Sequence record: OM634661.1
DNA: 64,000 nucleotides
Strand: one strand, 5' to 3'
The translations under genes were made by a program, and so were the position numbers. How positions within the stretch are numbered: position 1 is the first letter of the stretch; every line of letters starts with the position of its first letter. This document shows positions 1-64,000 of the stretch, one piece after another. The notes beneath the pieces were generated by a model. The model ran no database searches, was not told where the DNA came from, and saw only the letters and a list, made by a program, of their open reading frames with translations.

Positions 1-1
1 C

Positions 2-1246
2 ACAATAAAAGATTGTAAGTTTGATTCTGCTAGAAGAAATAATATATCAGTAGTCTCCTCAGATGGTGTTTTGATTATGAATAACAAGATTATTAATGCT
101 GGAGGTCCTGGAACGAAAGATAATCCTAAGTCAGCTGGAACTACCCCTCAATTCGGAATTGATCTTGAAGGTTATGGAGAAGATGATATTGATTATGAAA
201 CACCTGATCATGTCTTAGTAATTGGCAACTATTTCAAAAACAATGCCGTTGCTTCACTTATAAACTTCTCAGGATATAAAGTAATTGTTTCTAATAATAT
301 ATCTGACAATCTCATTTCATATGGAAATGGAACAGATACGATCATTACAAACAATCTAATGATCAGAGAAGATAGAAAAGGAACAGCTATTGCTGGAGCA
401 AAAGTATCACAAGGGTTTGATAGAAATGGTGCAATTATTAGTGGCAATATGATCACTGGATTTGAAACAGGTATTGATGTTAGAGGCGTAAATTCTATTG
501 TTTCTAATAACATGATCAATGATGTCATCAATGGAATCAACTGTTACAATTTAGAAAACGCATTGATTGCAAATAATTATGTTTGGAAAGTTCAATCAAG
601 AGGGATAAATGTAACAGAGAGTGTTCAAGACATCACGATAGAAAGCAATGTACTTAAAGATGTCAAAGACACTTCCATGTATTTGTTTAATTCTAAGAAA
701 ATCAAAATTAGAAGTAATGATTTCAGTAACTGTAAAAAAGCCCTTCGCATCAATGGAGCAAAGAGTATTTTCGCTGCTAATAATACATTCGATGTAAATG
801 GATTTGAAGGAGCAGAAGGCGAAATCATTATTGAAAACAATGCAGATGTTTTACTCAAAGATAATATTTTCAATGAGTCTAAAAATAATGCAGTGATGGT
901 TCTTGGCAAAGCAGATACAAGAGTAAAGATGATAGGAAACCATTTTGAAAAACCTTCTTCCTTTATTCTAGTTCTATGTAATGATTTGAAGAATCTTGAG
1001 ATGATGAACAATACAATGTCATTCCTTCCAAACAGAAACGGAGTCCAAGGTATAAGACTAGAAAGATGCAGCGAGGCTCTGTTATTAAACAACACCATTT
1101 CTTCAGGAAATGAATATACACTAGGAGATGCAATACATACTGCAAACTCATCATCAACAAAGATCCTTCGTAACACTATCTTGAAAGGTAAAATAAATAA
1201 AAATTCTACAACAGATACAGATGAGGGGAATATCGTTATAGGATAA
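2..1246 (+). CDS. Right-handed parallel beta-helix (pectin-lyase-like) protein, probable tailspike/depolymerase; 5'-truncated by the window edge
   Basis: Frame is open from position 2 (TIKDCKFDSARRNNISVVSSDGVLIMNNKI...). Repeated I-x-N-N-x-I / G-I-x-V beta-helix rungs run throughout. Confidence 0.8.
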   Translation, partial: TIKDCKFDSARRNNISVVSSDGVLIMNNKIINAGGPGTKDNPKSAGTTPQFGIDLEGYGEDDIDYETPDHVLVIGNYFKNNAVASLINFSGYKVIVSNNISDNLISYGNGTDTIITNNLMIREDRKGTAIAGAKVSQGFDRNGAIISGNMITGFETGIDVRGVNSIVSNNMINDVINGINCYNLENALIANNYVWKVQSRGINVTESVQDITIESNVLKDVKDTSMYLFNSKKIKIRSNDFSNCKKALRINGAKSIFAANNTFDVNGFEGAEGEIIIENNADVLLKDNIFNESKNNAVMVLGKADTRVKMIGNHFEKPSSFILVLCNDLKNLEMMNNTMSFLPNRNGVQGIRLERCSEALLLNNTISSGNEYTLGDAIHTANSSSTKILRNTILKGKINKNSTTDTDEGNIVIG

Positions 1247-1255
1247 ATAAATGGA

Positions 1256-1285
1256 GGAGACACCTTAAATGGTGTCTTTTCTTAT
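1256..1285 (+). terminator. Rho-independent terminator
   Basis: Stem AGACACC (1258-1264) / GGTGTCT (1271-1277), followed by TTTTCTTATT. Confidence 0.75.
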
Positions 1286-1312
1286 TGCTTTTAAAAAAAA
1301 TAGTGGTTAAAA
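1285..1312 (+). promoter_or_regulatory. Promoter-like motif TTGCTT-N11-AGTGG-TTAAAA
   Basis: One copy of a motif recurring upstream of several operons; lies just before the RBS of the 1346 gene. Confidence 0.45.
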
Positions 1313-1345
1313 AGGAGAAAGAAGACTCTAAAAGGAGTGATGGAA

Positions 1346-4096
1346 ATGTCAGATTATATTGAAGCAATTACTTCTATAGATGAAGAAAAAGAAGTTCTTG
1401 TGTTTGAAACAGAAGGGTACGTTGTAGATGGCGATAAAAACTGGAAAGATATATTTGTAGAAACTGAATTTGTATACAAAGGTGGAAAGATAGGTATATC
1501 ACCAAGAGTATATGAGACAAATATGTATATGTATGTGGAACTAGAAAATACACAGATAAGTGATCCAGATGTAGATCCTATTGTTTATAAAGGATCAGCT
1601 ACTATTGGAGTGCAAGTCACATATGATAGAAATTTACTTGCAGCAAAAGATATACCTGGGCTTGTAATTGATCAACATTATGTATTAAAAGCAAAAATTA
1701 CAAAGACAAATTATAAAATCTATTTAGATGACACTGTTATATTCAATATAGAATACAGTGGTATGCCTAGAGGATCTGTAGGAGCATTTGCTTCATCAGG
1801 AAATGAACTTGTAAGGATGGAAGTACAAAGCTCATTCCCTGATGCATGGGAAACAAATGTTGATGAAATTAGTGGGGCTATATGTTCCACAGAAGAAGAT
1901 AATGCAAGTAATAAATTTATCTATTTGAAAAACAGCAAGGCTGATAAAGAATTATTTATAGAACAAGAAATTGATGTGAAGGAAAATAAAGACAGAACCA
2001 TTTCATTTCTTTTTAAAGGAGATGGCTTAGTTAAGGTCTTAGAATTAGATGGAGAAGATCCTAAAGAATACTCTCTTCCTATCATATCAGATGAATGGAA
2101 ACAAGAATCTTTAACGTACCAAGTATCAGCAGGATGTACTAAAGTAAAGATTGGATTCTATACTTCATTATCAGAACTAAGAGTCAATGATGTTCAGGAT
2201 GAAGAAAAATCTTTTAGAACCAGTTACATACATAATACAGATGCAGAACTTGAAGCGAAAAGAGCAAATTCTATTATCACATACCCTTCTAAAAACAACA
2301 TCTCTACAAGCAGGGGAACTATTAGTATGTGGGTAAATCCAGCCGTCATTTATCAAGACACAGAAATGAAACCTGTATTATTTGAATATGGATCTGAAGT
2401 AAACAGTTATCAAATAGGATATGAAGATAATCAATTCTACTTCAATCATGTGAACAGTGATAATAAAGCTGCTATCGAAAAAGAATTCAATAAAGATGAA
2501 TGGTATCATATTGTTTCTACATGGGGAGATGGACATGTATCAATCTATGTGAACAATGAAAAAATATCTGTAGATCAAGTAGGGTTCTTAACAACTGATT
2601 CAAACATTATTAGGATTGGTCATGGAGAAAGAGAAGGATCTGTATTTAATGGGATTATTGATGAAACAATTGTTTACGGTCAAGTACTTAGTGATGATGA
2701 GATTAAAGCACTGTATGATGCCGCCAATCCAGTTGTAGATAATAAGTCTATGTTAATGAGAGCTACGTTTAATCATGCGCTAGGAAGTTTTAATAGATCT
2801 ATTATAGAAGCAACAATGGCCCCTAAGTACGGATCTCCAATTATCATTGAAAAAGAAGACGGAACTTCTATGCAAAAAGTTTCTTTCTTTGATTATTACA
2901 CAGGAGAGTATAGAACGTTTAATGATGAAAGAGTTGTGTATGATGGATTCTCTGACTTTATTAGAATATCTTATGATGATTTAGATCTAGAAAATTTCAG
3001 ACCTGTTGTTTGCGATGAGCAAGGTGTTCTTTACGGAGATCCATTAGAAGTGAAGGGTAACAAGGTGTACATGAAACTAACAGATAAAGAGAAAGAAAAG
3101 TTGAAAGATGAAGTGCTAATTGTATCTTATCAAATAGACAATGCCTTTACTGTTGATTTCAATATTGGAGTTCCTGACTCTTTCCGTATTAATATTGGAA
3201 AACATGATGGTCAAGATATGAAAATCTATTATGAAGGCAATGATTTTCATCAAGAAAAACTTGCAACAATGGTGGAGCTTAATCCTTTGTTGAATCCAAA
3301 TCATAAAGGTTTCTTGTATGTGACAGGAAATATAGAGCCAGTAACATCATTTAGAATCAAAGCAACACCTAGTGACTTACCAGCCAATGGTGCATCTGAA
3401 TCTCTTGTTTTAGTAGAGCCGCTTGATCTTTATGGAAACTTCATTAGTCATGCTAGATTAGAAGTCTCATGTGAAAAAGGATCAATTATACCAGCATATG
3501 ATCTAAATAGTATTAAGCTAAGAGATAGAGCAGGTAGATACATCTATAAGTACAGAGCACCTATCCTAAAAGCTGAAAAAGAAAAACAATTACAGGTCAA
3601 AGATAAGATTAACGTAAAAGACAAAGAAAGTGGAATCGGTGTGCAGCTCACAGTAACGCTTAAAACACTTGAAGTAGAAAGGCATTTGATTGTAAAAGAA
3701 GACAATATGTATGACATTGCTCACAAGTATGGAGCATCTGTAGCAGACATAGCTGTTGAAAATGAAATGACAGCAGGTCAGTTAGAAAATTACATTAAAG
3801 AGAATGTAGGATCTTATATTAAAATTCCAATCAATTACTCATCTTCTGACGTGAAAAGAGCAGCTTCTGATCTTGCAGAAGAAATCATGATTGGATATAT
3901 CATTACCAAGATGGTTGAATATAAAGATCTGCCTATTTCAAAAATCCCAGAAGGTTTGGGCGAGATATTAGATGTTAATAACGATGGGTTGATTAATGAT
4001 TTAGAATTCTTATGGATTCAAGAAAAAAGATTTACAAAAGAAATCTCAGACCTATATTCAAGACTGAATAAATGGTTTGAAGAAAACAAAGGGTGA
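1346..4096 (+). CDS. Virion structural protein with LamG/concanavalin-A-like domain, Ig-like region, LysM and C-terminal EF-hand/dockerin-like motif
   Basis: LamG signature (GTISMWVNP...WYHIVSTW...SIYVN...FNGIIDETIVYGQVLSDDEIKALY); LysM (DNMYDIAHKYGASVADIAVEN); DVNNDGLINDLE. AGGAG RBS lies 8 nt before ATG 1346 (ORF track start 1337). Confidence 0.7.
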   Translation: MSDYIEAITSIDEEKEVLVFETEGYVVDGDKNWKDIFVETEFVYKGGKIGISPRVYETNMYMYVELENTQISDPDVDPIVYKGSATIGVQVTYDRNLLAAKDIPGLVIDQHYVLKAKITKTNYKIYLDDTVIFNIEYSGMPRGSVGAFASSGNELVRMEVQSSFPDAWETNVDEISGAICSTEEDNASNKFIYLKNSKADKELFIEQEIDVKENKDRTISFLFKGDGLVKVLELDGEDPKEYSLPIISDEWKQESLTYQVSAGCTKVKIGFYTSLSELRVNDVQDEEKSFRTSYIHNTDAELEAKRANSIITYPSKNNISTSRGTISMWVNPAVIYQDTEMKPVLFEYGSEVNSYQIGYEDNQFYFNHVNSDNKAAIEKEFNKDEWYHIVSTWGDGHVSIYVNNEKISVDQVGFLTTDSNIIRIGHGEREGSVFNGIIDETIVYGQVLSDDEIKALYDAANPVVDNKSMLMRATFNHALGSFNRSIIEATMAPKYGSPIIIEKEDGTSMQKVSFFDYYTGEYRTFNDERVVYDGFSDFIRISYDDLDLENFRPVVCDEQGVLYGDPLEVKGNKVYMKLTDKEKEKLKDEVLIVSYQIDNAFTVDFNIGVPDSFRINIGKHDGQDMKIYYEGNDFHQEKLATMVELNPLLNPNHKGFLYVTGNIEPVTSFRIKATPSDLPANGASESLVLVEPLDLYGNFISHARLEVSCEKGSIIPAYDLNSIKLRDRAGRYIYKYRAPILKAEKEKQLQVKDKINVKDKESGIGVQLTVTLKTLEVERHLIVKEDNMYDIAHKYGASVADIAVENEMTAGQLENYIKENVGSYIKIPINYSSSDVKRAASDLAEEIMIGYIITKMVEYKDLPISKIPEGLGEILDVNNDGLINDLEFLWIQEKRFTKEISDLYSRLNKWFEENKG

Positions 4097-7000
4097 TAAG
4101 GATGACAAAAGCACATAAAGATCGAATATCACAAGATGGAGAAGATAAAGGCTATTCTATTAGGGTCGGGAAAACCGTCCCTCCTAATAGTGCCAATCTT
4201 GCTTATGTATACAGTCCAGACATGGGTCCTGAGCACAATCTACTAATCAATGATTTCTCTAGCGATATTGCAGAAAATGGACTTCCATCTAATTATGAAA
4301 AAGAAAGAATGATGTACCCTGCTGAAGATTTCTTGCTAAGAGAATTGTCAGGATCATCAAAACTTCCAAGCAGGAACGTAGCATTAACAGATGAATTCTC
4401 TACACCTGTTAATACACAAGATTCACCTGTGCCTCTTTATTACCAAGCAGAGTCAAAGGGGTATTTTGATGCGAAAGGATCAACTGTTGTTCCTTATGAA
4501 AGTGGATATTTAGAAAAACCTATTGAACGTATCCAAAACTATGTTGACCTTGAAGGTAATGATAGAGAAACACTTTTATACTTAGGAAGTAAAATCAGCG
4601 TAACGATGCTTGATGGATCAGATTTACCAGAGGGATATAGATATAAGATCAAACTTGTTAGATCAGCAACAACAGCAAATAGTAACAGATATAGAATTCA
4701 AGTAATGACAAATTTTAAAGGAAATAAGGATCAAACTTTTGTTCTTAGATATGAAAGATATTGGTCAAGCGGAACTTATACGAGTGATTATGTGGAAGTA
4801 TTAAACGCTTATCCTTTCTTCAAAGAGATTCCAAAATCACTTCTTGAAGATTTAGCAGAGAATCCGAAAGAAGAAGGTGAATGGAAAAAAGAACTGAATG
4901 AAAAGCAATACGCTGTCATTGAAGCTGATGATAATACTTACGAAGTATATGCACCGAGTCAGGTTATTGTAGGAAACAATATCACAAGACCTGCTCATCA
5001 ATTTAAATATAGAATCGAATCCAATTTAAAAACCAAATTAAGCAATGCTAATCCAGGAAAGATTAATGTTGGGATTGCCTACTTAAACGAAACAGTTTTT
5101 GGTGTAGAAAACTTATCAGGAACCTTAAAGAAAGCATACGAAGATAATTTCAAACCTCCTTATCTAGACTTTGAAAATCCGCACCCTGAACTTCTTAGTA
5201 TGATTAAAGAAGAAGTCGTGTATTGGCAGATTGATATAGGGATGGCAGCAGAATATTGGAATGAATATGATCTTGTTATTCTGACTGGATTTGGGTTCTT
5301 TGACCTATCTCCTTACAATGATGCAATCAGACAGTATCTAGAAAATGGTGGTCGCATTTGGATTGACAATGGAGGTGCTGGTGAGAACGTACTTAACTTT
5401 ACGAAACCAGATGGTTCAGAAACATTCCTAACAAACGTGAAATTTTCAAAGACTGCTCAAGTATCTGCATTCAAAGCAGCTGGAAACAACACATTAGCTA
5501 AGACAATTTTAAATAGACTATATCTTCTTGAGTCAGATAGATTAGATGCGGGTTATAGTGGTGTCGATCCAGAGATCGTATTTGGAGCTGGTGAGAGTGC
5601 TTCGAACTGGACACCTATTGTTAGATATTCTAATAATAAGCCGTCAGTTATTTACAGAGATATATATGAAAAAGGCGGAATCATGGTATCAAACTGTGGA
5701 ATATTTAGAGCTATTTTTCATGGAGAAGAATTTGATGTAAAGCTTGCAATGAATATATTCTTAATCTTTGCTGAAAACAAATGGATTAACAGTCCTTGGC
5801 TACAAGATTACGTGTATCATAGAGACAACTTATTCAAAGAAGAGTATAAAGGTGTGACTGGAGACAATCTATATTTAGATGATCGAAATGACTTTGACTC
5901 AACACAAATCGTTGCAAAGAAAATCATTAGTGATTCTACTAAGAAGGCAATGCTTCCATACCTTCCAAGTTCATTCTTTAATGCAAAAGGAAGCTTTAGA
6001 TTAAATGTTGAATCAAACAGTGATGTTCCTTTATTAAATAACAGTATGGAGTCTGGAACATTTAATGAAGAAACTCAAACACCAGTGACCAGCTGGACTG
6101 ATAGCACAGTAGAAGCAATACCAGGATGGAACACAAATCATGTAGCTGGCTCAACACCTCAATTCAATCATCTTGTAAATATCTCTACAAGAGGTTCAAG
6201 AGCAATAGAAGTCATAGGCTCTGATGATGGAACAGGAACACAGGCATATTGGTCTAACAAGACACAGATACTCCCTGGTGGCTCTTATAGAGCTTATATA
6301 TGGATGTCTACATCTAATGCTAACTTATTAACAGGCAACGGTCCTTCAATCGGGATCTATGCAGAGAATGGAGATAAAATAGCAATCAGTAGTCCAGTGT
6401 TAGGGTCTAGGGATTGGGTTCGTGTTCAAGTTGATTTTAGTATTAGACAATCTCAAAGAGTCGAAATTAGAATAGGTTTTGTTGACGGAAACGGATACGG
6501 AACTATAAAGATGGATGAACTGAGATTATATAGTATCGGTAGTGTTTACATGACACCTGAAAATGATGGTACAAGATCTTTATATGCTTATGCAACAAAA
6601 GCAAGAGGAGAAGCATTCGACTTAAAATCTCAAGGATTCACAAATGCAGATGTTACAACATATGATCCAGAAGTCAATTGCACGATCACAGTCAGATCAT
6701 TTGTATATACATGGGATAATTATTTAGGAAGAAATCTAAGAAAGTATGGGAACTATGAAAGCTATACATACAAGATTAAAAGGTCAGATGGCATTGTGAA
6801 TTTAGGATCATTATCCACAATGATTCCCGCATTAAATGCTGGAGCTGAATGGGCGGATCGAAATGATGTCTACTATGAAATATTCCTTGGTAATGCAAAT
6901 GGATTAGATGACGATAGTAAATTTGTAAACATAGAGATCTATGATACGAATAGTGGTCGATATTTTTATAATCGAACAGGTGAAATTGTCATTAGGCACA

Positions 7001-8628
7001 CAGACCTGTTTTACACTGGAGAGAATCAACAAGTCCTTGTTCAAGCAAGAACGAATTACTATACAATTCGAGCAACAAAAAGAAGATATGGATTAAAAGT
7101 AGAAGAGGAAGAAAAGATCATTGTTGAATACCCAGGCACAATTGACGAAAGAGATGCTTGGCATATGAGAATTAAAAATGGATCTTTCACGAAAAAAGAA
7201 CTAAGCTACAACGAATTGAAAAATCTATATCAATATGAGAAAGAATATGATAGATACAATCAAAGAATCTTTGGAGTTCATTACTATTCACTTCCAGAAT
7301 ACAACAGACAGGTATTTAATCCTTCTCAGGGAATCAAAAAGAAGAAGGAAGAAATAGCGGAGTATATCAATGACAATACCATTCGAATCCAAAATGCACC
7401 TCTGTATGTCAAAGAAGGAGTAGTCGAAGGAGAGCACTTGGTAAAAGCAGACGAAGAAGATAAGCTTTACAAGTCTCAAAACACATCTTGGTTGAAATCA
7501 GAAGATGTCAAAATCTATGTAGATGAAAACTTTAATGAAGAGTATGTAGAGATCACTGAAGGGTTTGACATTGATTATGAGAATGGATATGTTTTGTTTG
7601 AAGATGATCCAAATGGAAATGTAAAAGTCGATTATTCTCATAAAAATCTAAGAGTGACAAAAAGACTTTACAACAACAACAAGATCAAAAATGAAGTACT
7701 TATTTCATCGGATCGAAAAGTCTTTAGATCAAAAAATAAGAATTGGCTTTTATACCCAACTCCAATTATTCGAATCGTACCATACGGATCTGAACAACAG
7801 GATAACATCGCTGATGTTGCGTCATACACAATAGATTATGAAGAAGGTGCAATTATCTTCAAAGAGGATATTGGGGATCGTGTCATGGCTGATTATGCAC
7901 ACTCTACGAATACAGAGATGAAGATCAGAGATTATGATGCACAAAATGGATTCATCTATTTAGAAAATGAAGTTGACTTTAGACAAGAGTATTTTGTTGA
8001 CTACTTCTATGAAGAAAAGTACTTAGAGTACAGAGGATATTATGATGAAGAAGTAGGAAGATTTATGCATTTAGACTTAAATCCATCTGAAGGTCACTAC
8101 ACAACCATGCCAGTAGTAAGAGTAAGTGACACAAATGGATTGAAATACACGTCATACGAAGAAGTTCCAAGCGCCAAACTTATGAATAAAGAGGTTTACA
8201 TTTATATTCTTCCTTACAAAGATAGCTTTGGTAATCGAAATCCTTATACGATTAGACATGTTTTCTCTTCAGCAGAATGGGAGCAAGTTGAAAAAACAAG
8301 TCCCACTGCATTACTTCTAGCAATTGTTCACATTAGAGAACATACATCAGTAAATGATGTTGTTGTGATGGACAGTAGAACAAGAGGTGGAGGATTAAAA
8401 GAGAATATTACAAACAACGAAATCAAAAAACGTCAGGGTGTATTTACAAGCTATTGGGATATGGATACATGGGAAGGCGCAGCTTACAATAAAAATGGAA
8501 CACTTGTTATAGAGATTCCAAAGAAAGTATTGAAAAGTGAAGGTGGTCACTTCACAGAGAAACAAGTAAGAGATATTGTCCGTAAACACATTGCATTCGG
8601 TGTGTACTTCATTATTGATTATGTATAG
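4093..8628 (+). CDS. Large virion structural protein (1511 aa) with CBM-like jelly-roll and DUF4159/GATase-like segment
   Basis: YDLVILTG...YLENGGRIWIDN (class I GATase-like fold); NNSMESG...GW...GSRAIEV...MDELRL (CBM4/9-like); repeated IDYE-G-V/I-F motifs; located in the tail module. Confidence 0.6.
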   Translation: MIRMTKAHKDRISQDGEDKGYSIRVGKTVPPNSANLAYVYSPDMGPEHNLLINDFSSDIAENGLPSNYEKERMMYPAEDFLLRELSGSSKLPSRNVALTDEFSTPVNTQDSPVPLYYQAESKGYFDAKGSTVVPYESGYLEKPIERIQNYVDLEGNDRETLLYLGSKISVTMLDGSDLPEGYRYKIKLVRSATTANSNRYRIQVMTNFKGNKDQTFVLRYERYWSSGTYTSDYVEVLNAYPFFKEIPKSLLEDLAENPKEEGEWKKELNEKQYAVIEADDNTYEVYAPSQVIVGNNITRPAHQFKYRIESNLKTKLSNANPGKINVGIAYLNETVFGVENLSGTLKKAYEDNFKPPYLDFENPHPELLSMIKEEVVYWQIDIGMAAEYWNEYDLVILTGFGFFDLSPYNDAIRQYLENGGRIWIDNGGAGENVLNFTKPDGSETFLTNVKFSKTAQVSAFKAAGNNTLAKTILNRLYLLESDRLDAGYSGVDPEIVFGAGESASNWTPIVRYSNNKPSVIYRDIYEKGGIMVSNCGIFRAIFHGEEFDVKLAMNIFLIFAENKWINSPWLQDYVYHRDNLFKEEYKGVTGDNLYLDDRNDFDSTQIVAKKIISDSTKKAMLPYLPSSFFNAKGSFRLNVESNSDVPLLNNSMESGTFNEETQTPVTSWTDSTVEAIPGWNTNHVAGSTPQFNHLVNISTRGSRAIEVIGSDDGTGTQAYWSNKTQILPGGSYRAYIWMSTSNANLLTGNGPSIGIYAENGDKIAISSPVLGSRDWVRVQVDFSIRQSQRVEIRIGFVDGNGYGTIKMDELRLYSIGSVYMTPENDGTRSLYAYATKARGEAFDLKSQGFTNADVTTYDPEVNCTITVRSFVYTWDNYLGRNLRKYGNYESYTYKIKRSDGIVNLGSLSTMIPALNAGAEWADRNDVYYEIFLGNANGLDDDSKFVNIEIYDTNSGRYFYNRTGEIVIRHTDLFYTGENQQVLVQARTNYYTIRATKRRYGLKVEEEEKIIVEYPGTIDERDAWHMRIKNGSFTKKELSYNELKNLYQYEKEYDRYNQRIFGVHYYSLPEYNRQVFNPSQGIKKKKEEIAEYINDNTIRIQNAPLYVKEGVVEGEHLVKADEEDKLYKSQNTSWLKSEDVKIYVDENFNEEYVEITEGFDIDYENGYVLFEDDPNGNVKVDYSHKNLRVTKRLYNNNKIKNEVLISSDRKVFRSKNKNWLLYPTPIIRIVPYGSEQQDNIADVASYTIDYEEGAIIFKEDIGDRVMADYAHSTNTEMKIRDYDAQNGFIYLENEVDFRQEYFVDYFYEEKYLEYRGYYDEEVGRFMHLDLNPSEGHYTTMPVVRVSDTNGLKYTSYEEVPSAKLMNKEVYIYILPYKDSFGNRNPYTIRHVFSSAEWEQVEKTSPTALLLAIVHIREHTSVNDVVVMDSRTRGGGLKENITNNEIKKRQGVFTSYWDMDTWEGAAYNKNGTLVIEIPKKVLKSEGGHFTEKQVRDIVRKHIAFGVYFIIDYV

Positions 8629-8639
8629 GGGGAAATAAA

Positions 8640-8831
8640 ATGAGCGGACTTCCAAGCAACATACCATTAGGTTTGTTTGCAATCTACAATACCAAGACAG
8701 AGAACACAGAGCTGTCTTGGTCCTATGTGGATTCAGAAGATATTGAGTACTTTGAAATACAGTATTACAACGAAGAACAAAGAAAGTGGCTTCCTTATGA
8801 CGGAAGAAATGGCATTATAAAAAAGAAATAA
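8640..8831 (+). CDS. Small fibronectin-type-III-like protein
   Basis: ELSWSY...IEYFEIQY...W pattern; GGGG RBS. Confidence 0.5.
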   Translation: MSGLPSNIPLGLFAIYNTKTENTELSWSYVDSEDIEYFEIQYYNEEQRKWLPYDGRNGIIKKK

Positions 8832-8845
8832 GGTAAGGTGATAAT

Positions 8846-11800
8846 ATGTCAGCATCAAAATTTCCAGAAGAACTAGATCGTTTTCAACCAAAAAACAATG
8901 CTGAATTTGAAGGAGATCCTCAAGGTGATTATGTCATGGCAGAGGATGTTAATGAACTACAAGATGCTATTCATGCAATAGAAAAGACATTAGGAGTAAA
9001 CCCTCAAGGAGGAAGCGGTTCTGTAGGAGAAAGAATCTCTCTCTTTGAGGGATCTTCTTCAGTTAAAGTACCTTCATTCCTTATGTACTTAGGAGAATTA
9101 ATCAATATCAATGATAGTGAAACGGTTAATGAAGCATCAAGTATTCTGAGTCTATTCAATCATGTTGTAATAGGTGAAGAGTCAATCAATGAAATGAACC
9201 AGAACAAAGAAATCTTAACTGAAACAAAAAAGAAATCAAATACTTCTTTTTATGGATTAATTGACGTAGGAGTGTTAACGGCAAATACATCGGTCACAGA
9301 TATTCAAAATAAAATCTTTCAATTCAGAGAGATGGGTGTAGAAGGCATCTATTGTAAAAATTTTGGATATGAAAACGAAGTAAGTAGAGATCGCCAGAAT
9401 AAGATATTAGAATCAATTCATCAATATGGAATGGTTGCTATTCTTACAGGTGATAATCCAGAAGAATTATTCACAGAGGTTTATCATGAATCATTGAATC
9501 CAGATTGGATAGATCCATTAATTGAAGCAGGAGATGCTTATCACATTGAAAGATTTGCTGTTGATTCTTCTATTTACACTCTGGCCTCTGTAGATGCTGA
9601 AAGAATGAATAAGCTTTATGAGTATCGAAAAGATTTAGGAATTAAAATATTTGGTAGTGGTACTGTCCTATCTACTTCTTCACAATCTGATGCTCAAGAA
9701 AGATATGAGTATGCAGAAGGATCAGCTGTACTATATAGCCTAGATGCATATTACATAATGGTAGAGGGATACGGAGAGATTAGTAGAAAGATATGGGATT
9801 TCAAATGGATGCCTCTTATAGGGTCTTGGTATGAATCCAATCCTGTCATTATAGAAGATAATGGTCAATTTAAAAGAAAGACTTCTTTTGGTGACATCAC
9901 ATTAATTGAAGACAGAAAAAAAGTTCTTTTCGAAGGATTGTATATACCAAGTGAAATGATGAAGTTTAATCCGAATAGTATCAATGGAAACATCATCATG
10001 GACTCTACAATTGATGAAACAAAGATTAAAAAATATTCTGGAAACAAATTGATCAATGCTATTAACGAAGATCAAACAACGAATAAGATTAAAATCACCA
10101 AAGTAGAAAAGTTTTCTTATGACGATTTAGATGGAAGTGTTCCTGTTGATCATCTTTCAGCAAACGTCATTAATGCAATTAATGCCTATATTGGTTCAGC
10201 TGTAATTGGTGCAGCGAAGATTGGTGATTTGAATGCAGAGAAGATTACGACAGGATCTTTAAAAGCAGATATTATCAAATCATCTGTAGTAGATGCAATT
10301 AATATCTATGCTCAGAATATGACAGCAGATAGTGCAAAGATTGATGTAGCAACAATCGGTGAACTTACAGCAGATCATATCAAGGCAAATATTGTTGAAG
10401 CGATTAATCTTTACGCTGAAAATATGGATGTAAATAGTGCTCATATTAATACAGCGGTTATTAAAGAACTTTCTGCTAATAAGATCACAAGTGGAGACAT
10501 TGCATCTGATCGTATGAGGGCGAACGTAGTAAATGCTATTAACTTGTATGCAGAAACGATTGTAGGTGACAGTGCAAGAATTGATACAGCTGTTATCGGA
10601 GAACTTACAGCAGATCATATTAAAGCAAGTGTTATTGATGCGATTAACGCTAGTATCGAAACTGCAACTATTGATGGCGCAAAGATTACTGCTGCTACAA
10701 TTGATGGGGCGAAAATCAAAGAAGCAACAATTACTGGCGCAAACATTGCACTTGCCACAATTGATACAGCTAACATTAAAGACCTAGCTGTTGGTACTGC
10801 TCAAATTGATTTAGGATCTATCACAAGTGCTCTTATTGCTGAAGCAGCAGTAGAGAGTATTCATATTGCAGAAGCAACAATTACAGATGCACATGTGTTA
10901 GAACTGAATGCGAATAAGATCAAAGCAGGTTCAATTGATACAACAAGAGTTACTATTCAAGGCGATAACGGACATCTTAAATTATCAGGAAACAGACTTC
11001 AAGTATTTGATGATTCCGAACCAGCTATTGAAAGAGTATCTGTTGGAGATGTAGATAATGATGGTTCTACATATGGTCTTAGAGTAAGAGGATCTGATGG
11101 TCAAACTGTACTATATGATGAAAACGGAGTGTACACTGAAGGGATTACAGACGGAGCAGTAACAAATCCAAAGATTGGTGACGAAGCTGTAGATTCAAGA
11201 GTCATTATGGCAGATGCCATTTTAGCAAAACATATTAGTGCAGATACAATTGTTGCACGACACATAGCAAGTGATAGTATCACGACTCGTCATATTTTAG
11301 CAGGAAGTATCACAGCTGACTCAGCTATTATTGCAGAAGCTGCTATTAAATCTATTAATATTGGTGAAGGTCAAATCTCTAATGTACACATTCAAAATGC
11401 TGCAATCAAAAGTGTTAATATTGAAGATGGTGCAATCACTACTGTTAAAATTGGTGATGCTGAAATTACTGCGGCGAAAATCAAAGATCTCGCCATTACA
11501 AATGCAAAAATTGCAGATGCAACAATTGAAGCAGCTAAGATTAAAAATATCAATGCGGATGTAATAGACAGTGGAACAATTTTAGCTAAATTCATTCAAG
11601 TCGGAAGAGAAAGTTCATTTGAAGATGGATATGATCCAAAATTTAATGATGATCAAGTTCGATTAGATCTAAGATTAGAAGCGCCTCTACCAAGTAGAAT
11701 AAAAATGAATGAAAATGGTATTAGAGTAGATACAGATATTGCAGACTCTTATGCATCACTTGATTATAGAGGACTTTATATCAAAGGTGGAGCTATTGTT

Positions 11801-14800
11801 ATTGATGGCGGTCTTCCATCTGATCAATTAGATCCTGATCTGATCAATGACGTGAATAATTCACTCAAATCAGACATAAGTTACAATGGTGTTCAAATTG
11901 ATGGAACGAATGGAATTCAAGTAAACTCATTAAAAAATCTTCTTTCAATGAATGCAACAGATGGTATAAAGCTTGTGAAGAAAGATGGAAATGAAGTCAT
12001 CTTTGGCGTAACACCTGATGGAGATTTAACCCTTGTAGGTAATGTAGATATTACTGGAGGAAGCATCTCTTGGAGTAATGTTGCAAAACCAAGCTATACA
12101 GCTGGTGAGGTTGGTGCTTATACAAAAGCAGAGTTTGATGAAAAGATCTCTTTCTATGCAACAACAGAAGATGTCGAAGCGGCATTAGATCTTCAAGCAG
12201 ATCAAATCAAACTTGAAGTATCTCAAAATCTTCGAGACACACTTGTAGTAGGTGGACGAAACCTGGCAATGAATAGTGCATTCATTAAAGGTCTTGATAA
12301 ATGGAGAAATTGGCAAACAACAAGCGACATAAGAAGATTAGCAACAAAAGAAGAAATGGCAGGTAAAGCTGGCTTTGACACAGGTGTTTATATTGAAACA
12401 AGTGTAAAGGGTCAATTTGGATATGCTCAAGATAATATCTTAGTAGATCAAGGAGAATGGTATGTAGCATCCTTGTACTATAAAATTCTAAGTTCATCTG
12501 GAAATATCATGCTACAACAAGGATCAGGATCAACTTTCACTTCATCAACTGCAACAGAAGTTGGTCAATGGAAACGACTTATCCATAAATTCCAAGCGTC
12601 TGGTTCAACAACAAATATTTATATTGGTCAAGGATCAAGTGATGCAACGCCAACAATTAAAGCACTGATTACTGGCGTGAAGGTTGAAAAGGCATCAGAC
12701 TTCCCAACAGAATGGACACCTGCACCAGAAGACACAGATGAAGTATTAAAGAGTGTGACTGATAGACTAACTAACGCAGAATCATCTCTTGTATTACAAG
12801 CTGATCAAATAGCAACAAAAGTAAGTGCAGATGAACTTGGTATGATGGAACCAGGAGAAGTCAACATTATAGAAAACAGTTCATTTGCATTTGGTCTATG
12901 GCCACTTGTTTCTCCATCATCAAATTCATGGAGTATTAATAATGGCGTGACGCTATTTGGAAGACCATCGGTTGAATATAGTCACAATGGAAGTACATCT
13001 AATTATCCTGCTGTGGGAACAGATTATATAGACGCAAGAGAGTCTAATCTAGTAGGTCAGACAGTAACAATGAGTGTCTACTTGAAAGTAGCTCAAGGCG
13101 CAACATTTAACGACATTATGTATTTTGAATTATGTGGATATGAGAATACAAGTCAAACAGTAAACCAAACAATAGCAAGATTTTCTTTAACACCAGCAGA
13201 ATTGAATGCAAATGTAGATGTATGGAAACGTTATTCTTTCACAACAGTGATCCCAGAAACAAATGGGAATGGTACTGTCAATTATGTAAGAGCTTTGTTG
13301 AGACTAAGTACGGTAACACCTACTAATAAAGAGCATTTGTACTTTGCTCTTCCGAAGCTAGAGTTAGGATCTACTCCAACAAACTGGATGCCTCACATAA
13401 CAGATGGATGGGATCAGCAAGATTCAATTGTAAGAAGACAGTCTCCATATAAAACTAGGTATATTAAATTAACAGCTCTTGGTCCAAATACAGTGAACTC
13501 TGCTTTTCACCCTGTGAGTCTATCAGCAATTGTAGCAGGTTCAGATGTAGCAAGAGGTATATTGCCAACAGCAGGAAATGCAAAATCATATACGAACCTA
13601 GATAGAATTACAAATGGAAATATTGATTCAGCTAACTATGCATCAATTGATCCAATAAATTCAGACTATGGACAATGGGTGCAAATAGATCTAGGAAAAG
13701 TCTATGAAAACTTAGAGAGAATAGATTTCATTGTTTATTACATTGGAAATAGACGTTACAGATACAAGATAGAAATATCAGAAGATGGCACTACATGGAA
13801 AGAGTTGTACAACAGTAAAAAGCATGGGACGTATGTTGCTTACATGAATGGTGTTTCATTCTTAGTAAATGGTTCTGATAAGATTAGAAAGTTGAGTACG
13901 AGTATCACACAGACATCTCAACAAATATCTTTAAAAGTTTCAAGAGATGATGTTATATCTTCTATTAACCAAACACCAGAACAAATATCTATACAGGCAG
14001 GTAAGATATCACTTGATGGATATGTGGAAGCTAAACATATTAAATCCTTAAATGGGTTAAATATTAATGATAAATTCATTGTAGATAATACTGGAAACGT
14101 TACATTCTCTGGAGCACTTAGTGGTGCAACTGGTACATTCTCTGGATCGCTTAATGCAGCAACAGGTACATTCACTGGAAACGTAACTGTTAAAAGTGGA
14201 ACAAACTATGTTGTGATAAACAGTGGTTCATTACTTGCATATAATGAAGCAGCAGACTGGACAAGTGGAAGATTTAGAATACTAGGTGGAGAATTGAAGT
14301 TTGAATCTCCAGCTGGTTCAACATACTACGGAAGAATTGTTCAAGAAAAAGGTGATTCAGTTATCATTTTCGAGAATTACACAGGATTCTCTTTTCAATC
14401 AAGAGCAAATGGAGTAATGATAGATACAGGATTATCAGTTACTGCTCCTATAACATGTGGAAACATATCGCTAAATGGATTTAATACTATCAAAAATAGC
14501 GGTAATACTCTTTACTTAGAAGGAAACAATGGAGTCGTTTTAAACCATACTTCTGGAGGTAGGTTTGAATTATCTACAGATGCAACTGGTCAAAGAGTAT
14601 TCTCTATGGCAATATACGACAGAACTTATGGAAATAATTCGCCAAATCTTTACATAACAAGTGCAGGGACATTAGGAAGGGTGACATCGGCAAAAAAATA
14701 CAAACTTTTAATACAAGAAAGAAAAGAGAAAAATGATAAAAATATTTTAAACTTAAAACCTAAAACATGGTTTGATAGAGGTTCTTGCGAAGTATACGCT

Positions 14801-15082
14801 GATCATTTAACAAAAGTAGATAGTGGAGAAGCGATTATAGGTGAAGAAGGAGATATTGGTGGTCTAGAGAGAATACCTGGATTGATTGCGGAAGATTTAA
14901 TCGAATTAGGTCTAAATGATTTCGTGTCTTATGAAAGACGAGAAGATGGGAAAAAAGAAGTAGAAGGCCTTATGTATGATAGACTTTGGACGCTTCTTCT
15001 TCCAATCGTAAAAGAACATGAGGAAACAATTGCTTTACTGAAAAAAGAAATTGAAGAATTGAAAAATCAGCAAAAGAAATAA
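8846..15082 (+). CDS. Tail fibre / receptor-binding protein (2078 aa): N-terminal TIM-barrel-like domain, beta-repeat shaft, two CBM-like domains, F5/8 discoidin domain, C-terminal peptidase S74-type chaperone
   Basis: A/I-rich shaft repeats; GGRNLAMNS...KVEKASDFPTEWTPAPED and NIIENSSF...KLELGSTPTNWMP (CBM-like, typical of tail fibres); QWVQIDLGKVYENLERI...YKIEISEDGTTW (discoidin); TSAKKYK...ILNLKPKTW...GLIAEDL...YDRLWTLLLP plus coiled coil (S74). Confidence 0.8.
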   Translation: MSASKFPEELDRFQPKNNAEFEGDPQGDYVMAEDVNELQDAIHAIEKTLGVNPQGGSGSVGERISLFEGSSSVKVPSFLMYLGELININDSETVNEASSILSLFNHVVIGEESINEMNQNKEILTETKKKSNTSFYGLIDVGVLTANTSVTDIQNKIFQFREMGVEGIYCKNFGYENEVSRDRQNKILESIHQYGMVAILTGDNPEELFTEVYHESLNPDWIDPLIEAGDAYHIERFAVDSSIYTLASVDAERMNKLYEYRKDLGIKIFGSGTVLSTSSQSDAQERYEYAEGSAVLYSLDAYYIMVEGYGEISRKIWDFKWMPLIGSWYESNPVIIEDNGQFKRKTSFGDITLIEDRKKVLFEGLYIPSEMMKFNPNSINGNIIMDSTIDETKIKKYSGNKLINAINEDQTTNKIKITKVEKFSYDDLDGSVPVDHLSANVINAINAYIGSAVIGAAKIGDLNAEKITTGSLKADIIKSSVVDAINIYAQNMTADSAKIDVATIGELTADHIKANIVEAINLYAENMDVNSAHINTAVIKELSANKITSGDIASDRMRANVVNAINLYAETIVGDSARIDTAVIGELTADHIKASVIDAINASIETATIDGAKITAATIDGAKIKEATITGANIALATIDTANIKDLAVGTAQIDLGSITSALIAEAAVESIHIAEATITDAHVLELNANKIKAGSIDTTRVTIQGDNGHLKLSGNRLQVFDDSEPAIERVSVGDVDNDGSTYGLRVRGSDGQTVLYDENGVYTEGITDGAVTNPKIGDEAVDSRVIMADAILAKHISADTIVARHIASDSITTRHILAGSITADSAIIAEAAIKSINIGEGQISNVHIQNAAIKSVNIEDGAITTVKIGDAEITAAKIKDLAITNAKIADATIEAAKIKNINADVIDSGTILAKFIQVGRESSFEDGYDPKFNDDQVRLDLRLEAPLPSRIKMNENGIRVDTDIADSYASLDYRGLYIKGGAIVIDGGLPSDQLDPDLINDVNNSLKSDISYNGVQIDGTNGIQVNSLKNLLSMNATDGIKLVKKDGNEVIFGVTPDGDLTLVGNVDITGGSISWSNVAKPSYTAGEVGAYTKAEFDEKISFYATTEDVEAALDLQADQIKLEVSQNLRDTLVVGGRNLAMNSAFIKGLDKWRNWQTTSDIRRLATKEEMAGKAGFDTGVYIETSVKGQFGYAQDNILVDQGEWYVASLYYKILSSSGNIMLQQGSGSTFTSSTATEVGQWKRLIHKFQASGSTTNIYIGQGSSDATPTIKALITGVKVEKASDFPTEWTPAPEDTDEVLKSVTDRLTNAESSLVLQADQIATKVSADELGMMEPGEVNIIENSSFAFGLWPLVSPSSNSWSINNGVTLFGRPSVEYSHNGSTSNYPAVGTDYIDARESNLVGQTVTMSVYLKVAQGATFNDIMYFELCGYENTSQTVNQTIARFSLTPAELNANVDVWKRYSFTTVIPETNGNGTVNYVRALLRLSTVTPTNKEHLYFALPKLELGSTPTNWMPHITDGWDQQDSIVRRQSPYKTRYIKLTALGPNTVNSAFHPVSLSAIVAGSDVARGILPTAGNAKSYTNLDRITNGNIDSANYASIDPINSDYGQWVQIDLGKVYENLERIDFIVYYIGNRRYRYKIEISEDGTTWKELYNSKKHGTYVAYMNGVSFLVNGSDKIRKLSTSITQTSQQISLKVSRDDVISSINQTPEQISIQAGKISLDGYVEAKHIKSLNGLNINDKFIVDNTGNVTFSGALSGATGTFSGSLNAATGTFTGNVTVKSGTNYVVINSGSLLAYNEAADWTSGRFRILGGELKFESPAGSTYYGRIVQEKGDSVIIFENYTGFSFQSRANGVMIDTGLSVTAPITCGNISLNGFNTIKNSGNTLYLEGNNGVVLNHTSGGRFELSTDATGQRVFSMAIYDRTYGNNSPNLYITSAGTLGRVTSAKKYKLLIQERKEKNDKNILNLKPKTWFDRGSCEVYADHLTKVDSGEAIIGEEGDIGGLERIPGLIAEDLIELGLNDFVSYERREDGKKEVEGLMYDRLWTLLLPIVKEHEETIALLKKEIEELKNQQKK
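10361..10620 (+). repeat. Internal 240-bp (80-aa) duplication in the fibre shaft
   Basis: Identical 20-mer GAACTTACAGCAGATCATAT at 10361-10380 and 10601-10620; protein repeat DSAxIDxAxIGELTADHIKA. Confidence 0.8.
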
Positions 15083-15084
15083 CA

Positions 15085-15116
15085 TTGACATATTCTCCTT
15101 GTAGTGGTTCTACTAT
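15085..15116 (+). promoter_or_regulatory. Promoter-like motif TTGACA-N12-AGTGG-TTCTACTAT
   Basis: Perfect -35 followed by the recurring AGTGG element; upstream of the 15146 gene. Confidence 0.55.
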
Positions 15117-15145
15117 AGGGAGAATAAATGATATGAGGTGATCTA

Positions 15146-15367
15146 ATGGAAGAAGAGTTGAAGGTTCTAAAAACAATCAGTATAGAAGTATTGGAAGATG
15201 GATCATTTGAAGTAAATGCAAAAAAAGAAGGAAAGAATATGGACGTATATGAATTAGAAAGAGATCTTTATAATGTATGTCAAAGTCTTCATGATAACAG
15301 AATCATAAGTACAGCATTAAATGCTTTAAAACAAGAACAATCAACAGAACAAAATAAAGAGGATTGA
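15146..15367 (+). CDS. Hypothetical protein (73 aa)
   Basis: ORF with GAGGTG RBS. Confidence 0.65.
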   Translation: MEEELKVLKTISIEVLEDGSFEVNAKKEGKNMDVYELERDLYNVCQSLHDNRIISTALNALKQEQSTEQNKED

Positions 15368-15392
15368 CTGATAAGACCCTAGTGGTTAGCAT
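15364..15392 (+). promoter_or_regulatory. Promoter-like motif TTGACT-N11-AGTGG-T-TAGCAT
   Basis: Also reads as a sigmaA -35 / 17 bp / -10 (TAGCAT) promoter. Confidence 0.55.
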
Positions 15393-15394
15393 CA

Positions 15395-15425
15395 AGGAGA
15401 CCAAATAAGGTCTCCTATTTTTATT
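15395..15425 (+). terminator. Rho-independent terminator
   Basis: AGGAGACC (15395-15402) / GGTCTCCT (15409-15416), followed by ATTTTTATTT. Confidence 0.75.
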
Positions 15426-15439
15426 TAGGAGATGATTAT

Positions 15440-15793
15440 GTGAAGCAGTATGGAAACACACCATATGGCAAGATATATAAGTATGGAAAATATGATGTAA
15501 CAACAACAGATCCAGAAAGTATAGGTACTGATAAGAAGTATAGGATTAAAAGTATAGGATCTTCTAGAATATCTCCATATGTGACAGTATCAAGTACAAG
15601 AGCTTTTATTAAAAATAAAAACAAACCTGATATAAGAATTAGATGTGATATGGGAAGATGGATTTATTTAAATCAAGCAGAGACAAACAGTAAGTCAGAT
15701 ACATTTAGAATAAGATCCATTTCTTCAGATGGACAGAAATCAAAATGGATTCAGTCTGTAAAAGGTAGCATACAATATAAAGGAAGTGACTAA
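15440..15793 (+). CDS. Hypothetical virion protein (117 aa)
   Basis: GTG start after AGGAG; N-terminal YGxxPYG..YG motif. Confidence 0.6.
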   Translation: MKQYGNTPYGKIYKYGKYDVTTTDPESIGTDKKYRIKSIGSSRISPYVTVSSTRAFIKNKNKPDIRIRCDMGRWIYLNQAETNSKSDTFRIRSISSDGQKSKWIQSVKGSIQYKGSD

Positions 15794-16547
15794 GATGAGT
15801 GATTATTTAAAAGGATATTTGCAAGTATTGCCAGAGTTTCAAAGAAAAACAATCAAGGATATTATTGTAGAGAACCAAGATTTGTTTGAAATCAAAAACG
15901 TATCAGATGATGAGTTTAAAAAATTAATGGATCAATTAGCAAAAGATCATGATCAGCTAACAAAATTTATTGCTCAGTATCAAAAGCTAGATCCAGACTT
16001 ATGGAATAATTTCTTTAGCAACCTATACATTGATTTAAATCTAATGTTCTTAGAATCTAATTTATCAGAAAGTGCTATTGTAAACTATCATAGAATATTT
16101 GAAAGCATTATATCAGATCTAAAAAAAGAGATAGACAAACTAAGTCAGCGTATAGACGAACTGAAATTAGTGAATGAAGGTGAAGAAGGGTTAATCGTGA
16201 AGAGCTATGACTTCACTACAAAAGGACAGATGGAAACAGATCGAGGTAAGTACGGACATCTATTTCAAGATAGAGATGGAACGCAGGTAAGTAATGTCGT
16301 GATTGAGAGAAATCATGATCAATATTTCGCAGCACTAGGAAAACGTAGTGAAACAGACTGTCTAAAGAACCAAAACGGACAGCCAACAGCAAAAATCAAA
16401 GTCATTGACCGAAGAGGTAAACCTATTGAAATGACAAAGAACCCAGAGAGATATGCTGTATCAAATTCAATTGATGGATCAAATGAAACGTATTGGGCTG
16501 AAGTTGTTCTTGCAGATGAACCAATCAAGATGTCTATTACAAAATAG
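15786..16547 (+). CDS. Virion (baseplate-type) structural protein; N-terminal part of a paralog family
   Basis: Coiled N-terminus and SIDGSNETYWAEV match the N-terminal halves of the 19268, 21096 and 24016 proteins. Confidence 0.6.
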   Translation: MTKMSDYLKGYLQVLPEFQRKTIKDIIVENQDLFEIKNVSDDEFKKLMDQLAKDHDQLTKFIAQYQKLDPDLWNNFFSNLYIDLNLMFLESNLSESAIVNYHRIFESIISDLKKEIDKLSQRIDELKLVNEGEEGLIVKSYDFTTKGQMETDRGKYGHLFQDRDGTQVSNVVIERNHDQYFAALGKRSETDCLKNQNGQPTAKIKVIDRRGKPIEMTKNPERYAVSNSIDGSNETYWAEVVLADEPIKMSITK

Positions 16548-16562
16548 AAAGGAGAGATCATC

Positions 16563-17708
16563 TTGTCTAAAGATTTACTTATAGAATATGCAATATCACT
16601 AGGAATAGAACAGAGAGAAGGATTGTGGAAAATCATTTATCCTCATCCATATGATGCAGAGAAAAAAGTAACGATCTATACTGTTCAAGATGTAAATGAT
16701 GAAAGAATAGGATCAGAAGTAAATGGGATTAGTGTAGCAGAACCAGGAGATAAAATGGTGGAGTTACTATCCTGGCTATACAATAGAATTACAAAATATC
16801 CATACTACTGGCCTTATGAAGCAACATATGTAGATCGTTTCGGATATGACTTTGCAGTAGACATGGAAGAAGATCCAAATGAAGATGGAAACTTTAGAGT
16901 CCATTCAGTAGATATTACACAAATTGCTTATGAAATTGTAAAGAAGAAGCTGAATATCAAACCACCTAAAGAAACAGAGAGTGAAATTGAAGTAGAGGAA
17001 TACTTAGAGCCAGGAGGTTCTTTCGTTAAATTCACTGTGACACTTAGTAAGTCCCAACCAGTGAGCGAGATTGTACTAACACCTTTTTCAAAATATCCTT
17101 TAGAGGTTTCATCAATCTCTTATGAGAAAGATATTAAGACATTTCATCCAAGAAAAGAATTGATCCTTTCAAACAAGCCTGGTCCATCAACTAAGCCAAT
17201 GGTATTTAAATTTCCTGTAATTACAGCGATGAGATTCACAATTGTGATGAGACAAAAAAACTATGTGAAGAATACATATCTAGTAGATAATAAGGATTTA
17301 AATAAAAAAGCAATGTGGGAAAAGATATCAAAACGAGAAAGCGATATGATTAGTGCCACCGCAACAGAATTACAAAGTATATCAATGAAAGCACAATCAA
17401 TAAGTGGGCAAGAGATTTATGATAGTGAAATGGAGAAGAATAAAGAAAATATAAGAGCTTGGACAAAAGACTTTATGACATATAAAGAGAATATGTCTAA
17501 GAGAGAAAGAACATCCAATAAAAATATCAGCACTGGCACAACTGACGGTGGTGTATTTAGAGAAGATTATAGAGATGCTACAGTGAAATATGCACAGAGC
17601 GCAGAGTCATTAGAAAATGATTCTTCAAATGAAGGCGAAGATACAGGTCTTAAATTGTTTAATAAAAACCAGAGAGACTTAACAGGATGGAATAGAACCT
17701 GGGGATAA
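16563..17708 (+). CDS. Virion structural protein
   Basis: TTG start after AGGAG; contains KFTVTLSKSQPVSEIVLTPF, equivalent to the middle of the paralogs. Confidence 0.55.
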   Translation: MSKDLLIEYAISLGIEQREGLWKIIYPHPYDAEKKVTIYTVQDVNDERIGSEVNGISVAEPGDKMVELLSWLYNRITKYPYYWPYEATYVDRFGYDFAVDMEEDPNEDGNFRVHSVDITQIAYEIVKKKLNIKPPKETESEIEVEEYLEPGGSFVKFTVTLSKSQPVSEIVLTPFSKYPLEVSSISYEKDIKTFHPRKELILSNKPGPSTKPMVFKFPVITAMRFTIVMRQKNYVKNTYLVDNKDLNKKAMWEKISKRESDMISATATELQSISMKAQSISGQEIYDSEMEKNKENIRAWTKDFMTYKENMSKRERTSNKNISTGTTDGGVFREDYRDATVKYAQSAESLENDSSNEGEDTGLKLFNKNQRDLTGWNRTWG

Positions 17709-17720
17709 GGAGGTATTTGA

Positions 17721-19268
17721 ATGATAGTAAATAATGGCGGAGAATCTGGAAAGAAAAAGTCTATAATTATCGCTACAAAATATGTAGAGAAAAACGGAAA
17801 TAGATACAAATACGAGTATTACTTTGAGAACGGTGTTAGAAGAATGAGGCTTGTATTAGATGAAGAAGCTAACGCAAAGATTCATGTAGCAAGCAATCAA
17901 AAGAAAGCAATAGAAAATCCAACAAGCAGAAACAATTTAAAGCCAACACCTAAAAAGAAAATACCTGATGGAATTCCTCAAAAGGAAAATAAGATTGAAG
18001 AAAATGAAAGTTCTTCTTTCAAAGCAGCAAGCGCTTCATCTTACCAAACAAATAGTGTTCAGGAAGCTTCAGTTGCAAAAGTATCTAAAACAGCTTCAGC
18101 TCCTCAACCTCCTCCTATTGCAAAAACAGCAATTGTGAGCAGGAAGAAAGCAAATCAAACAGAAGTTGTAAAGTATGAATATCTTCAAGGACTAAAGGAT
18201 CTTCAAATCAAACACAATCAGTATGATAATAAATCTATTTTTGTTAGTAAGCCGATGGAGATCGAAGGAAATGTCATGCAGGTTTCTCTTGAGAGCGTAG
18301 AGGATCATCCAGTTTTTGATGAGCTAAGCGGAAAAGCGGCTTCTCGTCAGACATCAATCGAGTACTATATTGCGTATTCAGTAAATCCAAGTTTAGATGA
18401 ATGGCATCCAATATTACCAGAAGGAGTAAAGAGAATTCAGTCAGAATTGATTATATTTAATTCAGCTAAAACTGGTGCTTTAAGATTTCCTGCACTGATA
18501 GGTAGCAGCCCTAAAGCAGTCGCATACAAAAATGGAATCAAGATGAAGGAAACACATTGGTCTTTTGCAGATGGAGGCACAACGTTCCAGCTCTTAACAG
18601 ACAGAGATCCAACAGCAATTTACACGATTGATTACAATCCTAACGTAGAAATTTATAATCCTTGGGTTTTAGATATTAATGAACAGGGAGCAAGAAAAGT
18701 AAAAGCGATTGATACATTTGAGAATGGTACGAATCATAACAAGACAATTGTTCTAAAGAAATATCCTTACATTGATTACGAAAGAATTAATCTTACATCT
18801 AACTATGATCCAAATACAAATGCATATAAACCATTTAAGGTGAGAATCAAGAATGCAAGTATTGCTGGACCGAATCAAACAACATATAAAGAAGTTCTTC
18901 CTTATATAGATGAAGATCAAAAAGTGTTTACTAAGAACGTAACAGATTATAAGGAAAACAAAATGGTTCAACTTAAAGAATATAGTATTGATGAATCAAA
19001 CGGAGCTTATAAAGGATTTGAATATAGACAAGAAAAGAATAAGCTGATTTTCTCTGAAACATTTAATAAACCTTCAATTATGACGGATACTGAAACCTTG
19101 CATCAAAACCAACAATTCAATCATGGATATGGAGAAATTGAAGTTGAGTACGAATGCTTGGTATCGAACTTTAGGGTTAAAGCGATTTTGAGAAGAAATG
19201 CTTCAGATGAAAATACATTAACACCTATGCTTCATCAGTATGGGTTGAAATTTAAGGTGATGAAATAA
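17721..19268 (+). CDS. Virion structural protein
   Basis: YEYLQGLKDLQI...IFVSKP...QVSL...IEYYI...WHPILP matches the C-terminal part of the paralogs. Confidence 0.55.
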   Translation: MIVNNGGESGKKKSIIIATKYVEKNGNRYKYEYYFENGVRRMRLVLDEEANAKIHVASNQKKAIENPTSRNNLKPTPKKKIPDGIPQKENKIEENESSSFKAASASSYQTNSVQEASVAKVSKTASAPQPPPIAKTAIVSRKKANQTEVVKYEYLQGLKDLQIKHNQYDNKSIFVSKPMEIEGNVMQVSLESVEDHPVFDELSGKAASRQTSIEYYIAYSVNPSLDEWHPILPEGVKRIQSELIIFNSAKTGALRFPALIGSSPKAVAYKNGIKMKETHWSFADGGTTFQLLTDRDPTAIYTIDYNPNVEIYNPWVLDINEQGARKVKAIDTFENGTNHNKTIVLKKYPYIDYERINLTSNYDPNTNAYKPFKVRIKNASIAGPNQTTYKEVLPYIDEDQKVFTKNVTDYKENKMVQLKEYSIDESNGAYKGFEYRQEKNKLIFSETFNKPSIMTDTETLHQNQQFNHGYGEIEVEYECLVSNFRVKAILRRNASDENTLTPMLHQYGLKFKVMK

Positions 19269-21085
19269 TGGAAAATCAATTTAACTTAAATATCAAATCA
19301 GAGATTCTTGAGAAACAAGCAAAGTATTTATTTGATAGAGCTTATTCATTACTTGGAGAAACTGCTTCAGAAGAAGAAGTCATGGCTCTTGTAGATGAAA
19401 CTATTTCAAGATACTACAAAAACTTAGGAAGACCTCTTCATATTGTGAGGAAAGCAGAAGAGGCGCATCTTCCTTTTATTGAAGACTATAATGAGTCGAT
19501 TGAAGAAATTGTTGAAGATGTGTCTATTTTATTTTCGGAGATTGAAAATATAGGAAATTACCTTTCTGAGTATTTCAACTATGCACAAAGTGAAAAGATG
19601 AGGATAGGGAATAGAATCAAAGGCATATCTGGCTTAACTAATGACCTAAATTTAATTGCTAATGATACAACATCTAACTCTATTTATTTTAGAGATAGCT
19701 TTGAAGATACAACAAAGATTGAAGAAGATATGATTATGGGAAGCCCTGCTCAGGTTTCTACTATAGAAGGCATTGTTACTTTAGGAAGATCATCTACAGT
19801 GAATAGAAGTGAGTCAGCAAGAGTACGAGAAGTATCAGGTAATGGTGAAGCAGGAACATATCATGTAGCAAGAAGAGTAAAAGTGCCATCAGAAGATGGT
19901 CAAAGCATGGTAATGGCTCCTGTGTATGTAAGTGACCAATTACCTAATGATCAAAGCCAAGCAATTTTAGATGGACGACCAGATACTATATTTGAGTATC
20001 AAATGGTGAACTGTGAACGATCTGACATTATCAATATTGCTAAAGGGTATGACTTCTCTTGGGCAAAAGGATCAAAAGATAATGATAGATTAAGATTAAA
20101 AATAGTTATTCAATTAGAAGAACCAACAGATATCAACTGGATTAATATCAATCCTTACAATCCAACCTTCTCTACTGGTAAGGTTGTCGTGCATAGTATT
20201 AGAACATCAGAAGATGGATTTGACTACTCTCCTCTATATGAAGGAGGAGATTATGTTTTAAATGCGGAGATTAATACGACTCCTCAAACATATAGAGCAG
20301 ATGCAATATTTGATGGAAGCACAGAGTTTGTTGATTCAAAATTTGCAGGTCAAGGTGTATGGGTATTCCCAACAAGACAAACAAAATATGTAGAAGTCAT
20401 ACTTGATCAAAATGAATCGTATGAAGAATTAGTAGGTCATACTTATTATGAAAGAATCAAATCAACAATTGATGGAAACGGGAATGAAATTCAAACAAAG
20501 GTAAGAATTCCTTCTTCACAAGTACCAGATACTATTATTGAATCTGATCCAGGGACATATACTGTAGACACAGATACTGACATTAAAAAGACAATAGAAG
20601 CATTCAATGGATGGAGATATGCAATTGGTATTCGAGATATTAATATCATGAGTTATCAATTTGTTGAGAAAAGTGAGATTGTTTCTAAGAAGTATGAGAC
20701 AGATCAAGAGATTTCACAAATCATGCTTTACGTGAATGAGAAAATTCCAACTTCTTATTTAGGCAAAATCTCTACTTCAAATGATTGGATTAAATACTAT
20801 ATCTCTTATGATGATGTGAACTGGATTAGAATATCACCAATGCATCACCAGCCATCAACAAAAGAAACGTTCCCTCCTAAGATTGTTCAATTTAATGGGA
20901 ATAAGATAGAACTAGAGTCATCATTCCAGCTTTATAAAAGCTATGTAGATACAGATGCACCTGTAAAAGGCATAAGGCTAAAAGCTGTACTAGAACGACC
21001 AACAGAAGAAGGATCAGAATCAACAACACCAGTAATTGAGGACTATGCTATTCGTGTAGTATTCAAGGATCAATCAGTAGAGTGA
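19268..21085 (+). CDS. Virion (baseplate-type) structural protein
   Basis: 605-aa ORF, translationally coupled; discoidin-like motifs. Confidence 0.6.
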   Translation: MENQFNLNIKSEILEKQAKYLFDRAYSLLGETASEEEVMALVDETISRYYKNLGRPLHIVRKAEEAHLPFIEDYNESIEEIVEDVSILFSEIENIGNYLSEYFNYAQSEKMRIGNRIKGISGLTNDLNLIANDTTSNSIYFRDSFEDTTKIEEDMIMGSPAQVSTIEGIVTLGRSSTVNRSESARVREVSGNGEAGTYHVARRVKVPSEDGQSMVMAPVYVSDQLPNDQSQAILDGRPDTIFEYQMVNCERSDIINIAKGYDFSWAKGSKDNDRLRLKIVIQLEEPTDINWININPYNPTFSTGKVVVHSIRTSEDGFDYSPLYEGGDYVLNAEINTTPQTYRADAIFDGSTEFVDSKFAGQGVWVFPTRQTKYVEVILDQNESYEELVGHTYYERIKSTIDGNGNEIQTKVRIPSSQVPDTIIESDPGTYTVDTDTDIKKTIEAFNGWRYAIGIRDINIMSYQFVEKSEIVSKKYETDQEISQIMLYVNEKIPTSYLGKISTSNDWIKYYISYDDVNWIRISPMHHQPSTKETFPPKIVQFNGNKIELESSFQLYKSYVDTDAPVKGIRLKAVLERPTEEGSESTTPVIEDYAIRVVFKDQSVE

Positions 21086-21095
21086 GGGAAGAATA

Positions 21096-23204
21096 ATGGG
21101 TATAAGAGATAAACGTTTTTTTACAGCAGTTAATAGAATTATCAGGGAAGAACTTCAGAAGGGAAATCTTCCCTCTTCTAGAGAGTTTAGTGCAAGACTT
21201 TCTCATTACATGAAGAGCTTTAATATAAGCCGTCCAGAATTTCAGTATTATCCAATTAGACCTGGAACTCTTGCAAGATCTAGTGATTACAATAGAACAA
21301 TGATAGAAGTAAACAATGACCTATCTATTCTATATGAAAATACAATTGATCTTCATAATGACTTAGCAAAAAACTTTAGTCAATTTGAAGTAGATAAAGA
21401 GCGGTTGGATTATGAACTAAATTTATTAGAAAACAAATTAAAAGAAATGATTTTACTTTATACAAACTCAGGTTTTATCAAAACAGTCTATGACGTATTT
21501 GATGACTTAGAGAAAGTAAATGCAGAAGAGACAACAGCTCATATTGATGTAAAAAATCACGAAGTAGGAATCGCTGAAATTAAAAACACGAGTTTTAGAA
21601 TTTATCCAGAATCAACAGCAAGCTTCAGCTTATTACCTGCTGTTAGTAAAGATGTAAAGACAACAAAGATTAATGGAACTCCATCATCTGCTCTTTCTGA
21701 TAATATTGATGAAACATGGCAGCAGCTTATCACATCTCCTCAAAAAGAAGAGATTGCTGGGTACTATTTCGTTAACTTCAAAACAAAGCAAATGATGAAT
21801 AGAATTGATCTCAGTATACATGGTGTAGTACCTACAAACGTGAAAATAGAATTTACACCTGATAATATTAACTGGTTTTCTCTACCTTATCATGAAGAAA
21901 GTAAAAAGATTATTGAAGGATCAGTATACGACTTCCCTAGTATTGAAATTCAAAGACTTAGAATCTTACTATCTAAAATAGAGCCAGATGATCAAAGTGC
22001 AAATAATGACTTTGCTAAAGAAGAAGATGAAGATAATCTTTATTACAAGTATTTAATAGGCATAAAGAGCTTGAAAATGTTTCAGCTGGATTTCCCTTCA
22101 GAGGCAACTCTTGTATCAAAGCCTTTAAAACCTGACCTTAAAGAAGGAGAAAACTTTAGTATCAATAAAGTATCTCTTATTGTAGATGAGGTGTTACCTA
22201 ACGGAACAGATATCAAATACTGGATTGGTGTACCTGAAACAGAAGCAGGTAGAGACATTGAATGGAGAGCCATATCTCCTTCTAACAGAGAAACACCAGA
22301 GTATGATCAGATCATTGATTTTAAAAATATCACCAGAGCACCAGCCTATCATTTTGAAATTGAATCAGATATATCAGTTGGTGAGTATGAACTTGAAAGC
22401 TATTATACGAATGGAATCAAGTTCTATAAAATTGGTGAAGTAGAAGAAAGTAAAAAAATCATTGAGGGAACAGAAAGATTGTTTGTTGGAAAAGAAAGCT
22501 TTGGGATTAAATATTTTACTGGAGAATTTGATGATCATAGTACACACACACCATCTATTGCAGATTGGGATGAACCATTAAGTAATGTGCAGCATTCATT
22601 TCATAAAATAGAAGATGGAAAACCTGGATTAATTCTTGACAAAGAAAAGCATAAGTTAGCAACGAGCTATATGTTTACAACAGGTGTATTCTCAGAAAAA
22701 AAAGAAGAACTTGTAAGTGCTGTACCAGCAAGTACAGAGCCAATTGCTATCTATATGAATGGAGAATTACTATACCAAGGAATTCCTAACTCATCAGACA
22801 AGATTAATTATCTATTTAAAGGTGGATGGAATGAAATCGTTATTCTTCTTTACACAAGAAATCCATTGGCGGCTAATGGTGTAACGCTTGACCTATCATT
22901 TGATGTTCGTGAATATGGAGCAAATGTGTATAGCAGCCCAAAACCTTTAGAGCAAGTAACACTATTCGATCTTAGATACAACATCAAAAGTAATGATCGA
23001 AATAAGTATGCACTGACAGAAGTGAATGATAAAACGTATATCGTTTTGAATCATATTGTTCAGGGATTAGATTACGACTTCTTCTTCCATTTCGTAGATG
23101 GAGATGCGAAACAAGAGATTCTTTTAAAGGCAGAGTTTTTAAAGACACGAGAGCTTACGAATGTTTCACCGAAAATAAAAAGCTATAGATTAGGATTTAG
23201 TTAG
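21096..23204 (+). CDS. Virion (baseplate-type) structural protein
   Basis: 702-aa ORF, paralogous to the 19268 protein. Confidence 0.6.
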   Translation: MGIRDKRFFTAVNRIIREELQKGNLPSSREFSARLSHYMKSFNISRPEFQYYPIRPGTLARSSDYNRTMIEVNNDLSILYENTIDLHNDLAKNFSQFEVDKERLDYELNLLENKLKEMILLYTNSGFIKTVYDVFDDLEKVNAEETTAHIDVKNHEVGIAEIKNTSFRIYPESTASFSLLPAVSKDVKTTKINGTPSSALSDNIDETWQQLITSPQKEEIAGYYFVNFKTKQMMNRIDLSIHGVVPTNVKIEFTPDNINWFSLPYHEESKKIIEGSVYDFPSIEIQRLRILLSKIEPDDQSANNDFAKEEDEDNLYYKYLIGIKSLKMFQLDFPSEATLVSKPLKPDLKEGENFSINKVSLIVDEVLPNGTDIKYWIGVPETEAGRDIEWRAISPSNRETPEYDQIIDFKNITRAPAYHFEIESDISVGEYELESYYTNGIKFYKIGEVEESKKIIEGTERLFVGKESFGIKYFTGEFDDHSTHTPSIADWDEPLSNVQHSFHKIEDGKPGLILDKEKHKLATSYMFTTGVFSEKKEELVSAVPASTEPIAIYMNGELLYQGIPNSSDKINYLFKGGWNEIVILLYTRNPLAANGVTLDLSFDVREYGANVYSSPKPLEQVTLFDLRYNIKSNDRNKYALTEVNDKTYIVLNHIVQGLDYDFFFHFVDGDAKQEILLKAEFLKTRELTNVSPKIKSYRLGFS

Positions 23205-23214
23205 GAGTGATGAA

Positions 23215-24003
23215 ATGATTATTAAAAATGAAAGACGACCAAGTGCTATTCGTTCCAATGCTAGATATAGAGGACCTAGTGAGCTTCATAAGTATGGTAA
23301 TTTTATTGGAGAAACTGTTCATGATTTAAAAGATTTAGGCGGAATAATAGATCGTAATGAAATGGTAGAAGGACATAGAGGGCAAACAGATTATATACAT
23401 GACAACTTCTCTGCTTATATGAGTGGGGAAGGTTCTCTTCATGTAACTTCTAATATAGATACAGCTGTCACTATTATTAAACCAGAAGGGCATGTTTTTG
23501 AAGAGTTAGATCTAATGGATAATTCGTGGTCTACTTATAATAATTGTGTAAAGAAAGTGAATGAAAAAGGTGAAGTATCACTTTCATCTCCTGGAACACT
23601 TGATCCTTCAGGTATAGGAACTGAAATCCTAGTAGAAGAAGGAGATATTATTTACATGAGATTAGCAGTTGAAGTTGTTAGTGGGAATATTGATACATTT
23701 ACAATTGGAAGCCACAATGTGAATCAAAATCAGGGGTCTCTAAAAAAATTCGACTTATCGAAAAAAAGGGGTATCATTTATTTAGACAACAGGTTATATT
23801 GCTTACATCGAGAGCCTATTCAATTAAATATTGATGTTCACAACATTCCAGCGAATCTCAGTCCAGTCGAGATTTTGATCAAGGAAATAGAGATACGTTA
23901 CCTATCTGAAAAGAAGGTAAAGTTAGAATCAATTAATAGCAATATGAAAGCAAGCATTAATACTTTAGAAGACAAGATAGAGAACAGTATTAAGTATAAG
24001 TAA
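23215..24003 (+). CDS. Hypothetical virion protein
   Basis: N-terminus ARYRGPSELHKY resembles the N-terminus of the next gene (HKGPSTSKEF). Confidence 0.55.
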   Translation: MIIKNERRPSAIRSNARYRGPSELHKYGNFIGETVHDLKDLGGIIDRNEMVEGHRGQTDYIHDNFSAYMSGEGSLHVTSNIDTAVTIIKPEGHVFEELDLMDNSWSTYNNCVKKVNEKGEVSLSSPGTLDPSGIGTEILVEEGDIIYMRLAVEVVSGNIDTFTIGSHNVNQNQGSLKKFDLSKKRGIIYLDNRLYCLHREPIQLNIDVHNIPANLSPVEILIKEIEIRYLSEKKVKLESINSNMKASINTLEDKIENSIKYK

Positions 24004-24015
24004 GGGGGAGTAGAT

Positions 24016-25269
24016 GTGCAGCCTAGATCTCAAAGAAGTTCAAATATACATAAGGGACCTTCTACATCTAAAGAATTCAATGATATAAGAGAGAATATGT
24101 ATTATGATCTTCTTGAATTGTACAGCATCGCAGAAGCTCACGATGAAGAAATCAAATCGAATATGGATACTCTAATCACAGAGAATCACTTTATGCAAAA
24201 CAAGATCATTGATTTAGAAAAGAAAGTAAGAAAGATAGAATCCGATTTAATGTATGCACAACAAGGATTGAATAAGCAAAGCTTAATCAAATCGTTTTAT
24301 AGTCTAGAAGGTTTATATGATGGAGACTTAAAAAAACAATCATATATCAATACAATGTACGGTTATCTTTCATTGCCACCTAGCGATATTGTGTCAAAGA
24401 TTTCATATAAAAATGATGCTGGGAACGTAATGATACCAGATTCCTTAGAAGTGCAGATTTTTGAATCTCATAATGCTCAACCTATTGATGAAGAAACAGG
24501 TCTTAGAGAATATTATGTGGTTGAAGATGAGAATGTAAAACTTGCATTTGACAGAGACAGGAACTCTGTTTGGAGAAGAACGGCAACATTTCCTGGAGAC
24601 AGTGGTGTAAGTGAAGTATACGGCATACTACATATTAAACTTCCATTGGATGTCATTAATAATGTGTATGCAAATACACTGACAATCAATCCTTTCCCCG
24701 AATTCTCAATGACAATTAGAGATATTCAGTACAAAGGATATGGGAAGCAGTGGTACAGACTTGAGAATTACCCAACTGAAAAAGATGATGAACATATTGA
24801 ACAGCCAGTAGAAATTCAAAAAAGTGGGAAGATGATCTTCTCATTCCCTAAAACAGAAGTTGTAGAATTACAAATCTTCTTTACCCAACCATACTGGTGT
24901 GAAAATGAAGTGAACCGAGATTTTGTTTATGGATTTCAAGAGATCGAACTGGAACATAGAATCTATAATGATGTGACATCAGAAATCGTAAGTGAATTTA
25001 GTTTGGAAAAGACAACAAAAGGATTTCAAAACATTGAAAAACCTACCATTGTCCCTTTAGTTGGTACACCTCAAGAAATAGAGGACCTTGTACAACACAA
25101 GCTCTATTACAACAAGGAACTAACAAATGAATTCACATTCGGAAATGAAATCATGGCTCCGATACAAAAGGTGTATGTAAAAACAATATTTAAAGGAAGC
25201 GGAGAGATTATACCTTTCATCAAAGAAGTTGTTCTCAATTACAACTACAAAGACCTTGAACAGTACTGA
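24016..25269 (+). CDS. Virion structural protein (same paralog family)
   Basis: Coiled N-terminus; DRNSVW; NTLTINPFP; FVYGFQEIELE. Confidence 0.55.
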   Translation: MQPRSQRSSNIHKGPSTSKEFNDIRENMYYDLLELYSIAEAHDEEIKSNMDTLITENHFMQNKIIDLEKKVRKIESDLMYAQQGLNKQSLIKSFYSLEGLYDGDLKKQSYINTMYGYLSLPPSDIVSKISYKNDAGNVMIPDSLEVQIFESHNAQPIDEETGLREYYVVEDENVKLAFDRDRNSVWRRTATFPGDSGVSEVYGILHIKLPLDVINNVYANTLTINPFPEFSMTIRDIQYKGYGKQWYRLENYPTEKDDEHIEQPVEIQKSGKMIFSFPKTEVVELQIFFTQPYWCENEVNRDFVYGFQEIELEHRIYNDVTSEIVSEFSLEKTTKGFQNIEKPTIVPLVGTPQEIEDLVQHKLYYNKELTNEFTFGNEIMAPIQKVYVKTIFKGSGEIIPFIKEVVLNYNYKDLEQY

Positions 25270-25305
25270 CCTTAAAGGGAAGGAAGTACATAGAAGAGGT
25301 AGGTT

Positions 25306-25833
25306 TTGTTAATGAAAAACTTCATATTCAACATTTTAAATCCACTGTCTGAACCGTTCTTCTACATCAAAGGAATCTTAGTTTTTATTATTGGACCATT
25401 AAATATCCAATTGTCTTATCTTTTTTTGGCAGTCGGGATAGATCTTATTCTAGGAATACAAGTATCTAGAAAGAATAATGAATTCAAATGGTCCATCTTA
25501 TTTTCCAAAGTGAGGAAAAAACTAACAGCGTATATTTTGTGGATTGCAATGTTCCATGCTTTTGATATGATTGCAGGACTTCCAAACTCTGCTAGATGGG
25601 CAGTGATCATGAGTCTTGCTGGACTAGAAATCATATCAGCAACTAAGAACACAGCTAAATTAGGTCATAATAGACTTGCTGATGTCATCGAAAGTGTGTA
25701 CCTTGCTCTTACAAAAACATCTGTTAAACCACCTGCAAAACAATCGGATGAAATAATAGAGGTCGATGTAAAGGCAAGAACTATCGAAGGAGGCACAGCA
25801 AATGAACAACAAAATGCCAATAGAACAGAATAA
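25306..25833 (+). CDS. Holin (phage holin 4 / toxin-secretion holin family)
   Basis: LFLAVGIDLILG...KWS...KVRKKL...EIISATKN..KLG pattern; 3 hydrophobic segments. Confidence 0.75.
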   Translation: MLMKNFIFNILNPLSEPFFYIKGILVFIIGPLNIQLSYLFLAVGIDLILGIQVSRKNNEFKWSILFSKVRKKLTAYILWIAMFHAFDMIAGLPNSARWAVIMSLAGLEIISATKNTAKLGHNRLADVIESVYLALTKTSVKPPAKQSDEIIEVDVKARTIEGGTANEQQNANRTE

Positions 25834-26404
25834 GCTGGAATTGATGATAGCTATAGCATTTAGTCTATTGATCCTATTTCTTTCAAGTACAGAAGTAGGA
25901 TATGTTACGATATCGAAATATCGAGAGCTTGACTTAGCAATTATACCTGCTGTATTTGCTGCTCTTATAGGAGGATATAGGGTAGGGATACCAGTAGCAA
26001 TTGCTTGGGCCTTAATAGGATATAACAATGAAGCAAGCGGCTTGCAGATCTACACACTACATGGAGTTTTGATTACAAAGGTTGGATATGTTGTAGCAGC
26101 CACATGGTCATACAAGTGGTTTAGAAAAAAGTTTGTAGGATCTCCATACAATGTATATAGAGCAGTACTAACAGCCGTATTCTCAAAATGGATAATATCT
26201 AACCTTATGGTTTCGTACATTATTAGAAATTGGGATAAGTATCAAGCATTTGTTAATAATAGTGTAAGAGAAAGTATCATTGAAGCGGGCTTATGTGTGC
26301 TAATGATGGCACTCACTATTAAACACTTTAGACAGATTCATATATTAAATGGAATCAAGAGAAAGGAAAAGAATAAGAAGGAAGAACACACTGAAAGGGG
26401 GTGA
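25802..26404 (+). CDS. Membrane protein resembling an ECF transporter S component
   Basis: GYV...LDLAIIPAVFAALIGGYRVGIPVAIAWAL, typical of S-component helices 1-3; 5-6 TM segments. Confidence 0.55.
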   Translation: MNNKMPIEQNKLELMIAIAFSLLILFLSSTEVGYVTISKYRELDLAIIPAVFAALIGGYRVGIPVAIAWALIGYNNEASGLQIYTLHGVLITKVGYVVAATWSYKWFRKKFVGSPYNVYRAVLTAVFSKWIISNLMVSYIIRNWDKYQAFVNNSVRESIIEAGLCVLMMALTIKHFRQIHILNGIKRKEKNKKEEHTERG

Positions 26405-26409
26405 ATTAG

Positions 26410-26679
26410 ATGAAGAACTTTTTTCATGACAAAGGTACAGTAATTCGAACAGTCCTTTTGGTTTTAGCTTTACTCAACCAGATCTTAGCTATCTCTGGTG
26501 TAAAACCTCTTCCACTTAGTGAAGATGATGTGAATCAATTCATCAATATGGCTTACGAAATTGTTACATACGGATTCACATTAGCAATGGTTGTTGTTGG
26601 CTGGTTCAAAAACAACTATGTAACTGAAAAAGGAAAGCAACAGAAAGAAGTTTTAAAGCAAAAAAATCTAACGAAATAA
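26410..26679 (+). CDS. Holin, SPP1/XhlB family
   Basis: DKGTVIRTVLLVLALLNQ...PLP.SEDDV...WFKNNYVTEKGKQQKEVLK. Confidence 0.85.
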   Translation: MKNFFHDKGTVIRTVLLVLALLNQILAISGVKPLPLSEDDVNQFINMAYEIVTYGFTLAMVVVGWFKNNYVTEKGKQQKEVLKQKNLTK

Positions 26680-26694
26680 TTGGAGGAATCGCAT

Positions 26695-27438
26695 ATGACA
26701 ATGTACTATTATGAAAGAAACCTAAAGAATATCAATCAGCTTGCTGACAATACAAAAGCAGCAGCTTTGAAATTGTTGGATTATGCGGAAAAGAACAAGA
26801 TTGGTGTTCTCATCTATGAGACAATTAGAAGTAAAGCGCAACAAGCACAGAACGTTAAAAACGGTGCATCTCAAACAATGAATTCTTACCACATTGTAGG
26901 TCAAGCATTAGACTTTGTTTATACTGGCGGCTATGATAAGTCATCTACATTATGGAATGGATATGAAAAACCAGAAGCTAAAAAGTTTATTGCATATGCA
27001 AAACAGCTTGGTTTCAAATGGGGCGGAGATTGGTCTAAATTTGTTGACAAACCGCACCTAGAATTCCATTACAAAGGGTATGGAACAGATACATTTGGTA
27101 AGAAAGCTGCTCCTGTGAAAACTGGAACAGTAACAAAGCCAGCTAAGAGTCCTGCAAAGCCAAAGCCTAGCACAAGTAAATCTAAATATAATCTACCTAA
27201 TGGAATATATAAAGTAAAATCGCCTTTAATGAAAGGCAGTGCAGTAAAAGCTATTCAAGAAGCTCTAGCATCTATCTATTTCTATCCTGAAAAAGGCGCT
27301 AAGAATAATGGCATTGATGGTTACTACGGACCTAAGACAGCAGATGCTGTGAAACGATTCCAATCTGTTAGCGGACTTCCTGCTGATGGAATCTATGGAC
27401 CTAAAACAAAAGCAGCTATTGAGAAAAAATTAAAATAA
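26695..27438 (+). CDS. Endolysin: L-alanyl-D-glutamate peptidase (M15C, Ply500/CwlK-like) with C-terminal PG_binding_1 domain
   Basis: YETIRS..QQ, SYHIVGQALDF, WGGDW..FVDKPHLE; C-terminal ALASIYFYPEKGAKNNGIDGYYGPKTADAVKRFQ is XlyA-like. GGAGG RBS precedes ATG 26695. Confidence 0.9.
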   Translation: MTMYYYERNLKNINQLADNTKAAALKLLDYAEKNKIGVLIYETIRSKAQQAQNVKNGASQTMNSYHIVGQALDFVYTGGYDKSSTLWNGYEKPEAKKFIAYAKQLGFKWGGDWSKFVDKPHLEFHYKGYGTDTFGKKAAPVKTGTVTKPAKSPAKPKPSTSKSKYNLPNGIYKVKSPLMKGSAVKAIQEALASIYFYPEKGAKNNGIDGYYGPKTADAVKRFQSVSGLPADGIYGPKTKAAIEKKLK

Positions 27439-27443
27439 GTGGA

Positions 27444-27472
27444 TTGAATTGTCATTTCATTTAGTCTATAAT
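27444..27472 (+). promoter_or_regulatory. sigmaA promoter TTGAAT-17-TATAAT
   Basis: -35 at 27444-27449, -10 at 27467-27472; no ORF before the next terminator. Confidence 0.7.
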
Positions 27473-27478
27473 TAACTT

Positions 27479-27576
27479 GTATTGTTGATCGGATCGACCC
27501 TGACTAGGTCGATCACTGACTTGCATATCTATTTCAGGATGCAAATTAAGGAGAAGCTTAGGCTTCTCTTTTTTTT
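27479..27576 (+). ncRNA. Putative small RNA of about 100 nt (two hairpins plus terminator)
   Basis: Hairpin GATCGACC/GGTCGATC (27492-27514); hairpin TTGCAT.TCT/AGG.ATGCAA (27521-27544); terminator; dedicated promoter. Confidence 0.55.
27549..27576 (+). terminator. Rho-independent terminator
   Basis: GAGAAGC-TTAG-GCTTCTC followed by a T8 tract. Confidence 0.85.
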
Positions 27577-27618
27577 ATGACAAAAAGCTTTACTTTATCT
27601 TTATGACATGTTATGATA
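27575..27618 (+). promoter_or_regulatory. sigmaA promoter TTTACT-17-TATGAT (extended -10) overlapped by three TTATGA boxes
   Basis: -35 at 27589-27594, TG at 27609-27610, -10 at 27612-27617; TTATGA at 27575, 27601 and 27611. Confidence 0.6.
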
Positions 27619-27648
27619 TATTCAAGATAACAAAAGGAGAGAATAAAA

Positions 27649-27837
27649 ATGAAAATTGAAAAAGAACGCTTCACAACATATATCCCAACAAAATTAAAGG
27701 AAGATATCGTTAAACTTTCTAATGAAACAAGAATACCACAAGCAGGTTTATTCGAAGAAGCAGTTGTGGATCTATTAGAGAAGTACAAAGAAAAAGGATC
27801 AACAGTAAAAGATATTTTGAAAAATAAAGAGCATTAA
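27649..27837 (+). CDS. Ribbon-helix-helix DNA-binding protein
   Basis: RFTTYIPTKLKEDIVKLSNETRIPQAGLFEEAVVDLLEKY. Confidence 0.8.
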   Translation: MKIEKERFTTYIPTKLKEDIVKLSNETRIPQAGLFEEAVVDLLEKYKEKGSTVKDILKNKEH

Positions 27838-27839
27838 GC

Positions 27840-27868
27840 TTTACAGTGTCATAACTTTATGATATATT
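27840..27868 (+). promoter_or_regulatory. sigmaA promoter TTTACA-17-TATATT with palindrome TCATAA-CT-TTATGA in the spacer
   Basis: Palindrome at 27849-27862; TG at 27860-27861. Confidence 0.6.
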
Positions 27869-27888
27869 AAGTATAAGAAAAACAAGTA

Positions 27889-27917
27889 TTGAAAAAATCA
27901 AACATAGTCGTTACTAT
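27889..27917 (+). promoter_or_regulatory. Promoter-like motif TTGAAA-N11-AGTCG-T-TACTAT
   Basis: Variant of the recurring motif; 17-bp spacer to TACTAT. Confidence 0.5.
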
Positions 27918-27947
27918 AGCGAAGCGACAAAATAGGAGGAAGAATAA

Positions 27948-28844
27948 ATGAACAATATGGACGTATTTCAAATGGATAGCACACTAATCAGATATGATCA
28001 AGATGAAGCAGTAAAAGTCATTACAAGAAAGATTGATAAGAGTCTTATTGAAGAAAGAAAACAAGGTGGCGCTACATTAAGTTATATCGGTGGAAGCACT
28101 GTGATTGATTTACTAAATGAAGCATTTAATTACCAATGGTCATTCGAAATTGTAAGAGAAGAAGTAGTAGAATCTCTTCCGAAATTAAGAACAAAATGGA
28201 ATAGAGAACAAAAGAAAAACGAACCAGTAATTGATGAGCAAGGTAATAAGGTATATGATCCACAGCCTCCAGTAGCAAAAGTTTTAGGAAGACTGACAGT
28301 ACCTGGATTAGGAATTAAAGAACAATACGGCTCTAAGGTAATTATCGGAGGAGCAACTGAACAAGAATCTTCATTCAAAGCGGCATCAACAGATGCAATG
28401 AAAAAATGTGCGACACTATTCGGTATCGGTAATGAACTGTATAGAAAAGCAGAGCAAAGCACACAGCAAAGTAGTCAAACAAGTTCTTACAAGCCACAAA
28501 CAAAATCTTCTTCTTATCAAACAAAGAAGCAAGATGTTGTTAAGAAACAAGAACCTGTAGTAGAAGTAAAGAAACAAGAGGAAGTAGAGGCTGCTTCGAA
28601 TCCAAACACACAAGCAGAAAAGAAAGAAGTGACTGCAAGTAGTGGTGGATCAGTAAGTTGGAACAAAGACGATATTCAAAAGTTAAAAGAACTAAAAGCG
28701 ATTTTAGGGATTACTGAAAATAAGAACCTTGATCCTTATGTAAGAGAGTATTTAGACAGTGCAGATGCAACACACAAGATGATTTCAAAAACAAACATTG
28801 CAGGATTTAATAACTTCTTGAGCAAAAAGATTAACGAAGAGTAA
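27948..28844 (+). CDS. Rad52/Rad22-family single-strand annealing protein (Sak-like)
   Basis: LSYIGGSTVIDLLNEAFNYQWSFEI...KAASTDAMKKCATLFGIGNELY. Confidence 0.85.
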   Translation: MNNMDVFQMDSTLIRYDQDEAVKVITRKIDKSLIEERKQGGATLSYIGGSTVIDLLNEAFNYQWSFEIVREEVVESLPKLRTKWNREQKKNEPVIDEQGNKVYDPQPPVAKVLGRLTVPGLGIKEQYGSKVIIGGATEQESSFKAASTDAMKKCATLFGIGNELYRKAEQSTQQSSQTSSYKPQTKSSSYQTKKQDVVKKQEPVVEVKKQEEVEAASNPNTQAEKKEVTASSGGSVSWNKDDIQKLKELKAILGITENKNLDPYVREYLDSADATHKMISKTNIAGFNNFLSKKINEE

Positions 28845-28897
28845 GATGGAGGGCGTTATGCCCTCCTTAAATAAAGTAGGGGAAGGAAGAATCAAGG

Positions 28898-29617
28898 ATG
28901 AGGAATGAATCAATCGCACTATCTATCAAGTTTTTTGAAGAGGTAAAGGGTTTTGAAAAAAAGAATGGAAAGATTGTTGCGCCTTCCGATTACAAAAAAA
29001 GAGTCATTCAATTCTTTGATGAATTAATCGAGGGCGGAATGACAGTAAGTGAAATTTCAGAAGTAATGGAACGATATAAGAAAGAACATGAAAAAGCATC
29101 AGAAGTATATAGTCCGCAAGAAATGTTCAAGTTCTTAAATGTGAATATCAAGAGAGGGAAGGTAAAAGAAGATCCTAACAATTTGATTAAAAGAGGAAAG
29201 TTCTACTACCATCCCGAATTACAAGTTACACCACCACCTCCAGTTCTAAGAGAGAATAGAGATGGAACATTCTCATATATAAATGAAACAAGTGAATTCT
29301 ACTTAGAAATAAGAGAGAAGTACACATTAGAAGATTTAACAAATTACTTTTATAAAACCATGAGACTTCCAAAGAATGAGATGTCATTTAAAAGAGACAT
29401 GGGTGCTTTTAAACACATGCTTGAAACAATGGACTTAGACTTAATTTTATACACAATTGATGAAGCGCTATTCCTATCCATTGACACAAATAAAAGACAC
29501 CCGAAGGTAGCTTTCGATATAAGAGATTATATTGGTGAGGGAGAAGAAATCCTCGGTGCAAGAAAAGCTATCTGCTATGAAGGAGGGTTGAATCGTGTTA
29601 TCCCTAGAAAGGTTTAA
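28898..29617 (+). CDS. Hypothetical protein, possibly replication-associated
   Basis: 239-aa ORF directly upstream of, and overlapping, the primase gene. Confidence 0.6.
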   Translation: MRNESIALSIKFFEEVKGFEKKNGKIVAPSDYKKRVIQFFDELIEGGMTVSEISEVMERYKKEHEKASEVYSPQEMFKFLNVNIKRGKVKEDPNNLIKRGKFYYHPELQVTPPPPVLRENRDGTFSYINETSEFYLEIREKYTLEDLTNYFYKTMRLPKNEMSFKRDMGAFKHMLETMDLDLILYTIDEALFLSIDTNKRHPKVAFDIRDYIGEGEEILGARKAICYEGGLNRVIPRKV

Positions 29618-30608
29618 GTATGTAGAGGGAGGAAGAAATCTTCCTAACAATAAGTTTACAAGAAATGAAATGATGGAGATAAAAGACATACCAAAATACA
29701 GGCTGAAAAATGGAAACAAAGGGATTTATCTTTCAGCGTACTTATATGATGACATGAATGTGAATCAAGCAAATCTTTACGGAAACTTCTATCTTGATTT
29801 TGATAGTGAAGATGACTTTGAAGTGGCTAGAAGAGATGCGCTTAATGCGATATGGTATCTAGAACAAAAGCATAGATATAATATCCCAAAGGATTTTATG
29901 CGAATCTTCTTCAGTGGAAAAAAAGGTCTTCATATTGTTATACCTGCACAAATCTTTGGTGTTGAGCCTGATAAAAACTTGAATGAATATTACAAGCTAA
30001 TGGCTCAAGATATTGCTTCTGTGATTGAAAGCGATACAATAGATCAAAGAATTTATGACAGAAGAAGACTTTTTAGAATACAAAACAGTGTTCATGCATC
30101 TACTGGATTATACAAAGTACCTTTAACATACTTTGAACTTTCTCGATTCACATATGATGAGATAAAAGAGAAAGCAACAAGTCCAATTGAGATCAAGTAT
30201 CCAAAGTCAGAAGTGCTAGATAAAGCGCAAAGAGAGTACAGAAGGCATATAGAAAGATGGAATAATAGATATAAAGAGAAGTTTGATAAGAAAAAGAACT
30301 TTGAATCTAAACCATTGGACTTCACGCCCGCCTGTATTCAAGAACTGATACAAAGTGGTCCAGTCAAAGGAAAGAGGAACAATACTGCTGCGGCACTCAC
30401 ATCCTTTTGGAAGAAGCAAGGAGGAAGTGAGCAAGAAGTATGGGATAGACTTGTGAAATGGAATGCAGGGTCTATCACAGAATCAGAACTAAAAAACACC
30501 ATGACAAGTGTATACAAGAACAACTATGAATATGGATGCTCAACATTAGAAACATTAGCAACATGTGCAGGGAAACAATGTCCGTTGTTTAAGGAAAAAG
30601 ACGAGTAA
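29595..30608 (+). CDS. Archaeo-eukaryotic primase (primase-polymerase) with PriCT-like C-terminus
   Basis: FYLDFD (motif I), FSGKKGLHI (motif II), DQRIYDRRRLFRI (motif III), GKRNNTAAALTSF (PriCT), terminal Cys cluster. Confidence 0.8.
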   Translation: MLSLERFKYVEGGRNLPNNKFTRNEMMEIKDIPKYRLKNGNKGIYLSAYLYDDMNVNQANLYGNFYLDFDSEDDFEVARRDALNAIWYLEQKHRYNIPKDFMRIFFSGKKGLHIVIPAQIFGVEPDKNLNEYYKLMAQDIASVIESDTIDQRIYDRRRLFRIQNSVHASTGLYKVPLTYFELSRFTYDEIKEKATSPIEIKYPKSEVLDKAQREYRRHIERWNNRYKEKFDKKKNFESKPLDFTPACIQELIQSGPVKGKRNNTAAALTSFWKKQGGSEQEVWDRLVKWNAGSITESELKNTMTSVYKNNYEYGCSTLETLATCAGKQCPLFKEKDE

Positions 30609-30622
30609 CAGGGGGAAACGTG

Positions 30623-30799
30623 ATGACAAAATCTAACGATATCGAAGCTATTAAAACAATCCTGAACAAAACAAAAGGTGAAATCTGCAAAGAGTTCGAA
30701 AAAGTATGTTCAACAGAGAGATCTTTTATAAGATCAAAAAAAGAAATGCACGATATATTTGATGACTTATACGAGTCCTTAGAACGTTATATCCGATAA
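30623..30799 (+). CDS. Hypothetical protein (58 aa; not in the ORF track)
   Basis: MTKSNDIEAIKTILNK...LERYIR, with GGGGG RBS; fills the gap between primase and helicase. Confidence 0.6.
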   Translation: MTKSNDIEAIKTILNKTKGEICKEFEKVCSTERSFIRSKKEMHDIFDDLYESLERYIR

Positions 30800-30831
30800 A
30801 AAAAGAACATATTAGGTGGGGGGAAGAGAAA

Positions 30832-32601
30832 ATGGAACTAGATGAACTTTTGGCAGTAGAAGGTGTAGAGGAAATCAAGCAACAAGATGAAGTTAAAATT
30901 GACGTTGGAGAAAGAGAAGAGATTAAGCCTGAAATCGCTTCAAGACCTCCAGTCTTCATGCAAAAGATGAGAGAAACAATCCAGTCTGTAAAAGAATACT
31001 CTTGGAGTAGAGGAGAAATGGGTGGACTTGATTGGGGTATAGAACAATTCAATGAAGCCTTTGAAGGATTAAATACTGGTGTTCACTTGATCGGTGGACA
31101 GTCAAACGTTGGTAGCTGAGGCATTGACTATAGCAATCTAAGTGGTTAACCTCTCTAAAAAGGAGATGGAAACCATGAAGAAAGAATTGAAAGACAAAAT
31201 TGTTGAGCTTTATAGCGAGGGTGTATCAAAAAGAAGCATAAGAAATTGTATAAGTTCCATTTAATTGGTACTGAATTATTCTTGGAAAAAGCAAGAATTG
31301 AAATGAATATGCAGAAAGTCAAAAAGTATGCAAAAGGAAAAACATTTGACTTAGCATATGGAGGTCGATTGAACTTAAAAAAGTTGTATTCTTATTTATA
31401 TAAAGATGCAACAGTGTACTTACCTCGTAAAAAAGAAATTTTTCAACAATGTCTTTAATAGTCAATACAATAGGCCTGCCGTCCATCGGTGAAAGTCGTT
31501 GGATAATTAGAGCGAAATGAAGCGGGAAACTCCTCCCTCATGTTTTAGAACATGCACAGGACAACCCGAACCGAAGTGTTAGAATAATCTAGTCGTCATA
31601 TGAAAAGTATGAACGATTGACGAAAGTCAGCACAGGGGCAACGCATAGGTGATGACCGTATAGGAATAATTCACCCACGAGGTCGCTCTACCTAAGTCAC
31701 TCATTTGTGATATGGTAAAAAGGTATGCTGGACTAGATTGTAATGATCTAGAAGTACAGATAAAAAGCTGTACGATAACAAATCGAAATCAGGAATCTGT
31801 ATGCAAATTGGGTTAATGGTTGCACAAAAGAATAGAGTGGTTACGAAAGAAAAGCCGAAAAAAGCATTTGTGATTTACTTCTCACTAGATGATAGTAACA
31901 ATGAATTGCTTCCTAGATTGATTGCTATTGATCAAAGAATCCCAATCAATGCTGTAAGGTTCCCGAAGAAATACCAAGACCATGTGGAGTATATGGAACG
32001 ATTAGAAAAGGGATATGAAATGCTAGATGACATTGTAGAAAACTTTGCAATGAAAGATGTAAACGAAGGTTCTAGTATTGAGTATATCGAAAAGACAGTT
32101 GAAGAATATTACAATGAATTGATGAGAGTAGATGAAAATTATCAAATCGTAATTATGGTTGATAACTTCCACGACATTACAGTTGATGAAATTAAGTTTG
32201 GTTCAGATCAAAGTGGAAAGTACGATCATATTGCAGATCAGCTATCAAGAATTGCAACAAGGTTTGATGCACCGATCATTTGTACAGCAGAGTTCAGAAA
32301 GATAAACGGAAACAAAAGACCTACTCTTGATGATATTAGAGAGACAACAAAGATTGTATACGAAGCAAAAGCAATCATTCTTTGTTATAACGAAGTAGGC
32401 ATTAGAGGACAACAATCTAAAGTGTTCTACAACAAAGAAGGTTCAGATGAAAAACAGCCAATCTTTGAAGCAGATGTAAGAAAGAATAAATTCAGCTCAT
32501 TTAAAAGTAGAATATTCTTTGAGTTCATACCAAGTATGTCTTACTTTAGAGAAGTGCCTAAAGCAGGAGCTGTTATCTACAATCAGCAATTAGGAGGTTA
32601 A
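30832..32601 (+). CDS. dnaB: DnaB-like replicative helicase; exons 30832-31113 and 31786-32601 (365 aa after splicing)
   Basis: Splicing rebuilds Walker A (LIGGQSNVG|KSGICMQI). Exon 2 has YFSLDD, Walker B (IMVDNFH), PIICTAE and IVYEAKAII...KNK. Confidence 0.85.
31114..31785 (+). mobile_element. Group I self-splicing intron (672 nt; extra helices between P7 and P3', IA-like)
   Basis: 5' exon ends in U, intron ends in G. P3 TAGAGCGA (31508-31515) / TCGCTCTA (31683-31690). P7 A(C)GCATA (31641-31647) / TATGCT (31724-31729) with the G-C guanosine-binding pair. P2 with GAAA loop (31481-31504). P9 hairpins at 31733-31751 and 31754-31773. Confidence 0.92.
31175..31458 (+). pseudogene. Degenerate LAGLIDADG-type homing endonuclease remnant in the intron L1 loop
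   Basis: AAGGAG RBS, then a 29-aa HTH-like ORF (31175-31264). A shifted frame continues with FDLAYGGRLNLKKLYSYLYKDATVYLPRKKEIF, resembling the C-terminus of LAGLIDADG HEGs. No catalytic motif remains. Confidence 0.65.
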
Positions 32602-33227
32602 TGAGCATGAATATTGAACAGTCAGAGAGAGAAACATTCTTAGAAAGACTAAGAAGATGGAGTGAATCAAATCCCGAAGTGGAGATCAGGGAGTCTCCAT
32701 TTCCTTTGACATCACAAGGACTTTTGAATATAAACTATTCAACAAGCCACTATACAGTAAGATGCCTTGAAAAAAGAGTGATAGTTTGTCCAAAATGTTT
32801 ATTAGCATTTATGATTCAGGTTGAAATCGGTATTAAAAGAACTATGCCAAAAAGCGATTGTTGTAATGAAGTATATCGAATATTTTCAGAAAAAGAATTT
32901 CATTCATTGGATAACTGGAGAAGAGATGAGTACAAAATGCCAGATGATATGTTTCATGGAGTTAGGAAGAAATTAGATGAGTACTATCAAAAGTTTGGGT
33001 ATAGACAATTACTCGATCTTGAAATCTCTTTAACAGAAGAAGCCTATGATCGGATGAATAGAGAATATCAGCAAAGAACTCCTGTTTTTGGAACAAGTCC
33101 ATTTACTACAAGAAACTATGGGGTCTATTCAAGAGATATTGATAGAATATGGGGTATGAATTTGTTAATAAACACTCATCAACTTGCTCCAATTGAAATT
33201 ATAGAAGCAAGAAGTAATAGTTTTTAA
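32601..33227 (+). CDS. Hypothetical protein with Cys motifs
   Basis: 208-aa ORF coupled to the helicase stop; CPKC. Confidence 0.6.
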   Translation: MSMNIEQSERETFLERLRRWSESNPEVEIRESPFPLTSQGLLNINYSTSHYTVRCLEKRVIVCPKCLLAFMIQVEIGIKRTMPKSDCCNEVYRIFSEKEFHSLDNWRRDEYKMPDDMFHGVRKKLDEYYQKFGYRQLLDLEISLTEEAYDRMNREYQQRTPVFGTSPFTTRNYGVYSRDIDRIWGMNLLINTHQLAPIEIIEARSNSF

Positions 33228-33245
33228 CAAAAATAATAAAAATGA

Positions 33246-33275
33246 TTGACATTGCATCTTCCGAGTGGATAGAAA
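33246..33275 (+). promoter_or_regulatory. Promoter-like motif TTGACA-N12-AGTGG-ATAGAAAT
   Basis: Upstream of the PIN-PhoH operon. Confidence 0.55.
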
Positions 33276-33330
33276 TAAACCATAAGGAAGATGCTTTTTA
33301 TTTTAGAGAGAAAACAGGGGAGGAACACTC

Positions 33331-34641
33331 ATGAAGAAAATTCTTCTTGATACTAACGTAATTCTAGATGGACCATTTGAATCTATTGTAGAGGCATATG
33401 AAAAGGGAACAGAGATTATCATTCCTCATATTGTATTAGAGGAACTAGATACATTCAAAAAGGGAAATGAAACAAAGAACGAATATGCAAGATCGACAAC
33501 TAGACTATTAGACTCTCTAAGAAAAGAAGGCAAGCTATCCGAAGGAGTAGACTATCTAGGAAGAAAGATCATTGTAACAATTAATGATGCTGATTTGGAT
33601 TTAGACAAACCAGATTTCCGCATCATCCATACAGCAAAAGATCAAGGAGCAAAGTTAATCACTCAAGACATTAATGCTCGTGTGGTTGCAGACTCATTAG
33701 GGGTAGAAGCAGAAAACTTTGCACCGAACCATATTGATGTGAATGAACTATATACAGGATATAAAGAAATTGAAATCACAGAAGATGAATCGGTTCTTTT
33801 AGGAAGTGAAGTATCTAACTCAATTGTATATCTAGATGACGATATTTATCATAATCAATTTGTTATTATGAAGGGTCCTATGGGTGAAGAATACGAAGGA
33901 ATCTACAAAGAAGATAAAGGAAAGATTGTATTACTTGATAAACAGTATACAGCTTTTAATGTAAAGCCTAGAAAAAAGAAAGGGTCAAATGAATCAGTAA
34001 GGGAGCAAAGATTTCTTATGCACCTACTATTAGATCCTGAGATTCAATTCGTAACTGCTATCGGTCCATCGGGTTGCGGTAAGACACTTCTTACAATAGC
34101 AGCAGCACTACAACAATCTGAAAAAGAAGATGTGTATAACAAAGTAACAGTTATGAGACCGCTCATTTCAATTGGTAATGACATCGGTTTCTTACCAGGA
34201 GATAAGTTAGAAAAATTAGAACCTTGGATGGGATCTACATTCGATGCTTTGGACTTCTTAATGGAAAATGAAGAGTCTAAAGCAGCTTGGAGTGCTAGAG
34301 ATAAAACATTAGAACTGATTCATAGTGGAAGAGTAGAACTAGAAGCAATGGCACATATCAGAGGTAGAAGCTTACCAAATCAATTCTTAATCGTAGATGA
34401 TGCTCAGAACTTAACGCAGCAAGAAGCAGCATCTATCATCACAAGAGCAGCAGAAGGGACTAAGGTTGTATTCCTTGGAGATTTAAGTGAAAAGCAAATT
34501 GATAATCACAGACTCACTCCTTCTAGTAACGGTCTTGCATACGTCATTGATAAATTCAAAGGAGAAGAAATCGTGGGTCATATTACACTTAACACAGTAG
34601 TACGCTCCAAATTAGCACAGCTTGGAGTGGAAAAATTATAA
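33331..34641 (+). CDS. phoH: PIN-domain plus PhoH-family ATPase (PhoH2/YlaK-like)
   Basis: ILLDTNVIL...VLEELD (PIN); GPSGCGKT; IGFLPGDKLEKLEPW; RGRSL..QFLIVDDAQN; TRAAEGTKVVFLGD. Confidence 0.92.
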   Translation: MKKILLDTNVILDGPFESIVEAYEKGTEIIIPHIVLEELDTFKKGNETKNEYARSTTRLLDSLRKEGKLSEGVDYLGRKIIVTINDADLDLDKPDFRIIHTAKDQGAKLITQDINARVVADSLGVEAENFAPNHIDVNELYTGYKEIEITEDESVLLGSEVSNSIVYLDDDIYHNQFVIMKGPMGEEYEGIYKEDKGKIVLLDKQYTAFNVKPRKKKGSNESVREQRFLMHLLLDPEIQFVTAIGPSGCGKTLLTIAAALQQSEKEDVYNKVTVMRPLISIGNDIGFLPGDKLEKLEPWMGSTFDALDFLMENEESKAAWSARDKTLELIHSGRVELEAMAHIRGRSLPNQFLIVDDAQNLTQQEAASIITRAAEGTKVVFLGDLSEKQIDNHRLTPSSNGLAYVIDKFKGEEIVGHITLNTVVRSKLAQLGVEKL

Positions 34642-34829
34642 TGAGACAAAGTAGAAAAAGAGATCTAGAGAGTGGCCTGTACGCATGGGTCACTTGTCTA
34701 GATTGTTACAATGAATATTTTAGAGAAGATGTGGAAGAAGGTTGTCCGATATGTGAAAGTAAGGAGTACGAAGAGATTGAAAGTGCAAAGGGCTATCTAG
34801 AAATAGAAGATCTGGAGGATATACTATGA
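34641..34829 (+). CDS. Small zinc-ribbon protein
   Basis: CLDC...CPICES. Confidence 0.6.
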   Translation: MRQSRKRDLESGLYAWVTCLDCYNEYFREDVEEGCPICESKEYEEIESAKGYLEIEDLEDIL

Positions 34830-35032
34830 ACGATATTCAAATTGCAATTTCAGATAAAGAATGGAAAGAACTATCTAAGGAAAAAAGAGAAAAGATTAAA
34901 GACATATTAGTTAACAGATATGATATTGAATTAGATGAAATCTTACAATTTGAAAAAGATATAGACGAAATGGGCTTTGATGATTTTGACAGATGGACAT
35001 ATAAAAATGAAGATGAGGAGGAAGAAAAATAA
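34826..35032 (+). CDS. Hypothetical acidic protein
   Basis: Coupled ORF with RBS. Confidence 0.6.
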   Translation: MNDIQIAISDKEWKELSKEKREKIKDILVNRYDIELDEILQFEKDIDEMGFDDFDRWTYKNEDEEEEK

Positions 35033-35394
35033 TGGCAGGTTTAAAGAATAAGAGCCAGATGATGGGTGGATCACCTATGGGAAACAACATGGAGGGCAAG
35101 ACACTAGATGGTAAAAATTACTCAGCAAATTCTATTGAAATGATGTATGCAAATCAAAATGGACACTTTGAGTGCTTCTGTAAGTTTTGCGGAAAACTTG
35201 TGATGTTAGAAGCAGCTTCACATGAAACTAAACCAGAACATTATGAGGCAGAACTTGCAAACCAAGCTCATTATGAGTGTAGTCAAAAATACGAGAAAGA
35301 GATGAAAGAAAAGCTAGAGGCTGAAATGCAAGCGAAAAAAGAAAAAGCAGATCAAGAGTACGAAGAGTATTTAAAAGAAATGTCAAAGGAGTAA
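35032..35394 (+). CDS. Hypothetical protein (Cys/His motif, coiled-coil tail)
   Basis: CKFCGK...HYEC. Confidence 0.6.
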   Translation: MAGLKNKSQMMGGSPMGNNMEGKTLDGKNYSANSIEMMYANQNGHFECFCKFCGKLVMLEAASHETKPEHYEAELANQAHYECSQKYEKEMKEKLEAEMQAKKEKADQEYEEYLKEMSKE

Positions 35395-35397
35395 GAC

Positions 35398-36198
35398 ATG
35401 CAAATAACAGTTGATCAAATACTAACATATTTAGAATGTCCAATGAAGTACAAGATGAAATATGTGTATGGGATCAAAGAAGAGAAAGATCTGAAAATAG
35501 AATTCAGAAAAGCTTTGCATCAAATAACGTTCTTCTACTATACATCATTGTTAAATGGGAATATGCCAACGATGAAGATCATGAAAAATAAATGGTCTCA
35601 TATATGGTCAGCAGCATTTGATGAGGTTGGTAAAGTAGAAGATTTTTTATTGAAGCCTAGAAGATATTCTGGTAAAGGAATGGCTATTCGTTCTGAGGCA
35701 AAGGAAGCAAAGTTTAATAGAGATGGATTTGAAATGATCCACAACTTCTATGTGAACCATACAGAAAAGAAATTTGTACCTATTCTAATCAACCAAGACT
35801 ATAGATTTTCATTTGATGATATTACAGTCATAGGAAATTTTGAATTAATTCGGGAAATACTTGACATTGAGAGCGGTAGTCGTTTTATTGATATTGTAGA
35901 TATCAAAACAAGTTCTTCCACAATGGGTTCATTCCTTTTAGAAAACGATCTAAGAAGTACAATGGCATCACATGCATTCAGAGAGGTCTTTAAAGGCAAA
36001 GAAGATCGTATATGCTTCCATTACATGAAGAATGGAGAAGAGACCTTCACAAGGAGATCTGAGAAGGATTTCAATAGGATGAAAGCCATTGTGAAAGATG
36101 TTGTGAAATGTATTCAGGAAGAAGTATTTTATCCAAGGCAAACATTCTTATGTTCAAGTTGTCCATTTGAAAAAGAGTGTAATAGCTTAAAATTTTAG
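35398..36198 (+). CDS. PD-(D/E)XK nuclease, Cas4/AddB-like (Fe-S staple)
   Basis: YLECPMKY...IVDIKT...CSSCPFEKEC. Confidence 0.8.
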   Translation: MQITVDQILTYLECPMKYKMKYVYGIKEEKDLKIEFRKALHQITFFYYTSLLNGNMPTMKIMKNKWSHIWSAAFDEVGKVEDFLLKPRRYSGKGMAIRSEAKEAKFNRDGFEMIHNFYVNHTEKKFVPILINQDYRFSFDDITVIGNFELIREILDIESGSRFIDIVDIKTSSSTMGSFLLENDLRSTMASHAFREVFKGKEDRICFHYMKNGEETFTRRSEKDFNRMKAIVKDVVKCIQEEVFYPRQTFLCSSCPFEKECNSLKF

Positions 36199-36209
36199 GA
36201 GGAATAAAA

Positions 36210-36476
36210 ATGTCTAAGAAAACAAACAAAGAAAATAAACAGGTAGAAAATAAAGAAGTGGAAAAAGAAGATTTACCAGTTAAAACAGGATTTCATTTAA
36301 GCATCTTAGAAGACGGAAGAGTAGTAGGTCCAGTTATCTTTGGTTCTGATCCTGGTTTAGTGGATCTAGACGGACTAAGCCGCTATATGCAGCGCTGGTT
36401 AGATCAACGCTGGGAAGATAATAGATTAATTGCAGAGACAGTTAATGAGATCAAAGAAGGTGAAAAGAATGACTAA
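36210..36476 (+). CDS. Hypothetical protein
   Basis: ORF with AGGAGG RBS. Confidence 0.65.
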   Translation: MSKKTNKENKQVENKEVEKEDLPVKTGFHLSILEDGRVVGPVIFGSDPGLVDLDGLSRYMQRWLDQRWEDNRLIAETVNEIKEGEKND

Positions 36477-36711
36477 GCTTTTCAATCAAGAGGGTAAAGA
36501 AGTTGCTGTTTTGAAAAAGGATATGACGATTGAATTTAATGAAAGCATGAGTGGAGATATTTATCTGTTTAATAAAGAAGGTAAAGAAATCTCTATTAAA
36601 AATGAAGATGGAAAAATGATCGTTGCATTTGATCCTTCTTATTTTCAGAAACAAACACTTAGTGATGAAAACATTTCTTTCAAAGGAAACAGAATGAATA
36701 TTAAAGAATAA
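36469..36711 (+). CDS. Hypothetical protein with an internal LFNxEGKE repeat
   Basis: ATG 36469 after GAAGGTG; LFNQEGKEV and LFNKEGKEI. Confidence 0.6.
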   Translation: MTKLFNQEGKEVAVLKKDMTIEFNESMSGDIYLFNKEGKEISIKNEDGKMIVAFDPSYFQKQTLSDENISFKGNRMNIKE

Positions 36712-36729
36712 ATAAATGGGGGATGAGAG

Positions 36730-37044
36730 ATGAATACAAATGTTACAAAACATGCTGTGAAAAAGATGAAAGAGAGAAATGGGCTACCAAAGAAAAGCTC
36801 TAAAAGAATTGCTCAAAAGGCTCTTGAATTTGGAATTAAACATTCAGACAGTAGAGGGAAGCTACGAAAATATATGGATGGTTTGTTCTTACGACACAAG
36901 AATGCGAACAATAACAGAATATACAATGACAGCGTGTATATATTCCAAGGTGATCTTTTAATTACATCTTTTCATCTAGACAGCTCTCTCATCCCATTAG
37001 CTAGAAAAATTCAAAAACAATTGAAGGAGAAAGAGAATGAGTGA
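36730..37044 (+). CDS. Hypothetical protein (VTKHAxxxMxER motif)
   Basis: ORF with GGGG RBS. Confidence 0.65.
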   Translation: MNTNVTKHAVKKMKERNGLPKKSSKRIAQKALEFGIKHSDSRGKLRKYMDGLFLRHKNANNNRIYNDSVYIFQGDLLITSFHLDSSLIPLARKIQKQLKEKENE

Positions 37045-37546
37045 AAATAAAGAGTTAGATATCCCAGGTATTTATATATCTGAACATAAAATGAATAATA
37101 TGGATATGGAACGCATCGTTGTTAGTAATCCAGCAACAAAAAGGATTTTAGATATTACAAGGCTTCCTGAGAAGTTGCAGGAGAAAGCAGTAAATGACCT
37201 AGTAGACAGAACACCTAACTATTTAGAGTTAGATCCAGAAGAGCAGAGTGAGAAGATTAAAATTGTTTTAACAATTGAAACAGTATTCGAGTACTTAAAA
37301 GAAAAAGAGATTATCAGAAAGAATGCGGATGTAGGAGAACTAGGGATAGACGAGGAAGGTTCTGTAGTGATCAGTGTATACTATACAAACCTGAGCAGAG
37401 AGATGAGAAGAGCAGGTATGAGAAAGATGTCTAAGAAAGAGCATGAAAAGATGAGAAGAGCAGTGAATATTCTAAGTGGAAATGAGAACCTGATTGATCT
37501 AGCAGCTAAAAGACTAGAGAAAGAAAAAGGTAATTCGAATGGATGA
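37037..37546 (+). CDS. Hypothetical protein
   Basis: Coupled 169-aa ORF. Confidence 0.6.
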   Translation: MSENKELDIPGIYISEHKMNNMDMERIVVSNPATKRILDITRLPEKLQEKAVNDLVDRTPNYLELDPEEQSEKIKIVLTIETVFEYLKEKEIIRKNADVGELGIDEEGSVVISVYYTNLSREMRRAGMRKMSKKEHEKMRRAVNILSGNENLIDLAAKRLEKEKGNSNG

Positions 37547-37823
37547 AAATAAATATGATGTATCAGTAAAAGGGGATTCAGTAGAAATTAAGATCCCCTT
37601 TGATTTTCTTAAAGTGTTTTGTGAGAACATGCCCTTTGCTTGGGATGAAGGTGTAGAGATAAAAGATAAAGATTTATTCCTCAAAGATTTTGCAGAAAAG
37701 ATCAAAACATGTGTCGTTAATAATGAAACAAATATAGGTGTATTTGGAGAAATGATTGACATTATTATGATGGAAATGTTAGAAGAAGGAAGAGAGTATT
37801 TTTCTAGAAATCCTAGATACTAA
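37539..37823 (+). CDS. Hypothetical protein
   Basis: Coupled ORF. Confidence 0.6.
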   Translation: MDENKYDVSVKGDSVEIKIPFDFLKVFCENMPFAWDEGVEIKDKDLFLKDFAEKIKTCVVNNETNIGVFGEMIDIIMMEMLEEGREYFSRNPRY

Positions 37824-37840
37824 AAAAGGGGAAATGACAA

Positions 37841-38098
37841 ATGAATGAAATGACGCTGCAAGGTCTGCTAAGAATGGGAAGATCTATATATGCACAAGAA
37901 GATGCAAAGTTTATGCTTATTGTAGTGAAGGCAGAAGGATCTTCTCCTGAGATCATTATTAACCCAAAGGAAAACTTTGAGTCAAAATTAGCATACTATG
38001 AAAAAGCATATAATGACGACCTTACCTTAAAAAACAATCCTAATATTCAAATCATTGATTATCATTTTGTAGAAAATCTTGATCATCACTTAAGTTAA
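37841..38098 (+). CDS. Hypothetical phage protein
   Basis: EIIINPKENFESKLAYYEKAYNDDLTLK, a common Firmicutes phage motif. Confidence 0.7.
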   Translation: MNEMTLQGLLRMGRSIYAQEDAKFMLIVVKAEGSSPEIIINPKENFESKLAYYEKAYNDDLTLKNNPNIQIIDYHFVENLDHHLS

Positions 38099-38120
38099 TT
38101 TTTTAAAAAGGGGAATGTAG

Positions 38121-38735
38121 ATGAGCGATCAATTAGAGAGAGACCTATTCTTAGCAGGTAATGTAGAAGAAGAAAATATCAACAAACTGATTCAAGAAAT
38201 TATGAAGATCAATAAAGAAGATGATGATGAAGAGAAGGAGTCAGTGGATAAAAAGCAATACAAGGCTTTCCAAGAAGGCACTGTTTCATCAATTGAAGAG
38301 ATTAATAGTATAGAATCAGACTATAAGAGAAAACCAATCCGTCTATATATAACGACATATGGAGGGGCAGTGTATGATGAACTAGCATTAGTTGATATTA
38401 TTAATAGTAGTAAAACACCAATTTATACAATTGCTTTAGGAAAGGCAATGAGTGCAGGATTCAATATATTAATTCATGGACATAAAAGATTTGCTTACAA
38501 GAACGCAACAATGATGTACCATCAAGTATCAACTGGTCATTATGGTAAGGTGCAAGATATTGAAGAGAGATTCAAAGAGTCACAGAGGCTTCAAGATATG
38601 GGTGAAAAAATGGTAATAGAAAAAACAAAAATAACAAAAGAGCTTGTAGAAAAGAACACAAGACAGAAACAAGACTGGTATATGGATGCAGAAGAAGCAT
38701 TGTCTTTAGGCGTTATTGATGAGATTTTAAATTAA
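38121..38735 (+). CDS. clpP: ClpP-family serine protease
   Basis: LYITTYGG.V...ALGKAMSAG (catalytic Ser)...MYHQ (His)...DWYMDAEEALSLGVIDEI. Confidence 0.88.
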   Translation: MSDQLERDLFLAGNVEEENINKLIQEIMKINKEDDDEEKESVDKKQYKAFQEGTVSSIEEINSIESDYKRKPIRLYITTYGGAVYDELALVDIINSSKTPIYTIALGKAMSAGFNILIHGHKRFAYKNATMMYHQVSTGHYGKVQDIEERFKESQRLQDMGEKMVIEKTKITKELVEKNTRQKQDWYMDAEEALSLGVIDEILN

Positions 38736-38751
38736 AAGGAGAGATATTAAG

Positions 38752-39420
38752 ATGGATAGTAAAAAAGAAGTAAGAAATATTATGAGTAAAGAAGAATACT
38801 TAAAGAAGAAAGAAGCATATGATAAAGAAGTAGAACAAATAAAAAAACAAGATGAAGAGTTTGTTAATAAGCTTTTGAAAGGATATCAAAAGAAGTCTAT
38901 TGCTCAAACACCAAGTACTGTTGTAGAAGAAGAGGAAGATGATGAAGAAGTAGAAACATTTGTGATAGATCCTGATAAGAATCTGGTTATGCAAAAAGAA
39001 GATGCAGAGACTGTTGGGAAATCTACAAACCCTATGATATTTGAACTAGGTCCCGAAGTGGAAGAAATTTTTAAGAATCTTACCAGGCAGGTTTTGAAAG
39101 AAGAAGAAGAAAAAGAGAAAGAAAATATATTAAAAGATACTGTAGATCGAGCTTTAGTAGGAAGAGCAGTTAGTAAACTTTTGGCTGAATTGAGAGAGGA
39201 AAGAGACATTGTTTGCTCACTTCTTTCAGAAAGTAACAGCTATCCATTACAAGTAGTAAATACTATTGAAGAAGAAATGGATAAAAAAATTACAGATTTG
39301 AGAAAATGCCATACTGCAAATGGAGTTGATACTGACAAGATTCCTGGTTGGGCAAGAGGAAATGTGAATTCATATATCTACAATACAATGAATGCGATTT
39401 GTGATTTGCTAGATGACTAA
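38752..39420 (+). CDS. Hypothetical acidic coiled-coil protein
   Basis: ORF with AGGAG RBS. Confidence 0.6.
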   Translation: MDSKKEVRNIMSKEEYLKKKEAYDKEVEQIKKQDEEFVNKLLKGYQKKSIAQTPSTVVEEEEDDEEVETFVIDPDKNLVMQKEDAETVGKSTNPMIFELGPEVEEIFKNLTRQVLKEEEEKEKENILKDTVDRALVGRAVSKLLAELREERDIVCSLLSESNSYPLQVVNTIEEEMDKKITDLRKCHTANGVDTDKIPGWARGNVNSYIYNTMNAICDLLDD

Positions 39421-39447
39421 GAAGCTCTCTATGGGGCTTCTTTTTTT
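39421..39447 (+). terminator. Rho-independent terminator
   Basis: GAAGCTCT-CTAT-GGGGCTTC followed by T7. Confidence 0.75.
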
Positions 39448-39458
39448 AGTGTAAAAGC

Positions 39459-39489
39459 TTTACAAACCAAGAATGTAGTGGTTACTAAT
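39459..39489 (+). promoter_or_regulatory. Promoter-like motif TTTACA-N12-AGTGG-TTACTAAT
   Basis: Upstream of the 39511 gene. Confidence 0.55.
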
Positions 39490-39510
39490 TAAGTATGGAG
39501 GAGATGTAAT

Positions 39511-39897
39511 ATGTTAGAAAAAGAATACAACGGAGTAAAAGTTTTTGTGTTTGAAAGTTTAGCATCGGAAGATGCGGAAGGTATTATTAGAATGTCTTCT
39601 GAAAAAGAAAATATTGTACTAAAAAAATATTCTGATAAAAAAGAAAAGGTTTTAGAAGACAAAGATTTGAAGCTCGAAGAGATGAACATGTTTAATCGTG
39701 AAGATGAATATGCACATGTGTTACATGGCATTCAATCGAGTGAGAAGGAAGTCTTTGCTGTTCTTGATGGGAGCTTAACAGCGAAGCAGGGGGTAAATAT
39801 TCTTCTTGACTTAGGATGCACAGATGGTTTTATTACAGATATAAAGACAGATTCAGTTAAAAAGAAGCCAGTAAGAAAAAAGAAAAAGAGAGATTAA
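39511..39897 (+). CDS. Hypothetical protein
   Basis: ORF with GGAGG RBS. Confidence 0.6.
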   Translation: MLEKEYNGVKVFVFESLASEDAEGIIRMSSEKENIVLKKYSDKKEKVLEDKDLKLEEMNMFNREDEYAHVLHGIQSSEKEVFAVLDGSLTAKQGVNILLDLGCTDGFITDIKTDSVKKKPVRKKKKRD

Positions 39898-39922
39898 TTT
39901 CTTTCATAGGGGAGAGAGAGTC

Positions 39923-40426
39923 TTGAGCGAATTAGTATGCGGAGTAGATCCATCAAGTACATCAAGTGGAATAAGTATTTTGACAACAGAAGAAGAATTG
40001 ATTGAATTTAAAGCAATACCTTCACCTAGTAAAGAGTATCCTGATGCATTTGATAGATTGAGAATTCAAATAGAAGGTATATCTGAAGTTATGAATAAGT
40101 ATGAACTATCATATATATTCTGTGAGGATCAATATCTTCAAAACAATCCGAAGACTCTTAAAATGTTATCAAATGTATGTGGTGCAGTCATGGGATTAGC
40201 ACTGGCAAAGGATGCTAGGTTCCAGCTATTTGAACCAACTAAATGGAGAAAATTTGCGATGGATAATGGTTCTGCAAAAAAAGAAGATACTGTCGCTTTT
40301 ATGAATGAACATTATAATTTAAAGCTAAGAAAAAAAGACAACGATATTGCAGATTCTATAGGAGTAGGTCTTGCAGGTGTGAAGTGGGGAAGGGAGAACG
40401 GAATATGGAAATGTTCAAACAAGTAG
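39923..40426 (+). CDS. RuvC-like Holliday junction resolvase
   Basis: VCGVDPSSTSSGISI...IFCEDQY...WRK...AKKED...DIADSIGVG. Confidence 0.8.
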   Translation: MSELVCGVDPSSTSSGISILTTEEELIEFKAIPSPSKEYPDAFDRLRIQIEGISEVMNKYELSYIFCEDQYLQNNPKTLKMLSNVCGAVMGLALAKDARFQLFEPTKWRKFAMDNGSAKKEDTVAFMNEHYNLKLRKKDNDIADSIGVGLAGVKWGRENGIWKCSNK

Positions 40427-40662
40427 TGAAACATGAAGTCGATGACATTGTATGTGATTTGTGCGGTAATAGCTGCAAGGTTCAATTAGGGGAAAAAACT
40501 TCTGTTTTAAATTACGCATCTATAGAGAATAATTTTAATCACCATATATCTCCTTTCTTCTCTAAAACAAATGAAGACCATCTATGCGAAGGATGTTATA
40601 AGTGGTTGATAAAAATGCTAGAAAAAAGAAAAGAAGAGATTAAAGGCGTACAACAAGACTAA
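40405..40662 (+). CDS. Zinc-finger hypothetical protein
   Basis: CDLCG...HLCEGC. Confidence 0.6.
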   Translation: MEMFKQVVKHEVDDIVCDLCGNSCKVQLGEKTSVLNYASIENNFNHHISPFFSKTNEDHLCEGCYKWLIKMLEKRKEEIKGVQQD

Positions 40663-40685
40663 AGAGTGAAGGGAAGGATAGGGGA

Positions 40686-41048
40686 ATGAAAATTTACTTA
40701 AACAAATCAAAAGTAGAATTAACAATGGATGAGTTTCTGGAGCTGTTAGAAAAAGATGCATTAGATGATATTCTAGACACTTTAGAAGATCTTGAAGAGA
40801 TTGGAAAAAATATTTCAAATTTTGATGAAATGAAGAATAGCAGTCTTTTTGATATGTTTGGTCCAGACTTTGACCCTAATAGTATTGAAGTCTATGAATT
40901 AAATCCAGGAGAAGATGGACTTCAAATGATTGACTTGACGAGTGACGAACACATCGACCTCATTCATGATATACTGAATTCTAGCAATGAAGATAATAAA
41001 GTAAGGAGATTAAGTGAACTTTTTAGTCGTACCCTTTATGATCAATAA
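40686..41048 (+). CDS. Hypothetical acidic protein
   Basis: ORF with GGGG RBS. Confidence 0.6.
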   Translation: MKIYLNKSKVELTMDEFLELLEKDALDDILDTLEDLEEIGKNISNFDEMKNSSLFDMFGPDFDPNSIEVYELNPGEDGLQMIDLTSDEHIDLIHDILNSSNEDNKVRRLSELFSRTLYDQ

Positions 41049-41067
41049 AAGATCAGAGGAGAACGTT

Positions 41068-41910
41068 ATGGATAAGAAGGAAGAACGTCATATGAGTAAA
41101 GAGATAAACATCAACAGTATTGTATTTGCATTCCAAAGTGGAAATGAAATGGCTGGTGAAGAAATCCTAAAGAAGTTTGGTGGAGATCCTAGTCAGCCAG
41201 AAATAACTGGATACTTAAAAAAATATTATGAGCTTATTAGATCAGGAACAGTCAACTTTGAAAATAAAGAAGTACGAAAAATGATGAGTTTGTTTTTTGA
41301 AGATGAAGAGATGAGAAAAAGTATTGTCAGAAGACATCAGAAAAGCGAAGTAAAGAAAGCTGTTGTGAAGATGGCAGGGCTTATCAGTACGATTATGAGT
41401 AAGGTTGAAGATGATGATTTAAAACAAGATCTAAGGATGTTGCTATTAAAAAAAGCAAGTATATACAAAAAGACAAAAGCATCTGTTTTTTTTACAGGAT
41501 ATCTTTCGACTTCATTTTATTTCGACATTAAAAATTATATTGATTCTTATAAGAAAAGCTCAGATGTGTTAGTAGCCAGATATGAAGACGTTATATCATT
41601 AGATGAAGATAAAGTACAAGACGAATCAAGCACTGTAGATGTTAAAGAGGAACGATTAAAAGATCTGATCATAGATGAGCCATATGAAGAGCTAGGAGTT
41701 AACTGGATTCATGGGATTACATCTGGAGATGAATTTAAAGACCTTACAAAATTACAACGAATGATTATTAAACTTTACTATCAAGATGGATACACAGACA
41801 AAAAGATTTCGAATCAGCTATGTTTGCATATCAATACCGTTTTTAATCAAAGAAAAAAAGCTTGTTTGAAAATAGAAGCAGCATTGAAAGAAGCTGGTAG
41901 AAATGAATAA
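41068..41910 (+). CDS. sigma70-family-like RNA polymerase sigma factor
   Basis: DDLKQD...FTGYL...F...IKNYI (region 2-like); LTKLQRMIIKLYYQDGYTDKKISNQLCLHINTVFNQRKKA (region 4 HTH). GAGGAG RBS precedes ATG 41068. Confidence 0.7.
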   Translation: MDKKEERHMSKEININSIVFAFQSGNEMAGEEILKKFGGDPSQPEITGYLKKYYELIRSGTVNFENKEVRKMMSLFFEDEEMRKSIVRRHQKSEVKKAVVKMAGLISTIMSKVEDDDLKQDLRMLLLKKASIYKKTKASVFFTGYLSTSFYFDIKNYIDSYKKSSDVLVARYEDVISLDEDKVQDESSTVDVKEERLKDLIIDEPYEELGVNWIHGITSGDEFKDLTKLQRMIIKLYYQDGYTDKKISNQLCLHINTVFNQRKKACLKIEAALKEAGRNE

Positions 41911-42433
41911 GGAAACAAAATGTTTAGTATGTAATAAAACATTGAAATATACAACAAAGAAGCCAGAGAAGTGTATGAATTGCAGACTTGGTAAAACAGT
42001 TGAAAAGAAAGTGGTTAAGAAGAAGACAAGAAAGAGAAAACCCGCAAACAAGAATACACAAGGCGAGCTTCTTTTATTCAATGTACTAAATCAATGCATT
42101 CAAGATCAAGAGTATATCAATCATGGGTATTATTCTTTCTTAAAAAGCCCAAAGGGAAAACCGATGCAGCTTGATAGATATTACCCTGATTTAAAATTAG
42201 CTTTTGAATTTCAAGGAGAACAGCATTTTAAATTTAACAAATGGATTCATAAAACAGAAGAGAATTTTCTTTACTATCAGAAATGCGACAAGTTGAAAAA
42301 GAAGATATGTAAAGAAAAAGGGATTACGCTAATAGAAGTAATGTACAATCATAAGATTAATAAAGATTCTATACTTATGGATATAGAAAAACATTCGAAA
42401 AAGATATATAAAAAAATAAAGGGGATGAAATAG
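41903..42433 (+). CDS. Zinc-ribbon plus Vsr/DUF559-like endonuclease
   Basis: CLVC..CMNC; QLDRYYPDLKLAFEFQGEQHF...DKLKKKICKEKGITLIEV. Confidence 0.75.
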   Translation: MNKETKCLVCNKTLKYTTKKPEKCMNCRLGKTVEKKVVKKKTRKRKPANKNTQGELLLFNVLNQCIQDQEYINHGYYSFLKSPKGKPMQLDRYYPDLKLAFEFQGEQHFKFNKWIHKTEENFLYYQKCDKLKKKICKEKGITLIEVMYNHKINKDSILMDIEKHSKKIYKKIKGMK

Positions 42434-42434
42434 T

Positions 42435-43106
42435 TTGAGTGAGGTATTGAAATGTAGAGTGTTGAATTCCACAAAGCGAATTGTGATTGCAACAGCACCA
42501 AGAGCAAGCGGAAAGACATCATGTTTGAAAGATAAAATTATAACAAAAGCTAAAACAAGTAGTGAAGATCTAAGCTTTGTGTATATTGGAATGTCACAGA
42601 CTTCGAATCATCATTTCATTTCATTTTTAAGAGATGAATTGAGAGAATCGGGATTTCAATTAAATATGTTTTCTAGAGATAAAATGGTTTTCAAAGGACG
42701 AAATGGGAACCTAGTTTACTTAAACTGTATTACTGATCGCAATTTAGATTCATTAAGAGGATACAATGTAGATTATGTGCTAATAGATGAAGTAGATATC
42801 AATATCTATAATCTTATTACAAAAACTTCTGGTCAAACAAAACAAATTATATTCGTAGGTACTGGAACAGTCAAAGACTCTTCTTTGTCTTTCTTAAAAG
42901 AATCAGAAGAAGTTGATGTGATTAATGTTTATTTGAATGAAGTATGTGTAATGGAAGAATTAAAAGTGAGAGATATCATGTGGCATATTGATAGTGTAAA
43001 AAAAGAATTTGATTTAAATGATTCAGAAGAAAATGGATTCCGCATAGATGCATCTCATATATCTGCTGTCAGAGGAGATTTTAGAATGGATTTGACACAA
43101 AGATAA
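42435..43106 (+). CDS. P-loop ATPase resembling the ATPase domain of a terminase large subunit
   Basis: ATAPRASGKT; SLRGYNVDYVLIDEV; IFVGT; only 223 aa. Confidence 0.55.
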   Translation: MSEVLKCRVLNSTKRIVIATAPRASGKTSCLKDKIITKAKTSSEDLSFVYIGMSQTSNHHFISFLRDELRESGFQLNMFSRDKMVFKGRNGNLVYLNCITDRNLDSLRGYNVDYVLIDEVDINIYNLITKTSGQTKQIIFVGTGTVKDSSLSFLKESEEVDVINVYLNEVCVMEELKVRDIMWHIDSVKKEFDLNDSEENGFRIDASHISAVRGDFRMDLTQR

Positions 43107-43111
43107 TAAGA

Positions 43112-43144
43112 AGGAAGAGAGGAACAAGCCTCTCTTTTTTTTGT
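43112..43144. terminator. Terminator between convergent genes
   Basis: AGAGAGG (43116-43122) / CCTCTCT (43129-43135), followed by a T tract. Confidence 0.75.
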
Positions 43145-44014
43145 TTAAAGAATATCATTGATATTGTAGTCATGCTCAACAGGATGACAAGTGTCTCTGA
43201 AATTACAAAACCTACATTCAAAAGAAGTGGGTTGGAATTCCCTTTCAGGCAAGATATTCTTTTCAGCACAATCAATGATAAAACGAATGTCTTTTATGAT
43301 CTCATCAACTATTTTTTGGTTGTAAGAAACATGAAAGTATTTTTGATCTTGATCATTCTTGTTTTCATAATAGACAAGACCATAACGTATACCTGTTAAA
43401 TAGAAGTAGAGCTGCAATTGCATTTCGTGTTTTTTATCAGGCTTGGTTTTTGGAATATAATTCTCATATGATTTATGAGAGGAAGATTTAAATTCCACGA
43501 TCATAACATCAGAAGCCATCCCTTCATATACAAGTTTCTGATCAATCTCATTTCCATCATCATCATATACAGGAGCATGAAGCTTAATGACTTTATCATC
43601 TGGATATTCAGCTTCTGGATCTTTTAAGAAGTTATAAATGATAGCGTCTGAACGACCTGATATTTTCAGTTCTTCATCTTTAAGCTTTAGTTCTGGTGCA
43701 ATCATAATACCCATTCTTTCAAATATACCTTCCATTCTGTCATGAAACGATGTTCCATTTTCAAGAATTAGAATATTTCTTCCTTCTTTAGGTTGTTCAG
43801 GATAACCAAGTACTTGATAAGTCGCTTGTCTTTTACAAGAACCAACAGATGAAGGATAAAACTTACCTGTTCGACCTTCTTCAATTCTCTTTTTATTTAA
43901 CTGCATGCTTTCTTCTTGAAGAAAAGAATGTACCATATCTACTAAGTTTTTCGTTCCATACTTATTATTTATTTCTTTTATTTTTTCTTGTGCAGTATTA
44001 ACTGAGCTAGTCAT
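43145..44014 (-). CDS. Cas4-like PD-(D/E)XK exonuclease
   Basis: FYPSSVGSCKRQ...GTSFH...ISGRSDAI...IVEFKS...QLQLY...CRFCNFRDTC. Confidence 0.8.
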   Translation of the reverse strand: MTSSVNTAQEKIKEINNKYGTKNLVDMVHSFLQEESMQLNKKRIEEGRTGKFYPSSVGSCKRQATYQVLGYPEQPKEGRNILILENGTSFHDRMEGIFERMGIMIAPELKLKDEELKISGRSDAIIYNFLKDPEAEYPDDKVIKLHAPVYDDDGNEIDQKLVYEGMASDVMIVEFKSSSHKSYENYIPKTKPDKKHEMQLQLYFYLTGIRYGLVYYENKNDQDQKYFHVSYNQKIVDEIIKDIRFIIDCAEKNILPEREFQPTSFECRFCNFRDTCHPVEHDYNINDIL

Positions 44015-44099
44015 CTATACTTTCTCCTATCTATTGATTTTTATTTTTATAATGCTTATATTTGCCTTGTTCTCCAATAATAAAAAGGAGTTGAGTAAT

Positions 44100-44450
44100 A
44101 TGGCTGATACACCTAATTCTAATTCAGATCGTGATGAAGGAATCAGAGGTGAACTTCTTAGAAGAAAAGACGATCAGAAGAGATATGAGAACTTACCTCC
44201 TCTTCAATATGAAGACTTTTCAAATAACCCTCCAGCTGATAGCTTTTATAGTACAGGTAGAGGTTGCCCAAAATGTTCAGGTTTCCTAAGAATGTTTGAA
44301 TTAGGAGAAGATAAGAAAACATTGTGGGTTTATTGCAAGAAGTGTCACGCTAGATTTTCCCACCAAGATTTAGAATCTGATGAAATTTATCGAACCATAC
44401 CTAAAAGCATGATGCTACAATGGGTAGAAGCAAGGTATGGAAAAGATTAA
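44100..44450 (+). CDS. Zinc-ribbon protein
   Basis: CPKC...CKKC; ATG 44100 after AAGGAG. Confidence 0.65.
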   Translation: MADTPNSNSDRDEGIRGELLRRKDDQKRYENLPPLQYEDFSNNPPADSFYSTGRGCPKCSGFLRMFELGEDKKTLWVYCKKCHARFSHQDLESDEIYRTIPKSMMLQWVEARYGKD

Positions 44451-44480
44451 AAAGAGCGATCAATTGATCAGCTCTTTTTA
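44451..44480. terminator. Bidirectional terminator
   Basis: AAAGAGC.GATCA-AT-TGATC.A.GCTCTTTTT between convergent genes. Confidence 0.7.
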
Positions 44481-44482
44481 GT

Positions 44483-44938
44483 TTATTTTATTTCCGTAAA
44501 CTCATAAGATTCTGGCAAGTGAATTTTCACATTATAAATTCCTGGTTCAATTCCATGCCCTAAATCATGTTGTAGTTTTTGGAATTCAATATATGGCTTA
44601 TCTTTTTCAGTAAGATCCATATCTGTTTCATACCAAAAAGCTTTTGTTACAATACTTTCATCTTTATAAGATACAACGACTGGAGTTTTTACGACAGTTG
44701 AGATTGTGGTACGTCCAGTACCTAGTATAGATGTTTCATCTATTCTATAATCAAGCCCAGGATATTGTTCAACTCCAAAAAAATGTGTTTGAGGTTGCAC
44801 GACTCTTTTTTCTACACATGAATCACAAACTTTATTTCTGTTACTTCCGAATTCATGATAACCCAATTCGTAGGCTTTTATAATATCCTCATGAATCAAA
44901 TATTTTATGTCTTGGTTAAGATGTAAGGTTTCTTCCAT
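44483..44938 (-). CDS. Hypothetical protein
   Basis: 151-aa ORF. Confidence 0.55.
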   Translation of the reverse strand: MEETLHLNQDIKYLIHEDIIKAYELGYHEFGSNRNKVCDSCVEKRVVQPQTHFFGVEQYPGLDYRIDETSILGTGRTTISTVVKTPVVVSYKDESIVTKAFWYETDMDLTEKDKPYIEFQKLQHDLGHGIEPGIYNVKIHLPESYEFTEIK

Positions 44939-44944
44939 AAGCTA

Positions 44945-45346
44945 TTAAGTCAGCGAAAGGCGCTCCAGAGCTTTATGATTGTTTTTAATTGATTGTTTTA
45001 TCATTGCTGTTCTTAATTGCTCACATGTTAATGATTTCTTTTGTTGAAGTTTTTGCATTTTCTCCAACTCCTTTTCAAGTATTGCCATTTTTTCACTGAG
45101 TAGGTAAAAGATTAAAGAGATACATACTAATGCAACGGATATAGGATTGAAATGAAATATAAATGTCTTGGATTTAAAAGACCTTCTAGTTTGAAAAGTC
45201 TTAATAGCAGCTCGATATATTGAATAGATTAAATACAAAATAGATATTGTCAAAACAATGGATAACCAAAAAGATCCTGATAACCAATGAATTTCTCTGA
45301 CGACATTAGATTGTTTCCCTAATTCTATAACTTCTTCAAGTTCCAT
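44945..45346 (-). CDS. Hypothetical membrane protein (2 TM)
   Basis: Hydrophobic segments; GGGAG RBS. Confidence 0.6.
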   Translation of the reverse strand: MELEEVIELGKQSNVVREIHWLSGSFWLSIVLTISILYLIYSIYRAAIKTFQTRRSFKSKTFIFHFNPISVALVCISLIFYLLSEKMAILEKELEKMQKLQQKKSLTCEQLRTAMIKQSIKNNHKALERLSLT

Positions 45347-45366
45347 TTAAATGCTCCCACCTTAGA

Positions 45367-45537
45367 TTACTTATAGCTTTTAAATATAGTCTTCACTAGG
45401 ATGTATGGATAAAATAGAATGACAAACCACCACATTTGAATAATAAATCCTCCATCTTGAGATCTGAGGACCCAATAGCTTAATGTAAAAAGTCCAAGTA
45501 AAAGGTAGATGAATAAACAGATTAAAATAAATAACAT
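45367..45537 (-). CDS. Small membrane protein (56 aa; not in the ORF track)
   Basis: MLFILICLFIYLLLGLF...FYPYILVKTIFKSYK. Confidence 0.55.
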   Translation of the reverse strand: MLFILICLFIYLLLGLFTLSYWVLRSQDGGFIIQMWWFVILFYPYILVKTIFKSYK

Positions 45538-45544
45538 TGTTTAA

Positions 45545-45850
45545 TTACTCCTTTGAGAATGGATTATTCTTCTTAACATCTTCGAGGATGTTTTTCTTAG
45601 CTTTTTCTCTTTGTTCTTCAAGAGTGTTTAGAGTTTTCTCTTTAAACTCTTTCTGTTCTTTACAATCTTTTATATTGCATTCAACATAAACAAAACCATC
45701 TTCTTCAAGCATCTTTACAATAGGATTAGATCTATTCTCAAGAAAAGGTTTCATTGTAGGCGCATGACCTTGTTTGCCGCACTTTCTACACTGTGTTGGA
45801 ACATAGGTTAAATCATCCAGATTAAAGTTTTGATTATTCAATATAAGCAC
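45545..45850 (-). CDS. Zinc-binding hypothetical protein
   Basis: CRKC...CNIKDC; GGGGAG RBS. Confidence 0.6.
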   Translation of the reverse strand: MLILNNQNFNLDDLTYVPTQCRKCGKQGHAPTMKPFLENRSNPIVKMLEEDGFVYVECNIKDCKEQKEFKEKTLNTLEEQREKAKKNILEDVKKNNPFSKE

Positions 45851-45890
45851 TCCCCTTCTAAAGAGAACATAAGCAATTACATATGAAAAA

Positions 45891-46649
45891 TCAAGAGCTT
45901 CGAATCTTTAAATACATTGATTCTACAGACTTTTTCGTTCGACCAAGTTGATCAGCAATCTCTTTGTAAGTGAGATTGGATTGTCTTAATTGAATCAAAC
46001 GATCTTTCTCTTCGTCTGTCCATTGCTTCTTAATTGAAGAGGAGTTAGACATTTCTTTTTGAAGCAAAAACCTTTTCTTTTTGATGGAATAGATAGACCT
46101 TTCAAGTCTTAAAGAAATGTCTTCATATGAATAATGTGCATTAAACATCTGCATTAAAGTTCTTTCTTCATTTTTAGTCCATTGGCGATTGGTTCTCTTA
46201 GGTAGATAGAAATCTTTTCTTCTTTCTTCTTCAAACCAATCTGGTTCAGGAAGTAGAGTTCCTTTTTCAATTTTATAAAAATTCAAAAGATGCTTATGTG
46301 ATTGCGCCCATTCCCAAAAGTCTTCAGGGTAGATGGAATAAGATAAGCGAGATTTATCTTTGATCTTTAATCTGAGTGCTTTTCTTGAAGCAGGTAGACC
46401 ATACTTCTCAATCCAGTTCTTAACAGATTTAGGTTCTACGTTAAGGTATGAAGAGATTTGAGAGAGTGAGAGACTGCCTGATAAGTCTTTTATATTAGAC
46501 ATGCCTAAGTGCTCTAATCTTGATTGTATAGCATATGGTGTTCTGTTAAGCTTTTCAGCTATGTAATTAAAGGACTTATATCCAGCTAATTCTAATAAAA
46601 TATCTTCTTCCTCTCTCGTCCATCTTTTATATTTTCTCAAATAAAACAC
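45891..46649 (-). CDS. DNA-binding protein with three Myb/SANT-like WTxxE HTH repeats
   Basis: RWTREEE...IAEKLNRT; QWTKNEE...ISLRLERS; QWTDEEK...IADQLGRT. Confidence 0.75.
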   Translation of the reverse strand: MFYLRKYKRWTREEEDILLELAGYKSFNYIAEKLNRTPYAIQSRLEHLGMSNIKDLSGSLSLSQISSYLNVEPKSVKNWIEKYGLPASRKALRLKIKDKSRLSYSIYPEDFWEWAQSHKHLLNFYKIEKGTLLPEPDWFEEERRKDFYLPKRTNRQWTKNEERTLMQMFNAHYSYEDISLRLERSIYSIKKKRFLLQKEMSNSSSIKKQWTDEEKDRLIQLRQSNLTYKEIADQLGRTKKSVESMYLKIRSS

Positions 46650-46652
46650 CTC

Positions 46653-47015
46653 TTATTGTGATTCTATAGAGTAACCATATCTTTTAATGAAGACATGAAA
46701 CTCTTCTGATGTAAGATGATGTATTCTTTTATGTTCATATAAACATCTTAAAGACGATGTGATAATACAGGGCGGGTAATCATCAATATAGAACCCGCTA
46801 CCTGCTTCATCACACCCACGACATATATGATTAAAACGGAGCTTAGCAGCAACCTCCGAATGTTCATTCATAAGCATAATCATATTGTGACAAACCTTAT
46901 CATAATCAGCGTCTGATATAATAGATTCATCTAATACATAATAAAGAAAAGAGTGAACAAGAAATTGCTGCTGCAACCGTTGAATATTTTGAAGGATCAT
47001 TTGTTCATCTAGCAT
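46653..47015 (-). CDS. Stand-alone protein resembling domain Ia (NAD-binding) of NAD-dependent DNA ligase
   Basis: LVHSFLYYVLDESIISDADYDK parallels LigA Y-Y-x-x-D-x-P-x-I-S-D-x-E-Y-D; no adenylation domain. Confidence 0.65.
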   Translation of the reverse strand: MLDEQMILQNIQRLQQQFLVHSFLYYVLDESIISDADYDKVCHNMIMLMNEHSEVAAKLRFNHICRGCDEAGSGFYIDDYPPCIITSSLRCLYEHKRIHHLTSEEFHVFIKRYGYSIESQ

Positions 47016-47016
47016 A

Positions 47017-47646
47017 TTATACTCTTTGTTCAATAACAGAAGCGAGTCCTTTTTTAACAGATTCTACATAACGATAAAACTCTTCTGTTAAAGACTGTCT
47101 AGACTTCCTGTTCATTTCTCCGCTTTCAGTAAATAACTTTCTTTGTGCAGCACTTAATTCTAATTGTACGCCCATCCCTGTCTTAGTACGATTCACAATA
47201 TTATTTGGATTTGTAGCTGTAAATTTACTCGTTGCTTTCTCAGCACTAAATCCATGAGACTGAAGACTATCCAAAACAGACATAGCAAGTTCTTCATCAA
47301 GACCACCAATGATGGTGTTTGGATCATCACCTGCATATCCATGATAGGACAATGCATAGTCCACAGCATTCATCTGAGAAAGAGCTGTTGGTTCATCAAA
47401 ATTAGCACTTGTGATGTGAAGTTCAAAATTGTTTTTTGATCTAATTCCACCAAAAATATAATAGCTACTAGAAATATTTTTAGACGTTTCAGTTGTCAAT
47501 TCGCTTGTTAACGGCTCAATGTTTTCGCCATGAGGTGCAACAATGATTAGATCGCTTTGATCATTAAACTCGTGGATAACAGTATAGTCAACACCATATT
47601 CATTATCAGCTTTCAATTCTTCAAAATTATTATACAGATCTGACAT
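47017..47646 (-). CDS. pghP: Poly-gamma-glutamate hydrolase (PghP / Gamma_PGA_hydro family)
   Basis: IVAPHGENIEPLTSEL, LHITSANFDEP, LSYHGY, NPNNIVNR, GVQLELS. Confidence 0.88.
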   Translation of the reverse strand: MSDLYNNFEELKADNEYGVDYTVIHEFNDQSDLIIVAPHGENIEPLTSELTTETSKNISSSYYIFGGIRSKNNFELHITSANFDEPTALSQMNAVDYALSYHGYAGDDPNTIIGGLDEELAMSVLDSLQSHGFSAEKATSKFTATNPNNIVNRTKTGMGVQLELSAAQRKLFTESGEMNRKSRQSLTEEFYRYVESVKKGLASVIEQRV

Positions 47647-47724
47647 TACAATACCCCCTAAATATATTTAAATTAAATAATACTAACAGTCATAAAAAGA
47701 CCATTAGTATTATTACTCAAAACA

Positions 47725-47832
47725 TTATTCACAGTCACACATACATTCGCAGTCTAAGCAGTCTTCACAATAATTTATGTCTGTTGTAGGTAATCCACAA
47801 TTTCCGCAGAAGTAATCATCAAGATCATGCAT
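47725..47832 (-). CDS. Cys-rich mini-protein (35 aa, 8 Cys)
   Basis: MHDLDDYFCGNCGLPTTDINYCEDCLDCECMCDCE; start overlaps the upstream stop (ATGCATGA). Confidence 0.5.
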   Translation of the reverse strand: MHDLDDYFCGNCGLPTTDINYCEDCLDCECMCDCE

Positions 47833-48040
47833 TCTTAGCTTTAATGATTTCAGTGATTTTACGTTCAGCATATTCCATGATATAGAATTTTTCTTCTTCA
47901 TTTTGAATATCTTTTTGATTTCGATAGTCATCAACAATTTCATTTGCTAAAGACTCGATTTCACTCCAATCATCAAAAGTGATATTTGAGTCGTAAGTTC
48001 CAATAATATAAGCAACTTTCATATGATTGCTTTCTAACAT
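47825..48040 (-). CDS. Hypothetical protein
   Basis: ORF with AAGGA RBS. Confidence 0.55.
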   Translation of the reverse strand: MLESNHMKVAYIIGTYDSNITFDDWSEIESLANEIVDDYRNQKDIQNEEEKFYIMEYAERKITEIIKAKNA

Positions 48041-48070
48041 AATTAATCATCATCCTTTTAGGGTAATTTA

Positions 48071-48274
48071 TTATTCATCGTAAAGTAATGGCTCAGGTGT
48101 CGCAATAGGCGCATTCTCATAAGTAATAACAAATACATTTTCGTGTGTATGACCAGTTTGTTTATCATAGTATTCGATATACTTTTCAACTTTATAAACC
48201 ATATCAAGCATCTCTAATGCTTCCATGTATTGAATAGCTTGTCCCAGACTGTATGCTTTCTTAATATTCATCAT
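48071..48274 (-). CDS. Hypothetical protein
   Basis: ORF with AGGAG RBS. Confidence 0.6.
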   Translation of the reverse strand: MMNIKKAYSLGQAIQYMEALEMLDMVYKVEKYIEYYDKQTGHTHENVFVITYENAPIATPEPLLYDE

Positions 48275-48287
48275 TTTTATTTCTCCT

Positions 48288-48491
48288 TTATCGAATAGTT
48301 GATATTGAAGTTATATTTGAAGATATATTACAAGATGGACATATATATTCAAAGTCTGGAGAATCAGCTAATGCAATAGGCTTGATATTCTCACCATAAA
48401 CATTTGATGTGGCATAAAGCCATTCTTCATTAGAATGTACAGATTGACATCTAGTACATTTGTAAAGAACATCATAAGTGGATTGAGTCAT
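48288..48491 (-). CDS. Zinc-ribbon protein
   Basis: CTRC...CPSC; GAGGAGG RBS. Confidence 0.65.
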   Translation of the reverse strand: MTQSTYDVLYKCTRCQSVHSNEEWLYATSNVYGENIKPIALADSPDFEYICPSCNISSNITSISTIR

Positions 48492-48512
48492 AATCCAACC
48501 TCCTCTTATACC

Positions 48513-48677
48513 TTAGTCATGTGCAGGGCCTGTGATTTCAACAATCTCATTATCAAATGAACTTGTCTCTCCAAGGTCTTCTTCAACAGAGACTAAATGT
48601 CCATGTTCATCAACAACAATGATTGCATCATACTCAACAGTTTTCGTCATTTTTGCAAATACTGTTTTATTAGCCAT
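48513..48677 (-). CDS. Hypothetical protein (54 aa; not in the ORF track)
   Basis: MANKTVFAKMTKTVEYDAII...; GAGGT RBS; start overlaps the upstream stop. Confidence 0.55.
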   Translation of the reverse strand: MANKTVFAKMTKTVEYDAIIVVDEHGHLVSVEEDLGETSSFDNEIVEITGPAHD

Positions 48678-49197
48678 GATTTTCTACCTCACTTTCATTT
48701 GCGTTTTCTGGAAGAATAGGAATACCAGGGTATCTATCACCAGCAATAAAGAAGTTACCAAATTGATCTTTGTAAGGGAATCCTTTTTCTGTCGCTTCCA
48801 TTACTTCCATTGTATGATTACATTTATGACATTCACAAACCTTCTCGTCTTTAGACAAATATCTTTTTGCTTTGTTGCCACATTCGGGACAGACGTAGTA
48901 AGTTTGATATTTTGGAGTATCTTCGTAATATCTAATGCTAACATCTTTAATAGGTGGACTATCAACATATTGTTCAATTGGTGCAAGGTAATGTTGATGT
49001 TCACTTCTTTCAGTGTTCATTAACTCTGAGTCAATCTTTTTAAGCAATGGATCAGTTAAATTTAAATTATTATCGGATATATAGTTAGTATACCCTAATT
49101 CTTTAAAGATAAACTTTAGGACGTTGATATGATTATCAACATTATCACTTTCTAATGTAATATTTAAATTATTGTTATCTGAAATATTTATTTTCAT
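48670..49197 (-). CDS. Zinc-ribbon hypothetical protein
   Basis: YQTYYVCPECGN...CHKC. Confidence 0.7.
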   Translation of the reverse strand: MKINISDNNNLNITLESDNVDNHINVLKFIFKELGYTNYISDNNLNLTDPLLKKIDSELMNTERSEHQHYLAPIEQYVDSPPIKDVSIRYYEDTPKYQTYYVCPECGNKAKRYLSKDEKVCECHKCNHTMEVMEATEKGFPYKDQFGNFFIAGDRYPGIPILPENANESEVENHG

Positions 49198-49199
49198 AT

Positions 49200-49478
49200 T
49201 TATTCTCCTTCATCGTCTTCTACTCCTATTCCAATTTGCTCTCTAGGAATGATAATTTTAATTTCTCCGAACTCGTGAGTTGTACCGATTCTTAATAAAT
49301 CTAAACTTTCAACTTCGTGTATAATGACATAATGTTCTGGTTCGTACAAAAGTACACCATTCTTAGTATTAGTAACGCCGCCAAACATTGATTGTATAAT
49401 TAAAAAGCTTGTTCCGTTATCAGTAATGATCATGTCTCCGTATCTAGGAGACTTCTTATATTTATCGTATCTTATCAT
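49200..49478 (-). CDS. Hypothetical protein
   Basis: ORF with AGGAGG RBS. Confidence 0.6.
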   Translation of the reverse strand: MIRYDKYKKSPRYGDMIITDNGTSFLIIQSMFGGVTNTKNGVLLYEPEHYVIIHEVESLDLLRIGTTHEFGEIKIIIPREQIGIGVEDDEGE

Positions 49479-49574
49479 GTTTAATCCTCCTAGTAATTAT
49501 ATTATATATGATAAATCATTAAATCAATATAATATTGCACATACCCTTAAAACAATATTTACTAAACATGTTAT

Positions 49575-49805
49575 TTAATTATTTTCTATTTGTTCTAAAA
49601 CTTCTTCAATTTCATTTTTTGTTGCAATGTAATATATCATATCTCTTTCTACATTGTTTACTAATAAGTAAAATTCACCATCTAATATAGAATGAACAGT
49701 ACAAATATCACCTTTAATAGAAAAATAGAGATTCTTCTTATTGCTTTGATCTTGAAATCCAATTTTATGTGAATTTTTAAATGAGAATCCAATAGAGTAA
49801 GTCAT
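49575..49805 (-). CDS. Hypothetical protein
   Basis: ORF with GAGGTG RBS. Confidence 0.6.
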   Translation of the reverse strand: MTYSIGFSFKNSHKIGFQDQSNKKNLYFSIKGDICTVHSILDGEFYLLVNNVERDMIYYIATKNEIEEVLEQIENN

Positions 49806-49876
49806 CTATAATCACCTCGATTAATTATTGAGTATAGTATATAAAATATTTGTGTATAAAAAAAGAAAGATGTTAT

Positions 49877-51679
49877 TTAAACATCCTTCTTAATTAAAGA
49901 CTTCATTAATTGATTCATCATACTTCTTTCTTTCTGACTCTTCTCAACAAGTTGGTTAGCTAAATTCTTCTTATTGATCAATGTTTTCTCAATTGATTCA
50001 TCTATACTTCCGCTAGTAACAAGATGAATAATATGAACTTCAGAATGAGAACTTCCAATACGATGTACACGACCATCCCTTTGATCCTTAGTAGCAGGAT
50101 TCCAAGGTAAATCAAAATGAATTAATACATTTGAGAACTGTAAATTAATTCCATAATTGCCCGCATCAGTTGAAACGAAGAAATTGATTTTATCATCATA
50201 CTTAAATCTATCAACAGCCGCTTGTCTTTCAAATGGTTTCATAGATCCATTTAGAATTTCAACGCCGCCAAGCTTACTAATTCTTTCAACAATAAGCTTT
50301 TGCATTCTTGCAAATTGAGTAAAGATAACAATCTTTTTATTTCCAGATTGAAGCTGTTCTTTCAGTATAGAATCTAATTCATCAAGTTTTGGACTCTTAG
50401 ATTCTTTATCTAAAAGATCTAAATACTTTTTAGACATTCCTGAATCACTAAGTCTTAGAAGTTCTGGGTGATCAGAAGCCGAAATCATAAGGTTGATGTA
50501 TCCTAATACTTGAGACTCTTTAGGATGTTCAGGTTCTTTTGTAAAACCTTGTTCATCTGTATCAATTATTTCATCTTCTGCTGGTTTTAGATTAGATAAA
50601 CGAAACTCTGTAATTTCTTTCATCAGTTCATCAGAATCTTCTTTAAATGCCATATAAAGCTTCTCTTGCTCCTTAGTCATATTAACCCTGTAAGTATTAA
50701 AGATCATTTCAGGAAGCTCAGGAGCGACATCAGCTTTCATTCTACGAAGCATATAAGGAGAGATTCTTTTTCTTAACTCACCTTGTCTTTTGTATCCAAT
50801 AACTACGTTTTGTTTACCAAACTTTGTGGTTGTGACAACGTATCTGTTTCGGAAAGCCCAAAAGTTTCCTAAGATTAAAGGATTAAGCCAATCATACACA
50901 TTATATAGTTCATCTGGCTTGTTCTGCATTGGTGTTCCTGTTAATCCAAATTTGTAAGGAGCATCTATAGACTTAATAGCAATAGATGTTTGAGATTGCC
51001 AATTCTTAATCCTATGAACTTCATCACAGATAATTGCATCAAAGTTCATTGATTTGATGATTTCTAAGTCATTTCTCACTAATTCATAGTTGATAATAGT
51101 AAAAAGAATATCACTTTCCATTGCATTGGCTAGTGCCTCTTTTCTTTTCTTAGGAGTACCATCAATAACAATAGATGAATGATCTGTAAATTTTTCAATT
51201 TCATTAGACCACTGATACTTTAAAGAAGTGGGACAAATGACTAAAGCCTTATTAATTTCTCCAGTCTTATTTAATTTATGAACAGCACCAATTGACTGAA
51301 GACTTTTACCAAGCCCCATCTCGTCAGCAATTAATCCTTTTTTTATTTGAGTTAAAAAACTAATACCAACAGTTTGAAATGGATAAGGTTTCAATTTTAA
51401 ATCTTCTAAACCATCTAGAGACACTTCAAATTCTGGAATAATGGCATCTGATTCACCTTTGATTTGTTCAATAGATGTATTCCATGCAATCATATCTTCA
51501 AAATGCTCTACAATAATATCAATATGTTTTTTAGGAATAACCCATTTATACTCTTCATTGTGATAAAAAGCGCCATGTAATTTAGAAAATACAGATACAA
51601 TACCTTTAAATTGTTTGTCTCCTACTTGAGTCTCAAATTTAATCTCTAAATTGTCACCATTTAATGTCAAAGAAAGCAT
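49877..51679 (-). CDS. SNF2-family helicase/ATPase
   Basis: LKPYPFQ, LIADEMGLGKS, ICPTSL, IICDEVHRIKN, LTGTPMQN, LRRMKADV, IVIFTQF, GINLQ, WNP...QRDGRVHRIG. Confidence 0.93.
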   Translation of the reverse strand: MLSLTLNGDNLEIKFETQVGDKQFKGIVSVFSKLHGAFYHNEEYKWVIPKKHIDIIVEHFEDMIAWNTSIEQIKGESDAIIPEFEVSLDGLEDLKLKPYPFQTVGISFLTQIKKGLIADEMGLGKSLQSIGAVHKLNKTGEINKALVICPTSLKYQWSNEIEKFTDHSSIVIDGTPKKRKEALANAMESDILFTIINYELVRNDLEIIKSMNFDAIICDEVHRIKNWQSQTSIAIKSIDAPYKFGLTGTPMQNKPDELYNVYDWLNPLILGNFWAFRNRYVVTTTKFGKQNVVIGYKRQGELRKRISPYMLRRMKADVAPELPEMIFNTYRVNMTKEQEKLYMAFKEDSDELMKEITEFRLSNLKPAEDEIIDTDEQGFTKEPEHPKESQVLGYINLMISASDHPELLRLSDSGMSKKYLDLLDKESKSPKLDELDSILKEQLQSGNKKIVIFTQFARMQKLIVERISKLGGVEILNGSMKPFERQAAVDRFKYDDKINFFVSTDAGNYGINLQFSNVLIHFDLPWNPATKDQRDGRVHRIGSSHSEVHIIHLVTSGSIDESIEKTLINKKNLANQLVEKSQKERSMMNQLMKSLIKKDV

Positions 51680-51699
51680 TATTTCACCTCTTATATGTT

Positions 51700-51732
51700 A
51701 AATAAAAAAATAAAAGGAGTCTAATGACTCCT
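51700..51732 (-). terminator. Rho-independent terminator
   Basis: GGAGTC-ATTA-GACTCC followed by a T tract on the - strand. Confidence 0.75.
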
Positions 51733-51737
51733 AAATG

Positions 51738-51962
51738 CTAGGCCAATTCCTCTTTTGTTTTTGGATCAATTGCAATAAACCAATTGTGACGACATGATCT
51801 CTTCATACATTTATAGGAATTTCTAGTTCTCCATTCATCTTTGTATGCTTTATTGTGACCACATTCAGGACAAATTTTTTCAACATATCTGTGCTTATAA
51901 GAATTACCTTTAGTTTTATATCCTCTTGAATTCCCCACAAACTGATTTGACTCGTTACTCAA
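51738..51962 (-). CDS. Zinc-ribbon protein
   Basis: CPECGH...CMKRSC. Confidence 0.65.
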   Translation of the reverse strand: MSNESNQFVGNSRGYKTKGNSYKHRYVEKICPECGHNKAYKDEWRTRNSYKCMKRSCRHNWFIAIDPKTKEELA

Positions 51963-51998
51963 TCTAGCTCCCCCTTAATTATCTTCGATAATGGAGCC

Positions 51999-52286
51999 TC
52001 ATCCTTCTTGCGTATTACTTGTTGAAGATTCTTTGAGCATATGAAGAAATTCTTTATATCTTGCTTTCTCAAGAATCTTTCTCCTCGACCTTGAAACCGT
52101 TTCTGGCTGTGTAGCTTTCTCTAATATCTCTTGAACGACTTCTTTAGGAATATTTATTTCATCAAATACCTGCCAATAGGACAACAATAAGACGAGATAA
52201 TCTGTTCTAGCTTCAGGGATATGATCCATTAGATATGCTACTTTTTTAAAACCAGAATTCATATCGCTATTAAGATTGCGATCCAT
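51999..52286 (-). CDS. Hypothetical protein, paralog of the next gene
   Basis: PEARTDYLVLLLSYW...ATQPETVSRSRRKI; likely start ATG 52286. Confidence 0.6.
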   Translation of the reverse strand: MDRNLNSDMNSGFKKVAYLMDHIPEARTDYLVLLLSYWQVFDEINIPKEVVQEILEKATQPETVSRSRRKILEKARYKEFLHMLKESSTSNTQEG

Positions 52287-52581
52287 AATGCTCACGCATT
52301 TCTTGTTCTCTTTGTCTTCTTTGTTTGATAACATCTTCTTCTGTTGGTGGGAATAATCCTTGGGATTGAATCTTTCTTCTGACTCTAGTAATTGACTCAG
52401 GACTTGTTGCATATTGAGCAAATAACATAGCTGTTTCAGTAGGAATTGGAATCCCATTGATCTTAGACCAGTACGCTAACAGTAAAAGTCTGTCATCATT
52501 GCGTGTCTCTGGATGTTCTTCTAGTATATTATATACTTGATCCTTAACTTTTGTGAGGTTTTTTTCAGTTTCATTCGCCAT
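52270..52581 (-). CDS. Hypothetical protein, paralog of the previous gene
   Basis: PETRNDDRLLLLAYW...ATSPESITRVRRKIQ. Confidence 0.65.
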   Translation of the reverse strand: MANETEKNLTKVKDQVYNILEEHPETRNDDRLLLLAYWSKINGIPIPTETAMLFAQYATSPESITRVRRKIQSQGLFPPTEEDVIKQRRQREQEMREHYGSQS

Positions 52582-53011
52582 TTTTTGGCTCATCCCCTTC
52601 ATATTGTTTCAATAATTCTTCACAAATTTTACGATGAATACTTCTTACACGCTCATAAAATGATGCACCTTTATCTGTAAGCTCATTTTCATTGATATCA
52701 TTCTTTGTTAAAGACTTTAAATCTTCAAAAACATCAATAAAATCAGTCAAATGAGGCTCAAGATAGTTAAAAAGGACCGTATCTGAAATTTGATCAATGA
52801 AATTATTCAAAGAATCATCAATTAGTCCTAGTTCCTGATCCGCATATTTCATTGCCTTAGAATGCTGTTGTTTGGTTTGTGGTGGAAGCTCTGGAATTTT
52901 AAGTCGTTTAGTAGGAAATTTATCCTGAGACTTCTCATCTAAAGATTCTGATTTTGGATTAAATAATCTATCAATAATATTCTCATAATCTTTATTTGTT
53001 TCTTCGCTCAT
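52571..53011 (-). CDS. Hypothetical protein
   Basis: ORF with AGGAGG RBS. Confidence 0.6.
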   Translation of the reverse strand: MSEETNKDYENIIDRLFNPKSESLDEKSQDKFPTKRLKIPELPPQTKQQHSKAMKYADQELGLIDDSLNNFIDQISDTVLFNYLEPHLTDFIDVFEDLKSLTKNDINENELTDKGASFYERVRSIHRKICEELLKQYEGDEPKNGE

Positions 53012-53183
53012 ATGAATGCCTCCTAATGTGATTTCTTAACGAATTGTTTTGATCCACAGTCAATGCATTGATATATTTCAATCTCTTTGTATACCTCTGG
53101 ATCATGCTTGCTACTTCCCTTTGTAATAGCAACTTGTTTATGAACAGTAAACCATCGACCATTACACTTATCGCATCTTTCAA
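52992..53183 (-). CDS. Hypothetical protein
   Basis: TTG start after GAGGG; fills a gap. Confidence 0.45.
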   Translation of the reverse strand: MKDAISVMVDGLLFINKLLLQREVASMIQRYTKRLKYINALTVDQNNSLRNHIRRHSYERRNK

Positions 53184-53210
53184 AATTTTCCCTCATATAA
53201 GAATACCCCT

Positions 53211-53939
53211 TTATTGACCTTTCTTAAATTGAGAGAGTTTTTCTTCAAGTACCTTAATCTTCTTTTGAGCTTCTCTCAATTCATGAATAATTTCTAATTC
53301 ATGATCATAAGGCTTCACAAGATAAATATCATCAGATCCTTTATACCTAAATGGTAAGTACCAGAATGGTCTATTCTCTTCAAAAGCTTCTAGCTCTTGT
53401 TTATCTAACCATTCTTTAGGTATAGTAATCTGCTTTTCTCCCCTTGCATTTTTAGTTCCTCTTTCCTTACACTCCATGAGTGCATGGTCTAATTTAATGT
53501 CTCCCTTTGAATGCCACATAGCGCCAGAGTTTGGTTGTCTCTTGGCTTCTTGTCTTTCAAATGTATTCTTTTTTAACGAAGATATATTGATAGGATTAGT
53601 ATCTTCATTAACATCATCAATTAAATCTTCTTCTTCATCGTCTTTTATTGATGAGAAATCAAGCTTTGGTTTAGCAACAGCTTTCTTTTTTGAAGAAGAG
53701 AATTTTTTATTCCATTTGTCTTGAACATCCTTTTCAAAAGCCATACCTTCTTTCTTTCCTTTTAGGTGTGTCTTGAAAAGTTCTTTCTTTTTGTTTTCCT
53801 TATTGATGTTACGCTGATTCATTTTATCAATCTTTTCTTGCCTTGGATTCTTGTACAAACGCACTCCATCACATAAATGACAAAGTGCGCTATTTGAACA
53901 AGTATCATGCATTTCTTTTGAACACTTGTAAGAAGTCAC
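53211..53939 (-). CDS. PD-(D/E)XK nuclease, Holliday-junction-resolvase-like, with N-terminal Cys cluster
   Basis: GMAFEKDV...RQPNSGA...GDI...MECKE...ITIPKEWLDK. Confidence 0.65.
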   Translation of the reverse strand: MTSYKCSKEMHDTCSNSALCHLCDGVRLYKNPRQEKIDKMNQRNINKENKKKELFKTHLKGKKEGMAFEKDVQDKWNKKFSSSKKKAVAKPKLDFSSIKDDEEEDLIDDVNEDTNPINISSLKKNTFERQEAKRQPNSGAMWHSKGDIKLDHALMECKERGTKNARGEKQITIPKEWLDKQELEAFEENRPFWYLPFRYKGSDDIYLVKPYDHELEIIHELREAQKKIKVLEEKLSQFKKGQ

Positions 53940-54415
53940 AAATCAATACCTGCATTCATTGCTGGCAACAATTCTTTTTCAAGTTTCAATAAACCTGTAA
54001 CAGTAATTAATCGTTGCTGCTTGGCAAAAATAACATCTACAAGTGATTTAAGATAAATGAATCGTTCTGTAACATCTCTATGGATTTGATACATATTAAC
54101 AACTTGACCACTTGGAAGCTGATATTCCTGTAGAGCCAAAGTTGCATTTCTTTTTCGATCTGTTTCGTTACTTCCTAGAGCCTTTTCTCTTTCAAATTCA
54201 CGAATGATACTTTCTGTCTTTTCTTTACTTGCTTCTAACTCTGCTAAGTATAATTTGATTTCGGAAAAGAAGCTATCAATTCTTGAAAGAATACCCATTG
54301 TGATACTTGGAGTCGCCTCTGTTGGAATGCGAATCGTTTCAATTCTTTGTTGATAAATTCTTTTCTGATTAGCCCATTCTCGATCAGACATAGATAATAT
54401 AGACAAAAGAATCAA
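53936..54415 (-). CDS. Hypothetical coiled-coil protein
   Basis: 159-aa ORF. Confidence 0.6.
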   Translation of the reverse strand: MILLSILSMSDREWANQKRIYQQRIETIRIPTEATPSITMGILSRIDSFFSEIKLYLAELEASKEKTESIIREFEREKALGSNETDRKRNATLALQEYQLPSGQVVNMYQIHRDVTERFIYLKSLVDVIFAKQQRLITVTGLLKLEKELLPAMNAGIDL

Positions 54416-54426
54416 CTCCTATAGAA

Positions 54427-55035
54427 CTAAAATTTATTATTGTGAATGATATGTTTTACAGCTTCATGAACATCTTCGATAGATTCTTGACCATCAACTG
54501 TAAAAGCCCAATATGAATTACGATCAACAAATTGATTGTAAAGATCTCTTACTTTTTTAAGCAATTTGTGATCGGATTCATATCGGTCATTCTCACCATT
54601 ATTATGCTTTCCTTTTCTAGCCATACTTATGTCAGCAGGAATATCAATATGAAGAATTAAGTCAGGCTGTTTTAATTTGGATTGAAGCATATTAATAAAG
54701 TCGATATCAATATCAGGAGAAGAAGCCAGAGAGTAAACACGCTGACTAAGTGTATATCTATCTAATATTAAATAATCAACGCCATTACGTTTCAATTCAT
54801 CAAACCATTTTTGTTGAGCCATCTTGTCAGCTGCCATAATGAGTTCAATTGTAAGCTGATCTACATCCCATTCTTTAGTAAGCCACTTTTGAATAAGTTC
54901 ACCAGTAGGTGTGTCATATCGGTGGAATTCAGAAGCCTCTACCTTATAACCCAATGACTGTAAATATTCCTTTAACATTTTTGTTTGAATTGCTTTTCCA
55001 GCTTTGTCTAATCCCTCAAATGCAATTATCTTCAT
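54427..55035 (-). CDS. tmk: Thymidylate kinase
   Basis: IIAFEGLDKAGK, ILDRYTLS, QPDLILHID, RYE. Confidence 0.9.
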   Translation of the reverse strand: MKIIAFEGLDKAGKAIQTKMLKEYLQSLGYKVEASEFHRYDTPTGELIQKWLTKEWDVDQLTIELIMAADKMAQQKWFDELKRNGVDYLILDRYTLSQRVYSLASSPDIDIDFINMLQSKLKQPDLILHIDIPADISMARKGKHNNGENDRYESDHKLLKKVRDLYNQFVDRNSYWAFTVDGQESIEDVHEAVKHIIHNNKF

Positions 55036-55056
55036 TCTGTCATTCCCCTTCCAATT

Positions 55057-55362
55057 TTACATAATATATTCTAATTTTAAATTTAAATATTCCAGATAAG
55101 CATTTGCCACTTTAAAAGCAGCTTCTTTTTCTAAGAAATCGTAATAAGAAAAATGATCTTTCTTATATGCAACATTTGCATTAGTCACACGATTTTCTTT
55201 TTTATGAAGAAACATCACAATAGATTCATAATCATCGGTGTAAGCATATACTTCTTCATCTTCATAATGATTTGTATATGCAACAAGAAGACTTTTTAGA
55301 TTCTTGTTAATTAAGTTTTCTTCTTGATCTTTCAAAATAAGCTTAGAAAACAAAACAAACAC
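55057..55362 (-). CDS. Hypothetical protein
   Basis: GAGGT RBS with GTG start. Confidence 0.55.
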   Translation of the reverse strand: MFVLFSKLILKDQEENLINKNLKSLLVAYTNHYEDEEVYAYTDDYESIVMFLHKKENRVTNANVAYKKDHFSYYDFLEKEAAFKVANAYLEYLNLKLEYIM

Positions 55363-55367
55363 CTCGT

Positions 55368-55520
55368 TTACTTGATAGAATCCTCTACATAAGAAACAAT
55401 GCCAGATTCTTCTAAGTATTCAAATTCAGCATCTAGTACAGCTTCTACAATATTAGGATCTACATTTAATTTCTCTGAAATAAATTTGATTAAATCTTGA
55501 TTATTAATTTCAACATCCAT
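55368..55520 (-). CDS. Small protein resembling the HU/IHF N-terminal helices (50 aa; not in the ORF track)
   Basis: NNQDLIKFISEKLNVDPNIVEAVLDAEFEYL; GCGGGG RBS. Confidence 0.55.
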   Translation of the reverse strand: MDVEINNQDLIKFISEKLNVDPNIVEAVLDAEFEYLEESGIVSYVEDSIK

Positions 55521-55549
55521 TGTAATACCCCGCTTTCACTTTGTGTATT

Positions 55550-55580
55550 TATAGAAACCATTAACGAAGGGGAAAGTCAA
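55550..55580 (-). promoter_or_regulatory. Promoter-like motif TTGACT-N12-AATGG-TTTCTAT
   Basis: Minus-strand copy of the recurring motif, upstream of the tmk operon. Confidence 0.5.
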
Positions 55581-55597
55581 TAGATTTCAATATATAA

Positions 55598-55635
55598 ATA
55601 AAAAGAAGACATCTCAATCAATGAGACATCTTCTT
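55598..55635 (-). terminator. Terminator at the 3' end of the large ncRNA
   Basis: - strand AAGAAGATGTCTCA-TTGAT-TGAGATGTCTTCTT followed by TTTATTT. Confidence 0.8.
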
Positions 55636-56430
55636 GGAATTATGATTTTGTGCTGTCTGCCCAGCCAAGCGGATCTCAATAGAGTCAGTAAATGAATACT
55701 CAAAGTCCGTTGATCTTGGATTTTGAAAAACTTTAGGTAGAAGCCTAGTTCCCAATGAAATTTTCTAATACTAGGACTCCTGTGTTTGATCGTTATCTCT
55801 TTTATCATAAGATATTTGATCTTTGCACATTAACATTTAAGGTTTGATATTTGAGCTTTTATACATTTTTGAGTATTCCTTTCACACATGATCTTATTGA
55901 TCTGTTGAAAAGAATCTCCTTCTCTGTATTATTAGCCTAATACAATACCCAATAAAATGGATTAATGTTTTTGTTGCACCATAACGCTGATGCGGGCGCA
56001 TCTAGTTCAAAGAGATTCAGACAAACAGCAAGTTGTCTTTAAAGACGTAGCGTATGTTTTCTAGTGAATGTGTGTCTAGTGAATAGCTGGATCTTATTAG
56101 CCAGGCATCCAAAGCCTCAATTAGATTTTTTAGCCAGGGATCTAGAACCTCAAGCTATTCTAAAGTCTGAGCCATTATAGCTCTTTTACGCTGATTACGG
56201 GTTCAGCGAATCAAACCTTTGGAGATCCAATACTATAAGTAAAGGATGGTTATGTGATCAACCCTCGGACCATCACAAATTCTCATGACCTATAATTTAT
56301 GAAGTCTTGTCAGGTGCATCCCCTTAAAACCAAGACCATGAGAGGTTCAGCATGTTTTTACTCCAAGCCTTGATGCAGAAGGCACATGCGGGAATTACTA
56401 AGAATAATTTTTGAAATGAAATGATTTACT
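55602..56430 (-). ncRNA. Large structured ncRNA of about 830 nt (GOLLD/ROOL-like class or novel)
   Basis: No credible ORF, own sigmaA promoter and terminator, numerous local hairpins and nested long-range helices; near tRNA genes in a phage. Confidence 0.75.
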
Positions 56431-56436
56431 TAAATT

Positions 56437-56465
56437 ATCATAACTTAAAAAGTTGGAAAGATCAA
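56437..56465 (-). promoter_or_regulatory. sigmaA promoter TTGATC-17-TATGAT for the large ncRNA
   Basis: -35 at 56465-56460, -10 at 56442-56437. Confidence 0.65.
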
Positions 56466-56908
56466 GATATATTCTCAATTTTTTCAATGTTATTAAAATC
56501 AATTGGAGAATTCTTTTGACTATAGAACAAGATTAAATCCTCCATGAAAAAGAGTTCTTCTAAAAATTTACCATCTAAATGACCAATCTGTTTAAAAAGA
56601 TGTTCAATGACCTCCTTCTCTTGATTAGTAAGCCTAGATATAGAGTCAGAAAAATCATAGGAGTCTTTAGGTATTGAGAAGTATCCATGATGTTTGTATT
56701 CATCATAAACACTTTCGATGAATGGTCCTGATTTTAGATAGATAACTTTTTCATCAAATAAAGTTTTTCTATATCTCTGATAATAAGAAGTCTGAACGAA
56801 ATATAAAAGCTTTTGTAATTTAAGAGGAGTAATAGAACGTTCCGAATTAATAACACTCATTGATATTAAATAATTCGCAACATGAATTGCTTTAGCCAAA
56901 TTAATCAA
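56462..56908 (-). CDS. Panacea-domain (DUF4065/GepA/SocA-like) antitoxin protein
   Basis: VANYLI...ITPLKLQKLLYFVQ...LFDE...GPFIESVYDEYK. Confidence 0.85.
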   Translation of the reverse strand: MINLAKAIHVANYLISMSVINSERSITPLKLQKLLYFVQTSYYQRYRKTLFDEKVIYLKSGPFIESVYDEYKHHGYFSIPKDSYDFSDSISRLTNQEKEVIEHLFKQIGHLDGKFLEELFFMEDLILFYSQKNSPIDFNNIEKIENIS

Positions 56909-56923
56909 CTCCTTTCAATTGAT

Positions 56924-57115
56924 TTAATATGCATAATGATAATACATTTCATCAAAATATCTTTCTTTCATTTCAAGATATTCAGGAAGGTACTTAGTAA
57001 TAAAATGACTTGCGTCTTTCTTAGTATTACCATTAAATATAACAGCTAATTGAAATTCAAGCTTCAATATTAAGTTTAATTGTTTTGAAGTAGGTTTATT
57101 ATCTGTCATAATCAA
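56924..57115 (-). CDS. Hypothetical protein
   Basis: PTSKQLNLI...GNTKKDASHFITKY. Confidence 0.6.
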   Translation of the reverse strand: MIMTDNKPTSKQLNLILKLEFQLAVIFNGNTKKDASHFITKYLPEYLEMKERYFDEMYYHYAY

Positions 57116-57300
57116 TTCCTTTTTTTATTTATATTTGCCCATTGATTTAAAATAGAACTAGCATTGTTTATTCTTTGCTCATCTGTTAAAAAAATGTCTG
57201 ATGGAATGTTTGTTGATCTTACTGGCCTCTTAGCTGATGAAAGAATTTTTAAAATCTGTTCTTCATTAAGCGTTTTAAAATAAGAGTGATTTGATTGCAA
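57112..57300 (-). CDS. Hypothetical protein (62 aa)
   Basis: TTG start at 57300 after GAGGTG; the longer ORF-track version overlaps the neighbouring gene. Confidence 0.5.
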   Translation of the reverse strand: MQSNHSYFKTLNEEQILKILSSAKRPVRSTNIPSDIFLTDEQRINNASSILNQWANINKKRN

Positions 57301-57376
57301 TATTAACACCTCATAGTAAGAAAAATAGCAGCAGGTGTCTTGAATCAACAACCCACTGCTATTTGATCTAATGGAA

Positions 57377-58003
57377 TCAATCTTCGATTTGAATCTTTGT
57401 GTTTGCATTACTTTCAGAGAGAGTAAAGTCAACTTCCAACTCAAAGGACTCAACTTTTTCTTCAAGTTCTTTGATCTTTTCTCTAATAGAGATTGGATCA
57501 AGCATCGTTGGTTTATATCTTTTGGTGTAAGATTCAGTCAAAACTTCAATCTCTTTCGTTGCACCTTTATCTTTAGGGTTAATATCAGATGCAAGACGTT
57601 TTTCTAAACGATCTTCAAAGTTCTGATTTTCTCTTTCAAGTTTAATCACCATTTTAGAAAGCTGATTCTTTAGTACTGAGAGTAAATTTTTATCATACTC
57701 AATACCAGAATCTCTTCGATCAATGGCTTCAGCAACTGTCATCTTTTGACCAGCAATGACAACTTCTGTTTCCGCATTCGATTTAACGATTGCAGCTTTG
57801 ATCTCATTTCGATTTTTAATCAATTTTGTTACTTGATCTAGAGATGCTTTAGCTTCCGTTTCAAACTCCTCAACAGAAGAATAAGTATCAGGAACGCTAG
57901 AACCAATTTGCATTGTGATAAAGTCTTTATGATATGCTTTTTGAATACGTTTATCTAATACCTTTAGTTCTGATAATGCTCTATGGATTGATAGTTCTCT
58001 CAT
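57377..58003 (-). CDS. Conserved phage coiled-coil protein
   Basis: LSIHRALSELKVLDKRI...MTVAEAI...VDFTLSESNA. Confidence 0.75.
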   Translation of the reverse strand: MRELSIHRALSELKVLDKRIQKAYHKDFITMQIGSSVPDTYSSVEEFETEAKASLDQVTKLIKNRNEIKAAIVKSNAETEVVIAGQKMTVAEAIDRRDSGIEYDKNLLSVLKNQLSKMVIKLERENQNFEDRLEKRLASDINPKDKGATKEIEVLTESYTKRYKPTMLDPISIREKIKELEEKVESFELEVDFTLSESNANTKIQIED

Positions 58004-58038
58004 TAAATACATCCCCTTAAATTATATTATTATTTAAA

Positions 58039-58112
58039 CAAGAGTGACAGGAGTCGAACCTGTAACCAATGGTTTTTTTAGACCACTACTCTACCAATTG
58101 AGCTACACTCTT
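58039..58112 (-). tRNA. tRNA with Trp-like body (A1-U72, G73) and an aberrant 8-nt anticodon loop CUAAAAAA
   Basis: Acceptor AAGAGTG/CACTCTT; D arm GCTC-AATTGGTA-GAGT; anticodon stem GTGGT/ACCAT; T arm ACAGG-TTCGACT-CCTGT; 74 nt; no CCA. Confidence 0.8.
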
Positions 58113-58196
58113 ACGATAAAAGAGCCAGACGCATCCAGCTCTAGTAAGTATGCGCCGCAGCAACATACCGCAATTAATAATGCTTTGATACCTACA

Positions 58197-58308
58197 AAGT
58201 AATTGCTGGGATCGAACCAGCCTCGTTACCAAAAACACTTAATGTGTTAAAGGGAATCGAACCCTTACTCCTCTATGTTTTCACATAGCCACCCTTTCTG
58301 TAATCACT
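58197..58308 (-). ncRNA. tRNA-like RNA or tRNA pseudogene with two T-arms
   Basis: 7-bp closing stem AGTGATT/AATTACT; hairpins CTATGT-GAAA-ACATAG, AAGGG-TTCGATT-CCCTT, AACAC-ATTAA-GTGTT and GCTGG-TTCGATC-CCAGC. Confidence 0.55.
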
Positions 58309-58319
58309 TCATAGGTAAA

Positions 58320-58391
58320 TGGACCTTACAGGATTCGAACCTGTGACCGAGGCGTTATGAGCACCTTGCTCTACCGCTGAGCTAAAGGTCC
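58320..58391 (-). tRNA. tRNA with CAU anticodon, probably tRNA-Ile2 (lysidine type)
   Basis: GGACCTT/AAGGTCC acceptor, loop CTCATAA, A73. The 5' sequence GGACCTTTAGCTCAG matches Bacillus tRNA-Ile2 as I recall it, rather than tRNA-Met. Confidence 0.9.
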
Positions 58392-58424
58392 AAGAATCCG
58401 TATAGATTAATATGAGATAATAAT

Positions 58425-58453
58425 ATATAAACCTATACGGAAAGATATGTCAA
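58425..58453 (-). promoter_or_regulatory. Promoter for the tRNA locus (TTGACA at 58453-58448; AT-rich -10)
   Basis: Perfect -35, overlapped by a 9-bp inverted repeat (58397-58405 / 58433-58441). Confidence 0.55.
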
Positions 58454-58481
58454 TAGTTTGGGAGTAAATTCTATAGATGTT

Positions 58482-58883
58482 TTATTTTAGATTAAAAAGA
58501 TTGTTAGATTTACCGAGCACAGCAGAATACTTTGATTTAATAGAAGAAAGATCTTGATCAAATGATTTTGAAAGAAGATTTAGTTCTTTAACAAATTCAT
58601 TAATAAGATCTGTGACATCATCTTGTTTAGACGAAGCATCAGCTCTTTCATATGTTTGTTCAAAGATATCTGGTTTACATGGGTAGAATTCATTTTGGAT
58701 ACCTCTGATAATGTAATCTCCTGGAGAGATACTCATATTTCCTTCTAAAGTAGAGATGTAATGATTGCCAGAGCTATCTAATTTTAAAGATGGTCCTACA
58801 AATTCTCTGATTTCATGAATATAATATTTTGACAAATCATACTGAATTGCTTCAACGACAACAGGTTTTTTTCTATACTTCAT
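58482..58883 (-). CDS. Conserved phage protein
   Basis: [14 protein letters not shown]...TLEG.M...[26 protein letters not shown]. Confidence 0.8.
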
Positions 58884-58887
58884 AAAT

Positions 58888-59049
58888 TCACCTCAATGTT
58901 ATCTGTAAAGAATTTTTTTGAATCCTGTCAATTCTAACAGCAGTTAAATCACTCTTATAGTGATCTATAATAAACTGTCTACATTCTTCAGATGTCTTTG
59001 ATTTAAATAAGATTTCTTCAGTTTTTTTTGAAAGAACTTTGAACTTCAT
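58888..59049 (-). CDS. Hypothetical protein (53 aa; not in the ORF track)
   Basis: [15 protein letters not shown]...; AAGGTG RBS. Confidence 0.45.
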
Positions 59050-59065
59050 AAAGAATGACACCTTC

Positions 59066-59188
59066 TTATTTTTTAATCAAATTATCCAAAGCTTTTAAGA
59101 TTTTGTCTAATGATTGCTTGTCTCCCATTTCATCACGATTTGCTTGAATAAAAGAGACAACTAGCATTAAATCTTCCTTCTTAACCAT
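59066..59188 (-). CDS. Hypothetical protein (40 aa)
   Basis: AAGGAGGTG RBS before MVKKEDLML. Confidence 0.55.
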   Translation of the reverse strand: MVKKEDLMLVVSFIQANRDEMGDKQSLDKILKALDNLIKK

Positions 59189-59201
59189 ATGAACACCTCC
59201 T

Positions 59202-59453
59202 TTAAATAAAAAAGAGAAGTTCTTGTAAAGATAGATCAACTTCCCAATTCTCTCCATTATTATTTTCTACATAGATAGTTGCATTTTGAGTTCTTCCATT
59301 AAGATGTAAGATACTTGCATAATGTCCTTGATACATAAACTCTAAATCAATTAGTTCAGATTGAATCTGATCCATTTCTCTAATGATTGAAGCACGTTCT
59401 TTTCTTAATTGAATCAATCTTTCCATCTTTTGATATTCAACTGATTTAGCCAC
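59202..59453 (-). CDS. Hypothetical protein
   Basis: AAGGAG RBS with GTG start. Confidence 0.6.
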   Translation of the reverse strand: MAKSVEYQKMERLIQLRKERASIIREMDQIQSELIDLEFMYQGHYASILHLNGRTQNATIYVENNNGENWEVDLSLQELLFFI

Positions 59454-59464
59454 ATAACCACTCC

Positions 59465-59890
59465 TTATTTAACAATCAATTGAACAGATTCAAACGTTCC
59501 AATATAGTCTTTCTTTTTTGAATCCGAGTAACAATCAATTTGAATGACATAAGTTCCAGAGCCAGTACGCTGACGAATCTTTTTTAAATCAAATGATTTA
59601 AGAGGTGTTGAGGATTTAAAGTATCCTCTGTGTACAAGATTAGTATCTACTAATCCACCGCCAGTTTTCTTTTTATAAATACCAGCTGTATAATAGATTG
59701 TACGAGAACCTTTCTTTTCTGCCTTCCAATCAATTGTAGATGCACCACTATAATAGTGAGTATCATCTGTAAAAATACGTGCTGTATGACCAAAGGCTTC
59801 AGTTTGCCAATTAGACCAGACAGCACTTGCATAAGATGGATTAAAAAACAAAACAGATACAGTTAACAACACAAATAAAAATTTTTTCAA
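59465..59890 (-). CDS. Secreted protein with Sec signal peptide
   Basis: MKKFLFVLLTVSVLFFNPSYASA|VW. Confidence 0.7.
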   Translation of the reverse strand: MKKFLFVLLTVSVLFFNPSYASAVWSNWQTEAFGHTARIFTDDTHYYSGASTIDWKAEKKGSRTIYYTAGIYKKKTGGGLVDTNLVHRGYFKSSTPLKSFDLKKIRQRTGSGTYVIQIDCYSDSKKKDYIGTFESVQLIVK

Positions 59891-59912
59891 TTATATAGTC
59901 TCCTTTTTAAAA

Positions 59913-60680
59913 TCAATTTAAAATTTTAACTTTTACCTTCTGAACACCCCATTGATTTGCTTGTGACTCAGTAGGAACATGAAGGTCAATCTTATGACCT
60001 TTAATTGCGCCACCAGTGTCCGCTGCAACAGCATATCCATATCCTTCAACATAAACGTTAGTGCCTAATGGAATGACGCTAGGATCTACTGCAATGACTT
60101 TTGCTGATCTATCATTGCTTAGGTCTCTTCCTGTAGCTGTAATACCAGTGCATCCAGTGTCACAGAAAGCAGTATATGCAGTTGCAGTCATCATTAGTTC
60201 CTTAGATGAAGAAACATTTTCTCTTGAAACAGAAGCTGTCTTTACATTTCTGACAGTGCTTTGCTTTGGTTTAGAGGAAGCAAGGGCCTCTTTATGCTTT
60301 TTTAAAGATACCTTCTTTTCAAGATCTTTGATCTTAAAGTTTTGATCTTTAATCTTTTTATCCTTCTTCTTCAATTGCATACTTTTCTTTTCTAATTTCT
60401 TTTTGTTTATCTTATTCTCTTTTTCCTTTTGATTTAGATCTGTATTTAGCTCTTTGTTCATTTTATTCAAATCTTCTATTTTCCCTCTTTGTAATTCCAA
60501 GTTTTTATTTTGATCTGTAATTTTAGATTTAAGATCTTCTATAGACTTGTTCATACTATAAGTAATACCAAGTGCAGTTCCTCCAATTAAAAGTGAACTT
60601 GCAATTAATGTACTAGACAAAATGGTAACTTTGGTTTTCGAGGGAGGGCTAATTTTCCCCATCCAATCTTCCTTTCTCAT
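59913..60680 (-). CDS. Membrane-anchored coiled-coil protein with 3D domain (MltA/YocH-like cell-wall enzyme)
   Basis: MTATAYT...GITATG...VIAVDPSVIPLGT.VYVEGYG.AVAADTGGAIKGHKIDL. Confidence 0.9.
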   Translation of the reverse strand: MRKEDWMGKISPPSKTKVTILSSTLIASSLLIGGTALGITYSMNKSIEDLKSKITDQNKNLELQRGKIEDLNKMNKELNTDLNQKEKENKINKKKLEKKSMQLKKKDKKIKDQNFKIKDLEKKVSLKKHKEALASSKPKQSTVRNVKTASVSRENVSSSKELMMTATAYTAFCDTGCTGITATGRDLSNDRSAKVIAVDPSVIPLGTNVYVEGYGYAVAADTGGAIKGHKIDLHVPTESQANQWGVQKVKVKILN

Positions 60681-60786
60681 TGTCAATTTTGATTTTTAAG
60701 GAGACTATTTATTAGTTCTAACGTTAATCATAATACATAGTCAAGATTTAAGGGAAAAAAATCCCATTTGTTACAGTAATGTAATG

Positions 60787-61470
60787 TTAATTTAATATAA
60801 GATCTGATTTTAAATATTCATCTACTTTTTTAAGGGCATTGAACACATCCCATTTAGCTTGATGTATTTGTTTTTTACTTTCTTCTATTCTTAGTAAGTA
60901 TGATGGATGATAAATAGCAATGACTTTTCGATTGTCTTGATCAAACCAAACGCCTTGTTCTTTGGTGATTTTAAAGTCAGGATGAATAATCATCTTAGCT
61001 GCTGTAGAACCAACACAGATAATGACCTTTGGATTAACAAAATTGATTTCATTAGATAAATGAGCGTAACAAGATACAAGTTCTTGTCTTAAAGGATTTC
61101 GATTATTAGGTGGTCGGCATTTAATTGTATTGGTGATATAAAGATCAGATCTTTTCCAACCAATTGCTTCAATTGCTTTATCTAATACATCTCCTCCTTT
61201 TCCGACAAATGGTTCTCCTTGCTCATCCTCATTCCTACCAGGAGCTTCACCAATCATCATAATGTCTGCTGAAAGATTACCTGTTGAAATAACTTTATTT
61301 AGACAAGTCTCACTAAGAGAACATGATTGACAGTTCCTAATATTGTCATCAATAGATACTTTGTTTTTTAATGTAGATAGGAAATCCTCTAAAAGAGAAT
61401 GATCTCCTTCAGGAAAAGAAGAAAGGAGACCACCTTCTAATTTTTCAATTCTCTTCATAAATTCAGACAT
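60787..61470 (-). CDS. Uracil-DNA glycosylase family 4 (Fe-S)
   Basis: CQSCSL, IMMIGEAPGRNED..GEPFVG, YITNTIKCRPPNNRNP, IYHPSYLLR. Confidence 0.92.
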   Translation of the reverse strand: MSEFMKRIEKLEGGLLSSFPEGDHSLLEDFLSTLKNKVSIDDNIRNCQSCSLSETCLNKVISTGNLSADIMMIGEAPGRNEDEQGEPFVGKGGDVLDKAIEAIGWKRSDLYITNTIKCRPPNNRNPLRQELVSCYAHLSNEINFVNPKVIICVGSTAAKMIIHPDFKITKEQGVWFDQDNRKVIAIYHPSYLLRIEESKKQIHQAKWDVFNALKKVDEYLKSDLILN

Positions 61471-61472
61471 AT

Positions 61473-62717
61473 TTACCCACCTTCATTCGGATTAATTTCT
61501 AATAAGTCATATAACGTTTCCTCATCAATTCTGAGTCGATGACAAATGTCTTCTATTAAGAATTTCTTATATTTGTAAGATGAAAGATCTTTGATAAAAG
61601 GCTTAATCTCGTTTATCACTTCGATTCTGATCCTTAATTGTTCTGAATCATACTTTGCTAATGCTTCATGCATGAACATGACATTGGGAAGAAGTGCTTC
61701 ATCTTTAATCTTTTCTTCAATCTCTTTTGGAGACATCTCTTCTTTTTCAAAAGACAAGATTACTTCATCAGGATCTTGATTCTTATATAAGACAATTTTA
61801 ACTTTAAACCCTTCAGCTTCTAAAGCTTTCACTTGTCTTTTAGCTGCATTAATACCTGCGTTATCGCCATCAGGCCATAAGATAATATTTTTTGTATAGT
61901 TAGAAAGAATATCAATATGTTTATCTGTAAGTGATGTTCCCATTGTACTGATGAAAGGAATGTCATTTCTTTGACTGAAAATACAATCTGAAAAACCTTC
62001 ACCAATCACGACATAATCTTTCTCACGAATCATCTTCTTTACGAAATTAAGTCCATAAAAAAGAGATCCTTTATCAAAAATTAAGGAACTAGAAGAATTA
62101 ATATACTTAGGTCCAGGCTTTCCAAGACCTAATTCTTTATGCATATTTCGATAACTAAATCCAATTGTTCTATTTGAAATATCAATTAAAGGGAAAACAA
62201 TTTTATGATGATGCTGACTTTTTAATGTATCAGGAACAGAACCTATTCTGAACTTTTCAATATCAGATTGCGTAAATCCTCTAGAAAATAAATAATTTAA
62301 CAACTGTGTAGAAGATTGAAGATCTTTGTAGAAGAGTCTATTGAGATACAATGCTTCGTCATACATTTTATTTTTTCTTTTATCTTCTTCTGAAAGTTCA
62401 GCTGTTGGAATTTGAATTCCTTTTAAAAGACAAATCTTTCTCACTGCTTCAATAAAAGAACACTTCTCAACCCACATAACAAAAGAAATAACATCTGATC
62501 CTTCTGTAACAGGTTGTTTACCTGCACCACATCCAAAACAACAAAATGTATTGGTTGCTTTAAAAAAGGTAAGAGAAGGAGAATTATCTCCTTTGTGAAT
62601 ACATTTGGCTTGATAAACGGCTCCTATTTCATTAAGCTCAAAATATTCAGAAGCTACATCAAATATAGAAATATTTCTAATATCATTTAAAAATTCATCT
62701 TTAAATAACTTACCCAT
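61473..62717 (-). CDS. dnaG: DnaG-type DNA primase (CHC2 zinc finger plus TOPRIM)
   Basis: CIH..DNSPSL...CFGCG; IVFPL; KYINS; VIGEGFSDC; MGTSLT; WPDGDNAG; DPDE. Confidence 0.92.
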   Translation of the reverse strand: MGKLFKDEFLNDIRNISIFDVASEYFELNEIGAVYQAKCIHKGDNSPSLTFFKATNTFCCFGCGAGKQPVTEGSDVISFVMWVEKCSFIEAVRKICLLKGIQIPTAELSEEDKRKNKMYDEALYLNRLFYKDLQSSTQLLNYLFSRGFTQSDIEKFRIGSVPDTLKSQHHHKIVFPLIDISNRTIGFSYRNMHKELGLGKPGPKYINSSSSLIFDKGSLFYGLNFVKKMIREKDYVVIGEGFSDCIFSQRNDIPFISTMGTSLTDKHIDILSNYTKNIILWPDGDNAGINAAKRQVKALEAEGFKVKIVLYKNQDPDEVILSFEKEEMSPKEIEEKIKDEALLPNVMFMHEALAKYDSEQLRIRIEVINEIKPFIKDLSSYKYKKFLIEDICHRLRIDEETLYDLLEINPNEGG

Positions 62718-62727
62718 CTTTTACACC

Positions 62728-63126
62728 TCAAGAATTTATTAGATTAAATAAATGACTGTCTCTCACCTTTATTTTGACATCTCCCTTGTCAAATACAAAG
62801 CCCATAACAGGTCCATATCTAAACTTACCAGGAACACGAGCAAAACAGTTGTCATAATACAGATGAAGAAGAGTATTCATACTATCTGCATCACTTTTAC
62901 TTTCTCCATAAAAATCAGCAATGACAGGTTGACTATTTGATGATAATTGTAATTGTAGTGTTTTTGTTTCGTAGTGATATAAAGTAATTTGATAATTATC
63001 TCTATGAAATTCCATTCTATAAACTTCTTCGCCACGTCTGTTATGTCTTACAGTATATTCTGTGGCTCCACTTGATTTCTCATCTTTAATTTTATCGTAC
63101 ATATTTTTAATTAGACCAATATTCAT
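62728..63126 (-). CDS. Hypothetical protein
   Basis: AAGGAGG RBS. Confidence 0.65.
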   Translation of the reverse strand: MNIGLIKNMYDKIKDEKSSGATEYTVRHNRRGEEVYRMEFHRDNYQITLYHYETKTLQLQLSSNSQPVIADFYGESKSDADSMNTLLHLYYDNCFARVPGKFRYGPVMGFVFDKGDVKIKVRDSHLFNLINS

Positions 63127-63147
63127 ATGAAATCCTCCTTTAAAATA

Positions 63148-63175
63148 GAAAAAAGAGACTCAAGTGAGCCTCTTC
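63148..63175 (-). terminator. Rho-independent terminator
   Basis: - strand AAGAGGCTCA-CT-TGAGTCTCTT followed by TTTT. Confidence 0.7.
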
Positions 63176-63329
63176 AATCCATGTGTTTCATTAATGATTT
63201 AAAGAACTTAAATAAAGGTCTCATAATGAAAGAGAGAATATTGAAAATCAGTTCGATTATTTCTGATAATAAAATAAATCGAAAGATGGAATCTTCTTTC
63301 TTCTCTCTTCTTCTTTTAACCCTACTCAT
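63174..63329 (-). CDS. Small membrane peptide (51 aa; not in the ORF track)
   Basis: MSRVKRRREKKEDSIFRFILLSEIIELIFNILSFIMRPLFKFF...; ATG immediately follows the upstream TAA. Confidence 0.55.
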   Translation of the reverse strand: MSRVKRRREKKEDSIFRFILLSEIIELIFNILSFIMRPLFKFFKSLMKHMD

Positions 63330-63863
63330 TTAAGCCTCTGTTTTTTGTCGATGAATCTCTTCTTTGATACGTTTTTCAGGGGCGAATTTCTCTTCCCAGT
63401 GAGGTGGCTTTTGAATCTTGCCATCTTCTTCTCTATATCTAGGTTTTCCATCTTCCCAAAGTTTACCCATATTTGCATCTTGAACAATTTGAAATAGTGG
63501 ACTAATATTTGTACCAGCTACAACAGCTGTTCCATATGCAAAATATAGCGTATCAACAATAGCATCCATCTGACCAACTAATACATCTTCAACTGGATCT
63601 GCTTTGTCTTCAATCTTTTGGACAGTCTTATCAATGCCTTTTTTAAGTTCATTGACAAAGTGTTTAAACTCATCCATATCACCAGCTGATGTTGCATATA
63701 AAAATTCAACAACTTCTTCTGCTGTCCATACTGCACGAGGAAGTGCAACCTCTTTTGGAATTGCTTTTGGTTTCTCCTCTACAATATGACCAAAGGCTTC
63801 ATGAAACTCTCCTACAAGTTTCTGATGCCCTTTTAATTCTTCTACAAAATTCGATTTACTCAA
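63330..63863 (-). CDS. MazG-like/PRA-PH nucleoside triphosphate pyrophosphohydrolase
   Basis: VGEFHEAFG...EEVVEF...DAIVDTLYFAYG...VQDANMGK...REEDGKIQKP; TTG start after GGAGAGG. Confidence 0.85.
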   Translation of the reverse strand: MSKSNFVEELKGHQKLVGEFHEAFGHIVEEKPKAIPKEVALPRAVWTAEEVVEFLYATSAGDMDEFKHFVNELKKGIDKTVQKIEDKADPVEDVLVGQMDAIVDTLYFAYGTAVVAGTNISPLFQIVQDANMGKLWEDGKPRYREEDGKIQKPPHWEEKFAPEKRIKEEIHRQKTEA

Positions 63864-64000
63864 TATGATAATCCCCTCTCCAAAAACTCTATTTATATAA
63901 AATCCATTTTGACTAGCAAAAGTCAAGAGATTAGATGATCATTTTCAAATTCTCTCTTACTTCTTTGATATAATCATTTTCTTCAATATGAAATCTTGAA

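Follow-up and report, generated by a model that had tools for sequence, protein, structure and literature searches.

A probable group I intron within the Walker A codons of a DnaB-like helicase gene in Bacillus phage vB_BauM_KLEB27-3

The helicase gene and the boundaries of the insert

The stretch of DNA analyzed here (64,000 nucleotides of sequence record OM634661.1, hereafter the window) comes from Bacillus phage vB_BauM_KLEB27-3, and a search on the phage name found no paper on it. All features described are on the + strand. A DnaB-like helicase is encoded in two pieces. The first (exon 1, 30832-31113; 282 nt, 94 codons), taken from the ORF list, ends ...GGQSNVG with GGT as its last glycine codon, and aligns to the N-terminal 97 residues of the DnaB proteins of Bacillus phages vB_BceM_WH1 and Edson. 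The ORF containing it (30832-31119) has the C-terminus ...LIGGQSNVGS followed by a stop, as a preliminary description of the locus had read it. The second piece (exon 2, 31786-32601; 816 nt) is in frame, extends from KSGICMQ... to a stop codon, and carries a match to Pfam DnaB_C (E=9.7e-13). Identity to the WH1 protein is 56% for exon 1 and 65% for exon 2, with no frameshift.

Joining the exons gives GGQSNVG|KSGICMQ in frame, which contains the Walker A motif GxxxxGKS, and the joined GQSNVGKS is colinear with WH1 'DnaB_gp050'. Both the DnaB_C domain and the Walker A GxxxxGK[ST] of a DnaB-family (SF4) helicase are therefore present. Since no N-terminal DnaB domain was detected in the helicase product, the label 'replicative' is based on the annotation and the adjacent primase gene. 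The preliminary description anticipated that automated annotation would call two broken genes, and GenBank indeed lists exon 1 as gp069 'hypothetical protein' and exon 2 as a separate gene, gp070 'replicative DNA helicase'. The annotated start of gp070 is an internal ATG (31801), so that the P-loop Lys-Ser is lost. No start codon in exon 2 lies far enough upstream to retain the P-loop lysine.

The insert separating the exons occupies 31114-31785 (672 nt). It interrupts the Walker A motif in phase 0, with the Gly codon on one side and the Lys codon on the other, follows U31113 and has G31785 as its last base. At the DNA level position 31113 is T, 31114 is A and 31785 is G, and 31786-31794 read AAATCAGGA. 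The DnaB genes of WH1 and Edson are uninterrupted, and their junction reads ...AGQSNIGKSGMCMQ... A blastn comparison with these phages leaves a gap of exactly 672 nt between the two aligned segments, and the codons are colinear on both sides. The insert is thus precisely missing from the intron-free alleles, and their reading frame is intact across the junction. This comparison with intron-less alleles, which had been proposed at the outset, agrees with the exon join, and both match the earlier claim that removing 31114-31785 (after U, ending in G) restores GGQSNVG|KS.

Homology alone permits two cuts, GGT|A...G|AAA or GGTA|...GA|AA, and the mRNA is identical from either. The first is favored by the U/G rule and by the family covariance model described below, whose end falls exactly at 31785, the terminal G (omega G). 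The exon frame within the insert contains 16 stops, the first at codon 2. This TGA (31117-31119), two codons into the intron, terminates translation of unspliced transcripts.

Structure of the RNA core and the P1 loop

The 3' part of the insert (31474-31785) was aligned with 19 distinct relatives from viral contigs (metagenomes), giving 20 sequences. RNAalifold yielded P3, P4, P5, P6, P7.1, P8, P9, and P9.1, and P7 was added by hand. The helices occur in the group I order P3, P4, P5, P6, P7, P7.1, P8, P9, P9.1, are supported by covariation, and include a P3/P7 pseudoknot. Over 47 pairs, 96.8% of the cells are canonical, and 35 pairs show compensatory double changes. None of 500 shuffles reached the values of the alignment, and sliding the 3' partner by 1-3 nt reduced pairing to only 31-39%. 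Folding of the window sequence by itself recovers the same core helices (z=-2.65).

The P2 hairpin (31481-31504; 31481-85/31500-04 and 31487-89/31496-98) comes from the single-sequence fold, and a hairpin is found at this place in every family member. The 5' strand of P3 (31508-31515) pairs with the 3' strand (31683-31690). The two form an inverted repeat and are also paired in the alignment, where compensatory changes are seen at each of six pairs, all 100% canonical. P4, P5 and P5a span 31523-31568 (P4, 31523-26/31565-68; P5, 31531-34/31558-61; P5a, 31539-44/31549-54), P5a being specific to the window. P6 (31571-31636; 31571-80/29-36) carries a window-specific extension of ~45 nt that folds into hairpins. 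Aligned to the family covariance model, the window copy has extra insertions in P5 (22 nt) and P6 (39 nt).

The P7 stem is formed by C-GCAUA (31642-31647) and UAUGC-U-G (31724-31730) and is pseudoknotted with P3. Five of its pairs are canonical in 20/20 sequences, and one covaries between A-U and G-C (14:6). G31643-C31728 is invariant in 20/20 sequences, U31729 is bulged, and the closing pair C31642-G31730 is canonical in 13/20. By analogy, G31643-C31728, beside the bulged U31729, is the candidate guanosine-binding site. The preliminary description had named P2, P3, P7, P8, and P9 without giving their coordinates; such helices do exist, but the bulged C it placed in P7 is, in our model, U31729 on the 3' strand.

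Between P7 and the 3' strand of P3 lies P7.1 (31648-31675; 31648-52/31671-75), with five pairs that are 100% canonical and all compensatory. A stem at this place is typical of subgroup IA, to which the Michel-Westhof classification assigns the extra stems P7.1 and P7.2 (or P7.1a). Many relatives have a nested hairpin resembling P7.1a. No P7.2 stem was seen in the window intron, where just 9 nt (CACGAGGUC) lie between P7.1 and P3'.

The P8 hairpin (31689-31717; 31689-93/31713-17) has five pairs that are 98% canonical and all compensatory. Two bases of its covariation register also belong to P3 when P3 is drawn with 8 bp, which makes the P3/P8 boundary ambiguous. P9 and P9.1 (31733-31773; P9, 31733-39/31745-51; P9.1, 31754-59/31768-73, with the loop GAUAAAAAG) are the best-conserved part of the family, and their exact pattern is matched by more than 115 viral contigs. 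A G is found 1-5 nt past ACGAUAACAAA in every family member. We also sought a P10 pairing in the window intron and identified none.

The 5' strand of P1 (31111-31115, GGUAG) combines the exon end GGU with the intron nucleotides AG, and its partner is the internal guide sequence CUGCC (31476-31480), as judged from the sequence and from RNAduplex. This pairing contains a U31113.G31478 wobble at the splice site. The family alignment has a conserved xGCCGUC here. The GGU/GCC pairing recurs in relatives, with covariation at position -4 (for example GGGU/GCCC in the related locus L093 and AGGU/GCCU in L004) and on the intron side. The energy of the P1 duplex was attained by 6% of shuffles.

An extension of P1 closes the loop that holds the ORF remnants. 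Its 5' arm, AUUGACUAU (31123-31131), pairs with the 3' arm, AUAGUCAAU (31458-31466), as a perfect 9-bp inverted repeat (ATTGACTAT with ATAGTCAAT). Such a repeat is not exceptional by itself, as three perfect inverted repeats of at least 9 bp occur within the same 711 nt, and the extension is marginal when scored alone (z=-1.74). Its support comes from related introns, most of which, among those tested, have an analogous closing helix with a different sequence; of 8 introns scored, counting that of the window, 7 gave a negative z. Two elements of P1 as originally drawn hold up, namely the perfect repeat and the capacity of GCC (31478-31480) to pair with GGU (31111-31113). The register AGGC/GCCU between them is less certain, and RNAduplex prefers GGUA/UGCC plus GCU/GGC.

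The P1 loop had been thought to hold a single internal ORF. Instead, it contains two remnants of a LAGLIDADG homing endonuclease gene. The first (31175-31264) is preceded by a Shine-Dalgarno sequence AAGGAG (31160-31165); its 29 codons encode an N-terminal helix-turn-helix with weak Pfam HTH matches. It matches the corresponding remnant in the related locus L019 (BLASTP E=3e-4), and BLASTP of its 29 residues against the intact endonuclease of locus L074 gave no significant match. The second remnant (31255-31458), in a different frame from the first, represents the C-terminal ~67 residues of the enzyme. It matches residues 192-253 of an intact 266-aa LAGLIDADG_3 protein at locus L046 (BLASTP E=7e-8) and the remnant at L019 (E=1e-12). 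In relatives, intact LAGLIDADG_3 endonucleases of 246-294 aa are encoded inside the same P1 loop, and when the window ORFs are aligned against these both LAGLIDADG motifs are absent. As the gene is reduced to a helix-turn-helix stub and a C-terminal tail, with both catalytic motifs lost, mobility is no longer under selection; the window intron has probably ceased to move and probably survives as a fixed relic because it is spliced.

Related introns and their detection

The window intron has more than 100 relatives, which form a family without a name. They come from viral contigs in IMG/VR and, among cultured phages, from Mammaliicoccus phage phi116 and the crAss-like phage cr118_1. A covariance model (R1) was built from 15 relatives, with the window left out. 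It matched the window end to end at 31474-31785 (184.6 bits, E=9e-48), the sole copy in the 64 kb, with a score inside the range of the other family members (184-265 bits). About 88 of 100 loci gave a match of at least 76 bits covering the whole model. The initial proposal, that a group I intron interrupts the Walker A codons, is supported by this match, by the covariation in the core, and by the absence of the insert from WH1 and Edson.

Members of the family use a GCC guide, carry an ORF within the P1 loop, and show the 3' signature GAUAAAAA-N5-ACGAUAACAAA. The window copy is set apart by its decayed endonuclease and its extra P5 and P6 hairpins; the remnant at L019 is equally decayed. It is also the only copy found in a Bacillus phage helicase, and the closest helicase relatives, WH1 and Edson, lack it. 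In the crAss-like phage cr118_1 a family intron likewise splits the DnaB_C helicase gene between G and KS.

The family model also reaches introns whose group I status comes from Rfam or from experiments. R1 matched the intron of Staphylococcus phage 110 (44.4 bits, E=3e-11), and on the same stretch the Rfam group I model RF00028 scores 106.2 bits against a threshold of 50. R1 further matched, in the Bastille DNA-polymerase gene, the 3' domain of the intron with I-BasI (E=6e-6), and its two best matches on a T4 segment, both weak, are the nrdB and td introns.

A covariance search with group I models had been put forward as a check, and the curated Rfam model detects nothing in the window. Rfam cmscan of the whole window at the gathering threshold, and of 30900-32000 and 31440-31830 (391 nt) at E<=10, gave no group I match, and the Rfam group I model likewise had no match on nine family loci. 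We do not count this miss against the intron, since in T4 controls RF00028 scored td at 40.3 bits and nrdB at 35.7 bits, both under the threshold of 50, and since the family is bridged by R1 to an intron that Rfam scores highly. RF00028 is weak on this intron subgroup.

In several respects the window intron resembles the phage introns of subgroup IA (T4 td and nrdB, the Twort-type introns of Staphylococcus phages, and the Bastille intron with I-BasI). They share an overall design: a U.G pair marks the 5' splice site, the last base is a G, P3 and P7 form a pseudoknot, and an additional stem follows P7 before P3'. The J8/7-P7'-P9-P9.1 region is similar. Like these introns, that of the window lies in an essential DNA-metabolism gene and is inserted in the codons of a catalytic motif. 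However, its host gene encodes a DnaB-like helicase, no P7.2 is seen, and its endonuclease is of the LAGLIDADG type rather than GIY-YIG or HNH, and decayed. In addition, its ORF is in the P1 loop, whereas that of T4 td is in P6a.

The preliminary description noted that phage group I introns are best known from thyA, nrd and DNA polymerase genes and named the DnaB P-loop as a classic site of inteins. The latter point is confirmed by the location of DnaB intein insertion point b in the P-loop (PMC4760082). However, group I introns have been described in helicase genes of the staphylococcal myoviruses Romulus, Remus, K, and G1 (PMC5526547), which makes the finding less unusual than the preliminary description implied. 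They show that a phage helicase gene can carry a group I intron, a likeness drawn here at the level of the host gene.

Across the family, introns recur at the Walker A G|K junction in unrelated phage ATPases. Host genes include DnaB-like helicases, an SNF2 helicase, AAA and AAA_24 ATPases, and large terminase subunits, in phages whose hosts belong to the Firmicutes and the Bacteroidetes (crAss-like). Among 86 distinct 3' junctions, 33 start with Lys-Ser or Lys-Thr, and for five Pfam families an insertion at G|K[ST] was confirmed. These calls come from junctions read by hand together with Pfam matches. An automated search for 5' exon ends ([GA]xxxxG then GGT) proved unspecific, with candidates at 37 of 53 control sites, and was rejected. 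The window intron may be part of a large lineage that is specialised for the Walker A junction GGU|AAR and moves between unrelated P-loop ATPase genes, a tentative reading to which we give slightly less than an even chance.

Proposed splicing and alternative explanations

The region 31114-31785 is very probably a subgroup-IA-like group I intron that is spliced from the transcript of a DnaB-like helicase gene. In the proposed pathway, the exon end GGU would pair with the guide GCC (31478-80) in the pre-mRNA and place the U.G wobble at the splice site, and the long P1 extension would close a 364-nt loop containing the decayed endonuclease gene. The core would fold as P3-P9 with the P3/P7 pseudoknot. 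Free guanosine would then cleave after U31113, G31785 would take the P7 site, and the exons would be joined as GGU-AAA (predicted spliced junction ...GTTGGT-AAATCAGG...), giving one helicase of 366 residues with an intact P-loop. Unspliced RNA would instead yield a 95-residue peptide ending at the TGA at 31117, and any downstream product would lack the P-loop lysine. Helicase function would thus be expected to depend on splicing.

The alternative that survives best is that the insert derives from a group I intron that has lost splicing, so that the helicase is a pseudogene or is made in two pieces and the phage uses another helicase. The degenerate endonuclease, the window-specific insertions in P5 and P6, the lack of an Rfam match, and the separate GenBank genes for the two halves are all consistent with this. 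However, all core helices are intact, and the R1 score lies within the range of the other members. In addition, the reading frame is open in both exons, each of which aligns colinearly with intact homologues at 56-65% identity. A two-piece enzyme is hard to picture, as GKS is split between G and K and exon 2 has no start that keeps the P-loop lysine. We consider loss of splicing unlikely.

An intein-type or free-standing homing endonuclease insertion, whether excised from the protein or retained, would fit an insert whose 672 nt are a multiple of three, a C-terminal LAGLIDADG remnant in the exon frame, and a P-loop that is a known intein site in DnaB (PMC4760082). The DnaB P-loop inteins occupy the same protein motif, and like the window element they are selfish elements lodged in a conserved site that the host gene cannot do without. 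However, an intein is an open reading frame that is removed from the protein, whereas the window element is filled with stops and would be removed from the RNA. The 16 exon-frame stops, beginning at codon 2, and the absence of a Hint or intein domain from every piece rule out an intein, and ~310 nt of the insert are structured RNA with strong covariation. The probability of such an insertion is very low.

An element of another kind (a group II intron or a translational bypass element, for instance) is equally improbable; nothing beyond the presence of an insert points to one, the helix order P3-P4-P5-P6-P7-P7.1-P3'-P8-P7'-P9 with the terminal G and the U.G wobble is specific to group I, Rfam has no group II match in the window, and 672 nt far exceed the known bypass gap, which in T4 gene 60 is about 50 nt.

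The intron at this locus is an ordinary kind of phage element that public annotation has overlooked, and it does not change the accepted view of how group I introns work. With the intron recognised, the locus encodes one helicase of 366 residues instead of a 'hypothetical protein' and a truncated helicase without the P-loop lysine. Other members of this family, which numbers more than 100 introns, may likewise escape the standard Rfam model, and many phage ATPase genes may then be annotated as broken. The finding would add a helicase P-loop to the phage genes that depend on RNA self-splicing, and the DnaB motif that inteins favor here holds a group I intron. If the family is indeed specialised on Walker A junctions, it would be an RNA-level counterpart of the P-loop inteins.

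An interrupted helicase gene

The intron lies at 31114-31785 (672 nt) in a gene for a DnaB-like helicase of Bacillus phage vB_BauM_KLEB27-3 (OM634661.1), which infects Bacillus australimaris and has a genome of 216.7 kb. The assignment to this phage follows from a megablast-level match, identical at 100% of 1851 nt. The gene is flanked by an AEP-type primase upstream and PhoH2 downstream. The ORF starting at 30832 reads ...LIGGQSNVGS-stop and ends at 31119, with position 31113 being the T of a GGT codon. The insert ends with G31785, and from 31786 the sequence continues AAA TCA GGA ATC TGT ATG CAA. As proposed in the preliminary description, removing 31114-31785 restores the frame, joining exon 1 (30832-31113, 282 nt) to exon 2 (31786-32601, 816 nt, in frame) to give GGQSNVG/KSGICMQ (the slash marks the junction), which contains GxxxxGKS.

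In the related phages vB_BceM_WH1 and Edson the gene is uninterrupted and reads ...AGQSNIGKSGMCMQ.... Comparison with these intron-less alleles, suggested earlier as a check, bears out the proposed intron size: blastn gives two match pieces that span 1583 nt in the query and 911 nt in the subject, leaving the query 672 nt longer. Because an A follows each boundary, homology alone leaves the cut site ambiguous by one base; the two possible sites yield identical mRNAs. Exon identity to WH1 is 56% and 65%, with no frameshift. The P-loop of DnaB is a known intein site (PMC4760082). The insert cannot be an intein, since reading it in frame with the exons meets 16 stops, beginning at codon 2.

GenBank contains exactly the two broken genes that automated annotation was expected to produce, gp069 ("hypothetical protein", 30832-31119) and gp070 ("replicative DNA helicase", 31801-32601). 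The latter is started at an internal ATG (31801), five codons past the true exon start, and the deposited helicase therefore lacks the P-loop Lys-Ser. The intron is unannotated in GenBank, and no previous account of this copy was found.

Elsewhere in the window, ARAGORN calls a tRNA at 58038-58113 (minus strand) whose anticodon loop has eight bases and whose anticodon, 'aaaa', has four; the Rfam tRNA model scores it at 60 bits and places an insertion in that loop. At 58319-58392 (minus strand) lies an ordinary tRNA-Met (CAT) gene, which scores 70 bits.

Secondary structure and family of the intron

Matches to the 3'-terminal ~75 nt of the insert occur in Mammaliicoccus phage phi116 and the crAss-like phage cr118_1. 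The exact pattern GATAAAAANNNNNACGATAACAAA, taken from this stretch, is found in more than 115 IMG/VR viral contigs among the matches listed; the window has one exact site, and its sole other match has three mismatches. Two hairpins near the 3' end of the insert vary in sequence from locus to locus while their pairing is kept, and the whole core is common to the window and 22 distinct loci. For an alignment of the window with 19 of these 22 (A3), RNAalifold predicts P3, P4, P5, P6, P7.1, P8, P9 and P9.1, with compensatory changes in 34 of 42 pairs. The P7 stem is beyond this prediction because it is pseudoknotted with P3, and was placed by hand (GCAUA 31643-47 with UAUGC 31724-28). Across all 20 sequences its five pairs are without exception canonical, with one alternating between A-U and G-C (14:6). 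Counting all 47 pairs, canonical pairing holds in 96.8% of cells, and double changes occur in 35 pairs. No column-shuffled control (0/500) reaches any of the four measures, and sliding the 3' partner by 1-3 nt reduces pairing to 31-39%.

The helices occur in the order P3, P4, P5, P6, P7, P7.1, P3', P8, P7', P9, P9.1, terminal G. This is the group I order, and the extra stem (P7.1) is typical of subgroup IA. Folded as a single sequence, the window core yields the same helices (z=-2.65). The core also contains a perfect 9-bp inverted repeat between the P6 extension (31586-31594) and the P9 5' strand (31731-31739), which may be due to chance or may be an alternative pairing that competes with P9.

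P1 pairs exon GGU and intron AG (31111-15) with CUGCC (31476-80), placing U31113.G31478 at the splice site. RNAduplex favors a slightly different register, GGUA with UGCC, one bulged C, then GCU with GGC. The GGU-GCC pairing is constant among relatives and the adjoining positions covary (GGGU with GCCC in L093, AGGU with GCCU in L004, GGUAAUA with UAUUGCC in cr118_1). The 9-bp helix described earlier (31123-31 with 31458-66) is present, but by itself lacks statistical significance. In L046, L071, L074, L093 and cr118_1 the P1 loop that bears the ORF is also closed by a helix, of unrelated sequence, and the z-score of this helix is negative in seven of eight introns tested, including the window (lowest -5.2). 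Given this recurrence, we accept it as a likely feature of the window intron.

A covariance model constructed from 15 relatives, with the window excluded (R1), matches window positions 31474-31785 from end to end (184.6 bits, E=9e-48), stopping exactly at G31785, and finds no other copy in the 64 kb. Of 100 family loci, about 88 match over the whole model with at least 76 bits. R1 also matches an intron of Staphylococcus phage 110 (44.4 bits, E=3e-11), a stretch that is annotated Intron_gpI in its record and scores 106.2 bits with the Rfam group I model RF00028, and, over its 3' domain, the DNA-polymerase intron of Bastille, which encodes I-BasI (24.5 bits, E=6e-6). When R1 is run on a 7.3-kb T4 segment, the two top matches, both weak, lie in the 3' domains of the nrdB and td introns. 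These matches tie the window intron, through its family, to accepted group I introns. With the covariation-backed core and the R1 score, they support the original reading of a group I intron in the helicase Walker A codons.

The RF00028 search proposed in the preliminary description returned no window match at the gathering threshold or, on short slices, at E<=10. At permissive E-values it likewise found nothing in the window, L004, L005 (cr118_1), L019, L046, L074, L093, L095, L100 or L116. The T4 td and nrdB introns score 40.3 and 35.7 bits, below the model's own threshold of 50, indicating that RF00028 has low but not zero sensitivity to subgroup IA introns of phages. This intron family may therefore be missed by Rfam-based pipelines.

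Probable splicing and the decayed endonuclease gene

The P1 loop of relatives encodes an intact protein of 246-294 residues with an N-terminal HTH and with LAGLIDADG_3 domains. The window copy retains only a 29-codon HTH stub (31175-31264) preceded by a good Shine-Dalgarno sequence and, in another frame, a 67-residue C-terminal tail (31255-31458; E=7e-8 to L046); neither LAGLIDADG motif is left. The intron, whose endonuclease gene is dead, probably can no longer move. Its nearest core relative among the matches listed (L019, 428-1100, minus strand) carries the same two-piece remnant, and sits in the TOPRIM motif of a DnaG-type primase (...LMRDG/DPAG...), likewise after GGT.

An intact core, together with exons that are well conserved and free of frameshifts, speaks for an element that still splices. 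By analogy with the established group I mechanism, the most likely course is that exon 1 translation on the pre-mRNA would halt at TGA 31117, the intron would fold, free guanosine would attack after U31113, and G31785 would then direct exon ligation. The ligated mRNA would encode a 366-residue helicase with an intact P-loop.

Insertion sites across the family

Phage genes for DNA metabolism and structural proteins are classic sites of group I introns (review PMC3984707; Bastillevirinae survey PMC11878797). Staphylococcal myovirus helicase genes are listed as intron-bearing (PMC5526547), and in crAss-like phages of the Delta group introns occur in the genes for major capsid protein (MCP), PolB, primase and an ATPase (PMC7886860). 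Considering these examples and the P-loop intein site, the window intron is an ordinary kind of element.

Several loci in the family contain more than one core. In L023 (7675-8186, minus strand) two cores are just 3 nt apart, leaving no room for a normal P1 of the downstream core. L058, L077, L016 and L063 carry 3-5 apiece in the space of a few kb. Such clusters may represent introns arranged in tandem or nested in one another.

Lys-Ser or Lys-Thr follows the intron at 33 of 86 distinct 3' junctions from the family. Reading junctions by hand and checking host genes with Pfam places insertions between the Walker A G and K in DnaB_C helicases (window, cr118_1, L117, L095), AAA (L043), AAA_24 (L015, L006), Terminase_6 large terminase subunits (L093, L046) and an SNF2 helicase (L071). 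Family introns in L004 and L116 are likewise at G/K[ST] of Walker A in phage ATPases, and the host ATPases across these loci are unrelated. In cr118_1 (MT774379) a 337-nt relative (L005 2238-2574) interrupts the DnaB_C helicase of the phage itself at the position used in the window (AGISGSG/KSSFVNT), and the record lists two separate 'DNA helicase' genes. The junction sample grew from three P-loop introns, and common descent gives homologous genes the same sites; the pattern is therefore a lead rather than a demonstrated specialization. The window intron is of practical value for annotation, and its family offers a possible lead, from insertion sites, on introns that target P-loops.
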